Positions 1-64,000 of a DNA stretch of 64,000 bases are shown one piece after another (the first letter of the stretch is position 1; every line of letters begins with the position of its first letter). Source of the stretch: Neoechinorhynchus agilis. Taxonomy: Eukaryota > Animalia > Acanthocephala. The translations under genes and the position numbers were made by a program. Under the pieces are notes generated by a model, which had not been told where the DNA came from, did no database searches, and worked only from the letters and a program-made list of their open reading frames with translations. Location of the stretch: the NCBI GenBank assembly GCA_051530055.1, contig CM121342.1:4401489-4465488 (forward strand). The letters are read 5' to 3'.

Positions 1-359
1 TTTATTTTTCCAAGTCGAAAGTCGACTCTTTTAATAAAATTTAATATTAAAAATTAAAAAAATAATAAATTACATATTTTTGTGGCTCTTACTATTCGCG
101 AGTGGCGGAGGTTGGTACTTTTAAATCAAAGATTAACTTCTAAGACTTACCATATTTTCTTTAACTCTTTTAGCTTTATTTTTCCAAGTCGAAAGTCGAC
201 TCTTTTAATAAAATTTAATATTAAAAATTAAAAAAATAATAAATTACATATTTTTGTGGCTCTTACTATTCGCGAGTGGCGGAGGTTGGTACTTTTAAAT
301 CAAAGATTAACTTCTAAGACTTACCATATTTTCTTTAACTCTTTTAGCTTTATTTTTCC
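1..359. repeat. Tandem repeat, 174-bp unit, at least 2 copies, cut by the window edge
   Basis: tttatttttcc unit start recurs at 1, 175 and 349; the two full units appear identical. Confidence 0.95.
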
Positions 360-959
360 TAGGTTTCGGTACATTAGGAGCTCCAAGCCTGTACGATGCT
401 GCTAGTATATGTGGAACCTAATTCGAAGAATAGTTTTAGACTCAAGACCGTCCTGGATCACCTCAGTTGGTCGATTGTGTCTTCTTCCTAAAGGTGATAA
501 GTGTATTTGGAACGAGATTGGAGTACGATTCGGTAGAGATTGCTGGTATACTGGACTTCGAATCTTAAAGATTCTCAAATTGACACAAGTACATGGCGCT
601 CTAAACGTACCCCGAGTCCGTTCGAAGTCGATTGCATTAGCGTTAATGAATCTTGGTTATTGGTAGCAGCTAAGTTCTTCGTCTCGAGAACGAGAAGCTA
701 AAAGGTTGTGTGCTTTTAAAATGAAGAGAAAACTCTGCGTAATACTTTTGTGAATGTGTCGATGCCATTGAACTTTGAGAAGAGGTAGTTCAGTCATCGA
801 ACCTGACTGGCGTGATAATGCCTTTCATGGCGGACCGAGAGTTGAACGTCAATGTGGAATGGTGAGTCAATCAATGTTTATAATGAAATACGCCATAGTG
901 GCCAAGTTAGTCAATGAAGCTTCGTTCGAGATTACGTCCTCCAGAAAGCAAAGTCACCT

Positions 960-1441
960 ACGGGTATAGAAGTTTTGCTAGGCTGTGGAACAACAAGCGT
1001 TGGTCCGATGGTCGGCTAAAAAACGAGGCCCGAGATAGTCCAAGAATTCCAAATTGTACGAGAAAATTTTAGTGGTAGGCTTTGGCATCTTCTTGCCTTG
1101 GTGAAAGCAATTTTTATCAATTTCTTCAATAAAAGAACACTACCACCGATAAGGCATCAGCAGAAATTTGAAATCAACAACAACAAGGATTTATTCGTTG
1201 GAGGCCACAAGGTAAATATCAGGTGATTTGATTCGAGGAATCGGGTTGTTCCCAGATCAGAACTTGTCGATTCAGAGGTAAGTTTTGTCGGATCAAAAAC
1301 GAGTGTAGGCGCCCACGGGTATAGAAGTTTTGCTAGGCTGTGGAACAACAAGCGTTGGTCCGATGGTCGGCTAAAAAACGAGGCCCGAGATAGTCCAAGA
1401 ATTCCAAATTGTACGAGAAAATTTTAGTGGTAGGCTTTGGC
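960..1441. repeat. 127-bp direct repeat pair (960-1086 and 1315-1441)
   Basis: acgggtatagaagttttgctagg...gtggtaggctttggc present twice, 355 bp apart. Confidence 0.9.
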
Positions 1442-1813
1442 GTTGGGATCTTCTAAGGTTTTTCACATTTTACGCGTGGCTCAGTTTGTTTCGTTTTTTC
1501 CACGATTTTGGTGTAAGTTGATGTTTTAATCATGATTCACCGATCTCGGTCAGGGAATCTGTACGAATCTCTCTGGATGTTCGAAGGCGATATCCATCAG
1601 TGATAAGTTTACTTTTCAATACAGAACGATATTTCGTTTCCTTTTGTTTGTTTGTCATCGGCGATCGTGGATTTTTAATCATTTTGACCCTGATAGAGGG
1701 AATGGTAGCTCTGGTCCTGTGGACAACCTCAGCACAACTACAAACTTCGCCATTTTTGGCCTGGTATCAGCTTTTTCGAATTTCCACATCGTATGCGTGG
1801 CTCAACGGGTTGA

Positions 1814-2279
1814 GTTTTATTGATTTCGGTATAAGATGAGGATTCCTTTTACCGTATACGGCCGAATTATGAGCGCATAGCCCACAGATCGGAGTCAGGG
1901 AAGCACTGGTTTGCACTAAATGCCCATGACCGAACGATTATGAACTTTGTACGAATCCCTAAGGATCGTGAGATTCCATTGGACTACAGCTACCATTCCT
2001 TGTTTTAGAGTCAACGGATTCAAAATCCATTGTCGCCGATTATGCATAAGCAAACGGGACGAAATAGCTCAAGGGATGAGGAAACCCACTGATGAGTCCA
2101 GCCTCCTAGGAAGGAGGTATCTGAGAATCCGGAGGGATTCGTACAAAGTTCATAATCGTTCGGTCATGGGCATTTAGTGCAAACCAGTGCTTCCCTGACT
2201 CCGATCTGTGGGCTATGCGCTCATAATTCGGCCGTATACGGTAAAAGGAATCCTCATCTTATACCGAAATCAATAAAAC
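1814..2279. repeat. Foldback element: perfect 147-bp inverted repeats (1814-1960, 2133-2279) around a 172-bp loop
   Basis: gttttattgatttcggt...acgaatccct is the reverse complement of agggattcgt...ccgaaatcaataaaac. Confidence 0.95.
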
Positions 2280-2964
2280 AATCAATACTTGAATCGGAAC
2301 ATAAATGTCAGCAGACACTTATTTCTAATCGATTAGGAGGTTTTAATGCGTGAATCTAACACAAAATCATGCTTTCTTAGTAACCCTTCGTCGCTGCAGA
2401 GTTCAGTTATCTCTTGTTATAAACGACAAGAGTTTAAAGGAGCTCATTATCGTTTTTTGCAAACTCAATCCTCATTGCCTTGGCCAATTAGAAAAAAATT
2501 ATGGATTTTTATTCGTTTTTGGCGCTAGGCGAGGGATTACAGATAAAGTAAAAATCCAACCAATAGAATTATGTGCTACATGCAATTGTTTAACTTAAAA
2601 TTATTCAGTCCAGAATTCCAATAGAAAATGTACTGAGTAGGAAATTTTGTTTAACGAAAAAAACCAATTCAAATCTTTATTTTAAGAAATTTTACCTATT
2701 AAATATGCTGACGACTTTCAACAGGAGCGAAAAAAAATGGCGGAGAGTTAAAAAAACGACGGCAAACGGGTTCAAAAAACGAAACATAGCAAAGAATATC
2801 TGATTTTCGTGCATTTTTTCTACGAACTACATCGAGATTCGTTTTTGTACATCGAGTCAATCAAATTCCAAGTAGCTATGCCGACACTATTTGAAGACTT
2901 TATTGAGTCTTATAAGAGAATTCATGTTGGTCACGATACAATCGACTAATTAAATCCTAAATCA

Positions 2965-3657
2965 TTACGCGTCTTCATCATCGTCGTCTGACAAAAGACC
3001 TTGCTGCATAAGCTGTTTAGCAACTTTGAACTCGTTATAATGTTCAGCTCGCATCTTTTCAAAATTCCGCCGTCTTTCTCGTTCCACCTCGTCTTCGTCG
3101 CTGTTCAAGTAAATCGGAGAAGCAGAACGACGTAAATGTTCAGCATTTACTCCTACGAGATTGAGTTGTTTACTGAGTGCTTCAGTGTCCAGTCGTTCCT
3201 CATGAATTAGCTGAGGTTGCTGCTGGTCATCCTCTTCCACGTCGAGAGCATTGCGATTATACGGAGTAGGGGGTTCGTTGACTTTTTGGAACCCGTACGT
3301 CTTATCCGCTGGGTGGTGAGTTGCAATCAGATTCATCTCATCGAATCTTAGTGATCTGCGTTGTTCATCGTCCATTGGAATTGATGGTGATGGTGTTTTT
3401 GATGTGGTAGGTGATCGCTTCTGGTAGTTTGGAATGCTAGATTTGGATGGAACAGAAACCGAATGTTTCAAAATCCCGCGTGGAGGATTGGAGTGAAGTA
3501 GCTCTACTGCATGTGAAAGAGTTGATTCCTGGGGCAATGTATCGTCAATCGAAAGATGTGAAATTTGTTCATCGCAACCACTCATCTTCTTTCTAGAGAT
3601 TAGGAGTTTTGGTCTATAGTAAAACGACATGAACAATCCTTCCACCCACACACTCAT
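2965..3657 (-). CDS. PPP1R2: Protein phosphatase 1 inhibitor-2 (IPP-2), intronless; start may be the Met at about 3582
   Basis: Family motifs GILK, RFDEMNLIATHHPADKTYGFQKVNEPPTPY (cf. [30 protein letters not shown]) and FEKMRAEHYNE; acidic C-terminus. Confidence 0.93.
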   Translation of the reverse strand: MSVWVEGLFMSFYYRPKLLISRKKMSGCDEQISHLSIDDTLPQESTLSHAVELLHSNPPRGILKHSVSVPSKSSIPNYQKRSPTTSKTPSPSIPMDDEQRRSLRFDEMNLIATHHPADKTYGFQKVNEPPTPYNRNALDVEEDDQQQPQLIHEERLDTEALSKQLNLVGVNAEHLRRSASPIYLNSDEDEVERERRRNFEKMRAEHYNEFKVAKQLMQQGLLSDDDDEDA

Positions 3658-3702
3658 TAGTTCTTCTCATAATGAAAGTTTAATCATTTCTATCTTTATT
3701 CC

Positions 3703-4186
3703 AGAGGTTGGGATAGTTTTTTTCGGAGATAACAAAGCACTGGAGGGCCATTAAAAAGTTTAAAGACATTTTAATTGCGATTTTCAATTATCTAGAAACT
3801 TTACAGAGGAAAAGACAGGTTCTACAAAGAATTTCTTATTTGTTCAATCATTCAGAAAATCCTTTAAAGAGGTTGGGACAGTTTTTTTCGGAGATAACAA
3901 AGCACTGGAGGGCCATTAAAAAGTTTAAAGACATTTTAATTGCGATTTTCAATTATCTAGAAACTTTACAGAGGAAAAGACAGGTTCTACAAAGAATTTC
4001 TTATTTGTTCAATCATTCAGAAAATCCTTTATAGAGGTTGGGGCAGGTTTTTTCGGAGATAACAAAGCACTGGAGGGCCATTAAAAAGTTTAAAGACATT
4101 TTAATTGCGATTTTCAATTATCTAGAAACTTTACAGAGGAAAAGACAGGTTCTACAAAGAATTTCTTATTTGTTCAATCATTCAGA
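3703..4186. repeat. Tandem repeat, 165-bp unit x about 2.9, immediately upstream of PPP1R2
   Basis: agaggttggg recurs at 3703, 3868 and 4033. Confidence 0.95.
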
Positions 4187-4574
4187 CCATCCAGTTTTTT
4201 TTTCATTTAAAGTTGTTAGAAAAGATTGAACGAAACCTGATTTCTTTTTAATGAGTTTATAACGTTGGATAAAATTAAGTAAAGAAAATCGCGGATTATT
4301 TGGCGTTCAATAAAGGCAAAATTAAAAACGTTGAAAAAAGAGCTCCGAAATCCTTCACGAAACATCACTTCGCTCTTGGGACACAATACGTCGCTGTACA
4401 TTGTTTTACCTTTCATCTGTCGGAAAGAAATGTTCCCACGTCTTCGTCTGAACTCAATGCATAACGTCGCAAATGTGAGTGTTCAACGCAAAAAGTCTCT
4501 TATAATTTGATAATTCGAGTTCGTGATCAAAAGACTGAAGAAGGCCTACACCAAATTATCAAGATTAAATCAAT

Positions 4575-4790
4575 TATTTGATCAGTAAAGGCCCCGGAGC
4601 TGTAGCGACCGCAGCGGAAAGCGGCTGAGCTGAGGGAGAGCTTCCATTTCGTGCCTTTGGGGAATCGAAACGTTCGGGGCGTGGTCGATGGCGATGAAAA
4701 AGGACCCGAGTGCAACAGAATTCCTCAGACAAAACATCTCACTCGCAGTACAACGAGGGAATGCTGAGAACGCGTGAGAAAATCGCGGCT
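4575..4790 (+). mobile_element. Degenerate 3' end of a CRE-like non-LTR retrotransposon (RLE C-terminus)
   Basis: Broken frames read FHFVPLGIETFGAWS...EFLRQNISLAVQRGNA, matching the F.P..(V/I)ET.G.W...L.Q..S.A.QRGNA tail of RLE-bearing CRE-type elements. Confidence 0.75.
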
Positions 4791-4874
4791 ACACAGAACA
4801 TTACTTTCCAAAACTTGTAAATTTTGTCAAATAAAAAACTGAGATTATTTGATAATCTCGGTTTTTTATAACGT

Positions 4875-5190
4875 TGGACTGAGTTGCTCCACACTGCGTA
4901 CTCATGCTCATCTCCCAATGATAGAGCTCGTCTCCTGGCGGTCTCAGCTCCACACTCCAGCGACTTCTTGAAGGCTTTCCCGATCACGGCTGTTGGCACG
5001 AGGCTGGATGACCAAGCCATCACCGTCGCTGTGGGACTTCGGTTGGGCATCGAATTCTCAGGCTCAAATACGTGTCGGTGAGACAGTGATCGGGAGCTCA
5101 CGGCCTTGACTGCAAGCGTTCAAATGCTCGCTACGCACGGCACTCAAAAGAACCGGGTTTCCCGCTCGACTCGAACCAGTCGGACTTAAC
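4875..5190 (+). mobile_element. CRE-like non-LTR retrotransposon fragment (RT thumb/linker, CCHC knuckle, start of RLE)
   Basis: DRARLLAVSAPHSSDFLKAFPITAVGTRLDDQAITVAVGLRLG, then C-C-HGLDC...RHS and LEPVGL across frameshifts and stops. Confidence 0.8.
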
Positions 5191-5686
5191 GAAAAGTCGA
5201 TAATTTGATAAATCGCAACCAAAAAGCCCCTTCTAATTAATAAAATTCGTAAATTCTGGGGAGCAAAATGCTTTCATTCTTTTCTCGAGAAAGATGTGGT
5301 GGGTCACTTATCCGGGATTCGACGCGGAATGTTTCCTCCCTTCGTTGCGAGACGTTTCTTAATATGCGTAAATTAGGATAACCTAAAGTGCTTACGCTTT
5401 TTTTTCTAAAAAACAAACGCATACACATCAATGAGTTTGATGACGTCATGTAAGATTCTTCCAGAACAATGTCATCAATTATTGCTTCGTCTACTTCATT
5501 TTGGTGTTTCGTTGTTTTGTTCTCGAAAACTGAACGTTGGCCGGGCAGCGATGATATTTTGAAAATCCACAATGCCGGGAATTTCGATGTCTTGAGGCTT
5601 CTTCAAGACGTTGAAGGGAGCAACGAACATGCTGCACATCTCTAAGCGCCTTGGTAGATTCTTGAAAAAGCCGTAGGACTGCTACA

Positions 5687-8600
5687 ACTCTCGACAATAA
5701 AGATTTTTTCGCTTTTACGGCCCGCTCATTTCGAAAACAAAACATTAATCGTAAATTTAAAAACGAGACTGAGAATGGTTTTTGGTTGCGCTCAAACACA
5801 CAAAGTTAATAGTTTCATGTTGATCGCTGCTGTGTTTTATTGTTCGTTGTTGCATTTACCTTATCGCGAGACGTGTCATAAAAACCCTTTAAAACGGCGA
5901 AAACTCTCGACAATAAAGATTTTTTCGCTTTTACGGCCCGCTCATTTCGAAAACAAAACATTAATCGTAAATTTAAAAACGAGACAGAATGGTTTTTGGT
6001 TGCGCTCAAACACACACAGTTAATAGTTTCATGTTGATCGCTGCTGTATTTTAATGTTCGTTGTTGCATTTCCATCTTTATCGCGAGCACGCTATAAAAA
6101 CCTTTTAAAACGGCGAAAACTCTCGAGAGTAAAGATTTTTTCGCTTTTACGGCCCGCTCATTTCGAAAAAAAAACATTAATCGTAAATTTGAAACGAGAC
6201 TGAATATTTTTTAATATGCTCAAAAACACTCAAAGTTGTTGAATATGTTGATCGCTACAGATGATGATGCTGCATTTCCACCTTTAATTCCAGCACTTAT
6301 AAAACCTTTTAAAACGGCGGAAACTCGAGAGTAAAGATTTTTCGTTTTACGGCCCGCTCATTTCGAACACAAAACATTAATCGTAAATTTAAAAACGAGA
6401 CTGAGAATGGTTTTTGGTTGCGCTCAAACACACAAAGTTAATAGTTTCATGTTGATCGCTGCTGTATTTTAATGTTCATTGTTGCATTTCCATCTTTATC
6501 GCGAGCACGCTATAAAAACCCTTTAAAACGGCGAAAACTCTCGAGAATAAAGATTTTTTCCCTATTACGGTTCTGCTCATTTCGAAAACAAAACATTAAT
6601 CGTAAATTTAAAAACGAGACTGAGAATGGTTTTTGGTTGTCAAACAATATTAAAGTTAATAGTTTCATGTTGATCGCTGCTGTATTTTAATGTTCGTTGT
6701 TGCATTTCCATCTTTATCGCGAGCACGCTATAAAAACCCTTTAAAACGGCGAAAACTCTCGAGAGTAAAGATTTTTTCCCTATTACGGCCCGCTCATTTC
6801 GAAAACAAAACATTAATCGTAAATTTAAAAACGAGACTGAGAATGGTTTTTGGTTGCGCTCAAACACACAAAGTTAATAGTTTCATGTTGATAGCTGCTG
6901 TGTTTTATTGTTCGTTGTTGCATTTCCATCTTTATCGCGAGCACGCTATAAAAACCCTTAAAAACGGCGAAAACTCTCGAGAAATAAGATTTTTTTGCTA
7001 TTACGGCCCGCTCATTTCGAAAACAAAAACATTAATCGTAAATTTAAAAACGAGATAGAATGGTTTTTTTGGTTATGCCTAACACACAAAGTTAATAGTT
7101 TCATGTTGATCGCTGCTGTGTTTTATTGTCTGTTGCTTTACTCATCTTTATCGCGAGCACTCTATAAAACCTTTTAAAACGGCGAAAACTCTCGGAGTAA
7201 AGATTTTTCGCTTTTACGGCCCGCTCATTTCGAAAACAAAACATTAATCGTAAATTACTTAAAAACGAGACTGAGAATGAGCGGCTGTGCCTCAAAACAC
7301 ACAAAGTTAATAGTTTCATGTTGATCGCTGCTGTATTTTAATGTTCGTTGTTGCATTTCCATCTTTATCGCTAGCACGCTATAAAAACCTTTTAAAACGG
7401 CGAAAAATCTCGAGAATAAAGATTTTTTCGCTTTTACGGCCCGCTCATTTCGAAAACAAAACATTAATCGTAAATTTAAAAACGAGACCGAGAATGGTTT
7501 TTGGTTGGCTTCAACACAAAAGTTAATAGTTTCATGTTGATCGCTGCTGTATTTTAATGTTCGTTGTTGCATTTCCATCTTTATTTTGCGAGCACTCTAT
7601 AAAAACTCCCCTTTAAAACAGCGAAAACTCTCGAGAATAAAGATTTTTTCGCTTTTACGGCCCGCTCATTTCGAAAACAAAACATTAATCGTAAATTTAA
7701 AAACGAGACAGAATGGTTTTTGGTTGCGCTCAAACACACAAAGTTAATAGTTTCATGTTGATCGCTGCTGTGTTTTATTGTTCGTTGTTGCATTTCCATC
7801 TTTATCGCCAGCACTCTATAAAAACCTTTTAAAACGGCGAAAACTCTCGAGAATAAAGATTTTTTCGCTTTTACGGCCCGCTCATTTCGAAAACAAAACA
7901 TTAATCGTAAATTTAAAAACGAGACTGAGAATGGTTTTTTGTTGCGCTCAAACACACAAAGTTAATAGTTTCATGTTGATCGCTGCTGTATTTTAATGTT
8001 CGTTGTTGCATTTCCATCTTTATCGCGAGCACCCTATAAAAACCCTTTAAAACGGCGAAAACTCTCGAGAATAAAGATTTTTTCGCTATTACGGCCCGCT
8101 CATTTCGAAAACAAAACATTAATCGTAAATTTAAAAACGAGACTGAGAATGGTTTTTGGTTGCGCTCAAACACACAAAGTTAATAGTTTCATGTTGATCG
8201 CTGCTGTGTTTTAATGTTCGTTGTTGCATTTCCATCTTTATCGCGAGCACCCTATAAAAACCTTTTAAAACGGCGAAAACTCTCGAGAGTAAAGATTTTT
8301 TCCCTATTACGGCCCGCTCATTTCGAAAACAAAACATTAATCGTAAATTTAAAAACGAGACTGAGAATGGTTTTTGGTTGCGCTCAAACACACAAAGTTA
8401 ATAGTTTCATGTTGATCGCTGCTGTGTTTTAATGTTCGTTGTTGCATTTCCATCTTTATCGCGAGCACGCTATAAAAACCCTTTAAAACGGCGAAAACTC
8501 TCGAGAATAAAGATTTTTTCGCTATTACGGCCCGCTCATTTCGAAAACAAAAGATTAATCGTAAATTTAAAGACTGAGAATGGTTTTTGGTTGCGCTCAA

Positions 8601-10858
8601 ACACACAAAGCGAATAGTTCATGTTGATCGCTGCTGTGTTTTAATGTTCGTTGTTGTATTTTCCATCTTTATCGTGAGCACGCTATAAAAAAAAACCCTT
8701 TAAAAAATGCGAAAACTCGAGAATAAAGATTTTTTCGCTATTACGGCCCGCTCATTTCGAAAACAAAACATTAATCGTAAATTTAAAAACGAGACTGAGA
8801 ATGGTTTTTTGGTTGCGCTCAAACACACAAAGTTAATAGTTTCATGTTGATCGCTGCTGTATTTTAATGTTCGTTGTTGCATTTCCATCTTTATCGCTAG
8901 CACTCTATAAAAACCTTTTAAAACGGCGAAAACTCTCGAGAGTAAAGATTTTTTCGCTTTTACGGCCCGCTCATTTCGAAAACAAAACATTAATCGTAAA
9001 TTTAAAAACGAGACTGAGAATGGTTTTTGGTTGCGCTCAAACACAAAATTAATAGTTTCATGTTGATCGCTGCCTGTGTTTTATTGTTCGTTGTTGCATT
9101 TCCATCTTTATCGCGAGCACGCTATAAAAACCCTTTAAAACGGCGAAAACTCTCGAGAATAAAGATTTTTTCGCAATTACGGCCCGCTCATTTTCGAAAA
9201 CAAAACATTAATCGTAAATTTAAAAACGAGACTGAGAATGGTTTTTGGTTGCGCTCAAACACACAAAGTTAATAGTTTCATGTTGATCGCTGCTGTATTT
9301 TAATGTTCGTTGTTGCATTTCCATCTTTATCGCGAGCACGCTATAAAAACCTTTTAAAACGGCGAAAACTCTCGAGAGTAAAGATTTTTTCGCAATTACG
9401 GCCCGCTCATTTCGAAAACAAAACATTAATCGTAAATTTAAAAACGAGACTGAGAATGGTTTTTGGTTGCGCTCAAACACACAAAGTTAATAGTTTCATG
9501 TTGATCGCTGCTGTGTTTTAATGTTCGTTGTTGCATTTCCATCTTTATCGCGAGCACTCTATAAAAACCCTTTAAAACGGCGAAAACTGAGAATAAAGAT
9601 TTTTTCCCTATTACGGCCCGCTCATTTCGGAAACAAAAGTTAATCGTAAATTTAAAAACGAGACTGAGAATGGTTTTTGGTTGCGCTCAAACACACAAAG
9701 TTAAGTAGTTCTTACAAGTTGATCGCTGCTGTGTTTTATTGTTCGTTGTTGCATTTCCATCTTTATCGCGAGCACTCTATAAAAAACCCTTTAACGGCGA
9801 AAACTCTCGAGTAATGTATGGATTTTTCTGCCATTACGCCCGCTCATTTCGAAACAAAACATTAATCGTAAATTTAAAAACGAGACTGAGAATGGTTTTG
9901 GTTGCGCTGAAACACACAAAGTTAATAGTTTCATGTTGATCGCTGCTGTATTTTAATGTTCGTTGTTGCATTTCCATCTTTATCGCCAGCACTCTATAAA
10001 AACCTTTTAAAACGGCGAAAACTCTCGAGAGTAAAGATTTTTTCGCTTTTACGGCCCGCTCATTTCGAAAACAAAACATTGATCGTAAATTTAAAAACGA
10101 GACTGAGAATGGTTTTTGGTTGCGCTCAAACACACAAAGTTAGTAGTTTCATGTTGATCGCTGCTGTATTTTAATGTTCGTTGTTGCATTTCCATCTTTA
10201 TCGCTAGCACGCTATAAAAACCTTTTAAAACGGCGAAAACTCTCGAGAGTAAAGATTTTTTCGCTTTTACGGCCCGCTCATTTCGAAAACAAAACATTAA
10301 TCGTAAATTTAAAAACGAGACTGAGAATGGTTTTTGGTTGCGCTCAAACACACAAAGTTAATAGTTTCAATGTTGATCGCTGCTGTGTTTTGTATTGTTC
10401 GTTGTTGCATTTCCATCTTTATCATGAGCACTATAAAACCCTTTAAAACAGCGAAAAACTCTCGAGAATAAAGATTTTTTCGCTTTTACGGCCCGCTCAT
10501 TTCGAAAACAAAACATTACTCGTAAATTTAAAAACGAGACTGAGAATGGTTTTTGGTTGCGCTCAAACACACAAAGTTAATAGTTTCATGTTGATCGCTG
10601 CTGTGTTTTATTGTTCGTTGTTGCATTTCCATCTTTATCGCGAGCACGCTATAAAAACCCTTTAAAACGGCGAAAACTCTCGAGAATAAAGATTTTTTCG
10701 CAATTACGGCCCGCTCATTTCGAAAACAAAACATTAATCGTAAATTTAAAAACGAGACTGAGAATGGTTTTTGGTTGCGCTCAAACACACAAAGTTAATA
10801 GTTTCATGTTGATCGCTGCTGTGTTTTATTGTTCGTTGTTGCATTTCCATCTTTATCG
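5687..10858. repeat. Satellite array, about 218-bp unit x about 24
   Basis: Marker gagactgagaatgg (with variants) counted 24 times between about 5765 and 10754; mean spacing about 217 bp. Confidence 0.97.
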
Positions 10859-11139
10859 ATATAGTGTGCGGCGTTAAATAGTTTTTTATTATTTGGTCGC
10901 TTAACCGAGAGAGGGGTTCATTAAAGACGAATGCATAAACGTCGGCTGATTGTATCGTTTATTTTATCAATTAGCACAACACTCGTAATCCTAATTCCCC
11001 TAATCCTCTATCAACCTAACACCTCCCTATACCTACGCTTCTTTTTCCCATGCTGTCAATCTCCTCCCGGATATCATGACATGAAATGAACCCGGGGAAA
11101 GACCAACCTTGCAACCTCTCCGACAAACAATAACCGCCA

Positions 11140-11262
11140 GACAAAGTCCTGCACAGCGGTACCAATCGACCCGAATGTCTCGACGCCAAATGAAACGAAA
11201 TAATGATTTCGACTCAGATCGTTGTATTTATTAATCTTTTTGCGGTCCTCAGCGGCGGTTGC
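11140..11262 (-). mobile_element. CRE-like RLE fragment, near-identical to 62300-62423
   Basis: Reverse complement reads ATAAEDRKKINKYNDLSRNHYFVSFGVETFGSIGTAVQD. Confidence 0.8.
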
Positions 11263-11629
11263 ATCTTCCCCTATTTTAACGGTGGGGAATTTTTATGTTA
11301 ATGGCTGCGATTGGCGTCCCATGAAAGGCATTTGCTTCCCTTGGCCACGGGAATACTGTGACATCGTCCGGTCTACGGCTATCGAGTCGACAAAGATTGC
11401 TAAAATCTAGGATGTTGGACACATTCACGAAATTCAGGACACGACTAAGAGAGTTACGTTCACTACTATTCTGCGGTTTGCTTCATACGATCCCAAATAA
11501 GTTGACCGAAGAAATATCGGCTGAACCGCCCGAACGCAATCCCCAATAAATGGTTTTAATGTTTTTTATCTTTCAGTTGATTAAGTGATCGCACTCTAGC
11601 TTGCTTGTTGATTATTGTTGATTTGTTAA

Positions 11630-12660
11630 AGTCGACTTGACTTCTCGAATGGATTAGTATCGTTCATAACAGGCTCAACAGAACCTGTGTACTTTACAGA
11701 GCTTTCTACTTTAGCCCTTTCCACGTATTCTCCCGTCTTTTGATCAATATATCCACCGGTTGGCATATAATCGTTTGTTTGATTTTTTCGGCGTCTCCTC
11801 CTTATCAGTCTTCTAGTCCTCCTTAGTACATAAGACGCTGGCTAAACGTTCTTCGCTGATTTCTCGATTCAAACCTTATGAGCACTTACGTAAAAAGATC
11901 GAACTCTCTTGAGTACCTTTTTAGGTGTCTTGACAGCCCGATCGGTAGCTGACTTGATTGACGCAGTGAATCGATTGGGTTTCTGCGCTTTGATTTTTCT
12001 TAATTTTGGTTCAGAACAACCGAAAATTACCTCATTCTTCCCATCAGATTGTGATGATTTTCCTCCAAAAGTGACCTACAATTAAAAGCGGTCATTTTTT
12101 AAGCAAAGAAAAGAGACGTACAGTACGTTTGGTTGGTTGCACCAATGATCTGAGATCTTCAGGGGCTATAAATCGATGTGTGTGTGTGGGGGGGAATCAA
12201 AAAGGGAAGATTTGTCTCACATAGCTGCTGATCTTCACTGTAGATCGGGATAACAGTGCCGAAGTACAGAATTGAAGTACTTTCCGCGTCTTTTTTATCC
12301 GTTGACTTGCCTTTCATTCTTTTTGCTACTTTGCTCGCAGCAAACAGAGTAGGCTACAAAGGAGATAGTGTCAAAAAATAAATATGAAAAGCTCTCACAT
12401 TAGTATACACAATCAGTTTCTTGAATAAAGTTTTGTTACGTTTCTTCGGTCGAGGCCGTTTCGGTTGAACCTAAACTCGGAATAGTACATATGGAAAACA
12501 AACAAACATCTCACGTTTTCCTCTTCTACAAGAGCCACTTGAAACGATATAGGTTTTCCTGGAATCTGAATGAATGAAATGAGCGCATTTTTGCAATTGC
12601 CCACACTTTACCTGCTGCTGCTGCTGTTGATTAGGGCTTACGACTACTTTCATCTTTTGC
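11630..12660 (-). CDS. Probable multi-exon gene of unknown function; exon structure not fully resolved
   Basis: Short GT-AG introns separate open segments MKVVVSPNQQQQQQ / IPGKPISFQVALVEEEN / PTLFAASKVAKRMKGK / YMPTGGYIDQKTGEYVERAK...KSSRL*. Confidence 0.4.
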
Positions 12661-13047
12661 TCGAAGTTTGCAATTGGAAACGACGATGTTACCTGATGGA
12701 TTCTTTAACTGTTTCAAAAGTGAACGTCAACACCTCCCAACTAGCTATGAGTCTCGTAAAGTCAACATTAGTGACTAGGAAACAAGGCTCCATAGAGTGA
12801 GAGAAATACAAAGATTGAAGGGCATGATAATTTGCATGTCTCGGATGCAAAGAAATTTCCCTCTGAACCGCAACTATGCAAACGATATGCTCATTTGCTT
12901 TTAGTAGCGTTGTTAAAACTATACGCCAATATCTCAAGGAATCGATTCTTAACCACCCAATAACCCAGCTAGATGTTTATTCATCTAATTGATTATTTCA
13001 TTGAAGGTCATGTGGTGAAAATGATTCACATCCAGAAAGTGACCCAT

Positions 13048-13368
13048 TTATTCATCAGTGGCGTTCATAAAAGGATTAGGAATTTGCTCCATTCCTTCCA
13101 TGGGACATACGAGTATAATAGAAGTTCCGCGGGCAATAACCAGACCAAGTGAATGAGCCTCGCACTCTAATCCTCTGGATTCTCCATCCGGATCACGGGA
13201 GTACTCGAGTGTACTGTCCAGTACCAGATTCGAGTATTGATCGTAGCCTTTAAGAATGCCGGTACATTCTCGTCCACCTACAAACTTTACTCGAATTTTT
13301 TTGTCCATGAATTTCGATAGATCCGTAACAATTTCCTTCTTACGAAGATCCTGAAGATCCGACCGCAT
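13048..13368 (-). CDS. LSM7: U6 snRNA-associated Sm-like protein LSm7
   Basis: DLSKFMDKKIRVKFVGGRECTGILKGYD...NLVLD...LGLVIARGTSIILVCPMEGMEQIPNPF matches the LSm7 Sm1/Sm2 motifs and tail. Confidence 0.95.
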   Translation of the reverse strand: MRSDLQDLRKKEIVTDLSKFMDKKIRVKFVGGRECTGILKGYDQYSNLVLDSTLEYSRDPDGESRGLECEAHSLGLVIARGTSIILVCPMEGMEQIPNPFMNATDE

Positions 13369-13770
13369 TCTCTGAAAATTCGGAGTAAAGTTGATAAAAA
13401 CACACGAGGATGTGCCTCATAAAAATTTCGGATTTAACCAAAATTCCATCAATTTTTTCCGCCATAAACAAAAACATGAGCAATTCAATCTTAAAGAAAG
13501 CACCAAAACGGACTTCCAAAATAAAGAGCACTTTGAAAAAGGACTTTTGTAAAATTGGGTTTATTTCATGAGAGATTTGGGCAAAATGAGTCAACAGCGC
13601 GGCTAAACAAACATCTCTTACTCGGCTTTTTCACTTTAGGCACACAGCCAGCCGATATCTTCGTTCAAGGAAGCCCATAAAATCAGACTTTCAAAAACAT
13701 ACGCGGTTATCAGCTTTGTACGAATAGCTTTGGACATCAGTATTTCGTCGATTGTTAGTTATCGGCGACG

Positions 13771-15155
13771 AGGGGTGGCAAAACTAAAAGAAACTTAAAA
13801 AGATTTCTTGGATTATTATCTTCGGGGGAGGGAAAGATACGTTCTTTTTCTTAGTTTTGGCACTTTGGGGATTCACTGATTTATTTATCCCCGATATTTC
13901 ACTTCTCGTCTGATAATTCAGGCAGTGAACTAAAATCCGAGGGGAGGCAAAACTAAAAGAAAGTTAAAAAGATTTCTTGGATTATTATCTTCGGGGGAGG
14001 GAAAGATACGTTCTTTTTCTTAGTTGTGCCACTTTGGGGATTCACTGATTTATTTATCCCCGATATTTCACTTCTCGTCTGATAATTCAGGCAGTGAACT
14101 AAAATCCGAGGGGAGGCAAAACTAAAAGAAAGTTAAAAAGATTTCTTGGATTATTATCTTCGGGGGAGGGAAAGAGACTTTCTTTTTCTTAGTTGTGCCA
14201 CTTTGGGCATTCACTGGCTTATTTGTCCCCGATATTTCACTTCTCGTCTGATAATTCAGGCAGTGAACTAAAATCCGAGGGGAGGCAAAACTAAAAGAAA
14301 GTTAAAACGGGGGAGGAAAAGAAACTTTCTTTTTCTTAGTTTTTTCACTTTGGGGATTCAACAATTCACTGATTTATTTATCCCCGATATTTTACTTCTC
14401 GTCTGATAATTCAGGCAGTTAATTCAAATCCGGGGGGGGGGTTGCAAAACTAAAAGAAAGTTAAAAAGATTTCTTGGATTATTATCTTCGGGGGAGGAAA
14501 AGAAACTATCTTTTTCTTAGTTTTTTCACTTTGGGGATTCAACAATTCACTGATTTATTTATCTCCGATATTTCACTTCTCGTTTGATAATTCAGGCAGT
14601 GAATTAAAATCCGGAGGGGTGGCAAAACTAAAAGAAACTTAAAAAGATTTCTTGAATTATTATCTTCGGGGGAGGGAAAGAGACTTTCTTTTTCTTAGTT
14701 TTGCCACTTTGAGGATTCAAAAATTCACTGATTTATTTATCCCCGATATTTCACTTCTCGTCTGATAATTCAGGCAGTGAATTCAAATCCGGGGGGGGGT
14801 GGCAAAACTAAAAGAAGGTTAAAAAGATTTCTTGGATTATTATCTTCGGTGGAGGAAAAGAAACTTTCTTTTTCTTAGTTTTGCCACTTTGGGGATTCAA
14901 AAATTCACTGATTTATCCCCGATATTTCACTTCTCGTCTGATAATTCAGGCAGTGAATTCAAATCCGGGGGGGGGTGGCAAAACTAAAAGGAAGTTAAAA
15001 AGATTTCTTGGATTATTATCTTCGGGGGAGGAAAAGAAACTTTCTTTTTCTTAGTTTTTTCACTTTGGGGATTCAACAATTCACTGATTTATTTATCCCC
15101 GATATTTCACTTCTCGTCTGATAATTCAGGCGGTGAAATCAAATCCGAGAGGTGG
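13771..15155. repeat. Satellite array, 159-180-bp unit x 8
   Basis: caaaacta... marker at about 13781, 13950, 14119, 14288, 14447, 14625, 14805 and 14981. Confidence 0.95.
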
Positions 15156-15277
15156 CTTCAAAGTTGAATTTTAGAACACGAAAAACCCGTTCTAAAGTTT
15201 TTTACAAATGAATGCCAAACTATTTATTGAAACTATCGACGGATACAGCCATCGAAACTAACTGAGATCTGCCGTTC

Positions 15278-15931
15278 TCAGTTAAAATACCAGCCGATGT
15301 ACTTGTTAAGATTATCCTCAAAATTTGACTTTTCGTACGAAAACTCATTGTGCGTGACCTTATTATAGAATGTGTATAATGTCATGCTTACGTTTCCAGC
15401 CTTGGATTTGTTGTCCCGTTTCTCCACGTGAAAGTTCTGTTTGTACTTACTACCGTCAACGATTTTTTTGATATCCGTGTAATTTGTATCCGCTTTTGAA
15501 TCCGGGTCCACATAATACTCCAAATCTACCCATCGATCGTCTCCCAATACATCGATGCTATAATTGAAAAATTCCTCAAATTTTGACTTTTCATATTGTC
15601 CCAACCCATAATATTTGTCGAAATGTCTTCCGAATGCATATATTTCTACTCTTCCAGCCTTTGATTCATGGTTAATTTTCTTCAGATCAACACACTTTCC
15701 GTTCTCCTCACCAAGAGCGTTAATGACTTCTTGAATCTCAGTATAATTTGAATCCGTTCCCGTGTCCGATTCCGTATAATAATACTTCACTGTTATCTTT
15801 CTAAACGGATCACTTCTTCTCCTCTGTTCCTTGAATTGGTCTCTCAATGTCGATTCTTGGCCTTGGCGTTTTTGGTTTCCACTGCTGAAACCAATTGCAA
15901 TGAAAGCTGTGAAGCAGAGAAGAGCGATCAT
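15278..15931 (-). CDS. Orphan secreted protein (about 217 aa) with two internal repeats of about 80 aa
   Basis: Signal-peptide-like MIALLCFTAFIAIGFSSG; internal repeat motifs YY..NYT.I / SKAG.V / YEKS.FE occur twice; uninterrupted ORF. Confidence 0.7.
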   Translation of the reverse strand: MIALLCFTAFIAIGFSSGNQKRQGQESTLRDQFKEQRRRSDPFRKITVKYYYTESDTGTDSNYTEIQEVINALGEENGKCVDLKKINHESKAGRVEIYAFGRHFDKYYGLGQYEKSKFEEFFNYSIDVLGDDRWVDLEYYVDPDSKADTNYTDIKKIVDGSKYKQNFHVEKRDNKSKAGNVSMTLYTFYNKVTHNEFSYEKSNFEDNLNKYIGWYFN

Positions 15932-16177
15932 TTTTAAGGTTCGATGGAGAGAGAGAGAAGTTTGACTTTGGAACGATGAATCGCCTCTTTTTATACTCAA
16001 GATGTTTTGACAACAATCGATGACAAACTCAAAAATAGAATAATAATCAACAAGAATCTTTTGGAAAACAAGTAATCACTTGCCTCGACGAATAAGCGTC
16101 TACGAACAATTTTCCCGTTCAATTTAAACTCGTTTTTGTGCTTTAACGTCGATTTTTTGTTGGTTTTCCGAATGCTT

Positions 16178-16293
16178 AAACTCGACATTTTCAATCTGAT
16201 ATTTTTTAATATGAAAATGAACTCTTCCCCGGGCTATTTTATCAGTTTTTGTTTGGGTACTTCAATCTTCTTCCACGATGTGACATTGATCGT
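16178..16293. repeat. Dispersed cassette of about 115 bp (copies at 17931-18046 and, in part, 19687-19727)
   Basis: aaactcgacattttcaa..ctgatatt...tgtgacattgatcgt shared between copies. Confidence 0.85.
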
Positions 16294-16640
16294 AAAAATT
16301 TCAATACAAATTTCGTGGAAACACCTTTCAACGGTCCAGGATATAAATAGTCTCTCGTCGATAGATGATTCCAGCGGATCCTAGACCACAAACTGAAACG
16401 AACTTTCCATATACTTCAATGTTGCTACTTTAACGCACAAACTTCACATCTTCCTTTCGCCTTTGTAGATCGCTGAGCTTAAGTCTTAAGACGACCAAAG
16501 CTTGAGAATAAAGATTTTTCTTTCAACAGCCCGCTCAAGTGTCCATTTTCGAAATTATAAAACTTGAAATTAAAATTCATAAAAAATTCGGTACATCAGT
16601 CGTATTTAGCGCGGTTGTTGGTTTTCATTTTAGAGACAGA

Positions 16641-17347
16641 ATGCAATCGCCTCCCACTCCGGTTGAAAACATATTCAAGTGGCATATTTGGGCTCGCCGT
16701 CATGCGATCCTATCAGCATCCACATCGGCTTTAGTCTGCATTGTTGCCTTGGTGGTGGTAAAGCAACTAATTGTCCACACCGTCATGGCTCTTTTGGTAA
16801 ATATAAGGCAGTGGTTCTTGAATTGTTCGATATTCAGGAACTTCTGACACATTTTATGGTGTCGTCGAAATATCGACTGATAATGGGGAATCGATTGATA
16901 CAATCACAGGTATCGATTACCATAAAATGTACTGTGAAGCTGAAGAAGTGGAGAAACTGGCCAAAGAGAAACAGAATATTTTAAGTCTAAAGATCCACAT
17001 TGGCGATTTTATCCATTCTTTTCTATAGGACGTTGTTCTATTTAAGGAGATCAGCAAAAAAAAAGAGAACAAAGTCACATAGGCCGTGCACTCAAATCAG
17101 TTGTGTTCAAAGGAGTATCTTATGTTCAGTATGTGCCATTTACATGTTCTCGAGTCCAATTCTTTATCTGATGGCACCAAATTGGTCAATAGCGACTCTA
17201 CTCTATTTAATGGCTCACTATCACGGACTTAAACATGTGCCTAAGCGGCTAAGCAAACAAATTGGAGAAGACTTTGCTGAGTTGATGGAACCACCGGAGA
17301 GACCACCACCGAGGTTTATTCAAGACCAACAGAATACTTTTGAGTGA
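16641..17347 (+). CDS. CYBA: p22phox (cytochrome b-245 light chain)-like membrane protein; splicing unresolved
   Basis: FKWHIWARRHAILS (cf. IEWAMWANEQALAS), LFYLRRSAKKK (cf. LLEYPRGKRKK), SIATLLYLMAHYHG (cf. AIASGIYLLAAVRG), KQIG...EPPERPPPR (cf. PQIGG..QPPSNPPPR). Confidence 0.62.
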
Positions 17348-18375
17348 CGAACCAAATTTTTTTAGAATTATGGAAGTCATCGATAGAGAAAATCTTTTGG
17401 GTTAGTCAAATATTATTTTGGTGAAATTACTCATCGAACGGATTTTGGTAGCACCTTTTTTTTGAAACAGAACAAAAACCAAAAAGACGTCGCATCGCTG
17501 TGTCCAACACAATGGAAGGAAATAAAGCTAATTTTAGCTCGAAACTTCCAGCCAACGACGTGTCAACAATCAATACTAAAATCAGTGGGTTCGAGCGGAT
17601 ATATCGTCTTCGAACTTCGGGGGTTTGGCGATCCCGCGCACTGAAGCATAAAACCTGAATGGGAAAAATTCATTTTTAGATGACGGAGGAGGAGACGAGG
17701 TTACCTCCTCACCAAAAGTATAATAATTATGGAAGTAATTTATTGAATCCGATCAGTTTCGGAAGGTGTGCCATTATCAAGGTTCTCGGAATCCCTCGAT
17801 GGGGTCGTCCGAGCTAGATTGTTGGCAGTTTCGACGCGAGAATCGGGTACGTGGTTGAAGGCTGTTCCTCTGGCATCTGTGGGAACTCTTCTTACTGATG
17901 CGGTAACGAGGATCACCCAACGACGTGTCTAAACTCGACATTTTCAATCTGATATTTTTTAACATGAAAATAAACTCTTCCACGGGCTATTTTATCAGTT
18001 TTTGATTGGGTACTTCAATCTTCTTCCACAATGTGACATTGATCGTTGATTATCGTAAAAATTGCACCCTGAAAACAAACCCTTTCATATTTAGAAGGAA
18101 AAAAATGAGTGTTTGCTTAGAATAAATGAAATCGTCAATTGTCGTAGGTTCATAGGATTGGTACGACGTCTTAAGTCGGCCAATAAAGTCCTTCCCAGAG
18201 CATTTGCACTCCATTCTCTGACGCAGCATCAGAGCCAGTTTCCTAGACAAACTTGTGCAAATTGAACTATGGGCGGCAATTATCGGTTTGAACTTAATCG
18301 GACATTTGTGTACCTTGGCCGGCGCATAAAATCATCATTCTCGATGAAGCTGACAGGCTCAATTTTGATTTTCAA

Positions 18376-19662
18376 TTACCTTGGCCAATGGGTACATTTT
18401 GGATGTCTTAGAGTTCAAGGACCAAACTGCCCAGTAGTCAGCAATCTCAATTTTATTTTGCTTCATCAGCCAAGGAATGCATTGAATTCCTTTTCCAGTT
18501 TCAGAGTAGGACAAACATTAAGACACTTGAACTGAATTCCCATTAATATCTTGAAACGAGGCTCTTGATACTGTTCACGATTGGTAACGCAATATCCATA
18601 TCCTTCATCAATCTTCAATGGTACAATGTCATGGATTCCCTGCAACGAATCTCTCAACATCCTCGTTGTCGGACATTTGTGTACCTTGGCCAATGGGTAC
18701 ATTTTGGATGTCCTAGAGTTCAAGGACCAAACTGCCCAGTAGTCAGCAATCTCAATTTTATTTTGCTTCATCAGCCAAGGAATGCATTCAATTCCTTTTC
18801 CAGTTTCAGAGTAGGACAAACATTAAGACACTTGAACTGAATTCCCATTAATATCTTGAAACGAGGCTCTTGATACGGTTCACGATTGGTAACGCAATAT
18901 CCATATCCTTCATCAATCTTCAATGGTACAATGTCATGGATTCCCTCTGACGAATCTCTTAACATCCTCGTTGTCGGACATTTGTGTACCTTGGCCAATG
19001 GGTACATTTTGGATGTCCTAGAATTAAAGGACCCAACTGCCCAGTAGTCAGCAATCTCAATTTTTTATTTTGCTTCATCAGCCAAGGAATGCATTGAATT
19101 CCTTTTCCAGTTTCAGTAGGACAAACATTAAGACACTTGAACTGAATTCCCATTAATATCTTGAAACGAGGCTCTTGATACGGTTCACGATTGGTAACGC
19201 AATATCCATATCCTTCATCAATCTTCAATGGTACAATGTCATGGATTCCCTGCAACGAATCTCTTAACATCCTCGTTGTCGGACATTTGTGTACCTTGGC
19301 CAATGGGTACATTTTGGATGTCCTAGAATTAAAGGACCAAACTGCCCAGTAGTCAGCACACCCAATTTTATTTTGCTTCATCAGCCAAGGAATGCATTCA
19401 ATTCCTTTTCCAGTTTCAGAGTAGGACAAACATTAAGACACTTGAACTGAATTCCCATTAATATCTTGAAACGAGGCTCTTGATACTGTTCACGATTCGT
19501 AACGCAATATCCATATCCTTTATCAATCTTCAATGGTACAATGTCATGGATTCCCTGCAACAAATCTCTTAACATCCTCGTTGTCGGACATTTGTGTACC
19601 TTGGCCAATGGGTACATTTTGGATGTCCTAGAATTCAAGGACCAAACTGCCCAGTAGTCAGC
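18376..19662. repeat. Tandem repeat, 305-bp unit x 4.2, with a long open frame on the minus strand
   Basis: taccttggccaatggg recurs at 18376, 18681, 18986, 19291 and 19596. Confidence 0.95.
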
Positions 19663-21970
19663 ACTCTCAACCTCCGATTCCGACCTTAAACTCGACATTT
19701 TCAAGCTGATATTTTGGATATGAAAATAGACGTAATTATCATTTTTTTGCGACGAATGAAAAGTTGGGTAGAACAGTTTTCGGCGTTCTACATTTTTATT
19801 CCTTTTAAAAAATGATTTATTCTGTGAGTCCACTTTCTCTTTCGATAAAAGAAAGAAAACTTTTAGGTTTTAGGCTTTTTTCTTAGGAATTTCGGTGATT
19901 AAATGTTCATTTTAAAATCCCTATGATTGTTCGCTGCAAAGAATTTCTTATATGAATCGGAGTTAGAAACCGAAAATGCTGACAAGAGGAAACGCGCTGA
20001 TTATTGGCCATTAAATTATTTTGATAAAAAATAGGTCTTTGTTTTATTAAGTTTAAATAAAACTTTATCAACCAAAGGATTTTTTCTCTCTCAATGAATT
20101 ATCATCGTTTATGCGGTGAATGAAAAGTTGGGTACCAAAGTTTTCCTAAATCCAAGGATAACGCTTTTCATGACTTCGAGCAGTTTAATTCGATCAAAAA
20201 AAATAACTCCGATGGCTACGACAACCACATCTTCCATTCTCGAATTGGCCGATACGATGAAATCGAAAAGAGACAAATCCATCGAATAATCCCAATTTCT
20301 TTATGTCAGTGAAAAAATACGTTTGTTGGTCATAAAACGATTCCATCAAATCAGAAAAATAACCGTTTTCAATTTAAAATTCATTGCCGATATTGAAACT
20401 CTCAATCTTGTGAGCAGCCATTTCAAATTACGACAGTCCAAAAAATGATTGTTACTACAAAATCCCAAGAAACTGTTTTCAAAAGATTTAAAATGCCTTA
20501 CCAACGGAAAAACTTGGAAGGCGATACGAAAATTGGTAAATGGACGTTGAGGAAAAACCCTGAATTAACTCGCAAGAAAATTCTCAATTCGGAAACGTTT
20601 TATAGAAGAAAACAAAATTCATTTTGGAGACGGATTCATGGAATCGAAAATGACGCATAAAACGAGAGCCCTATGAAAAAATCTAAGGACAAAAAAAAAT
20701 CGAGACTCGATTTACCGATCGATTTATCTTTATTTTCCATTTAAAGGGGAAAGCGCGAACGCAATCCCCACACCCAAAATTTCCATTCCCGAGTTTCCCC
20801 GATTTGGAGAAATCGCAGACGTCAGCCACCGCCGAAGTGCAATGGAAGGGCCTCTGTCCGGGAGAACGGCCTTCCTGATCACCGTCAACTCCGGAACCAG
20901 GTAAGTATGCCGAAAACGGGAAATCCCGGTTTTTTACTCTTCCATCATTTCGCTACATGAAACTTCCTGGGTTCTATCGTCATACTTAAATTATTCTTTT
21001 TAATTATTTGGTTTTTGTAACTTTTATTTGTTATGGACTTGAGACAGTTCCTAATGATTGAAATGCAACAAAGAAATTCAATTTTTTAATCGCGTTGTTC
21101 TATTTTGTAATCAAAAAACTTTCGATTTAATTTGTCGAAATCCAATGTGAAAGCAATTAATGTTTTAGAAAAATTCATATTTTTTTCATAAACCAAATCT
21201 TTTTGTTTCGTTCGATCACGGTTATTATTGGATTTTGAACGAATCTCCGTAGATATTTTTCCGTTTGATCTGTGCTGATTAAAGTGTGAATCGAAAAGTT
21301 ATTAATTTTGTAAAAAAAGACGAATATTCAGTTAGACAAATTTGCAAGATTTTTATACGACGTTCCGAATATTGTACAAAATCAATCATTCGTTTTAATG
21401 TATTTCAATATCGATTAAATCCATAATGAATATTGGTAATAATTTAATTCTAATAATTTTTATTTGCAGTCTAAGAATAAATTTAGTTCTGTTCAGAGTT
21501 TTAGGCGTCATTGAAAAAAACTGGAACCTAATAATCCCGACGATTCGTTTTGCGTTCACAGCCAAGAAAATCAGAAGCTTTACGACGATGTCGTATTTAA
21601 AAAAATTCATTTGTATTTTCCGTAAAAATTAAAAGAATTGATTCCAATATTTCGGCACAATCTTGTACGCCTTTATCACGGTTTTTAATTATTAATAAAC
21701 GTTTAAGCATCCACGAGGTTGTTCCCAAATATTGAAATCAATAAATTCTTTTAATTTTTATACTCAATTCAAAACATTTTTAAAATTATTGGTGTTTTTA
21801 TTTAAATTCTGCCATAATGAACCTTTTTTTAATATGTTTTTGGCAATTTTACATAGATTTGATTGTTGTTGATTTTGACATCGTGTTCTGCGCACACAAA
21901 AAGGTCTTTGATGAACATTTGCTACTTTTTGGGCCGGAAACCTAAAGTTAAATTTTCGTGAAGATTGTGA

Positions 21971-22906
21971 ATGTTACTAAGCAACCGAGATTCAACGATT
22001 CCATTAGTTACGGACAGGTCTCTTGGATGTATTTATCTCCATATAAAACTCGATTTAATGTTAAAGAAGTCAATTGGGATATTATGTGGACAAAACTCAG
22101 TCGAACTTTTGATTGCAGAAGCAACAAACGATAGTCCGGGAGGTCCATTACCGAAACAATTGGCCGAACTTTCATCATTGAGTCGTCTAAATGAAGGACG
22201 GTGTTTAATAATGAGTGCTCTAGAGCGTAGGATGCTGTTATTGAGATTCGGGCAAACTATTCGATCCATTCATAAATGCATTTTGGTTCTATTACATTTG
22301 GTCCTGGAAGGTTCCTTGGACATTGTGTCCAATATTCGAGAGTTTGAAATGCAATTCCGTGAGGATTTTGCGACGATCATTGCAGTGTATGCGAATCATA
22401 GTATAAAAAGTGGCGACAGTGATTTATATGAATTAATGAACAAACAATTGAAAGAACTCAGAATGCTCTTGAGCGATAGTTTTGAACTGACGATAAGGAG
22501 GCGAGTCGCTCTTGAACGTAGACCGTTGATTGATGAAAGATGCGGAGTCTCGAACATCCATTCCATTGAGGAAAGAGTTCCGTTAGATAACAAGATTGTA
22601 CGAAATCGACGACATTCTGTGGGACGTTTTAATTCAAGTGTTCTTAAGAATTGTCGTTTTAACAAGAACATTTGTTGTAGACGGTTTTTTGATTGCGCTC
22701 AAAATTATTTCTTTACAAAAACGTCGTCGTTGATAGCTGGACACTACGGTTGGAATAGTGTACATTTCAGTGATTCGAGTGTACCTCCTCAAGTGTCCGA
22801 GCACTTTAATGATCCCAAAGAAATGGTCGCCGGCGAACCGTTCAAGAATCACCAACTAATTGACTTGGACGATGATGATCCAAAGGACCTAAATGATGTT
22901 GATTGA
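21971..22906 (+). CDS. Uncharacterised ORF of about 311 aa; possible 5' exon at 20842-20900
   Basis: Long ORF in AT-rich DNA with helical-looking composition; ATG exon ending in ag|gtaagt at 20900. No family recognised. Confidence 0.5.
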   Translation: MLLSNRDSTIPLVTDRSLGCIYLHIKLDLMLKKSIGILCGQNSVELLIAEATNDSPGGPLPKQLAELSSLSRLNEGRCLIMSALERRMLLLRFGQTIRSIHKCILVLLHLVLEGSLDIVSNIREFEMQFREDFATIIAVYANHSIKSGDSDLYELMNKQLKELRMLLSDSFELTIRRRVALERRPLIDERCGVSNIHSIEERVPLDNKIVRNRRHSVGRFNSSVLKNCRFNKNICCRRFFDCAQNYFFTKTSSLIAGHYGWNSVHFSDSSVPPQVSEHFNDPKEMVAGEPFKNHQLIDLDDDDPKDLNDVD

Positions 22907-23368
22907 TCTTTGAGTCAGATTAAATTTCGTAGCTTGGACTTTACTTTGACCATTTAATCGATACAAAAGGAAATATCTATCGTTTGATCTTCATAGTCAG
23001 GCGCAGAGCTCATCAAGGAAGATTTGCAGCAAATTTTCAAATCCATTGGTCCGATCAACGGCGGTGTTAACAACTATCAATCATCAATTTTATTAAATCT
23101 AAGCAGGTTCTCACATCGTAACCGATTTGATCTTTTTCAAATAGAATTCGTGATTAGAATTTTTGATCTTGAAAAATTTCTATTTCCAAGATAAATTTCA
23201 AATTCGTCTTTTGGAACCTCAGAAGACGAGTACAATCGCACCAAGTTCTTAATTCGCTTATCTCGAAACGAGATAGACGTTTCAAAGCCGAATTCCGTCA
23301 CTTCTCAAATCCAGCAGTTTTCTGGAACACGTGATTTATTTCGAGTTGCATTTCAGGATTTTTCCCGC

Positions 23369-25800
23369 ATGTCTTGCATGTTACAATATTACGAGGTATA
23401 CAAATCCAAGGGAAATATTTCAAACTTTAAACTGAGGTAATTTCTTTTGATTAAAATGAACCGAAATTCGTTATCTGGAAATTGGGCCCTTTTCCGTCTT
23501 TAAAGTTGTGCGCACAAGAAAGTTAAACGATCACTTTGCTAGTTTTCCTCTCGATATTGATTTAATATTATAAAGTGGAATATACACAAGTTTTTGGTAC
23601 GCTAACAAATGAAAACACTTAAATTTTAGTGTATGTATTGCTCAGATATCGGACAATTCCAATCGAACAAATCTAAGATTGCATGAATTGATAAGACGAT
23701 GGACAAATTCGAACCAAATTACAAATAACATCGTTAGTGCAGAAGTTGCAAATATTCGATGGCAGCAGGAGATCCCAAGACATTCTTCAAGCAAACAAGA
23801 TCCGTCGATTCGTAAAGTCTCAAGTTATCGGATATTCACGCACTGTAGCCTTAATCATTTTGAGCAGGTTTACATTCTACTAAGTGCCTTTGATTTATTT
23901 GAACATTTAGGACGAGCAACGTAGATTATTAGATTGTTATGGGCTAAATGACAGAAATCTGACGGACGATTTCATGATATTGATGGCCAATTTGGGCCCG
24001 AGCGATATGTAGGTATCTTTTAGATTTAAAAATGATATCATTTTGCTTGGTATTTATTGAACAATCCTTCGTAGTTTAGAGTTTCCTAAACCGTAAGCTT
24101 CACCGTTTCCCATGAAGTATCTTCTCCTAATTTGGGTGTTTCGAAATAGGACTGAAACCACCTTTAGAAAAGCATATTCGCCATCCCAATGGTTTCTCTC
24201 TTAACGACAAGGTCCATTGATCCATCATGATTTTGTAGATATCCACGAGTTTCTAACTCTTCCGACCCATTCAGGGACGCTGTAGAATTCGATAGCATCT
24301 TAGCCGTGATTTCCTATTCAAAATCGACACGATCATGGACAGTAGCGCCACCGTTCAATTGCGGTAGAGCACCATACAAAGCAAAGTATTTAAAGACAGG
24401 GAAATTCGAACGTAAGTTTTGTTAAAGCTTAAGTCGTCCGATTTTTCCAATTAGATGAGTTCTTGTATTGGATCGGAAATGGCTCTAAATGTGTTGTTGA
24501 TCAACGATCTCAATTATCGCCCATAATTAGAGAAATTCAAACTTTGACCTTAAAAGAAAATGTGAGACTTTTAGCATGCGTTGCGCATTATATCTCAAGT
24601 TATAGACTGAGCGAATAATCAATCGATTGACCGTATTAACAGAGCTTCGAACAGGTCATGATTTTCAAACTCAAAATATTCGTGTTTTCTATAAGATATG
24701 TGAAAGTCACGGCAGTAAGGCTTCGATATTTTAATATCTAAGCAATGGCATTCTATAGAATGGAAAATACTAGGAAACGGACCCAATTACGGATGGACTC
24801 AAACTGCCTTCAGATCAACAGTATGTAAAAGTTATTCGATTTTCTGGGTTTTTGTGCTATTTTATTTCCTTAAATTTTTATCGCCAAAAACTCAAAAATA
24901 ATGCCCACAATTTTTTCAAACCTTGACCGTTTTTTTTTGAAAGACGATTTGCGTGTGTTTCAAGGATGGAAGTTTGTATTTGATATCAGATTTTGATCAG
25001 TTTTATATCTTTACGAAGAGTGCAAAATAAACATTTTCAGGAAGGTCAATTTCATTTCTCATTTCCAATATCAATTGACTTTTGTCATAACAACGACGAG
25101 GACAATAGAAATTTACTGAATTTTCCGGTAATCATTTTTAAAGTAATCTCGAGAAGGAGCGCTCATCGCTATCGGCTAGAAGGATATTGCCAATTGACGA
25201 TTCCGCTAGAACCAGGTATCTGAAATTTTTTTCATTGTACCCAACGTTAATAGCGTTTGTGTCAAAGGTGAACGCACGATCGAATGTAATTGTTTCCGAA
25301 TTTCAAATAACTCGTTCAAAAACGAACTACGGCATCATTTTCTTAACACTTCAACCGAAGTCATTAGCCAAAACGCGGTTGTCGCGCTTTTGCCAGTAAA
25401 ATGGCCGCCATTCTCAAATGTAAGTAGTGAGCATTCAATCTAAGAAAATTGGGTATTGAACACAGGTCCAAAATATTCGACGTGGAATGAATACAATGTC
25501 GGCCGGTAAACTCGTGGTCGCGTTCAGTATTGTTGGACAATCTTAACGATATTATGTTTGTCCAAACAGATCTCTATTTCATTTGTGGGCACAATAAATT
25601 TGGACGAATCGTTATTTGAAGATTTGCTCTTGTTTTTGAAATGTTTAAACTTGTTAAAAAATTACCTAGAAACTTATTAAGTTGCAAAAATTTTCTAAAG
25701 CCGAACGAATCAGGTTTATAGCTAAAGAACAATGCCAATTTATTCGTGGAAGTGTACCTTCTCTGAATCGATATTCAACAACGACGGAGCTTTGTGGCTG
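23369..25800 (+). CDS. MKS1: Meckel syndrome type 1 protein (B9-domain ciliary transition-zone protein), multi-exon
   Basis: EVYKSKGNISNFKL|SVCIAQI (cf. [21 protein letters not shown]), IRWQQE, RIFTH, ILMANLGP, WTVAPPFNCGRAPY, HRYRLEGYCQLTIPLEPG (cf. QRYRVEGYGAVVLPATPG), ELRHHF; introns 23437-23629 and 23848-23910 keep the frame. Confidence 0.85.
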
Positions 25801-26146
25801 ATTGTAAATTTGATTTATTATCTAAACGTTTTTTTACAATCCATTCACAAAAATTTTTTCTTAAGAGCTTTCAAATCGCGCTCAGTCTTATAAATTTCAG
25901 GTTTAAAGGGATTTATTCTTTTTTGCCTTATTTGCCTGATAATATTTCGTTCTGCTTCAATGACTGAATTTGATTAATATCTAAATTTCTTTGTTAATTA
26001 AAACCAAGTGTGATAAAGTTTAATGAAACCGCATTTTTCAAGCTATAGTAAACATTAGAAGACAATTTAAAACATCCCGATGCTTTTCAACCCTTTACAC
26101 GTTCATGCCAAACTAATTTCATTAACCTACACAAACCGATCACGAA

Positions 26147-29100
26147 CTATTGATCAGTCATTGTGATAACTCGCTCCACTGCTTTTTTGAGAGTGATCAA
26201 GCAAACATTATTTGGGTCGAGACAAGCCCACTCGAATTCACCAGCCTGTGTGGAGCATTTAAAAGTCATTCTATAAACCGACCACGGAACCTCCTCGGAA
26301 AACAATGAGCAATCCAATCGAAAATCACTTGTGTCCCAATGGAAGTGCCACACTTCAGCGTCGATCCAAGCATCATCGGTGTTCCTGTAGTCATCCAAAT
26401 ACCCTATAGTGAATCAGTGATTTTAAACAACAAACTTTCCAACTTGGCAACCATTACCGTTGTGAACAAGACCGAATTTAAATCCAAACGATTCTAGATC
26501 ACTCTGCTCGATCACTCGAGTCATAAACTGTACAAGAAATGAATGTGTCTTAAGGTAATCGAATACAACAACCTCAATCATCTCCGATCGGTCGAAACGT
26601 CTTTGCGTCCGCTGTGATAGAATGCTATCGACTATCGACTTTGACAGTACTTGGCACAGTTCCACATAAGAAGATGAAGTCTTTTCATATTTAGAAAAGT
26701 ATGAAAAGGTAAGGAATGCAACTCACGAATGGAAGACATGTCCAATCATTCACGTTAATTAACTTATAAAATTGAACAATTGTTGTTTTTCTTGTCACAA
26801 ACAATATTTTGAACTTGTTGGCTCCAAGATTTAAGAGGCATCCTTTACCCTTGGCACCGGTTCTACCAACTGGGTTCCTAAATGAACTCGTTGTAAAAAC
26901 GAATTTTTTTCTCTTAAAAATATAAAGCAAAGGCAGTTTAAACTTTAAAAAAAGTTCTCATTGATAGTCGATTAAAGCTGTCTATGGCTCAATATGAGCA
27001 CAAGTGTTCATTTTTCAACTCTTTATTGTTTGCATACCTTTTCTGTTCGGACGAATGTTCCTCGCTTGAGGCGTGTTCGATTTCCTTAAAATATGGCCTA
27101 TTTTGGGGCCAATTTAACACGATACTTACAATCGATGATCCTGCCGGGCTTTGCCTTAAACAAAACGATCTAAATTGACGGCGTTATAATTTCTTTCAAA
27201 AAAACCCCAACTTACCCGAAAGCTGAATCGACATCAATATTCACCACTATAGGGTTGTATTGATCACCAAACTCCTAGTGATAGTGAATTCATTTTATCT
27301 TTGTTCTTTTAAAACACTAACTCACCACATCCCATGGAACCTGATCATCACGTACGTGAGTTCGATTAATTCTTGTTCCAATGTAAGGGCTGAATCGAGA
27401 CAAACCATTCAACCTCGACTTTTCTTCATGTTGATACCGTGATTCACTAGTCACTATTTCGGCAATCAATTGTCTTATAATGCTTATTGTACTGGCTTCC
27501 TCAGTGGCCGCTCGTTGTATTATATCAGACCTAATGAACGAATTGAGGTTATTTAATAAACCGACTATCTAAAAGTGATATCGAGTAGCTTTCTCGCGAT
27601 AATGTGTGATGGAAATCCGATTTCTGAACGCATTCTGTGGCTTACTTAATGTTCAATAACCGCAATCTCTGCTCATTTTTATCCTTAGATTGCGTCATCT
27701 CAAACACCTTTTCGGCCTTTAATTTCCAATATTGATTTCCTTTATCATCCTCCCATCGCGGCTGTCCCCACTCTGAAGTATCACCTCTCGTGAACTCAGA
27801 CAACATCCCAATGAATTCCTGAAATGAGTTAGAATCCGACTCAAACTTTAATGCTCCTGGGTATTGATTAGAAGACGGCAATCCTCTGATTTGCTTGTAG
27901 ATATAGGCAAATGCGGACAATACATATGAGATTAGCGATAATGGCGGAGGAAGTCTAGGTTTTCTCTCATAGTCCATAATGATCTCGTATCGATCATACA
28001 TCCAAATCTGTTCAGAAATGGCACCGACATTCCGACCTGTAATTCCAAACATTGCAGTTAACAACGAGCGTAGAAAAACGCTCGACATGTATCCATATTG
28101 CAGAACCATTACCCATGCGATCCAAGTAGATACGGAGCATCTCGGATTAGATATTCCATGAACTGTTTTGTTCAACAAATAATGATATAATTTTAAATTG
28201 TTTCACTGACCATAGTAAGTTTCCGGGTTTCCGTATAAGAAGGACAGGCCGGATGACACTACCACAAAAAAACATAGTTAATTAGTTATTTCAGAAAAAA
28301 CTCACATTTGGAACATGATCCTCTTGTAATGTTGATTTGGCATGTAGTTGGGTCAACTATGTTTTAAAAGAGATCGATCACAAAACTCTCTTTTAAATTA
28401 AACTAACTTCCTTCCAGATCACGAATATCGGTTCTGAAAAGGGCCATAACACCCCTTTTCAGGACGCGGGTCACAAGATCTTGGTTGAGAGGATGATGTG
28501 GATGTATTATGGCAGTTGCTGCCACCCCAACTGACAACATAAACACCGCAAAAATGTATAAATAGCTAACAAAGTCGTCAGTTATCTGTTTTGTTAAAAT
28601 TAGCATTTAAATCTTAATCGTTTATCAGATTCATTTACCATGTACGTGAGTTTGACCATAGCAGGTCCGAGTTTAGGGTGAATGGGGTAGTATTGGCGGA
28701 ACACTCGAAGAAAAAAGTAGACCAGAAACGTACCCATCAATGACTTCATTTTGCATGGCGATGAACCTACGTTAGACAGTACATTTAAAAGACAATTTAC
28801 TTAAAGAGCCTCATTTTTCTGCTTCGGTCTCTCCAATTGACGACCTAAAGTGCTACATTTTTTAACCAAAAATTTCGATTAAAGAAATCGACTAATTGAA
28901 ACATCAAAATCGAGCCAGGTTACAAATTTGAACGCTTTTCATCGTTTGTATTAAAAATCTACAATTTTGAGTGGAAACATTATCAACTAATTTCATACTC
29001 TCTTTTGGTGACTGCGATGCATTAACGATTTTTAAGGTTTCAAAAAACCTTTTTTTTTAAGTATATGGGATATTTTTAATCTATAAAAAAGTGCCGGCGA

Positions 29101-32100
29101 TAAATCCACATAATTAGCTTTTTGAATAAAAGAGACAATGTTAAGAGTTTTTAAGTTTTTTCTTTTTTTTCCGCTAAAAAAACTTGCAAACAATTCTGAA
29201 GAAGGCCAGCGGGCAGGCCGAAAATTCAAATTGATAAATTACAATCTTTCTTCGCCAAGTCCTACAATAAATGTGGAACTTATATTCAAGTTTTGAAAAT
29301 ATTGTAATTTTTATTTTGCTAATTGTTCGTGCAGCAGAAAAATCGGCTAAAAAGTATACAAACTTGACCATCCTTCCCATAATTCAAAGAATTTCATGTA
29401 TCCAAAGGCAGTTAGAAACGAGAACTGCATTAGAACGTCGATCACGGATAATCTCAGTGGAAGATGATTGATTGTCTTAGATTTTGTGTAGCACAAACGA
29501 GCATTTTCGAAGGTAATTGAAGCTGTCCATATCCAGAAGACGAGATCGAGCAATAGGTTTCCGCATGTTGGCCAGATTGTGACAATTGAAAACAAAATGA
29601 GATAAAGAAGATAGAAAAACTAATGAGTAGTGCACCAATAGTAGATGTAAAATGTATTTTGAGTAGCCTTACCCCATCAGTAGTGAATTTGGTTACAGGT
29701 GCACCCCAAAGTAGCATTAATTTCTTCCAAAACGGAGGAGAGGCTGCTACCCGAGAAATAAATATCGCTTTCCGTCTACTAAAGCGGCTCTAAAGAAGAA
29801 GGATTTTATAATACGAATTGCACTTGAAGTTGTACCTGCTGCTTTGAACGTTCAATCTGACCACCAAAATTCTTGTCTTCTTCATTAGTTGGAGACTGCA
29901 AGGGAACATCTTTTTCGGTATTGATCCATCTATCCATAAAACGCCTCATTCTGCTCCAAATTGATAACTTATGTTTCGGTCTAAATAACTCTCCTAAAGA
30001 TCACAGATAAAAAAATCCGAAAACAAATGACATTCTCAAACCCATTGAAATACCGTGACGCCTATCACCATACAGCCGGTCTGAACCTGTAATGAATAAT
30101 TTGCATCTAGATTTGGGTTCCATCGAATCTCCTTTTCCTATGGGTGAGAAATTGATCCAAACGTACATTGGTAATACAAGTAGAGAACAGGCGAGTATCT
30201 TAACAAAATCAGGAACGTGCCACATCTCCAATGTCGTCTCTCTCAATGTAATCCCGCCGAAATAGGTTCGGGTAATCCATTTCTGGCACGACGGATGTGC
30301 CATGAACTCCTTATTCGCAACACCATGAGCGAATTCAATTGGACTTCGATCATTCCAATCAGGATACTTGCACTGAAGACTCTCGTGAGTTATCTGCTCA
30401 TTTTCCGTGAAGCTTAGATCTAACAATTTTACCGCAAAATCAGTAAAGCGAGACGAATAACTGAGAGCGAGAGATTTTTGGTAAGATTCGTGACATTTCT
30501 CACTTGTCTCATCGATTTTCGTGCTTTTGCAATGTTCGACAAAATAAACTTTTAAATGTATTTTTCAGTTTTGCTTGATTTCCCAACGCGATTTTAACAC
30601 ACTGTAGTATAAAGATCATTTGTTTATATTTAAATTATTAACTTTCCTAATTTTCTATGAAGGGTTAATGTAATTAACTAAAAAGAGAAAATTATGTTTT
30701 AAACTTTTGAGTGTTGTGCTGCACGGATTCAAACGTGATTGATAATACAGGCATCTTTTTGTAAATCTCTTGCGATGTTTTAATTTTCGAAAGTGTCTTA
30801 AGCTATAAAATTCGTCTAAAACAATTTCTCGTCGTCAAGTACAAGATCTTTATAAAAGGAAACGAACCAGAAAATGCTTAGTCGCTTAATTTTAAAATCA
30901 AAACATGAGCGAGATTAACGCTGCGAGGACAAAAATCGATGATCTAATCGTTTATAAACGGCAGCACAGAATAAAGCCGTCAGCAATGGACTTGACGAAT
31001 GTTTCCATAGATAACGAGCCAGCTCAAACCTATTCATGAGAAGTGCATAGGCTGTTAGCATTTTTAAAGCTTCTCGTTCCCTTTCGACGATAGCTTTGTT
31101 CCTCATTTTGGAATAGCTGTCGGGTTTTCGATCTGGTCGTGGAAAATCTTCTTCTGATTTGACCATAAAAATTATCCGCGGATTTGCCCCGATGAAATTC
31201 GTATGTAGCCCAGTTAGATGCCTTATAACATCCGGGAGTTGTTCACTTATGAAATCATCGGGTAATTTGTCTTCATCCTAAATATCCAGTTTTTAGAACC
31301 ATTTTTTTGAAATTATTCCCGTTATAGAATAACAAAATTAATAAAAAAAACACATTGTAATCTTCGTGCTACTCACCCCTGTTAATCCCATAATTCCTTC
31401 GACAGTTGTAGTAATAAAGAAATCTCTATCGTACGGATCCACTTCATCTTCATACTCAAATATATACTTTAATTTCTCCTCGGTGAGATACTTGTGAATT
31501 TTATATCCGTACTCTAAGAACAAATCGACAAAAGCCTCGCGTTCTTTTGTTAAGAGGGCCAACTCAAACAGAGTGGGCGTTATGACTTTGGATTTATATC
31601 TTGAAGTATCTTCAAAAATTTCTGACTTTGCAACATTGCAATTATTAAGATCAAGAGCAAGTTTTGTATCGCAGAGAAATCCGTATTGATCTTTGTCTGT
31701 GAAGGAAATCAATGCTGCTGGCTTATGCTTGACCCTAGAGATTCTCACCTTTTTTGCCACCACCTAAATTCTCAATGTGAAATCGATAGAAACGTTTGGA
31801 AAAAATTCTGACCAACAATCCACGCCTTTACAAATTCCTTTGAGATTTTCTCGAGGTTTGTTCGAGTGCACCATACATTTGAACATCGGATTCGTCTCGT
31901 TTTCTAAATACATTTATATAAAAACGTTGGAAGTTAAAAAAGTGGACATACTGAGCATTCAGTGCCAATGTACAAGAGATCTTCCACGAGTTCGCTGTTC
32001 TGTCGATGGTAATCCGGGTCGAGTGGATTGTTTTTTGACATTATTGTTGTTCGAACATATCGTGATAGTAGACGCCGAACAAAGCCATTAATCTCACTCG

Positions 32101-35100
32101 GAGTTGGACTTAAGAAGTGCAAAATTTTAGAGAAAATAACCCATCACGATTGTAGGTGTCAACGCAAACCGATTGATTTCCGGGGAAAAACAAAGCGAAA
32201 GTGAACCCACGATCACATTTGACCGCCTTTTTTTGGTTCAACCTAATTTTGCTACATCTTGGTCAAATTGCATTGGAATTATGCTAATCATGAATTTCTA
32301 TTTTACCCAAGGATACTAACGATGTCTTGAACAAAGTAATAACAACATCGATCAAATCAGCGGCTCCCTTGGTTCCAGCTAGAAGCACCATCGCTGCTGC
32401 CTTAGTCTCAAGATGGTGGCGTACTGTCTTTATGGTTTCTGCTCCGCCACCAAAGATCACATATATTAAAGGGGTAGCTATTGGTTTATCCTTATTGTCT
32501 TCGCAATCATAGTTTTGAATAACTTGTTCTAAAGTGATGCCAGTTTTTCTTTTAAATTCAAATGAAATGTGAAGACGAACGTTTTGTTTGGAAAACGGCT
32601 ATAAATGGTCCACCAATACATTGTTCACTTTGTCCAGGAGCTATCCAATAAGCACTGACACTTAACGTGTACTCAGTGTCTGGATGGAGACCTGAAATTT
32701 GCTTTTTTAGAATATCGAATAATGAAAAAATACAACAGATTTTTAAGGGTGCAAACGAAATGTCTTTGGATTTTTAAGATGTCTAAATCAAATGTCTATA
32801 TTTCATTGCTCTTTTGCACTGGAATAATGCGTATGGTTGAAAAACTAAGATCTAGAAGCTTATTTTTTTTATTTTCGCCGTATATACATAATTAAAGTTT
32901 AGATTAAAACTTAGAAAAAGTGCCTCGTAAAGCCAATGGAGATTACGTTAGTAAATAGAAAAAACGAGAAAATCCTCTTGGTATGTCATTATAGAAAATG
33001 GCGTTTTCAACACATAAGTGAACGATTTCATTCAAATCGCAAATATTTGTGTCCTTTAATAAGACATTAGCATATAAAACGGGAAACGTAAAAGTTGCTT
33101 AAACTTCTAAAAGAAAAAATGATTGTGTTCTGCGAGTATTATGAAATGTAAACTGAACAGAATTCAATTATACCTGTAAAATGGCATCGAGTGACACAAG
33201 TTTCCAGGGCCCGAGAAGCGACCAAATTTCCATCTGAGTTGATTATCCGAATACTGTGGAACGTTGTAGGGTGGAAAGGAACAAAGGAAACTGTGACTTG
33301 ATCTGAAGACGGGACACACTCGATATCCATTGATTGGCTTGAACTCTTTATGCAATCTTTTCGTCGCATATACATTGGCAGTTTGGATGGAACGGGGACT
33401 GATTCGTTTGCTTGAGCTTAGAATGAAATGATAGATTTGCAATTAAGAAATAAACTAACAAAAAATATGCCGAATATCGATCAATAGTTTTGTTTCATCC
33501 GATCGTCCGTATAGCGTTTTGCTTTGAACAGAAAATACGATTTTCGGCTATATTAGATGCACATTTGGAGTTCGCTAAATCACTTTAGGGCTCACCGGCA
33601 TTGGAGATTTGATAAATAACTCGCAAGTAGTCGAGCGTCCTTTTGGTTTTGTTGCGATTCGTCGAGCTTCTTTTCCTTCAAAGGAAACCGAAATTTCAAA
33701 ATTCTCAAATATATCATTCAAATAAGTGTTAAAGTAGGGATTATCCCACTTGATTTTGATGATGGCATGAGACTCGTAGGTTTTTAGAGAGATAATGTCG
33801 AGTTTTCGCGGTTGAATGGCTACAAAATAGTTTCCATAGTATTTTAAGACACATAAAAACACACCTCGATGGCGATCAATCAATTGAAGACGCGGAACAG
33901 TATGGCTGAATAGATAATGTTCCAATCGACAACGAAATGCATCTACAGGATTTGCACAGCAGTCACTTGAATGCTTGGTGTCGTTTCGGACAACCACAAA
34001 AAGACTATGATTCCAGTTCAACAACCTCGGATCTTGAAAACTTTTTCTATTAATTTCAAGCCTTAGTCTCTTCGAAACCTTAGACAAGGACGAAATATCG
34101 AGTAATAGGAAACAAAAAGATATTATACCCTTGTGTATCTTGCTCCGTTGGATAAAATATCGTCTTCATTGACGAATCCGATCAGGAGAATATTTCTAAA
34201 GCGATTTATTTGTTTGCGAAGTACTTCACACCATCGATTCTGGTAATCAAATCTCTCCTAGGATGGTTGATTTCGCACATCGATTTAGTTCGAATGAGTT
34301 CAAGTTCTTACCAAATATCTTTCCGTTGATTCCCCAATAACGCGGCTTATCCCGCAATCTTGTCCGTGCGTCATTATCCACAAAGAAGTTGACTCAATCA
34401 CCTAACGAAAGAGCATTTCCATCTTTTATTTTTCCCATAATGCCGTATTCTTGGTCGATCCACCATTAAATTCTCATCATTCTTTGTACAAACAGCAATT
34501 TTCGAACCTTTACGGACTTCAGATATTTGCAAGTTCCCACAAATTTAAAAATGTTACTCTAAGGCAAGCATTTTTTGAAATCATCATTTTGAATCCGTCG
34601 CTGGGGTTTGTGAAGAATGAAAGACTAAATATGTTATCGATTACAAAAAAGAGCGACGGATTCAAAATGATGATTTCAAAAAATGCTTGCCTTAGAGTAG
34701 CATTTTTAAATTTGTGGGACCTTGCAAATATTTGAAGTCCGTAAAGGTTCGAAAATTTCTGTTTGTACAGGGAAATTAAAATTCATGGAGATCACATGAT
34801 GAGAATAATGATGGATCGACCAAGAATACATCATTAAAATTTAACTAATAACACCGTCATGAATTTGAATGCAGTCGAATTGAGAAATCAAAAAGTACAT
34901 TAAAGTAAACGGCAGATTACTCAAGAATTAAATGCGAGCGAAGAATTTGGTTTTCGCGAAGGGGCAACAACTAACCTTTTCCATGCCGACAATAAATTGT
35001 TCGGTATGATGAACAAGGCGAAATATCTTCGGATCATTAGGTCTTGTTAAAACTGACAATACCAAATTCGGTGGAAGAGCGTGCATCTCAGTCACAATTA

Positions 35101-35372
35101 ACTCAACCAATCCCCGGCAATTCGCATTAGGGGAAACTCGGACAAATCTTGGTCTCTGTAAAAAAAGATATTAATATCACATCGAAAAAAAGAGGGTTTT
35201 TGCTTACGTGAGTTTGAAGATCATCTTTAAATACGAAATCTCCAAATTCAACGCTGCGGTCCGAGAATCTAGGCGACCGCCGCCTTGTAATCACTTCTGC
35301 ATCACCTCCAGATACTTGCAAATGGTCTGCGAATTGGTCGTACCGAAGTTGGATAAGATCGTCCTGTTTTTT
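26147..35372 (-). CDS. TRPM/TRPS-type cation channel with N-terminal SLOG/MHR region, FN3-like insertion and C-terminal NUDT9-homology domain; more than 20 exons; 5'-most exon not located
   Basis: FGDFVF..RFVRVS..PNLVLSV, LWIMTHG, NHSLFVVV, PLIYVIFGGG, ALLMNRFELARYLW, FMAHPSCQKWIT, APVTKF (S1), S5/pore, WMYDRYEIIMDYERKPRLPPPLSLI (TRP box), RNPVGRTG and DDYRNTDDAW (Nudix). Confidence 0.92.
29191..29233 (+). ncRNA. Minimal type I hammerhead ribozyme motif (Penelope-type), antisense within a TRP intron
   Basis: caatt CUGAAGA A GGCC-agcgggca-GGCC GAAA AUUC aaattg: intact core, 4-bp stem II, palindromic AAUU stem III, bulged stem I. Confidence 0.7.
34445..34829. mobile_element. Foldback/MITE-like element in a TRP intron (arms 34445-34602 and 34652-34829)
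   Basis: gtattcttggtcgatcc / ggatcgaccaagaatac termini; inner arms end in gaatccgtcgct / agcgacggattc. Confidence 0.75.
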
Positions 35373-37591
35373 TGTATTATTTCAATGTGAGCGGTCATTG
35401 ATAATTTTGTAGGCGATAAATTCAGTTCTCGATTTTACAAGACTATCAGAACAAAGTTTTAAGATTGTACAACTACGTTTCGCTTACTCTAATTGTACCA
35501 AAAACACCTAATGATTAATAATCTGCTTTTGAATACCTTAGGTGTTTATGTTATAAAACTACAAAAGCTTAACGAGCACAACTTCGATTTAAAATTCCTT
35601 AAGTCTTTTAAGCACAGAAGTTAACTAACTTTAGGTATGGATATCGTTTTTAGGATTAGTGCAAGAAAAATGCTATTTAATTTGAATTGCATCTATAGAT
35701 TACATCGCTCAAGAACTATTTTTGTTCTTATCACCAAACCTTCCTCAATATTTCGAACTATTTTCTTTATAAATTTAAATTCCTAATAATAGCACTTACA
35801 TAGCTGGCTTCGGATTCTGACTCAATTGTACTCATTTCCTTTTTGGTTGCTGTAAAGTATCGTTAAGTTTACTCTTTGATAATCGAGTTCTTCTTATATC
35901 AACTTTCAAGGTTGTCAATGTGTTTTCCTTTGGGGATGCTTGGGTTTGTCACACGAGCGGTATGGGGCATACAATTACGCTGAGCTCTCAAACTTCATAG
36001 GGAAATGAGTCACCGTCTTTCTTTGTAAAATTTTATGTGAACCTTCTCAATATAATTGTCTGACTCCGTTCTCGAATGAGGTATAGTTATGTAATTGGTG
36101 ATTGGCAAGTCCTGAATCTTTGTACGGGATGAGACCGAAATCTGCTTAACGTTCACTAAAAGCTTATCTTGATCCGATTGCAAACTGAACACGCTTTTGT
36201 GCAAATTGGCACCCATCAAACAGTTAAGAATACTTAATGGAAGCAAATCCTAAGGCGTTAAAACAATTGTGTTCAATTCACAGAACTAATAGCGATGGTA
36301 AGTGGGTCTTAGGCGGCTCATTAAGAACCTTTTTCGAAGTAGTGTAGCATTTATCCCGTTTAGGGTATATAAAAATTTAGTTCTAATACATTTTTTACTC
36401 GGATTTGTTAAGATCGCGGTTTACACATGGAACAAGCAGAGGTTTTCTTATAACAGAAAAGTCAACTGGCGCATAGAAAATGATCCAATAAACTACACGC
36501 CTATCGTCCATTAGTTCTTTGACTTCTTTTTAACAAACATCCTTGTATAAAATTTAAAGCACTGAAATAATGTGGAACACTAGTTCGAGAGCACACAACA
36601 TTTATGTTTTTGAAAACTTCAAAAAATCCAAAAGTGCTAATTTCTGGATTTCCGTTAACGTTAGAATTATCGCTAACGTAGTTATAAAATTAAGTCTTCG
36701 AACAATGAGAAACCGGATTAAACTTGATTTTTTGAGCTAATTTTAATTCTACTTTTTACAGTACGTTTCTTATACATTTAACCTCTGTCATTTTCAAGAA
36801 ACATCAAGAGAAAATCCTCGAGGATGATAGGGTTGGGACGGCTGTAGACTTAATAACGATGATCGGTAGCTGGGCACCGCCCTCTCTCTTCCGATAACTC
36901 CGATTGAAATTATTCTTTTATTCTATTTACCGGCTACGATTATAGGCGTGATAGGAATTGTAGTCTTAATGATCTTTCAATTCGGCTTATAACAATCTAT
37001 CACCTTCTTGGTATGAAAGATGGTATTTTCGTAAATATTTCTTACTATTTCAGTTTTAGAACGAAAACCTGTAAGAGAACAAAGGTGAGAAACTCATTAG
37101 ATTGAGTTTCCATATCTTTTAAATCTTGCACTTTATTTATTTTTCACATGTTGTGAAACACTGGTGACAGACAACCATGAACATGCCATTGAAATCTCTT
37201 GAAAATCATTTAACCGCGAAAATATCAACATTTTAATGAATCCGGACTTCATGAAACTCTTTTGAAAGCGGCAGGCAACTTTTATTTTAGGTTGTGCAAA
37301 ATTGGTATGTCCTGGATGACAAATAGTTTCCCAGCACAGAATAACCCAAGTCGTTATTTTGGTACAATGGAGCGATTAGTAGAATCGAATCAACTAGAGT
37401 TACCCATCTAACGGTTCGAGAAGTTCATTCTAGAGCAAAAGTAGATCATAATCTATTTTCTCGTCCATGTCTTAGAAAATTCGCCGATCTTATTGAACAA
37501 AAACAACAGAGCTTAATGCACATTCCAATTTATATTTCACTCAGTACGTATGGCAGTCAAACGAGCAGATGACTCTTCTCTCATCCTAAGT

Positions 37592-40558
37592 CTAATCGTT
37601 GGTTCTAAATATATTTTGTGGCTGAGAGCAATCGGTAGGAAGTGGACTACTTTTCTCAATATGTTCCACCGCCTCCTGTACGGTCAAAAATGCAAAAAGT
37701 TCGTCAAAGTCTTCGAAAAATCCGGTCTTGTTCGCAGTCTTCAACAATTGCTCTGTTAACGCATAAAGAAAAGGGGAGTAGAATGGTGAAACGGACGAAC
37801 CTCGCAATCCACACAGCATTAGTCGCGTCCCATGAGCCTCAGCGATCTCATCTATCTATCCATCTCTTTCAGAATTCTTTAACAAACAAAAATTCAAACC
37901 TCTAATAATGACTGTAGACCAACGGAGTCGATTGCGAACATCATTGAACAATCAAGGATAAGAAATTTTGCGTAGACGCCTGGTTTGACGTCCAAAACCG
38001 GTTCAGCACGCCCGCGTCTTGACCTTACTGAACCGATAATCTCGAAAACAATCTGTTCGACAAAAAAGGTTTTTTGTGTAGATTATAAACCTTTTGATGT
38101 ATGGCATATATCGAAGGATTATTGTGACCCCAATCATATCCACATTCGTGCCATACACGTTTTTTCAAATATTTGGCATTATATGAGACCAAAGGTGCTT
38201 CCATTAGAATTATTTTAACGTGATCGATTTCATTGACCTGCAAAGTACAACGAAGTATTGATAATAGATAAAAGTCCAAGAAGCACTAACCGAGAACACA
38301 TCTTTATCAAGAAAAACGTTTGGACTACATGGTAGTCGACCAAGGATCTTTATTGCTGGTCTAAACAAAGAGAAAATTGAGAATTCTAAAGATAGTGGAA
38401 AAAGAAGTATCACGAATCATACCTTTGGATTGTTATTGTGTTTAGAAGGAGTGAGAGAACAATGCTCATGAAGAGGCCAGTGTCCACATCGAGGATAAGA
38501 GTAGATAAAAACGCACTCATCCATACAAGCTAAAGTATATTTGTCAAATCAATAACTAAATTAAAAATAAACTTACACCCTCGATTCTCGTAATTCGCCA
38601 ATAATGAAAGCATTCCTTTACTTGCAACACTGTCGGTACTATACTAACAATGACAATCGATGCCAGAATTACCTTTAAAATCATTCGAGTATGCTGAAAA
38701 TCATAGAGAAAAAAGTTTAAACTTACGTGGGGAAGATACTGAAGATAACTGGTTAATGTATAAGTAATAATTACGAGAAATAGAGATGACACGACGGACG
38801 CCAGCTACAATGATCTAGTTTTATTAAATCGATTTTCATCAATGGAACTTTGTTGAAATGTTAATCACTCAATGTGTAGCAGAGCAATATTCGGTTTATT
38901 AATTCGAGGAAAAGTACAATGTCAAGTTCTTTTATCGCCTTGAATTGTCAAAACAGAAAAATTATTATTTTCGTTTTTACGTTGACTCGCTCATTTTTAA
39001 ATAAGTTAGCCCGATGGGATGTAAAACGGAAAATTTGAAATCTGTTTTGGTTTTTTCGATCGTGACAACATTCTCAAATGAAATACTTTTAAATTTTGAG
39101 AACAAAAGTTACCTGAGACTGTTGAAGGTTGGTTGCACCGACAGCCGTCCTGGATATCGCTCCACAAGCCGGAAAACAAGCGAAGAAGCTTATTAGAATG
39201 TTCGTGATACCATAAGCAAAGAGTTCCTTTAATTTTTGAGTAAATCGTAAAGTGAAAAGTGTTTTTACCTGATCCATGGATATTCTATACCCGTATGTGT
39301 CCGCATATCGTGCAGCAATTGAGAAATTCATGGCTATAGTGACGATAGCGACACTAAGAAAATCCATTCCGATACATGATAAATGCTTTGTTGGAGGCAA
39401 AGTAGGTTTTGGTAACCTATTTAATGTTGAACCTTAAAGAATATAATACGAGATGAGGTTATATACCCGCTAGGCATAAGTCCAATAGATGTGATGTTGT
39501 ATTTGGTATTTACACTTGAATTTGAGCAAACAATGGTCGCAATTACAATCTAATTCGACGAAATTGTTCAAATACGAACTTATTTTGAGTAGACTTACAG
39601 CGAATACTTCGAGTGGGAGAACGATCTTGACATATTTAATGTACTTTTTGTTCAAGAATCTGCCCAATGAGAGAGGAATGACAGTTATAACGAAAACGAT
39701 AACTGTCGCTGGATTGGACTGATGTACACTCTTGAATATATAATACCATCTTTTAAAGAAAACTCCGAATCCACTCGCCCTTTCCACACTGAATCCAAAT
39801 GCTGGCGGGATTTGACTTGTTAGGACGTAAACTCCCGCTGCACAGAGGTATCCACTAACTAAAGCGTCCGTTAGGTAGCTACTTAAGACTCCACATCGTA
39901 GAATGGCCATAACGATCAATGCGATTCCAACCACGAGTGCTAATGAAGTTGCGATTTCAGTTCGTAAGAGCAAAATAGACGGCAAATCGTCTGCGAGAGA
40001 TTCATTTTGAGCTATTTGTTGTTGGACACACTTATCAGTGGTTTCTTTTATAAGAAGAGACATTACAGCAATTGTTCCTTTTAAATAGTGAAAGGAATTT
40101 TTTAAAACAAAAGACTTTACCCAATGATAAATGTCTTGATCCTCCAAATATCGCGTAAAATATCGGCGCAAATAAAGAGACGTATAATCCATTTGCCGTG
40201 TTCACTCCGGCTAAATTTCCATAAGCAAGACCTTTTTTAGGCGATATGGATAAAGTTCAATTTAAAAACTTTTACCTTGAGCAATATGGACAAATCCAAC
40301 GGCTGAACCAGCTAGAAAATCATAGAATATATAATTAGATTTATATTTACTTAAAAGTTCGATGCACTGGAACCGTACGAGAATGAATTTTAGAATGGCT
40401 GTCAAATTGATTCGCCGTATATAGAACTGTTTAATTTTATCCTTGAACGTTTGATGAAGTGAAGATCGATAATGAATAGCGGTTATTTTCCTCATTTCAG
40501 GAACTGTAAATTTTCTAACTGTTTCTGGCCCAATCTCTTGGCCACGTTCATCCGACAT
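37592..40558 (-). CDS. SLC26/SulP-family anion transporter, paralog A (multi-exon, with STAS domain)
   Basis: DFLAGSAVGFVHIAQG|LAYGNLAGV..GLYVSLFAPIFYAIFGGSRHLSLG, GYLCAAG, FPACGAISRTAV, STAS-like tail GFFEDF..FLTVQEAV. Confidence 0.92.
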
Positions 40559-41183
40559 TTTTGGTTGTAACAATAAAGACGAAGAGTCCTGGATCTACAT
40601 GTGAACGAAGAAATAAATTAAAAAAATGGATTTTTTATCGTAGTTGAGATGATTTCATTTTCAAAGACATTCAAAAATAAAAACTTTACGATCACCACAA
40701 AACCTTTCTTAGGTTTTTAGGCGACGTAAAAACGTTGATTCATTCGTCAAAATGCACCATGGCGTGCTCGAATGGTTCTTTTCTTAACAAATAACATTCC
40801 TATGAGAAGAACGACACTTAAGACGTGTTCAAAGATTTTCCGTTAAGTGTCTCCTTTATCGATATTGAACAAACATCACGAAGGTTTCCTTAAAAAAACG
40901 CTCCTTACTTACATTCCTTTCGCTTTGTTGCCCCATTGTTTTATCTGACAGCTCTTTACCTAAAAATGCCTCCTTTAAATGTACCCGGAAGTTTCGACTT
41001 CATCCCGTGAACTCAGTCGTAATCTGGCCCCGAATTTGCATGGTTCAAGGCCTGTGATCATTGAACCAAACGAGTACTTAGTCCTTTCGCATTTGAAACT
41101 TATCCAGGATTAGTTCATCTCTCGTAGTCCAAAGATATATATTTTCTCAGCTTTAATAAAAGAATAAATCTTCTGGGAGATGA

Positions 41184-42150
41184 GTTGTAGAAACACTTTT
41201 TTTAATATATTTCAACTTCGTTTTATCCGAGAAAATCAAGTCGCTTTTCCCATCAGAAATATCAACAATAAAATGGAACAAAAACAAATTATAAATTTAA
41301 AAAAATCAACAATTGTCTATTACGTCTATCTTAGATTTATATTCCAATCTATAAATTTATTTTAATTCCAATATCTTCAAAAGGCGTCGCGTTTCAACTC
41401 GAATCAATCATTCGAACGGTCCACAAATTTCCATAAAATGTAAATCGGAAAAAATCTCGGTTTGGAAAAACTCACATTCTCATCACAGAAACTTACATTT
41501 GAAAATAAAACTTATAAAGGTTGCGTTGTAGAAACACTTTTTTTAATATATTTCAACTTCGTTTTATCCGAGAAAATCAAGTCGCTTTTCCCATCAGAAA
41601 TATCAACAATAAAATGGAACAAAAATAAATTATAAATTTAAAAAAATCAACAATTGTCTATTACGTCTATCTTAGATTTATATTCCAATCTATAAATTTA
41701 TTTTAATTCCAATATCTTCAAAAGGCGTCGCGTTTCAACTCGAATCAATCATTCGAACGGTCCACAAATTTCCATAAAATGTAAATCGGAAAAAATCTCG
41801 GTTTGGAAAAACTCACATTCTCATCACAGAAACTTACATTTGAAAATAAAACTTATAAAGGTTGCGTTGTAGAAACACTTTTTTAATATATTTCAACTTC
41901 GTTTTATCCGAGAAAATCAAGTCGCTTTTCCCATCAGAAATATCAACAATAAAATGGAACAAAAATAAATTATAAATTTAAAAAATCAACAATTGTCTCT
42001 TACGTCTATCTTAGATTTATATTCCAATCTATAAATTTATTTTAATTCCAATATCTTCAAAAGGCGTCGCGTTTCAACTCGAATCAATCATTCGAACGGT
42101 CCACAAATTTCCATAAAATGTAAATCGGAAAAAATCTCGGTTTGGAAAAA
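41184..42150. repeat. Tandem repeat, 341-bp unit x 2.8
   Basis: gttgtagaaacac recurs at 41184, 41525 and 41866. Confidence 0.95.
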
Positions 42151-43600
42151 TCAGAGCTCACATTCCAATCAAAAAACTTACAAAGGTTGAAAAATCTCGA
42201 GAGTACACATAATTAGTGATGAAAAGTGGTAAATATTGAAATTAAGTTTTATTCTGCAATTGAATAAAACTACAAACCTCAGGTTATCTCGATCAGAAGA
42301 GATTTGGATGTAGATTTTGGGCGTCGGAATGTCGATTCTAGACTTATCAAATATACAAAGAAAATAAATATCGATTCGGTAAGCGATGTCTTTTAGTAGT
42401 CCATTTCCTTTGGAAATAGGACCTAAAGCTGTCCGGTTGTTTGAAACTTGCAAATGAATTACCTATTCATTGCAATCTCAGTTGTCGATCACGTCGAGAT
42501 AAATAGATTTTGCAAAAGATGTATATGATATACGGAGAGACTTTACAAGGTATTTGGTTCTTCGGATGAGCAAAGCGATCAATTTCAAATACTTTGAGTT
42601 TTTAATAGTAAACATTAGGATCCTTCACACTTCTTGCATTTGGTTCCTAAGTCAAATGATTTAATCAATGGTGGTATTAAGAACACAGTATTATTCAACT
42701 AAATCAGGGATTATGGTTAAAAGTTAAATTCATGAAATAGAAGAGAGCATGAACAATCGCTTTTATGTTTCTCGTTCGGCACCATGAAATCATTTTCATT
42801 ATTATTATTTTATGCGAAAATATTACACTTTTTCAAATTTTTTAAGAGATCATGCACTTTTGTGCCTCAAAAAGCTTCAATTGCAAAATGGATTCGACCA
42901 AGATTACGATTATTACAACGATTTAAAATGACGATAATTCACTTTCACTTTATTGTTTTATCCGATTAGCAAGTACAACGTTGAACACATCCACCACAAC
43001 TCTTATCGAGATATAGTATGTGAAGAATGACGAATCAGATATAAATCTTAAAGGTTTCATTGATATCGCATTGAAAAGACTACAAGAAAAATGTTGAACG
43101 TTGCAACGAAGACTTGGGCAAAGCAGTTCAATGGTCCAATTGGATAAAAATCTTACTAAATCTTTCATTTAAAGTCCCAACTATATTCGTGTACAAACTG
43201 TAAGCTCGAAAAACGATTGCTCACCACACAGAAAACGTCTTAGAGTTTCAAAAGGAGGGCACACACTTGATACGGACTTGAGATTGCATTCCATCGCCTT
43301 CAATCTTCTTCGCTTAGCACTCAGTCTAATGTCTCAATATGCAAAACTGTTGATTTCTCCAAATGCATATCGACTTCACTTCTTTTTCAATGATGGTGAT
43401 TTAATAACATTTGCTATTACATGCTTTCAATATTATTGATCTATAATAGCAATCGAATTCACAATCAAACTCCGTTAAATGTTAAAGGCGTTACTCTACT
43501 TTAGAATGCCCAGTTTATGTACGTAAACAACGTAAAAATTTATCGAACGGCTAGTTTGAAATCAATAAAAGTCAATAATGATTTGAGCATATAGACTTTT

Positions 43601-45222
43601 GAGGCTTTCTAATAAAATTTTGGTATATGAGATTATTTGTGTCTTCGGAAAATCCCTATTATCGAAGAACTCCGATCATAGTAAGGCACAAAATCAGTCA
43701 ATGCTTAATCAATATTGTTGGAAGCTCTTAAAGATTATGGTAGCATAATTTCTTCTACTTATCAGTCGAATTCTTTATTTTTTCAAACAGTGTAAGATTT
43801 TAAATTTCTTAAACGCAATTATGAGGCTTTCTAATAAAATTTTGGTATATGAGATTATTTGTGTCTTCGGAAAATCCCTATTATCGAAGAACTCCGATCA
43901 TAGTAAGGCACAAAATCAGTCAATGCTTAATCAATATTGTTGGAAGCTCTTAAAGATTATGGTAGCATAATTTCTTCTACTTATCAGTCGAATTCTTTAT
44001 TTTTTCAAACAGTGTAAGATTTTAAATTTCTTAAACGCAATTATGAGGCTTTCTAATAAAATTTTGGTATATGAGATTATTTGTGTCTTCGGAAAATCCC
44101 TATTATCGAAGAACTCCGATCATAGTAAGGCACAAAATCAGTCAATGCTTAATCAATATTGTTGGAAGCTCTTAAAGATTATGGTAGCATAATTTCTTCT
44201 ACTTATCAGTCGAATTCTTTATTTTTTCAAACAGTGTAAGATTTTAAATTTCTTAAACGCAATTATGAGGCTTTCTAATAAAATTTTGGTATATGAGATT
44301 ATTGTGTCTTCGGAAAATCCCTATTATCGAAGAACTCCGATCATAGTAAGGCACAAAATCAGTCAATGCTTAATCAATATTGTTGGAAGCTCTTAAAGAT
44401 TATGGTAGCATAATTTCTTCTACTTATCAGTCGAATTCTTTATTTTTTCAAACAGTGTAAGATTTTAAATTTCTTAAACGCAATTATGAGGCTTTCTAAT
44501 AAAATTTTGGTATATGAGATTATTTGTGTCTTCGGAAAATCCCTATTATCGAAGAACTCCGATCATAGTAAGGCACAAAATCAGTCAATGCTTAATCAAT
44601 ATTGTTGGAAGCTCTTAAAGATTATGGTAGCATAATTTCTTCTACTTATCAGTCGAATTCTTTATTTTTTCAAACAGTGTAAGATTTTAAATTTCTTAAA
44701 CGCAATTATGAGGCTTTCTAATAAAATTTTGGTATATGAGATTATTTGTCTTCGGAAAATCCCTATTATCGAAGAACTCCGATCATAGTAAGGCACAAAA
44801 TCAGTCAATGCTTAATCAATATTGTTGGAAGCTCTTAAAGATTATGGTAGCATAATTTCTTCTACTTATCATCGAATTCTTTATTTTTCAAACAGTGTAA
44901 GATTTTAAATTTCTTAAACGCAATTATGAGGCTTTCTAATAAAATTTTGGTATATGAGATTATTTGTGTCTTCGGAAAATCCCTATTATCGAAGAACTCC
45001 GATCATAGTAGGCACAAAATCAGTCAATGCTTAATCAATATTGTTGGAAGCTCTTAAAGATTATGGTAGCATAATTTCTTCTACTTATCAGTCGAATTCT
45101 TTATTTTTTCAAACAGTGTAAGATTTTAAATTTCTTAAACGCAATTATGAGGCTTTCTAATAAAATTTTGGTATATGAGATTATTTGTGTCTTCGGAAAA
45201 TCCCTATTATCGAAGAACTCCG
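43601..45222. repeat. Tandem repeat, about 222-bp unit x 7.3, highly homogeneous
   Basis: gaggctttctaataaaattttgg at 43601, 43823, 44045, 44267, 44488, 44710, 44928 and 45149. Confidence 0.96.
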
Positions 45223-45763
45223 AAACGATCATCGTAGTCTCTTTAAAAAAATTAACAGCCAAGCGAATGTATTTAAACAACATTTTCTTGGATTACTAAA
45301 AGATCTTTTATCACTTCCAACGGTTTAACGTTTCCGTTAGAATGTTCGAAAAACAACGAAAATCATTGACTTTTCGCAATTAAGATTCGATTCTGTACAG
45401 TTAAAATTTGATTATGTTGTTGAAAACAATTGCTCAGAACAACTTTATTAATAATCAGCGTAGTATTTAAAAAATGAATCCTTTATAACTATGGTTATAG
45501 TAAAAAAAATCAAATTTAATAAAGTGATTTCGATAACTGACCACTCTCAAGTTGATACACAACTTTGATTGACCTTCATATCTTAAATATTGATAGAAAT
45601 CTCGCAATGCTGATCATAATAAAAATGCTTCCATCGCCAATCAATAAGACTTAGTGTAGATGACTGATTCGAAAATAACTGTTTAGGTCCCGGTGATTTT
45701 TGTTTTAAAATGTCGATATGTGAGCAGGTACCGAGGGTGAGTGATAATTAATTAAATTATTTG

Positions 45764-45937
45764 TTTTGGTCTTCGCCGAGTAGAAAACGTTTTATTAAAG
45801 ACATTCTGCGAACCTCACCGGATTCCTCATCATTTTTTTTAGTTTTCGAGTGTTTGCAACTAACAAACTGATGATGATCCCGGCGAGGTTCGCAGAACGT
45901 CTTTAACAAAACGTATTCTACTCGGCGAAGACCAAAA
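45764..45937. repeat. Imperfect palindrome whose arms carry degenerate hammerhead motifs
   Basis: Right arm ctgatgatgatcccggcgaggttcgcagaacgtc; the reverse complement of the left arm is tgatgaggaatccggtgaggttcgcagaatgtc; both continue ttctactcggcgaagacc. Confidence 0.8.
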
Positions 45938-46021
45938 TAAAGATTTAATGAGTCTAAAAAAATTAGAATCATTTGCGAATTCCGCATTTTTCCAGATTGC
46001 GCCATTTATTTCATTTTTTTG

Positions 46022-46158
46022 ATGAGGGCAAAATAAAGAAAAATGATTTAATATTTCGTCCTCTACGTCTTGGGACTCCTTTTAGAATTGCTTGTGAGTT
46101 TTAAGTCCCACGACGTAGAGGACCAAATATTAAATAATTGTTCTTTATTTCGCCTAAC
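46022..46158. mobile_element. Small MITE-like hairpin
   Basis: atttaatatttcgtcctctacgtcttgggact (46046-46077) pairs with agtcccacgacgtagaggaccaaatattaaat (46104-46135), with weaker outer extension. Confidence 0.6.
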
Positions 46159-47038
46159 AAATTTATTGCATTTTATCATCGTCCAAACGAAATGCTCTAT
46201 TTTAAGGTCTATATTGAAATAAGCCTCTTTTTTAATTAAATAAAAATGCTATTTCAGAAGCAAGGTAAGCGAGTGCACATATTACACCGTGAGTATATTA
46301 CTGACGATATTTTCGTCATGCTGCCTTCCAAGACAGAGGCTCGACTAAAAAGGTGGCGAGGAATCTGCATTAGTTATTTTTAAATTTTTTAAACTCAAAA
46401 AATCTATAGTTTTATTGGTTTTATTAATCAAGTTTTATAAGCAACTTTTTTATTGTCTTAAAAAAGTATCATATTTAAATACCTTATCGTTCTTCGACTC
46501 ATGAAATGATCTAATAATCCAGCGACGAAGCCATTCTCTTTACTCGCAATTCTTAAATATCATATTTCCCAACATTTACTGAGCTCCCACGCTTTTTCTC
46601 TTCGCTGCAAATCAGTTTCCGGTATCTTTAAAAGTACACTCACATTCCTACTTTACATTGTTCTGTCAATACCACAGCCATTATTAAATGTTAAAAAAAA
46701 TTGTTGATTGCTCCTATTTGGCGAGTCCCCCTTATTAAGTCTCCTTAATGACAGCATGGTTCCTGCAAAGGCATCTTTTAAAATGGTATACTTCACTGAT
46801 TTACAATAACTCTATGAGCTTTCTATCATCGATTATCGATTCCAATCATTCTTCTTATTAAAATATAATAACCGAATTTTTCACACCGTTAATACTGTAA
46901 AAAATTGGCTTTAGAGCGGAAAAAATTAGTTTTCTCTTATGTATTTACATAGGACGTCTCTAATAGTCGATTGTTCTTGAGTTTAAGCCTAGAATAAGAT
47001 TGTTATTAAATTAAACTATAATTTGTTCGTGCATTCCC

Positions 47039-50000
47039 ATGTCCAGTTTGAAGATGACCAATCAGAATCTTGAACTAATCTATGAGATTAATGCTCTGGA
47101 CACCGGTCCTTTCGACGCTCACAAGATGCGCCAATATACACTTATGAGACCTCATCCGACAATCCAACAAAAGCTGAAGAGAAAAATGAAAACATTTTAT
47201 ATCCGCCGGATTAATATGCCCGCAATTTTAAAATTCCTGCTTGTCCGATTTCCGCTTTTGGAAACCATTGGTAACTACAATATGAAGGATATTTTATACG
47301 ACTGTCTGTCTGGAGCATCAATTGGATTCGTCCACGTGGCTCAAGGTAAATCCAATTCTCTATGCAATCGAACAAAAAACCGTTTGCAGGTTTAGCCTAT
47401 GCAAATCTGGCCGGAGTCAATACTGCCAGTGGTCTTTATACGTCGTTATTTGCTCCAATATTCTACGCGATTTTGGGAGGATCAAAACACTTGTCAATGG
47501 GTTGAATTAATTATTTTAAATCAAATCACCACTAAAATTCTTTAAGGCACATTTGCCGTAGTTTCTTTGCTGACAAAAGGAGTTACTGAAAATTGCGTTC
47601 AACACTTTACATCCCAAAACGAATCTTTGAGCCAAAACGCTACGGCTATTGCCTTGATTCGGACTGAAGTGTCCACGTCTCTAATTCTTTTAGTCGGGAT
47701 CACTCTTGTGGCAATGGCAATATTTAAATGTGGGGTGTTGGTCAGTTATCTGACCGACTCATTGATCAGCGGCTATCTTTGCGCTTCGGGTTTTTTTGTG
47801 TTCACAAGTCAAATACCAAGCGGACTGGGATTTGTGACTGAACGTGGAAATGGACTTGGAATATTTTTCCAAAGATGGTACTACATTTTTCGGGATGTCC
47901 ATAAAGCGAATCCACCAACAGTAATCGTGTTCTTTATAACACTTATCCCTCTTTTCCTCGGTCGATATTTGAATAAAAGATACATGAAGTTCATTAAGTT
48001 CGCTTTGCCCCTCGAACTTATTGCGGTTTGTTTTCGTTTATCAAACTCCAAAGAAAATTTCACTTTTAATTTCACAAAAGATTGCGATCGCTACAGCCGT
48101 TACTGCAAATACTGACGTTGGCATACGATATCACATAAAATCAATCGGACACTTACCTAGCGGGTAAATTGATAATTTTTTATGATTTTTTAAAACTAAG
48201 CTTTAGATTACCTAAGCCAAGTATTCCACCATCGAAGTATTTCTCATGTCTAGGCTCTGGATTTTTCAGTATTGCTGTGGTCACAATGGCGATTAACTTT
48301 TCCATTGTTGCCAGATATGCGGATAAACACGGTTACAGCGTTTCAATGAACCAGGTTCGCCTATTTATTTGTCAACTTGAACTAGACAAATAAATAGGAA
48401 TTATTTGCTTACGGAATCGCCGATATATTATGTAGCTTCTTTTTATGTTTTCCGGCATGCGGTTCAATCTCACGGACCGCAATAGCTGCATCGAATCTTC
48501 AAAAAACGCAGGTAAATAGATTAAATTTTTTTTTATTAATTGCCCAAAACATTTATTGCAGTTATCCGCATTTGTCTCATCAGCGTTCCTCATCATTATC
48601 ATATACACAATTACGAGTTATTTGCAGTATCTACCTCTGGTAAGTACACATCGAGATTCTTAGCGATAAAAAAGAAAATTCAGGCAATCCTGTCAGCTAT
48701 TGTGGTTGTAAATATCATTCCTACAATCTTACAAGTTACAGAATGTATTAAGTTTTGGAAAATTACAAAAATCGAAGGGGTTTGTTCCAATAAATTGTAA
48801 AACTCATGTCTCTTTTAACTTTTCAGCTTGTATGGCTAGGTGCTTTTCTAGCAACTTTAATTTTTGACGTGGATAATGGACTATTCATAAGTATTATCAT
48901 TTCATTGCTTTTAAATACAATAACAATTCAAAGGTGCTGAACGACTGTCTCCTCAAGTGTAATGCTTAGCAGTTTTTTTACCAAATAGATCGCTAATTGA
49001 ATTCAACGTTTGATTTTTCAATGTGACACAGTCGAATATAAAATAAGTAAAATTAACGTTTTTTTAAGATTGAATCGTGCTTGCAAAATTGATTTCCTTA
49101 AAATTCACCGTCCTGTAAAACGAACAAAAGCGTGGACGCATTATTTGATCTTAACTTTTGGTTGAAATTTAAAAAATGCGCATACTTTAAACATTCGAAA
49201 TTTAGGCCGTCAATAAAAATTCTTGGGCGAATGGAATCTAATCCGAATTTGTTTTTAGATATAAGAGTATTTCCGGTAATAAAGTAGTTTTAAGTTTAAA
49301 GAAATTGTTGTTTTTATAAAGGTTAAAGAAATACAAGGCACGAAAATTGTATTGATGGCAGCACCTTTGGTTTCATACAATGCAAAATATTTAAAAAAAC
49401 GAATTTTGGAAGAGTGTCAATATCCCCGCGGTCACCGCAAACCGGCAATATTCTCACTTCACCAGAAAGTATATGAACTATCTTTAAAAATTATCATGTT
49501 TTCGATACTATCGGTGTAGATTCTCGGTTCTCTGATCGTGGATTACCAACGCGAAGATACTGAGACTGAATCTGGTAGCGTTACGTTTCCAAAGTATCTA
49601 ATTCTTGACTGCTCTATGATGTTTGCAATCGATTCCAATGGCATCCAAACTTTGCGAGAGGTAAGTGTTTGCGTGCGTCCAGTTGTCCTTGTGATTTTAC
49701 TTGATTTCTGCCTTTTAAAGTAATATTTAGCGCTGAAATGCCTTGCTTGTAATTAAAGTTCAATATTTTATCTAAGCTCTTTTAGGTCAATGAAATCACT
49801 GCATCATACGGAACACAAATAATGCTTTGTGGCTTACGAGGTTCGTAATTGTTTGAGAACGACTTTACACGGATCAATCGACTGTAGAACAAGTATTATC
49901 TACTGCAAGCAATGCAGGATTTTTCGATACTTTCAATGATAAGAATCTCTACCTCAGTGTAGGGGAGGCTGTTGAGCGAATAGAAAAAGGTAGTTCAACA

Positions 50001-50229
50001 TCGATCACGCAGTCCGATTGCAAACATTTAAATTTAATGTGCACACTTTAAAATTATTAGAATTGGAAAGTGGCAGACGAATATGTTTTTAACGAAATTT
50101 TCGAAAATAGAATGTAGCTTTCATTGCAATGATCCTACGAATACCGAAATTATTTTTTTCTTTTTAGATTGTATGCAAAAAGAAGAAGGGGATCACATTT
50201 ATGCAGAGGAAGACGATGGCATGTTTTAA
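47039..50229 (+). CDS. SLC26/SulP-family anion transporter, paralog B
   Basis: DCLSGASIGFVHVAQG|LAYANLAGV..GLYTSLFAPIFYAILGGSKHLSMG, GYLCASG, ISRTAI, YLILDCSMMFAIDSNGIQTLRE (STAS). Confidence 0.92.
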
Positions 50230-50627
50230 TTTCAATAAAGCGTTCGAATTTAATTCCAGGTAGTAATATTAAGAAAACGGACTTTTTTGCGTGCAATAAG
50301 TACTATAAATCATAAAACTTTTTCTCGGTTCAAGTATTTAAAAGCTTTTTATAATAAATTCATGTTATGTATTAAACCGAAATATGGATTTGTGAAAGTC
50401 TACCAAGACCATCTTCAATCCGAATGGCTAGTGGAAATATTTCGGCTTTAAAGGCGTGATCAGAACTATGGTTGCATTTTAAGCTCATAAAAATCTGTAT
50501 AAATTAGATAAGACGAACAACAATTCGAAGATTTAGAAACTGATTGCAATTTAGATAATGATTTTGCTTTTCCTCAATTAGTGTTTTAATAGAGACACGT
50601 TCAAACATTCATTGTGAAACTACCATT

Positions 50628-52352
<1,725 letters not shown>

Positions 52353-53120
52353 CTTTGGTGGTGGCCAGGGTGTTATTATATATATATATAGATCGGGATA
52401 GCAGCGTATAGGAAAGTTGGGAGGAAAAAAAGGAGTCTTGTAAAAGACATACAATCGATGTGTAGTGCGTTGCAGTTTGGGTGCGTGAGAATGAAAAAAA
52501 TGAGACTGTAACAACCATCAGCATGAGGGGACCGAGTGGTACCAAAAGAAGAAGAAGAGGCAAGTCTACTTTTGCATGTGGAAATGTGGTTGTGACGGCA
52601 ACGAAGAAAATCGTGCCCCTACTATCTGAGTTGAAACCACTCAGTTACATTGATCCACACAAAAAAAAAGAAATCCAAACCTCAACATGGAAATGCGGCG
52701 GGGTTTTCACTCATGAATACACTATTTTGCTCAAGGATAAGCCTCCTCGATCTCTTTTAATCATACCGAAAACACATATAGCGTGATTATACCGTAAAAA
52801 AAGTGAGAATTCCTCTCGATTTTTAAAGTGTTTCGTAATTTCTTATCGCAACTCACCTTTTTTTACAAACCTTTCCTTCAATGTCAATCATAATTGGCTT
52901 TTAGGATAAATGCCGAACACCAATCAGAATTTCTGTCGCCCTTGAGACAATTGGTGCCGTCAAACCAAGCACCGCATAATTTTCAGCCATCTATTTTTAT
53001 CAGAGAATCAGAAATTCGAAAAATTAACTGCTGAATGCATCCTCCGTACCCATCGGAACTTGAGTGCTTCATAAAAATTAATAATTAAAAAAAATCTGAT
53101 GTAAAAGGTTCCTCGGAGGT

Positions 53121-53471
53121 ATTGTGTTGCTGAGGTGATTCCTACTCTCCGGACAATAAAGATATTGATTTATTGCGATATTTCGCTGGGCAAATCCAAC
53201 ATTCTCAAACTTCAAAAATTAAAAATCATTTGGTTACATGATCGCATTTTTGCGCCCTTGATTCGTAGTGGATGCCTTAGCTAGGGATCCCGGGAGTGCC
53301 AGACCCGTGTTTCCGGACTGTTGTTTTAATCCTCTGAAACCCCTAAGATTGTGCAATGGAGGTAGTTTCAAACTTATTGCCCTTTGATAATGCTGGATTT
53401 GCCCAGCGAAATATCGCAATAAATCAATATCCTTATTGTCCGGAGAGTAGGAATCACCTCAGCAACACAAT
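53121..53471. mobile_element. Foldback element with 83-bp arms (53121-53203 and 53389-53471)
   Basis: attgtgttgctgaggtgattcctactctccggacaat pairs with attgtccggagagtaggaatcacctcagcaacacaat. Confidence 0.75.
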
Positions 53472-54302
53472 TAAAAAAGAATTAAAAAAGTGGACCTTTA
53501 GCGCATGGTTTACCCGAATAATAATAAATTGTGCAACAGCTACGATAATTTTGATCCAAGTGAAGCTTTCCAATAAAACCAAGTTGTTATTTTCACGTTA
53601 ATGCTAAGTGCAAATCAAAAATACGCGTTCATATTTCCGATATGGATTTTTTTTCGGCTAACAAGATTTCTTGAGGTAGCATTCGTTTTGCCAAGAAAAG
53701 CATTTTCATTCTTTTTTATACCATATTTCTTGTTCGTAATATTTTTGTCTTTATCAATCTATCACTAAGAAGACATTGGAATGAATGATGCGAAATCGAA
53801 TTTAACGTTCTACGTAACGGATCCGCCGATGGAAGTGGTACAATCGTGTGTTTTTTATAAGGGATTTTGAGTAAGCAAACCGAGTTTTTACAGTCTACCT
53901 GATTTAATATTGCTCTAAATTGAGCTCTTAACCTTAGTTCTCATGGTTATTGCTTAATTACGCCAGAAAAACGTTAATGTTTAATGGCTCAAAATATCAA
54001 GCTGAAGAAAACATTTGTTATGGTTTATGGCATATTTCTAATTCCAGATAGAGCAATAAGTTTACATTACCTAATAGACTAAGAATCTTGCCGACATATC
54101 AGCTTTTTTATTGGCCTTGTTAGCTCGACTTAACAAATAGTCCGTTGTTAGTTGTCCTTTGGGTCATTGTTAAAGGTCGTCACTTGGACAAATATGAAAA
54201 AAAGGCTATTTTTCAAGAATTATTGCTTCTAACAACATTAAGAATGTTTCCGATAAGCAAACAGATTTTTATACGTTGCCGAATCCTGTAACCGGTGTTG
54301 TC

Positions 54303-55008
54303 GTTACTCATTTATTTTTGAGAAATATTTCGCACGGTTTTCTTTGCCTCTTCAGTCGTTATTGTTTGCAAGTTTTAAATGTGTGAGTTCGCACACATTT
54401 AAAATTTACAATCAATAGCGACTGAAGAGGCAAGGAAAACCTTGTGAAATATTTCTCAAATAAATGAGTATCTATAGCACCGGGGACAGAATTCGCCAAG
54501 ACACCAACTCACACATTTAAAACTTAAAAGCAATAGCGACTGAAGAGGCAAGGAAAACCTTGTGAAATATTTCTCAAATAAATAAATGAGTATCTATAGC
54601 ACCGGGGACAGAATTCGCCAAGACACCAACTCACACATTTAAAACTTAGAAGCAATAGCGACTGAAGAGGCAAGGAAAACCTTGTGAAATATTTCTCAAA
54701 TAAATAAATAAGTATCTAAATTCGCCAAGACACCAACTCACACATTTAAAACTTAGAAGCAATAGCGACTGAAGAGGCAAGGAAAACCTTGTGAAATATT
54801 TCTCAAATAAATAAAGACACCAACTCACACATTTAAAACTTAGAAGCAATAGCGACTGAAGAGGCAAGGAAAACCTTGCGAAATATTTCTCAAATAAATA
54901 AATAAGTATCTAAATTCGCCAAGACACCAACTCACACATTTAAAACTTAGAAGCAATAGCGACTGAAGAGGCAAGGAAAACCTTGTGAAATATTTCTCAA
55001 ATAAATAA
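54303..55008 (+). ncRNA. Tandem array of minimal hammerhead ribozyme motifs: 6 direct copies plus 1 inverted copy
   Basis: CUGAAGA G GCAAGG-AAAA-CCUUG(U/C) GAAA UAUUUCUC at 54422, 54540, 54662, 54769, 54856 and 54963; inverted copy with tcttcag at 54349-54355. Confidence 0.75.
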
Positions 55009-55406
55009 AAAATTCCTCAGTTGAAAGTGTGGACGGATTTTGTACTCTGGTTGCAAACAACAATAACTAAAAATCGAAATTCTTTTTTTGCAATTTCCAA
55101 AACTATCCCTTTGAGAAAATATCCTTGAGTTTAGTGGATGACAATACGAAGTGTCAACTTCTATCAAATGCACAATACATCAATAGACATCGTCTTTAGG
55201 ACTACTTCCATGATGCCTAGATAATAACGCAAGTGCGGCGGTCTAGTCTAAGTATTGCTGGAATATGCAAGTCTGAAAGTGTGTTTACATGCTGGAACAA
55301 CACATAGTTTTGTGATATGATTATATGGAAATGTGATACTGTTTCCCAAAGATCCATTTACACCTTCAAAATCACAAAATTTATCGATTTATACGCTTTA
55401 AGGACT

Positions 55407-56815
55407 CTATTCGAGCAAATGATATATTTCCTCTTCGAAAAATGCGATCAGGAACATAAGCACGAATCCAGTCAGAATCCCAAGATTGTACAACACGACC
55501 ATTAGTATCGATGAGTTCCTTGTTGGAATTATAAGTGGAAGGATATCGGTTAGCGCAATGTAGAGGAAAACACCGGCAGTGTATGAAAGGATGTATGGAA
55601 GGGCTTTTTCAGATGATGAAGATATTGTGATACCAACATATAGTCCAATTAGTGAGGTAAATGCTGTCAAGAAGTTCAATACAACTGCTTGAATATGAGA
55701 AAATCCAGCTTGAAGCAATATCGCGTAATCTCCTATATGAAATTCAATTATTTAGTGGAATTATGTTTTCTTTATTTATATCAGTAGCTGAGATATTTTA
55801 GGCTGTCAAAAATTCACAGGTATACTGAAATTAATGCCAATGCAAAAAAAAAGAATTAGATTTCAGCGTTAAATATGACCAGCCATGGACTAACCTAACT
55901 CGTGAGGTATTTCATGCAATGCAATTGCAAATGTTGTCGTTAATCCTAGAGTCAAATCCGTCGAAAACGCCGCTCCGATCGCTATTCCATCTGCGAAATT
56001 ATGAATTGTATCAGCCAATAAAACTGACCATCCATAAGACTTTGTAGCTAATATCATTTCAACATTGATAAAAAAATTCAAAATTTAATATACTTACTTT
56101 TCATTGAGCCAAAGAGCTTGGAAACTTTTTTTATGTGCCCTTTATTAGAAGGAATTTCCGATCTATTTTCTCGAATCAACGACTTTTTTAATCTCAAATC
56201 AAGATCTTACGTCGTCAATTGAGCTTGATCATTGGTCAATATTTCCATTGGAAGTTCGTTTTCTGCTTCTTCATGGTGACCATGATGATGAGAATGCTTT
56301 CGATTGGATTCGACAATTTATAGTTTAACATAACCGTAATACCTGAACATTTTTGTTCGAAAACAACATAGTCATTATGATGTCGATCAAATAAAATGAA
56401 TATATTCCCGATACCATTACGACTGTCTTTTTAATGGCATCATTGTCATCGTTTTTCCCGTGGTCATGACCATGAACTCCCAGACTCTGTTACAAGTTTC
56501 ATGTTATATTTTATAGGATTTAAAAAAAAAGAAGTTGACACTTACAGTTGGAATAAGATGAAATAGTGCATCCCCAGCAAGCGCTCCAACAGCCAAGCTA
56601 CCCATCAAAGACATGACCATGTTATTAAGCTTCTTTGGTAACCAAGGGTACACCACGATCCCCAGGATGCTAAGTATACAAATAAGCAGGACGGCAAGAG
56701 TTCCGTATCCGTATACTAGAGAAAAAGTCATGTAAGAAAAATATGGCGGCCACACACCTTTTACATTCGGTGGTCCGCTGGACACCACAGCTTCAGTCGT
56801 GAGGTTTAAATCCAT
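55407..56815 (-). CDS. ZIP (SLC39) zinc transporter, LIV-1 subfamily, multi-exon; 5' end uncertain
   Basis: [16 protein letters not shown], His-rich loops ([13 protein letters not shown]), [25 protein letters not shown] (HEXPHEXGD motif), [14 protein letters not shown]. Confidence 0.93.
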
Positions 56816-57042
56816 AGCAAGCGTAGATTTTAGTTCATTTTAGCGGTATCTTAAACATGAAGAAGACATAAACTGAATCACCCTTGGGACCCAGAGCTCG
56901 CTAATGCTATGAGTGCGAATGAGTCATTTTTTTTACTAAGACTGTTCTCATGTCGAGAAACGTGGCGAAACTCGCGTTTCTTACATTCTTATTTTTGATT
57001 ATGGTCCCCAAACTAAAACATTTATCTGTGAACTATTCACGA

Positions 57043-57244
57043 AATTTTGACTTTTGCGCTGAATATGTTCGCCCGGTAAAAATCATTTTATTGTTCGCGA
57101 AATATTTCGAAAAAGAGGAAACCTCGTTTTCTCTTAATCATTGCTTGTAAGTTAGAAGGCGAGATTTCCTCTCTTTCGAAATATTTCGCGAACAATAAAA
57201 TGATTTTTAACCGGGCGAACATATTCAGCGCAAAAGTCAAAATT
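57043..57244. mobile_element. MITE-like inverted repeat with arms of about 85 bp, upstream of the ZIP gene
   Basis: aattttgacttttgcgctgaatatgttcgcccgg pairs with ccgggcgaacatattcagcgcaaaagtcaaaatt. Confidence 0.75.
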
Positions 57245-57562
57245 GAACGATGTCGTTGAGGATTTTCTCTCGATATGATTATTCACGAAATTCTCCTTAA
57301 TTTTTGACTTTTTTAAAAGATCCGCATCAAATAAAAAAGGAGGCTTACTTCGGTCATAGATTTAGTCCCAAATCGAACGCTTTACGTTCTCTTACAATTT
57401 CGAAAGTTTCACTTTCTTAATGTTAATCATAAGCATTTTTCGAATAGGAAATCAAATAATCGATGATTTCGTGCCGTTGAGACTTTATGTCATCCTTAAT
57501 ATTTGAATTTGATAATAATACTTTTAAATTCATGTCAATCGCCGAACAATTTCGCAAGTACA

Positions 57563-57600
57563 AAACTGATGATGAACCCGTCGAGGTTCGAAACGTCTTT
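57563..57600 (+). ncRNA. Minimal type I hammerhead ribozyme motif (Penelope-type)
   Basis: aaa CUGAUGA U GAACC-cgucga-GGUUC GAAA CGUC uuu, followed by aataaa; intact core, GUC triplet, palindromic ACGU stem III. Confidence 0.8.
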
Positions 57601-58940
57601 AATAAAAAATTCTTTACGGGTCAAAGGCTTAAAACACTTCTAAATACAGATTTTTTGAACAATTGAGTGATTCAAACACGAAAGGCGTCTCAATTCATAA
57701 TGCAATGTATCTTTTATAGGACATTTAGTCTGCAAAAACCTTGGAAATGACTCTACTTATGTTTAAAATTCATGTAATTGGTTCAGTAAAAATTCTAGCG
57801 AGATGATAAGTGCGAAACAGAAATTTACAATGCTTTCTGAAAAGTGATTGGTTGTTTTGTAGTTCACATTTCAATTAATTTTTTCTTTATGTCCTTATAT
57901 TTTCAGCAAAAACCAACTTTGATTTTATAAAGTAAACCATCAATGAGGATGATAAATTGTGCAATGTTTAAAAAGGAATATTTAGCCAATTTAAAATGCA
58001 CTTAATTATGTTTTTCTGTATTTGTATCATGATTTCATCATCTTTATAGAACAAGACAAAGGATGAATGCTTACGCAAGATTTATCTATACGAGAATGAT
58101 AGCCACTCCCATTATAACTGATAACGAAATCTACTAATAATATTCGATTTCCACTCAGACTTTTTCCACCGCATTTAATGCACCAATAATTAATGGAATC
58201 ATAGTTGACATTTGACATTTAGGAAAAACCCTGATTTGAAATTCAATCGGTTTATGGTCCCCTTTCCATAGGTTACGCATTTCAAATACCGCAAATATTG
58301 ACATTTAAATGGCAGATTCTTAAATGCGTGATTTTGAAGTAAACTAATCGTACAAATGCATAATTACCTAATAATAAAATGCTTTCTTTGTTCTATAATT
58401 ACCAACTCACGGATCAAAAAATAGCTTTCCATTATTTGCAGTCACTTTTAGCACAAACTATTCTCAGAAAATAGCAGACTTAGCCAAAACTCCAAATTAA
58501 CTCATAATGTGTGCTTCACGCTTGTTATCTGATGCAAATCAGCAGAGATTGTGACAAAGTCTGTAATTCCAATGATAAATATCCAGTTATCTGAGAATTA
58601 GTTTGAGATTACGCATTGAGAAATCCGATCAGTGCAACTACCCGTCGAATTAATGCGTTCGAAAATTGCTGCATATTAGCGCTAATATAATCAGTCGAAC
58701 GACAATGTCTAACTTCAATAAACCAGCGAATTTCTTTTTCATCTTGCCGAATACTCGAAACTAATTTAATTAAAAGAAATTATTGGAGATCACTCATTTT
58801 TGGAACAAATCAGTTTAAACCTCTAATTAAATTTTCAACAGAAAGTACAAAAATTTTATTTTTTAAAGTTAACGATAACGTATTTAACGTTACCGGTCAA
58901 TGTTGATTTAACTTTTTAACAAGTTACATAATTTTTTTGT

Positions 58941-60409
58941 TCAAAAAACCACGTGTCCACTTGGAAGCCTCCTTTGAGCTGCCTTGATTCTACGATCCAT
59001 TGGGTTTAAAATCAACACGGATTCTTTTTCTGAATCAGTTAAATCCTCCAAACTGGATCTCGTGCTATCAGAACTGATCGTCATAATACTACTCAAACTG
59101 CGATTTGAAATCATTGTCCTATCTCTGCTATTGTCAGTCACATGCCTTTGGTATAGATCACCATCAACAGTTTGATATGCACATGCCGTCTCAGCTATGT
59201 AAATTAGGCCTTGAATGGAGATAAAGTAAGCAAAATTAAATTTTTTTACACCAAGCTTACCGTGAATCATCGCCTCAGTTCCGCTAATTTTTACTTTTGG
59301 AAATTGAGCCAAGAACTTTTCAACTACGACAATCATATTCATTTGAAGAAAATGAGGCTTTTCGCTAAGACGCTTAAAAAGTAGTCTAGCTCTTTTATTT
59401 TCTTGTGGCCATGGTGGTTCTGGACCACTTGAATATCTGTAGAATATTTTATTATATTCCAAGAATATATCTTTTACTCTAGGCGCCATTTGCCTGCAGT
59501 GTTCCTCGATAGCTTTTACGTGAAGAACAGGCTCCTCCACCGGTTTGAATCCCTCCAAAAGATCATCACATAAATCCATAAGCTAAATTATTAGAAATAT
59601 AATTAAATATTGAACTTTATACAACAAAAACTTACGTGATCGTATATTACTAGTCCTCTACAGCATTCATCCGCTAAAGCTACTCGAATTCCAAAATGTT
59701 GTCTTAATTCCCGTTTAAGTTGGCGTAATGAATTGTAGACACATTCACAAGTCTCTCGAATAATGCTTGTAAGATTTTTAATCATCATTCTATACTGATA
59801 ATCAATGTAAAACCGTTCTGATCTAAGTTTTTTGCATGCTCCGACAGGTCGAGGTTTTCTTTGCGTAATATTCGTATTTTCGTCCTGTTCTATTTTGATC
59901 CGTTTTGAACGTACTTGTGAACAAGTTAAACTTCGTTTAGTGCTTTGTTGCGCTTGTTCTTTTACTTCTTGAGGTTCGAGTTTTATACGTTTCGAAATTG
60001 AACAAGTTGCACAAAGACTACGCTGAGCATTGGTAGGACGTCTTGAAAGCACCCTTGAGGCAATTGTGGGATGTTGGGTATCGTTCAATTCATTTAGTTC
60101 AATTTCTTCAGGTTTATCCTTAATTGGACTTGAAAGTACATGCGAACGAGTTATAATCCGTGCTATTTTTCTTGGCGAAACATCATCTGCTTCTTTATGT
60201 TCATGATTAGAGCGTTTAAGAATCGCTAGTGGACGAACGATACCAAATTGAATTTTCTGTTTCAAGGTTTTGTCGGTATCATTGTGCTTTACTTTCGACC
60301 TTTTTAGAATTGCAAGTGGACGAATTATGTTGCGTCGAGTTTTCTTCGGTACAGTTAAATTCATATCGTCTTGTTCAGGTTTAAAACAGGCTTTGAAATT
60401 ACGTTTCAT
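58941..60409 (-). CDS. Orphan two-exon protein (about 471 aa) with basic repetitive N-terminus
   Basis: Two long ORFs joined in phase 0 by a 53-nt gtaag...tttag intron (59583-59635). Confidence 0.75.
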
Positions 60410-60569
60410 TGTATATGCTGAAGAGATACTATAAAAGTCTAGAAAAAAATAGATGTAAATTAAAAGATCTCAATGGATGAGAATGAGTTTGTTAGATAGG
60501 CATGAAGGCGATTACCAAGGAACGGTACGGCGCCACGGTAGTAGTGATAAAGAAATATGATTTACGCAC

Positions 60570-60735
60570 GCTGATTGGCTGCAGCTTGTATTGTCGGCTT
60601 GCGCACTGTAGCACTGAACATTAAAGGAGAAATTAATAACAATTAATGAAAAATATTTGCCAAAAAAATTGGGCGGGATTTTTGGCCAATAGTCGGGGAA
60701 TTTATAAAACCAAGCAAATTTTACTTTGGCGGCTC
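60570..60735 (-). promoter_or_regulatory. Candidate promoter with CCAAT boxes and E2F/Sp-like GC motifs
   Basis: ctgattggctg, ttgggcgggat, ggccaatag and tttggcggc cluster 160-320 bp upstream of the ATG at 60409; motif match only. Confidence 0.3.
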
Positions 60736-62239
60736 GTGGATTATAGATAAGTTACTTCCGGAAATTTAAATGATTTTCTCACAAAGGACAAAAACTTGGA
60801 GGAAATCAGTTTTTGTTCATATGGAACATATTAAACAAAATTGAGGCAAATAAGGGCGACTCCGAAGTTAATATTTTCATATCCCTCTTTGGAGGGTGGC
60901 AATTATACACTTGAACAATGAGAGTGGTACTTTTTGAAGGCTGATCACTTAAAATAATTGTGTGAGATGCAAGCCAGTTTTGAATTTTTGACAGAACGCT
61001 AAGAATATACAATAGAATAAAAATTGTTAACTAAAAAACGTCCATTTTAAGCTCAAATATTTCAAACTTTAAGCTGCCTTAAAGTTATAGAGTGCAAAAT
61101 TTAAGAAAATATTTAAGAACTATGTGTCAAATACTTTATCCTACAGGAAAACCAATATCTTTTCTGATAGCAGCTAAATTACTTTATAAAATTGATTATC
61201 GTACCATCGAATCAGTAACACTCTGTATTCGAATTTTCTTATAAAAACATTTCGCCATTATAAAAAAACAAAAATGTGATAATTAACAAAATTAGCCGCT
61301 ATCAGGACACAAGGAAATTTTTTCGAATCAATATTCGCCACAGATAGACCTCAAACAATTATTGAGTGCGGTTACATGAAACATATCACAATGGGCAGCA
61401 TCCAGGCTATGCTCTATTCGTAATACTTTTTTAAGCACCGAAATTTAATGAGATCTAATTCCACGAAGACTTAGAATGACCTTTTTTGAAACCTTATACT
61501 GATCAGCTGGAACGTTGATTTTCGGATTATACGATAAACTATTAGGCAATTAAATTTTTGCATACAGCGTTAATCCGACAATTTCCGGCTTAAGTTTCAA
61601 GTGTATGGTCGAGTTAAGTGGTTTGTTTAAATTAATTATTTCCGGAAATGAGAATGATCTAAGCATTCATATTATATGAATTCTAGAGAAAAACAAAATC
61701 GTTTCAAAGAATTATGAAAACTAATGAAATGAGAGGAAGCATTAAATGTCCGAGAACAATACCGAACACTTTAGTTGGAGTATGCTCTTATGCTTATTCC
61801 CGTGAGTAAAGTCCTGCCCACATCATAAATTTCACTTCATTTATTTTTATCTCTAATAGCCGGTAAAAAATCTTTTGAATTTTATGATATACCAATTTTG
61901 AGCTACTTACTTTAATCGACACTAGATCGATTAGTTATTTTATTCTGAACTGATTTTTCTGGCCGATTAATTTTATGACAAAGAAGTTTTACATTATCAG
62001 AGATTTATACCAGAGGCAAAACTCATTTACAAATAGAACCGACAAAGCTTGGCTGATTTTTACAATCATTGATTTTAATAGAAAAATAGTCTTCGCGCAC
62101 TTTCATGGATTTATAATTTCTTATATGTGATTTTTTAGCCAAAAAGTTGTGACATTTAATTTTATCGTCTTTAAGGTTGATTCTTGGCCTCGATATACTA
62201 GTCGATTTCGATTTTATTCTGTACAAAATTTAATGCTTC

Positions 62240-62490
62240 AGCTGCCTTCTCTGGGACGCCGCGTTCGTATACTCGCTCGCAACCAGCAAGAGGAGAGCAG
62301 CAACCGCCGTTGAGGACCGCAAAAAGATTAATAAATACAACGATCTGAGTCGAAATCATTATTTCGTTTCATTTGGCGTCGAGACATTCGGGTCGATTGG
62401 TACCGCTGTGCAGGACCTTGTCAATCAATTGTCTAAGAGATTGAGACGAATCACTGGCGATCCGAGATCAGGAGTATTCCTCCGTCTTTT
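62240..62490 (+). mobile_element. CRE-like non-LTR retrotransposon RLE fragment
   Basis: LLWDAAFVYSLA...EDRKKINKYNDLSRNHYFVSFGVETFGSIG...LSKRLRRITGDPRSGVFLR matches WDAT...K..KY..L...F.P..VET.G...RL...TGDPR. Confidence 0.85.
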
Positions 62491-64000
62491 CGACCGTTAC
62501 ACCAGGACGGCTCCAGAGTGATCCAGAAAGGCGGTGGTGGTGTGAATGATTTAAAATCCGAAAAAGTGCCGCTCTTAAATAAACAAATACAAGAGCCTTA
62601 AAAATAAAAAAGACCATGAATATCGTGAATTACAAAACTTGTTTATTATCACTACAAATCTGCATTAAACTATAGCAAAGAATACAAATTTAGTAACAAT
62701 AATCACAGCGTTTACTCTTTGCAGTAAGAAATTGAAATTTTATTATCAAAACCGACGCTACACAAAAATTGAAGATTGTCTTTTATTTAATAAATTTATG
62801 TTCATTCGAGTAAGCTTTCAAACACACTTTATGGTTTTCGTTTTTGATGTCTAACAATAATTAGCTTTGCTTTTGACTCTCTCTTAGAAACAAAAATATT
62901 GCAATGTGATCCAATTTGATAGAAGAAGCAATTATTGAACTTTCAAAATGGCTTAAATGCTCTTTATTTTAAAAAGAGTAGATGGAACGAATTGTTCTAT
63001 AGGCGAAATCTTTCCGATTAATTGTCCATCATAAATCATTTATTTGTGTCATTTTAATGTACCTAAAGTACTTCTTTACACGTTGGATTTTACTCATGAA
63101 CATTTAGCATCTCAGGGATTTTAGATTAACATAATCCTTGTCAATTTTGCGTAATTCATCTATGTGAGTTGCAACCCTAATTCGATTAGCTGTTGTTTTA
63201 AGGACAATTGGCCGTATATAAATATCACAAGGGCAATCATACAATGTTGAGCAATCTTTGGGTATTAAGGGTTTTTTCGTCTGAAGATGGTCTCCAAACT
63301 AAATGGAATATTCTGGAATTTATGGACGTCGACGAATAAAAAATCAACCTTAGTGGAAAATAAGGAACAATTTTCTCAAATTGCCTTACCAACGCTAATT
63401 AATGTGTGTTTTTAAAAGTTCATACCTTAAAGGACCTTCTGTCTAATTTCTGCAGAAACACTTTGCAAAGGCGTAAATACGCAAATTGGTACCTTTTTTT
63501 CGGGACGTGTTACAAGATTATTCATGAGTGCTACTTGTTTTTCCACTCGCTTTGAACTATATAGTTTTTTTTATGTGAGTGTGTGTGTGGTTCGACCATT
63601 TTTCGCCATTTAGAAAAAGTTAGCGCTTCCCCCTCCCCGTATCGAATCCAGTCGAACCATCGACCTGTTGAAGGTGTGAATTTCTACGCCGAATTTTTTC
63701 AATGTCAGTCTCACATTTCAACGACATTTCGATGTCAAGTAGTGGGTTCGAACGGGTTCTCACAATGCAGACTTCGTCTCGGCGATCGAGTGTTCGATTG
63801 TACTGTTGCCGTAGAAGAGTAGGAAGATTGAAATTTTATTCAAATGAATCACAAGAAGGTGCACTTACCGTCTCCCCACGCTCAGTGACGCTTTACTTTT
63901 GTATCTTTTCCTCGCTCCTCTTGTTGTGCAACTGTTTCTTCGACTACATAGAGCGAGAGGACGGAGAACGATTTCTTTTTTTTTTGATAACCACAAAAGT

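Follow-up and report, generated by a model that had tools for sequence, protein, structure and literature searches.

A TRPM2-like channel gene with an insert in its SLOG domain

The minus-strand gene at ~36.2-26.1 kb of the DNA analysed here, a stretch of 64,000 nucleotides from the acanthocephalan Neoechinorhynchus agilis (hereafter the window), is a TRPM2-like channel gene with the domain order SLOG, TRPM2-like MHR, 6TM/TRP and NUDT9H. The corresponding protein record, KAL7670660.1 (P0001; 1819 aa), is labelled 'hypothetical protein' and has no fn3 annotation; it is under-annotated as deposited. SLOG (MHR1/2) is recognised by Pfam LSDAT_euk (4.7e-16) in two stretches, residues 113-301 and 556 onwards, the profile being broken by an insert at its positions 167/173 (2-167 before, 173-226 after); LSDAT_prok matches residues 556-596 through its positions 124-163, and P0001 also matches Pfam TRPM2 (PF25508). 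The channel core (residues 1066-1446) matches structures of TRPM2/3/4/5/7/8 in phmmer searches, with E from 1e-36 to 1e-17 and nvTRPM2 as the best PDB match (1e-36), and NUDT9H matches NUDT9 (1q33) at 2e-12. The gene product is a cation channel subunit of TRPM2-like kind (TRPM/TRPS-type, with NUDT9H). Its first hydrophobic segment lies at ~981, with none earlier, which, given TRPM topology, places the insert in the cytosol; the maximum Kyte-Doolittle value inside the insert is 0.88. The deposited gene model contains errors at places other than the insert.

The motifs that flank the insert, FRCRLEHYL (encoded at ~33937-33911, minus strand) and PLIYVIFGGG (~32474-32445, minus strand), are 256 residues apart in the mRNA product (P0001 residues 300-555), and between them lies a tandem FN3 cassette of ~222 residues. 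An earlier reading of the DNA, made from its letters only, had put this gap at about 265 aa; the large insertion stands and its length is corrected, because a fifth intron had been overlooked (33820-33864; 45 nt, phase 1), which in the transcript contigs takes out GVFLCVLKYYGNYFV. The four introns that it did propose (33548-33595, 33417-33459, 32692-33173 and 32529-32580, of phases 0, 1, 1 and 1) are all GT-AG and their removal leaves a single open frame, and every peptide string that it quoted is found in the sequence. The features are as follows, with the ortholog of a second acanthocephalan, Pomphorhynchus laevis, for comparison.

26150-36250 (approximate bounds), minus strand: whole TRPM2-like channel gene (ORF pieces, Pfam, PDB matches)
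33865-34076, minus strand: SLOG exon, ending with the helix FRCRLEHYL and the first half of the ancestral loop (HTVPRLQLIDRHR) (RNA joints; LSDAT_euk positions 2-167 end here)
33820-33864, minus strand: 45-nt GT-AG intron, phase 1, which bounds the FN3 cassette upstream (removed in 4/4 runs; same position and phase in P. laevis)
33596-33819, minus strand: FN3-1 exon a, strands A to E, with IKIKWDNPY (RNA; AF2 model residues 8-74, pLDDT ~71-85)
33548-33595, minus strand: 48-nt intron, phase 0, within FN3-1 (RNA; conserved in P. laevis)
33460-33547, minus strand: FN3-1 exon b, strands F and G, IVFSVQSKTLYGRS (RNA; AF2 model)
33417-33459, minus strand: 43-nt intron, phase 1, separating the two FN3 units (RNA; P. 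laevis has a phase-1 intron in the same linker, shifted)
33174-33416, minus strand: disordered linker of ~28 aa and FN3-2 exon a, strands A to E, ending HFTG (RNA; Pfam fn3 over P0001 455-514)
32692-33173, minus strand: 482-nt intron, phase 1, within FN3-2 directly before GLHPDTEY (RNA; same position and phase in P. laevis)
32581-32691, minus strand: FN3-2 exon b, GLHPDTEYTLSVSAY ... FQTK, strands F and G (RNA; Pfam; PDB profile; superposition)
32529-32580, minus strand: 52-nt intron, phase 1, which bounds the FN3 cassette downstream (RNA; same in P. laevis)
32321-32528, minus strand: SLOG exon with the second half of the ancestral loop (QQVIQNYDCEDNKDKPIAT), then the strand and Gly-rich loop PLIYVIFGGGAET ... 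GTKGAAD (LSDAT_euk 173-226, LSDAT_prok 124-163; RNA)

Transcript contigs of 4.1-6.8 kb, taken from the Logan assemblies of four RNA runs, join every exon of the insert at the GT-AG borders of the sequence-only reading in all four runs, and in each run one contig extends in frame from the SLOG exons through those of FN3 to the exons downstream. Exon depth is 25-50; it drops to 0-5 within the 482-nt intron and to 0 both in a 574-nt intron and upstream. The insert is not a chance ORF, and the contigs that span SLOG and FN3 exons lead us to reject a nested or separate gene. Skipping of either FN3 unit or of the entire cassette would preserve the frame, and no FN3-skipping isoform is present in the transcript contigs of the four runs; since these contigs are assemblies, rare isoforms of this kind may exist. 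The cassette is found in every assembled contig, so the mature protein would carry both FN3 sandwiches. Hairpin introns with non-GT-AG borders were also considered; all introns among the exons mapped here are GT-AG, and one odd 'GT..TG' joint proved to be a 15-nt micro-exon once resolved.

Fold of the two inserted domains

Domain 2 (P0001 ~450-536) scores 26.6 bits with Pfam fn3 (PF00041; cut-off 25) when the insert is excised and 20.6 bits, under the cut-off, in the full-length protein; Pfam applied to single exons gives no fn3 match, because both domains are split by introns. A two-species profile of domain 2 retrieved 49 sequences from the PDB, all of them with FN3 (best 1.3e-6), and its model superposes on 10Fn3 (1fna) with Z 11.6 and 2.6 Å over 88 residues (VIA-align). 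The LxPxTxY tyrosine-corner motif is conserved as GLHPDTEY in N. agilis and GLTPNTMY in P. laevis, and the earlier recognition of a second unit by its FN3 GLxPxTEY signature is borne out by Pfam, PDB profile and superposition alike. The Trp of the FN3 B strand is Phe in this domain.

Domain 1 (P0001 ~319-413) has no Pfam match at E<=1, its two-species profile has no match in the PDB at E<=10, and hhalign finds no similarity between it and domain 2, which leaves a recent internal duplication unsupported. IKIKW / TFRW and VFSVQSKTLYGRS are conserved in it between both species, and language-model features favour fn3 in each half of the insert, with a score of 0.93 and 147 shared features for domain 1, which we treat as a lead. 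A single-sequence AlphaFold prediction of residues 285-620 was uninformative (pLDDT 34). The AF2 model built from a two-sequence alignment (mean pLDDT 69.6) has two 7-strand domains with a disordered linker between them, most 10-residue blocks lying at 66-85, and those of the seven-stranded domain 1 at 71-85; its pTM of 0.43 makes the inter-domain geometry unreliable. When the whole model was submitted to Foldseek, the best 50 of at least 500 matches (E <= 0.001) were all FN3-domain structures, most of them tandem pairs, and the alignments extended over ~225-240 columns at E 8e-10. The two-domain alignments of VIA-align span model residues 1-229, and in the Swiss-Prot AFDB FN3 pairs, including the cytosolic pairs in integrin beta4 and RIM-BP, are matched over query residues 6-229, so that both halves align to FN3 pairs. 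The claim of two FN3-type domains within SLOG/MHR1-2 thus holds as a structural reading, in which domain 1 is assigned by model and alignments, with no sequence match: a probable FN3 domain, on the evidence of a medium-confidence two-sequence model and of Foldseek alignments that span both domains.

Conservation and origin of the cassette

The ortholog of P. laevis has the same insert at 31% identity (33% with flanks included), which matches the level of the flanking SLOG domain between both worms, and the cassette is thereby shared by two acanthocephalan classes. Together with the RNA contigs and the open frame, this second species confirms that an FN3-like insert lies within the SLOG region. 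Intron phases are 1/0/1/1/1 in both species and four of the five positions are identical, the shifted linker intron of P. laevis adjoining a 14-aa indel; tblastn blocks overran the exon ends in P. laevis, and each junction was solved separately. Most residues of the insert that are invariant between the species belong to the canonical FN3 core, leaving no conserved binding surface in evidence. At the same site, 16 bdelloid rotifer orthologs have 29-39 residues, as against 255-256 in the two worms, and FN3 is absent from the SLOG loop in all 16; in the orthologs of A. ricciae and of D. carnosus the loop is interrupted by a single phase-1 intron. With the SLOG-plus-FN3-1 exon as query, exhaustive phmmer searching of 1.84 billion proteins gave two; neither a donor gene for FN3 nor any other carrier came to light. 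When the insert or the SLOG region served as query, word-indexed homolog searches returned P0001 itself alone, relatives being retrieved by the channel core query only.

Each FN3 unit, and the cassette as a whole, is flanked by phase-1 introns, and taking the cassette out would leave a rotifer-like loop of 13+19 residues. An exon-shuffling gain in the acanthocephalan stem fits these phase-1 borders and the phase-1 loop intron of rotifers. We propose that in the ancestor of acanthocephalans a two-FN3 cassette with phase-1 borders would have been inserted by exon shuffling into a phase-1 intron, which interrupted a low-complexity surface loop of ~35 residues in SLOG (MHR1/2), with the helix FRxRLE on one side and, on the other, the strand that runs to the Gly-rich nucleotide-binding loop. 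Modules of the FN3, Ig and EGF types are known to spread by class 1-1 exon shuffling (Patthy's rule), and the present case resembles this in its phase-1-flanked FN3 units and in an outgroup recipient site that is itself a phase-1 intron; the classic cases, however, are extracellular mosaic proteins, whereas in this gene the receiving loop belongs to a cytosolic Rossmann-like domain. With the site still empty in rotifers and filled in acanthocephalans of two classes, the proposed origin is an unusually clean one.

Comparison with known channels and FN3 proteins

The NUDT9H-bearing TRPM2 channels (nvTRPM2, PDB 6CO7; zebrafish and human TRPM2) share with the N. agilis protein SLOG/MHR1-2, a TRPM2-like MHR, six transmembrane helices and NUDT9H, as well as the TRP helix motif IWMYDRYE...RPRLPPP, and the PDB matches to them run from 1e-36 to 1e-29. 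The N. agilis protein differs from them in its ~222-residue FN3 cassette in the SLOG loop, where human TRPM2 has about a dozen residues (the figure of the sequence-only reading), in its ALF-R-T pore and in its decayed Nudix box. Its closest full-length relatives are the bdelloid orthologs (Adineta, Rotaria and Didymodactylos; e.g. P0017 and P0018), with 42-46% identity in the channel core; these share the helix and strand motifs that flank the loop, the phase-1 loop intron, the odd pore motif and the dead Nudix box, but their loop consists of 29-39 low-complexity residues without FN3.

The best-known functional classes of TRPM channels are set by domain gains, NUDT9H in TRPM2 and the kinase in TRPM6/7, and the FN3 cassette would be a third kind of gain, of internal binding modules beside the SLOG ligand cleft. 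The other catalogued TRPM domain gain is that of the TRPM6/TRPM7 'chanzymes', an alpha-kinase fusion (PMC13143021); there too another gene has supplied a TRPM channel with one more globular domain in the cytosol, but as a C-terminal enzyme fusion, whereas N. agilis has internal non-catalytic binding modules in its N-terminal SLOG. The same survey, the latest on how TRPM/TRPS domains evolved, has no FN3 among its listed gains and sampled no Syndermata, and its main text mentions neither rotifers nor acanthocephalans (PMC13143021); rotifers are likewise unmentioned in the main text of a second TRPM phylogeny paper. The earlier statement that no described TRPM-type channel was known to have intracellular FN3 domains agrees with this, since the searchable TRPM/TRPS domain-evolution literature holds no counterpart. 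The worm and rotifer orthologs form a natural with/without pair, which bears on the tolerance of the SLOG loop and on the coupling of a TRP channel to partners through cytosolic FN3 domains.

Possible functions of the FN3 pair

In our model the mature protein would have two seven-stranded FN3 sandwiches with a disordered linker of ~28 residues between them, suspended by tethers of ~13-19 residues from the cytosolic ligand-sensing layer, which would give eight FN3 domains per tetramer. This module would be neither catalytic nor part of the pore; it may act as a protein-docking platform that holds the channel on a partner, either a scaffold or a cytoskeletal one, or, in an alternative docking role, recruits a regulator beside the SLOG ligand cleft. 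Cytosolic FN3 pairs occur in the integrin beta4 tail, in RIM-binding proteins and in titin-type proteins, and such pairs are among the structural matches to the insert (6gvl and 6q9m in Foldseek; Q9JIR0 and A2A863 in AFDB). The FN3 pairs of integrin beta4 and the FN3 array of RIM-binding protein are intracellular docking modules, and by this analogy docking is the most likely role of the pair; the likeness is of FN3 fold only, at 12-17% identity in structural alignments, and those are scaffold and adhesion proteins, not channel inserts. The explanation as a whole, a TRPM2-like channel in which an acanthocephalan exon-shuffled FN3 pair serves as a cytosolic docking module, is in our judgement somewhat more likely than not.

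The FN3 pair might instead regulate its own channel, packing on the cytosolic layer (the MHR or NUDT9H of a neighbouring subunit) and so stabilising the tetramer or tuning the SLOG clamshell, which we regard as possible but somewhat unlikely. The short tethers (13-19 residues) would hold the module close to SLOG, and the insertion point falls between two elements of the TRPM2 ligand site, the strand that feeds the Gly-rich loop and a helix that would carry the putative counterpart of human R302. In human TRPM2, R302 contacts the ribose of the ADPR adenosine group (PMC6759353). However, the FN3-less rotifer orthologs have the same SLOG and NUDT9H layout, so the module is dispensable for assembly. 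That rotifer loop, long, low-complexity and variable (29-39 residues), also suits a tolerated passenger, that is, a cassette lodged in a permissive disordered loop as a harmless folded insert with no specific role, and the conserved positions of the insert are chiefly fold-determining; yet across two acanthocephalan classes neither domain has lost its open frame, identity stands at 31%, the introns agree in all five phases and in four of five positions, and no skipping isoform appears in the four runs although skips would stay in frame, all of which makes a mere passenger unlikely. Very improbable is an artefact, whether a nested or separate gene, mis-annotation or a beta-sandwich other than FN3. 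The want of a Pfam or PDB sequence match for domain 1 and the faults of the deposited model elsewhere would speak for it, but single RNA contigs from four runs link SLOG, FN3 and downstream exons in frame, the independent P. laevis genome encodes the same arrangement, and the structural matches listed (the best 50 of at least 500) are FN3-domain structures throughout.

Pore motif and Nudix box

A bolder version of docking is a tethered channel, in which the SLOG layer would be held by its FN3 domains, eight per tetramer, on the cytoskeleton or on a scaffold of the syncytial tegument, and force or partner binding, rather than ADP-ribose, would drive gating or non-conducting signalling, the latter being considered in view of the non-canonical pore motif. 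We think this distinctly unlikely; if true, it would add to the TRP superfamily a new gating accessory derived from a datable exon-shuffling event. The sequence-only reading had taken the FRT filter and dead Nudix box, together with FN3, to suggest a repurposed channel that might serve, for example, as a cytoskeleton-tethered or mechanosensory scaffold, an argument that is weakened, since both have counterparts in the FN3-less bdelloid orthologs and so predate the FN3 gain and are not specific to the insert. In place of the canonical F/Y-G-E/Q pore filter, N. agilis has ALF-R-T, the rotifer orthologs ALF-S/T-S and a millipede relative TLF-L-S; judged from these motifs, the departure is clade-wide. 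The Nudix box reads RSFNKL in rotifers and is more decayed in N. agilis, where GG is lost, and catalysis by NUDT9H appears unlikely.

The insert and the protein that carries it

Pieces recognisable as TRPM lie in minus-strand stop-to-stop ORFs at ~36.2-26.1 kb, within an intron-rich animal gene. When single exons were scanned with Pfam, SLOG was found on both sides of the insert (LSDAT_euk 2-35 upstream, 173-226 downstream), and the insert exons between these two parts had no match because introns split both inserted domains. An exhaustive phmmer search with exon 33598-34087 matched two proteins among 1.84 billion representatives:

KAL7670660.1, Neoechinorhynchus agilis, 1819 aa, 'hypothetical protein ACOME3_005590', 99% identical
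KAI0985993.1, Pomphorhynchus laevis, 608 aa, fragment

In the N. agilis protein the insert occupies residues 315-536, between FRCRLEHYL at 291 and PLIYVIFGGG at 556, and the stored Pfam annotation consists of SLOG and a TRPM2-like domain only. As predicted from its sequence, the protein is a TRPM2-type channel:

SLOG domain: LSDAT_euk, 4.7e-16
TRPM2-like MHR region: PF25508
Channel core: nvTRPM2 at 1e-36, plus other TRPM structures
C-terminal domain: NUDT9 at 2e-12

No hydrophobic segment occurs before residue ~981, which, given TRPM topology, means that the insert is cytosolic like the SLOG domain; the Kyte-Doolittle maximum within it is 0.88.

Transcription and splicing

The four introns proposed by the sequence-only reading (33548-33595, 33417-33459, 32692-33173 and 32529-32580) are all GT-AG, and their excision leaves a single open frame from FRCRLEHYL to PLIYVIFGGG. 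Between 32200 and 34200, 50-59% of sampled words are present in each of four RNA runs from the same organism (X1-X4), which approximates the exon share of this interval (1131 of 2001 bases, from exon coordinates). Contigs of the four runs were aligned to positions 30500-35800, and one long contig per run (4.1-6.8 kb) extends from the upstream SLOG exons through every insert exon into the downstream exons, confirming every proposed exon border; an additional 45-nt intron (33820-33864) is spliced out in all four. RNA depth is 25-50 over exons and 0-5 over the 482-nt intron, and it drops to 0 in the 574-nt intron as well as in the sequence upstream of the gene, a contrast that identifies the signal as spliced RNA and not DNA carry-over. 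The RNA-derived frame is open, with intron phases of 1, 0, 1, 1 and 1 around the insert. It had been envisaged that cDNA might skip these exons; no joint skipping an insert exon occurs in the assembled contigs of the four runs, from which rare isoforms would have been dropped by assembly.

At 33725, X4 has G for A (plus strand), a synonymous Thr change (ACT>ACC) within the first inserted domain that is probably allelic. Some runs (X1, and X1/X2) have contigs that keep the short minus-strand introns 34077-34126 and 34257-34310, which the other runs splice out; retention would break the frame.

Fold of the insert

The original proposal of two FN3 domains holds for domain 2 by sequence and by structure, whereas domain 1 is placed by model and motif, with no sequence match. 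Pfam fn3 scores 20.6 bits on the full N. agilis protein (residues 455-514) and 26.6 bits on the excised insert (cut-off 25), and every one of the 49 PDB sequences matched by a two-species profile of domain 2 is FN3 (best 1.3e-6). In the VIA-align superposition of this domain on 10Fn3 (1fna), Z is 11.6 at 2.6 Å over 88 residues; domain 2 is an FN3 domain. The corresponding profile of domain 1 found nothing in the PDB, and similarity between the two domains is not detectable. Language-model features indicate fn3, as leads only, both for the complete insert and for domain 1 taken by itself.

AlphaFold gave a pLDDT of 34 on the single sequence and a mean of 69.6 on the two-species alignment, with seven-strand domains at model residues 8-102 and 139-223 (most 10-residue blocks at 66-85), joined by a disordered linker spanning 107-134. 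Foldseek returned at least 500 PDB matches at E <= 0.001 (best 8.4e-10), and the best 50 of these all contain FN3 domains; most are tandem pairs, with alignments of ~225-240 columns, so that both halves of the insert contribute; two-domain VIA-align alignments likewise span model residues 1-229. Among Swiss-Prot AlphaFold models, residues 6-229 were matched to FN3 pairs of UNC-40/DCC and NCAM2, and the matches include the cytosolic FN3 pairs of RIM-BP and integrin beta4. Domain 1, with the B-strand Trp in IKIKW and the F-strand/FG-loop stretch VFSVQSKTLYGRS, is thus by modelled structure and motif a predicted FN3-type sandwich; its fold, and how the two domains are arranged, come from a two-sequence model (pTM 0.43).

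Lineage and origin of the cassette

In P. laevis the insert is also present, at 31% identity (33% with SLOG flanks; 66 invariant positions). It is thus common to Eoacanthocephala, the class of Neoechinorhynchus, and Palaeacanthocephala, that of Pomphorhynchus. A channel-core query recovered 20 bdelloid rotifer orthologs at 42-46% identity, from Adineta, Rotaria and Didymodactylos, plus a single millipede relative. The flanking motifs are separated by 29-39 low-complexity residues in the 16 rotifer sequences that show both, against 255-256 in the two worms. Among the taxa sampled, only Acanthocephala therefore have the insert.

Four of the five intron positions, and all five phases, are identical between N. 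agilis and the P. laevis locus:

Introns of the P. laevis locus
Ahead of FN3-1: phase 1
Within FN3-1: phase 0
Between the FN3 units: phase 1, position shifted, beside a 14-residue indel
Ahead of GLxPxT: phase 1
Following FQTK: phase 1

Each FN3 unit therefore forms a symmetric 1-1 set of exons, as does the whole cassette. The short loops of Adineta ricciae and Didymodactylos carnosus each contain one phase-1 intron, and subtracting the cassette from the worm gene would leave HTVPRLQLIDRHR followed by QQVIQNYDCEDNKDKPIAT, a loop of 32 residues interrupted midway by a phase-1 intron, which matches the rotifer state. Under the established exon-shuffling rule for class 1-1 modules (Patthy), this is the pattern that would be expected if such modules had been shuffled into a phase-1 intron. 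No donor gene was found by exhaustive phmmer with the exon spanning SLOG and FN3-1 among 1.84 billion representatives. In the D. carnosus locus GTAAAT directly follows SEDG at ~3690, where the reading frame breaks; this suggests a second intron just before FPVV, besides the phase-1 loop intron, and A. ricciae seems to have no intron before FPVV.

Functional implications

Full-text literature searches turned up no paper joining a TRPM/melastatin TRP channel and FN3 in one polypeptide, so that the claim that no TRPM-type channel with intracellular FN3 had been described is borne out within the literature searched. A survey from 2026 of how TRPM/TRPS channels gained and lost domains covers melastatin, Cys-rich, channel, NUDT9H and kinase domains, with no mention of fibronectin, rotifers or acanthocephalans (PMC13143021); fibronectin and rotifers are both unmentioned in a 2020 TRPS paper, as are TRPM and fibronectin in the N. 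agilis transcriptome paper. The architecture is thus deposited, as a public protein record, yet undescribed within that literature. As a domain gain it is clean and can be dated, it sits at an interesting point of a much-studied channel family, and the roles considered below are putative.

What is expressed is a channel subunit with two FN3 domains, held to a SLOG surface loop by tethers of ~13 and ~19 residues. This loop lies between two ligand-site elements; the helix ahead of the insert is presumably the counterpart of the human TRPM2 R302 region. In human TRPM2 (PMC6759353), R302 touches the ribose of the ADPR adenosine group, and the ADPR phosphates touch R358 as well as the N-terminal end of helix alpha7.

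We infer by analogy that the FN3 pair is likeliest to be a cytosolic docking module, which would attract a partner, whether scaffold, cytoskeletal or regulatory, to the layer that senses ligand. Second in likelihood, the pair may instead pack on the channel's own domains and tune gating. That the cassette is a tolerated passenger is the least likely of the three, because frame, intron phases and level of identity have been preserved between the two classes, and skipping isoforms are absent from the assembled contigs of the four runs.

An F-R-T pore and a dead Nudix box had also been cited in favour of a 'repurposed' channel, an argument that comparison weakens. The F-R-T motif (~28410-28480, minus strand; N. 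agilis residues ~1325-1335) aligns with ALF-S/T-S in bdelloids and TLF-L-S in the millipede relative, so loss of the canonical F/Y-G-E/Q filter is clade-wide and not worm-specific; the pore loop has conserved cysteines. The Nudix box is non-catalytic by sequence already in rotifers (LPGGKILG.E.PYGA.CRSFNKLA), and in N. agilis has decayed further, with GG lost and a segment deleted (residues ~1640-1720; ~26.4-27.0 kb, minus strand). With counterparts (ALF-S/T-S and RSFNKL) in rotifers that lack FN3, both features predate the FN3 gain and lend no specific support to repurposing.

The deposited model and neighbouring features

In all four runs the contigs include a 15-nt micro-exon (31749-31763, minus strand), flanked by GT-AG introns 31764-31812 and 31697-31748; KAL7670660.1 instead reads VVAKKVRISRVKHKPAALISFT across 31697-31812, and the published model is therefore wrong over ~20 residues. 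The stretch RFELARYLWKHSSSPLLTALFCAAVYKRLDH (~30945-31040, minus strand), which by eye resembles rotifer RHQLAKILWKRSSEPIPLALICCMMFKKLAPY, is missing from the deposited protein and in frame in the RNA-derived translation. X1 has a splice end at 30945 and the X2-X4 contigs continue unbroken to 30500, which suggests intron retention at ~30945 in these three runs.

By eye, the neighbour next upstream (~37550-40600, likewise on the minus strand) resembles a gene for an SLC26/sulfate transporter that ends in a STAS-like part. Near-identical ORF pieces, SEFFDNRDFPKTQIISYTKILLESLIIAFKKFKILHCLKK and IYNLFLFHFIVDISDGKSDLIFSDKTKLKYIKK, recur at ~43500-45300 and ~41150-42200 and indicate two tandem repeat arrays with periods of ~220 and ~340 bases.

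Follow-up and report, generated by a model that had tools for sequence, protein, structure and literature searches.

A short tandem array with minimal hammerhead motifs, probably derived from a Penelope-like retrotransposon, in the acanthocephalan Neoechinorhynchus agilis

The hammerhead-bearing repeats found at positions 54270-55009 of the window, the 64,000-nt stretch of N. agilis DNA analysed here (assembly GCA_051530055.1, contig CM121342.1, positions 4,401,489 to 4,465,488), very probably represent, in tandem, a non-autonomous form that arose by internal deletion from a canonical Penelope-like retrotransposon (PLE), which encodes a reverse transcriptase (RT) with a C-terminal GIY-YIG domain. 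Elements of this kind are known, although not usually so short, and the array is no new type of ribozyme replicon. Minimal hammerhead ribozymes (min-HHRs) in PLEs and retrozyme-like derivatives are already known; the new points are how short the unit is, what exactly it is composed of and the predicted geometry between the cut and the ATG. In this thorny-headed worm a line of descent can be traced from an autonomous PLE to a deletion derivative, solitary insertions and arrays, which is relevant to the view, currently proposed, that the retrozymes of animals derive from PLEs as non-autonomous elements.

Organization of the array in the window

The array consists of six direct units and one inverted head copy, all of which carry the hammerhead motif, reading CUGAAGA-G-GCAAGG-AAAA-CCUUG(U/C)-GAAA-UAUUUC in each unit. 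The direct units, on the forward strand, start at 54392, 54510, 54632, 54739, 54826 and 54933, the sixth ending at 55009, and their CTGAAGAG cores start at 54422, 54540, 54662, 54769, 54856 and 54963. The core-to-core spacings of 118, 122, 107, 87 and 107 bp given in the initial annotation were confirmed by these core starts and by repeat finders, which returned seven in-register copies of TTG(T/C)GAAATATTTC spaced 124, 118, 122, 107, 87 and 107 nt apart and, with Tandem Repeats Finder, periods of 122, 107 and 87 nt together with a higher-order period of 194 nt at 99% matches.

Unit 1 (118 nt; 54392-54509) has its hammerhead core at 54422-54455, with the cut predicted between 54453 and 54454, and unit 2 (122 nt; 54510-54631) has its core at 54540-54573. 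Relative to the 122-nt unit, the shorter ones carry nested deletions (122 > 107 > 87), as had been claimed for a progressively deleted spacer, and it is part of the segment corresponding to the ORF start that is gone from the 107- and 87-nt units. Unit 3 (107 nt; 54632-54738; core 54662-54695) lacks 15 nt of this segment and unit 4 (87 nt; 54739-54825; core 54769-54802) nearly all of it; these are followed by unit 5 (107 nt; 54826-54932; core 54856-54889) and by unit 6 (54933-55009; core 54963-54996), which is broken off after AAATAAATAAA and has no canonical 3' end or tail. A 194-bp higher-order repeat made of a 107-nt and an 87-nt unit is present in two forward-strand copies (54620-54813 and 54814-55007, within 54620-55007), whose 99% identity indicates a recent DNA-level duplication of part of the array. 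Around the array, neither a target duplication nor the 40-nt tail was found beyond chance 8-mers.

The inverted head copy, or short arm (about 54270-54385, reverse strand), is 85% identical to the unit and carries its own min-HHR copy at 54322-54355 on the same strand; its outer end corresponds to an RT start site of the CGTA(C/T)A type, without a tail. The earlier description of a seventh copy that is inverted and joined through a hairpin near 54389 was upheld, the segments 54317-54385 and 54392-54460 being 90% complementary over 69 nt on either side of a 6-nt head-to-head junction loop (54386-54391). If transcribed, the inverted head and unit 1 (54276-54509) would form a hairpin of about 110 bp with a predicted free energy of -138 kcal/mol (z = -19). 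It is this long hairpin that accounts for the sub-threshold plant MIR hairpins, the only matches returned here by an Rfam scan of the window at gathering thresholds and of the array region at E <= 10, with scores far under the gathering scores (88 vs 230 bits). For annotation purposes such arrays and hairpins should be masked as PLE-derived sequence and not treated as miRNA-like hairpins or satellites.

Just 3' of the array, at 55030-55075, lies a degenerate piece resembling a unit end and linker (GGACGGATT...TTGCAAACAACAATAAC) without a hammerhead, which may be an older, decayed unit. Elsewhere in the window, an ORF fragment on the reverse strand at 51226-51690, about 2.6 kb upstream of the array, gives strong TPR_12 and TPR_10 matches (E = 5e-31) and is probably an exon of a TPR-repeat gene, and a full-length U1 spliceosomal RNA gene lies at 20744-20908, also on the reverse strand (127.9 bits vs a gathering score of 69.5).

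The hammerhead motif

The conserved motif reported for each unit proved to be present throughout, with the CUGAAGA...GAAA-UA-U-U boxes in 7/7 window copies and in at least 126 of the 129 family copies sampled. A G is bulged after CUGAAGA, leaving an unpaired nucleotide between A9 and position 10.1, and a bulge after A9 was likewise found in all five min-HHR families of the genome by a descriptor that permitted either none or one. In the window the 10.1-11.1 pair is G-C only in copy 5 (TTGCGAAA) and G.U in the others (TTGTGAAA), exactly as first noted; among the 129 family copies it is G-C in 28, G.U in 91 and A-U in 4. C11.1 is located in a CpG, where a C/T polymorphism is seen, and the other four families always have G-C at this pair. 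Helix II has 6 bp and is close to invariant within the family, hence the little covariation that it displays.

At the position of helix III (GAAAUAUUUC) the sequence A15.1-U-A-U16.1 is palindromic and there is no loop 3, the corresponding 15.2-16.2 region of the other families being AU, CG or UAUA. A palindromic helix III that lacks loop 3 implies that the active form would be a dimer, with pairing between two copies. The cleavage register had been considered ambiguous between an AUU and a UUC triplet, an ambiguity that the palindrome removes: with A15.1, U15.2, A16.2 and U16.1 followed by U17, the cut is predicted before U1.1, at GAAAUAUU^UC.

Helix I, already described as weak, reads U-A, C-G, U.C, C-G in the six direct copies of the window (UCUC opposite AGCGA), and the U.C mismatch at 1.3-2.3 is the commonest state in the family (75/129 copies). 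One autonomous subfamily has UCGA/UCGA instead, a second has UCUA/UAGA, and UCGC/GCGA is found in many units of arrays. These changes, at 1.3-2.3 and 1.4-2.4, are compensatory, and helix I of the autonomous copies comprises 4 bp. Over 78 distinct copies, helix I covariation was 0.105 vs 0.091 +/- 0.005 after shuffling (reached in 0/500 shuffles), and 0.013-0.032 when the partners were slid. The minimum free energy (MFE) structure of the 58-nt autonomous motif is exactly helix I and helix II around an open core (-10.5 kcal/mol, z = -2.4); that of a window copy keeps helix II and not helix I, and is not a hammerhead fold (z = -1.0). Predicted cleavage in the copies of the window is probably weak or lost.

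Preferential conservation of the core across genomic copies, the absence of which the initial annotation had counted among the grounds for refuting its proposal, was observed, the 34-nt core being 2-3 times less variable than its flanks (0.028 vs 0.044-0.099 in arrays and 0.050 vs 0.09-0.14 in dispersed copies), a contrast that is possibly somewhat inflated as the copies were picked by whole-unit BLAST. Rfam hammerhead models need a helix III and a closed loop. Since min-HHRs are devoid of helix III and loop 1, no Rfam hammerhead match was expected, and none was obtained at E <= 10 in 54200-55100, nor with RF00163 (Hammerhead_1) over the genome at E <= 1 among the 73 scored of 9,621 candidates. 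Judged from its boxes, its palindrome without loop 3 and its position in a PLE repeat, the motif is a dimer-type minimal hammerhead of a Penelope-like element, the attribution already made in outline, with catalysis that is predicted from this architecture.

The autonomous partner and the composition of the unit

An autonomous PLE with RT and GIY-YIG domains sharing the same repeat, for which the initial annotation had advised a genome search, does exist and carries an identical motif. At many loci a GIY-YIG match is followed, some 330 bp downstream and on the same strand, by the identical 34-nt motif. Domain analysis was done on a 745-aa copy (locus L063, C2:12243000-12252999; ORF 4705-6942), which gave RVT_1 at aa 334-508 (E = 4e-12) and GIY-YIG at aa 691-725, the latter with 21.7 bits, slightly below the cut-off of 22.6 bits; sister copies (locus L064) scored 23.2-25.4 bits. 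NCBIfam models returned for the L063 ORF a generic RT and a group I intron endonuclease (aa 690-735) and nothing else, and a PDB sequence search with the autonomous ORF gave no match. Its database relatives are RT proteins of about 800 aa with 25-33% identity, mostly found on 2.7-3.4-kb contigs, and a Pfam scan of two of them returned RVT_1 only. [quoted passage not shown]

The tandem unit of this element is very compact. From the motif copy at C2:12252839 to that at 12255404 the distance is 2,565 bp, an interval filled by an 826-aa open frame, with only about 85 nt between successive ORFs. In the autonomous copies (L064) the motif begins 42 nt past the stop codon; between the predicted cut and the ATG of the next copy there are 10 nt, and an in-frame TAA stands right before this ATG. 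If the hammerhead were catalytic, cleavage in the autonomous element would give an RNA that starts 10 nt ahead of the ATG.

Comparison with the autonomous copies reveals how the array unit is composed. Upstream of AGCGA-CUGAAGA the autonomous copies read ...CCTCCATTTTAGATATCGA, and the array units and most short insertions read GACACCAACTCACACATTTAAAACTTACAAGCAATAGCGA. Downstream, the segment that follows the leader (ATGAGTATCGATAACACCGGGGACAGGATTCGCCAA) is the start of the PLE ORF. The AAUAAA run that was said to follow the units is indeed there; it is in reality the 10-nt leader and ATG of the retrotransposon ORF, and not a poly(A) signal. The full unit of about 118-122 nt is thus made of a 35-nt linker, the min-HHR and the first ~50 nt of the PLE ORF region. 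As the linker differs from the autonomous upstream sequence, the ~118-nt unit is non-autonomous, and the 35-nt linker takes the place of about 2.4 kb.

Solitary insertions and other arrays of the family

When 194 nt of the array served as the query, at least 143 places in the 46-Mb assembly were matched, and the 34-nt motif at up to 3 mismatches was found 321 times in the genome, with 0 matches of the reversed pattern. Part of the family is organised in long arrays of 109-122-nt units, located mainly on contig C3; the other part comprises many solitary insertions, nearly all of which are head-to-head inverted pairs. In 15/15 pairs examined the anatomy is identical, with outer ends unequal by 32 nt: arm A terminates at ...GCCAACGTAC(AAT), i.e. 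CGTAC(AAT), and arm B extends 32 nt further, through a tail, to ...CAAATTCACCCCGAGGACAATGATATATG(ACA). There are two discrete 3' ends in an AC-rich stretch within the ORF start, CGTAC(AAT) and GAUAUAUG(ACA). The inner junction is variable between pairs, and the pairs are flanked by AT-rich target duplications of 9-15 bp. Unequal ends, variable duplications and variable inner junctions constitute the signature of PLE insertion and exclude a cut-and-paste mechanism. Arm identity is 0.93 within pairs vs 0.90 between pairs, values too close to judge a single-template origin.

The furthest 5' reach of the solitary copies is CACGAACTC.... Most dispersed arms run through the predicted cut site; retention of sequence 5' of the cut indicates that the template RNA of these copies was uncleaved. 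A few arms begin 2-8 nt downstream of the predicted cut, and junctions read by eye gave no clear enrichment of 5' ends at the cut itself.

In the array at C3:5.506 Mb an inverted short arm and a first direct copy with autonomous-type upstream sequence are followed by nine 118-nt units and then by a last unit that closes with the canonical tail, so that both canonical PLE ends are kept; a tail closes the array at C3:6.46 Mb as well. At C3:5.467 Mb the array has its first nucleotide at the predicted cut or no more than 2 nt from it, and ends in GCCA. The junctions between array units, GCCAA|GACAC, correspond to the ends of linear units and to the furthest 5' limit of the solitary copies, and not to the cut site. 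This arrangement fits an end-to-end joining of linear copies better than the joining of circles delimited by the ribozyme, and GCCAA is a possible third RT start site, used at array junctions.

At three loci there are higher-order arrays that repeat an entire PLE-type insertion together with adjoining DNA from outside the element. Those at C3:3846.4-3847.4 kb (225-bp repeat unit) and C3:1001.1-1002.3 kb (209-bp repeat unit) contain an inverted arm, a direct arm and a tail, and the one at C1:3824.3-3825.2 kb (repeat unit of about 262 bp) contains direct units only. The flanking DNA included in the repeats points to DNA-level amplification of complete insertions.

Origin of the array

By analogy with characterized PLEs, the structure in the window would have been placed by the PLE machinery, with both cut target strands priming reverse transcription on the element RNA, from which the inverted head would result, and the concatenated units may have come from template jumping or from a multi-unit template. 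The dimer-type min-HHR would pair A15.1-U-A-U16.1 between two copies and could cut at the predicted site. Later DNA-level change, which can be read directly from the sequence, consists of the nested deletions, the duplication of the 194-bp block and the loss of the 3' end. What remains in the window seems to be an old insertion of PLE origin, altered since then at the DNA level by deletion and renewed duplication.

How much of the tandem arrangement arose at the RNA level can be read in more than one way. The chances are about even that the array is an ordinary minisatellite grown by unequal exchange from a dead PLE fragment, in which the hammerhead-like sequence is functionless here, as inherited baggage. 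The 99% identity of the 194-bp higher-order repeat, the nested deletions, the truncated last unit with neither tail nor target duplication and the mismatched helix I would all follow from such a history, but the other arrays of the family that keep both PLE ends, the 5' inverted arm and the 3' tail, argue for multi-unit insertion. At the window locus the minisatellite origin is compatible with derivation from the PLE, from which it differs only by denying that the tandem arose at the RNA level.

It is unlikely that the array is an active, ultra-small retrozyme, whose RNA would self-cleave to 87-122-nt monomers that are circularised and then copied by the PLE RT in rolling-circle fashion to give arrays. 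Such a cycle would be consistent with the tandem arrangement of a dimer-type hammerhead, with the many arrays of 109-122-nt units on C3, with a core more conserved than its flanks, with the C3:5.467 Mb array that starts at or near the predicted cut and ends in GCCA, and with the published link between PLEs and retrozymes (PMC7229834; 10.64898/2026.07.22.740005). However, unit junctions match the 5' limit of dispersed linear copies and not the cut, and the tail that closes the arrays at C3:5.506 and C3:6.46 Mb is missing from their internal units and cannot be encoded by a 118-nt circle; furthermore, most dispersed arms cross the cut site and their 5' ends show no clear pile-up there. In the window itself, the copies have a mismatched helix I and a non-hammerhead MFE structure, the 107- and 87-nt units are short of the ORF-start region to which the RT-binding and initiation site of a related element maps (PMC11167929), the array has no canonical 3' tail or target duplication, and the 99%-identical 194-bp block indicates growth partly by DNA-level duplication. 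As far as this locus is concerned, the genomic data do not point to an ultra-small replicon that cleaves itself and circularises. For the family at large, it is likewise doubtful that the ~118-nt units are a working minimal PLE parasite, transcribed from arrays, cut by the dimeric hammerhead and possibly circularised; its active members would be intact ones elsewhere in the genome, the C3 arrays with a UCGC/GCGA helix I and canonical ends, and not the window locus, and its units, if it were real, would be the smallest hammerhead-bearing retroelement or circular RNA known in animals.

A foldback or MITE DNA transposon, or a hairpin or miRNA precursor with chance CUGANGA...GAAA boxes in its arms, is hardly credible and the transposon version was rejected: the near-perfect 110-bp hairpin of the head (-138 kcal/mol, z = -19), the sub-threshold plant MIR matches and the inverted pairing of dispersed copies would agree with it, but the outer ends are systematically unequal by 32 nt, with the tail on one arm only in 15/15 pairs, the duplications vary from 9 to 15 bp and the inner junctions vary as well, the sequence is continuous with the RT/GIY-YIG ORF, and the MIR scores (88 vs 230 bits) are due solely to the length of the hairpin.

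Comparison with published systems

Minimal hammerheads have been reported in the pseudo-LTRs of metazoan PLEs (Cervera & de la Pena 2014, PMC4209133), with an extra nucleotide after A9, G10.1-C11.1, a long helix II and a palindromic 15.2-16.2 without loop 3 as their hallmarks, and with poor cleavage in vitro. The N. agilis motif shares with them the CUGANGA and GAAA boxes, the extra nucleotide between A9 and 10.1, a 6-bp helix II, the absence of loop 3 with a palindromic 15.2-16.2, and the location in a repeat flanking an RT/GIY-YIG ORF. The short helix I, of 4 bp, is seen in the autonomous copies, and G10.1-C11.1 in a minority of the family copies, most of them, including 5/6 direct units, having G.U. 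Hundreds of solitary genome copies, some of them in close pairs on opposite strands, are a further likeness, and the U.C mismatch in helix I of most non-autonomous copies is a difference.

Hammerhead-bearing PLE families have already been reported from an acanthocephalan by Craig et al. (2021, PMC8557442), who described PLE insertions as partial tandems with an adjacent inverted 5'-truncated copy and a 30-40-bp tail that is often one-ended. Frangieh et al. (2024, PMC11167929) showed for a PLE protein that it cuts both strands of the target and extends them, and that RT initiates at two adjacent internal sites near the ORF start, the tail being the stretch between them; in their Anolis element the RT recognition and initiation site is in the ORF-start region, and in this sole biochemically tested PLE ribozyme cleavage is dispensable for insertion. 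The insertions described here resemble those of both studies in their head-to-head pairs, one-ended 32-nt tail, two discrete 3' ends in an AC-rich ORF start, AT-rich targets, variable duplications and heavy 5' truncation. The initiation sites here are some 50 and 85 nt from the ORF start, as against 111-118 nt in the published element. In the worm element, whose unit measures 2,565 bp, the motif lies in the 85 nt between ORFs and the cut is predicted 10 nt before the ATG, unlike the Anolis Poseidon element, which is cut 26 nt after the ATG (PMC11167929). The short unit, the predicted cut 10 nt upstream of the ATG and the two (possibly three) 3' ends may guide experiments on RT initiation in PLEs and on the role of the ribozyme.

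Animal non-LTR retrozymes have been linked to PLEs (Cervera & de la Pena 2020, PMC7229834; Li et al. 2026 preprint, 10.64898/2026.07.22.740005), and the preprint derives them from autonomous PLEs. Like retrozymes, the array is made of short AT-rich tandem units that each bear a type-I hammerhead, and is non-autonomous alongside autonomous PLEs. The units of retrozymes measure about 150-450 bp and their hammerheads are canonical, loops 1 and 2 being in contact, whereas the array has the minimal PLE hammerhead, with an open, weak helix I and no closed loop 1, in units of 87-122 bp, which are indeed shorter than those of known animal retrozymes, as was first remarked; these differences set it apart from retrozymes as they are defined. 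Circular RNAs have been shown for retrozymes. A further difference is that the junctions of the array are at linear unit ends and not at the cut site.

Other minimal hammerheads in the genome

When the min-HHR descriptor was run on sampled genomic sequence, four further families of the same architecture were recovered, with 0 in reversed sequence; their helices II are GGCC/GGCC, GUCCAGU/AUUGGAC, GAACC/GGUUC and GUGA/UCGC. By this descriptor there are at least four other min-HHR families in the genome. One of them is represented in the window by a solitary min-HHR of a different PLE family at 57566-57597 on the forward strand (CUGAUGA-U-GAACC-CGUCGA-GGUUC-GAAA-CG-UC, helix I UUU/AAA), a motif with 270 genome copies at up to 3 mismatches and 0 in the reversed control. 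At C1:19020807-19020995 a hammerhead of this type and one of the array type occupy opposite strands some 125 nt from each other, suggesting that PLEs inserted there one inside the other or side by side. At C2:5204799-5213238 a tandem with a 411-nt period has in each unit an N-terminal GIY-YIG motif and a min-HHR. Like the array in the window, it is a tandem of an RT-less PLE stump with a min-HHR; it belongs to a different PLE family, with a GGCC/GGCC helix II, and its unit retains the 3' coding end, whereas the window unit retains the ORF start.
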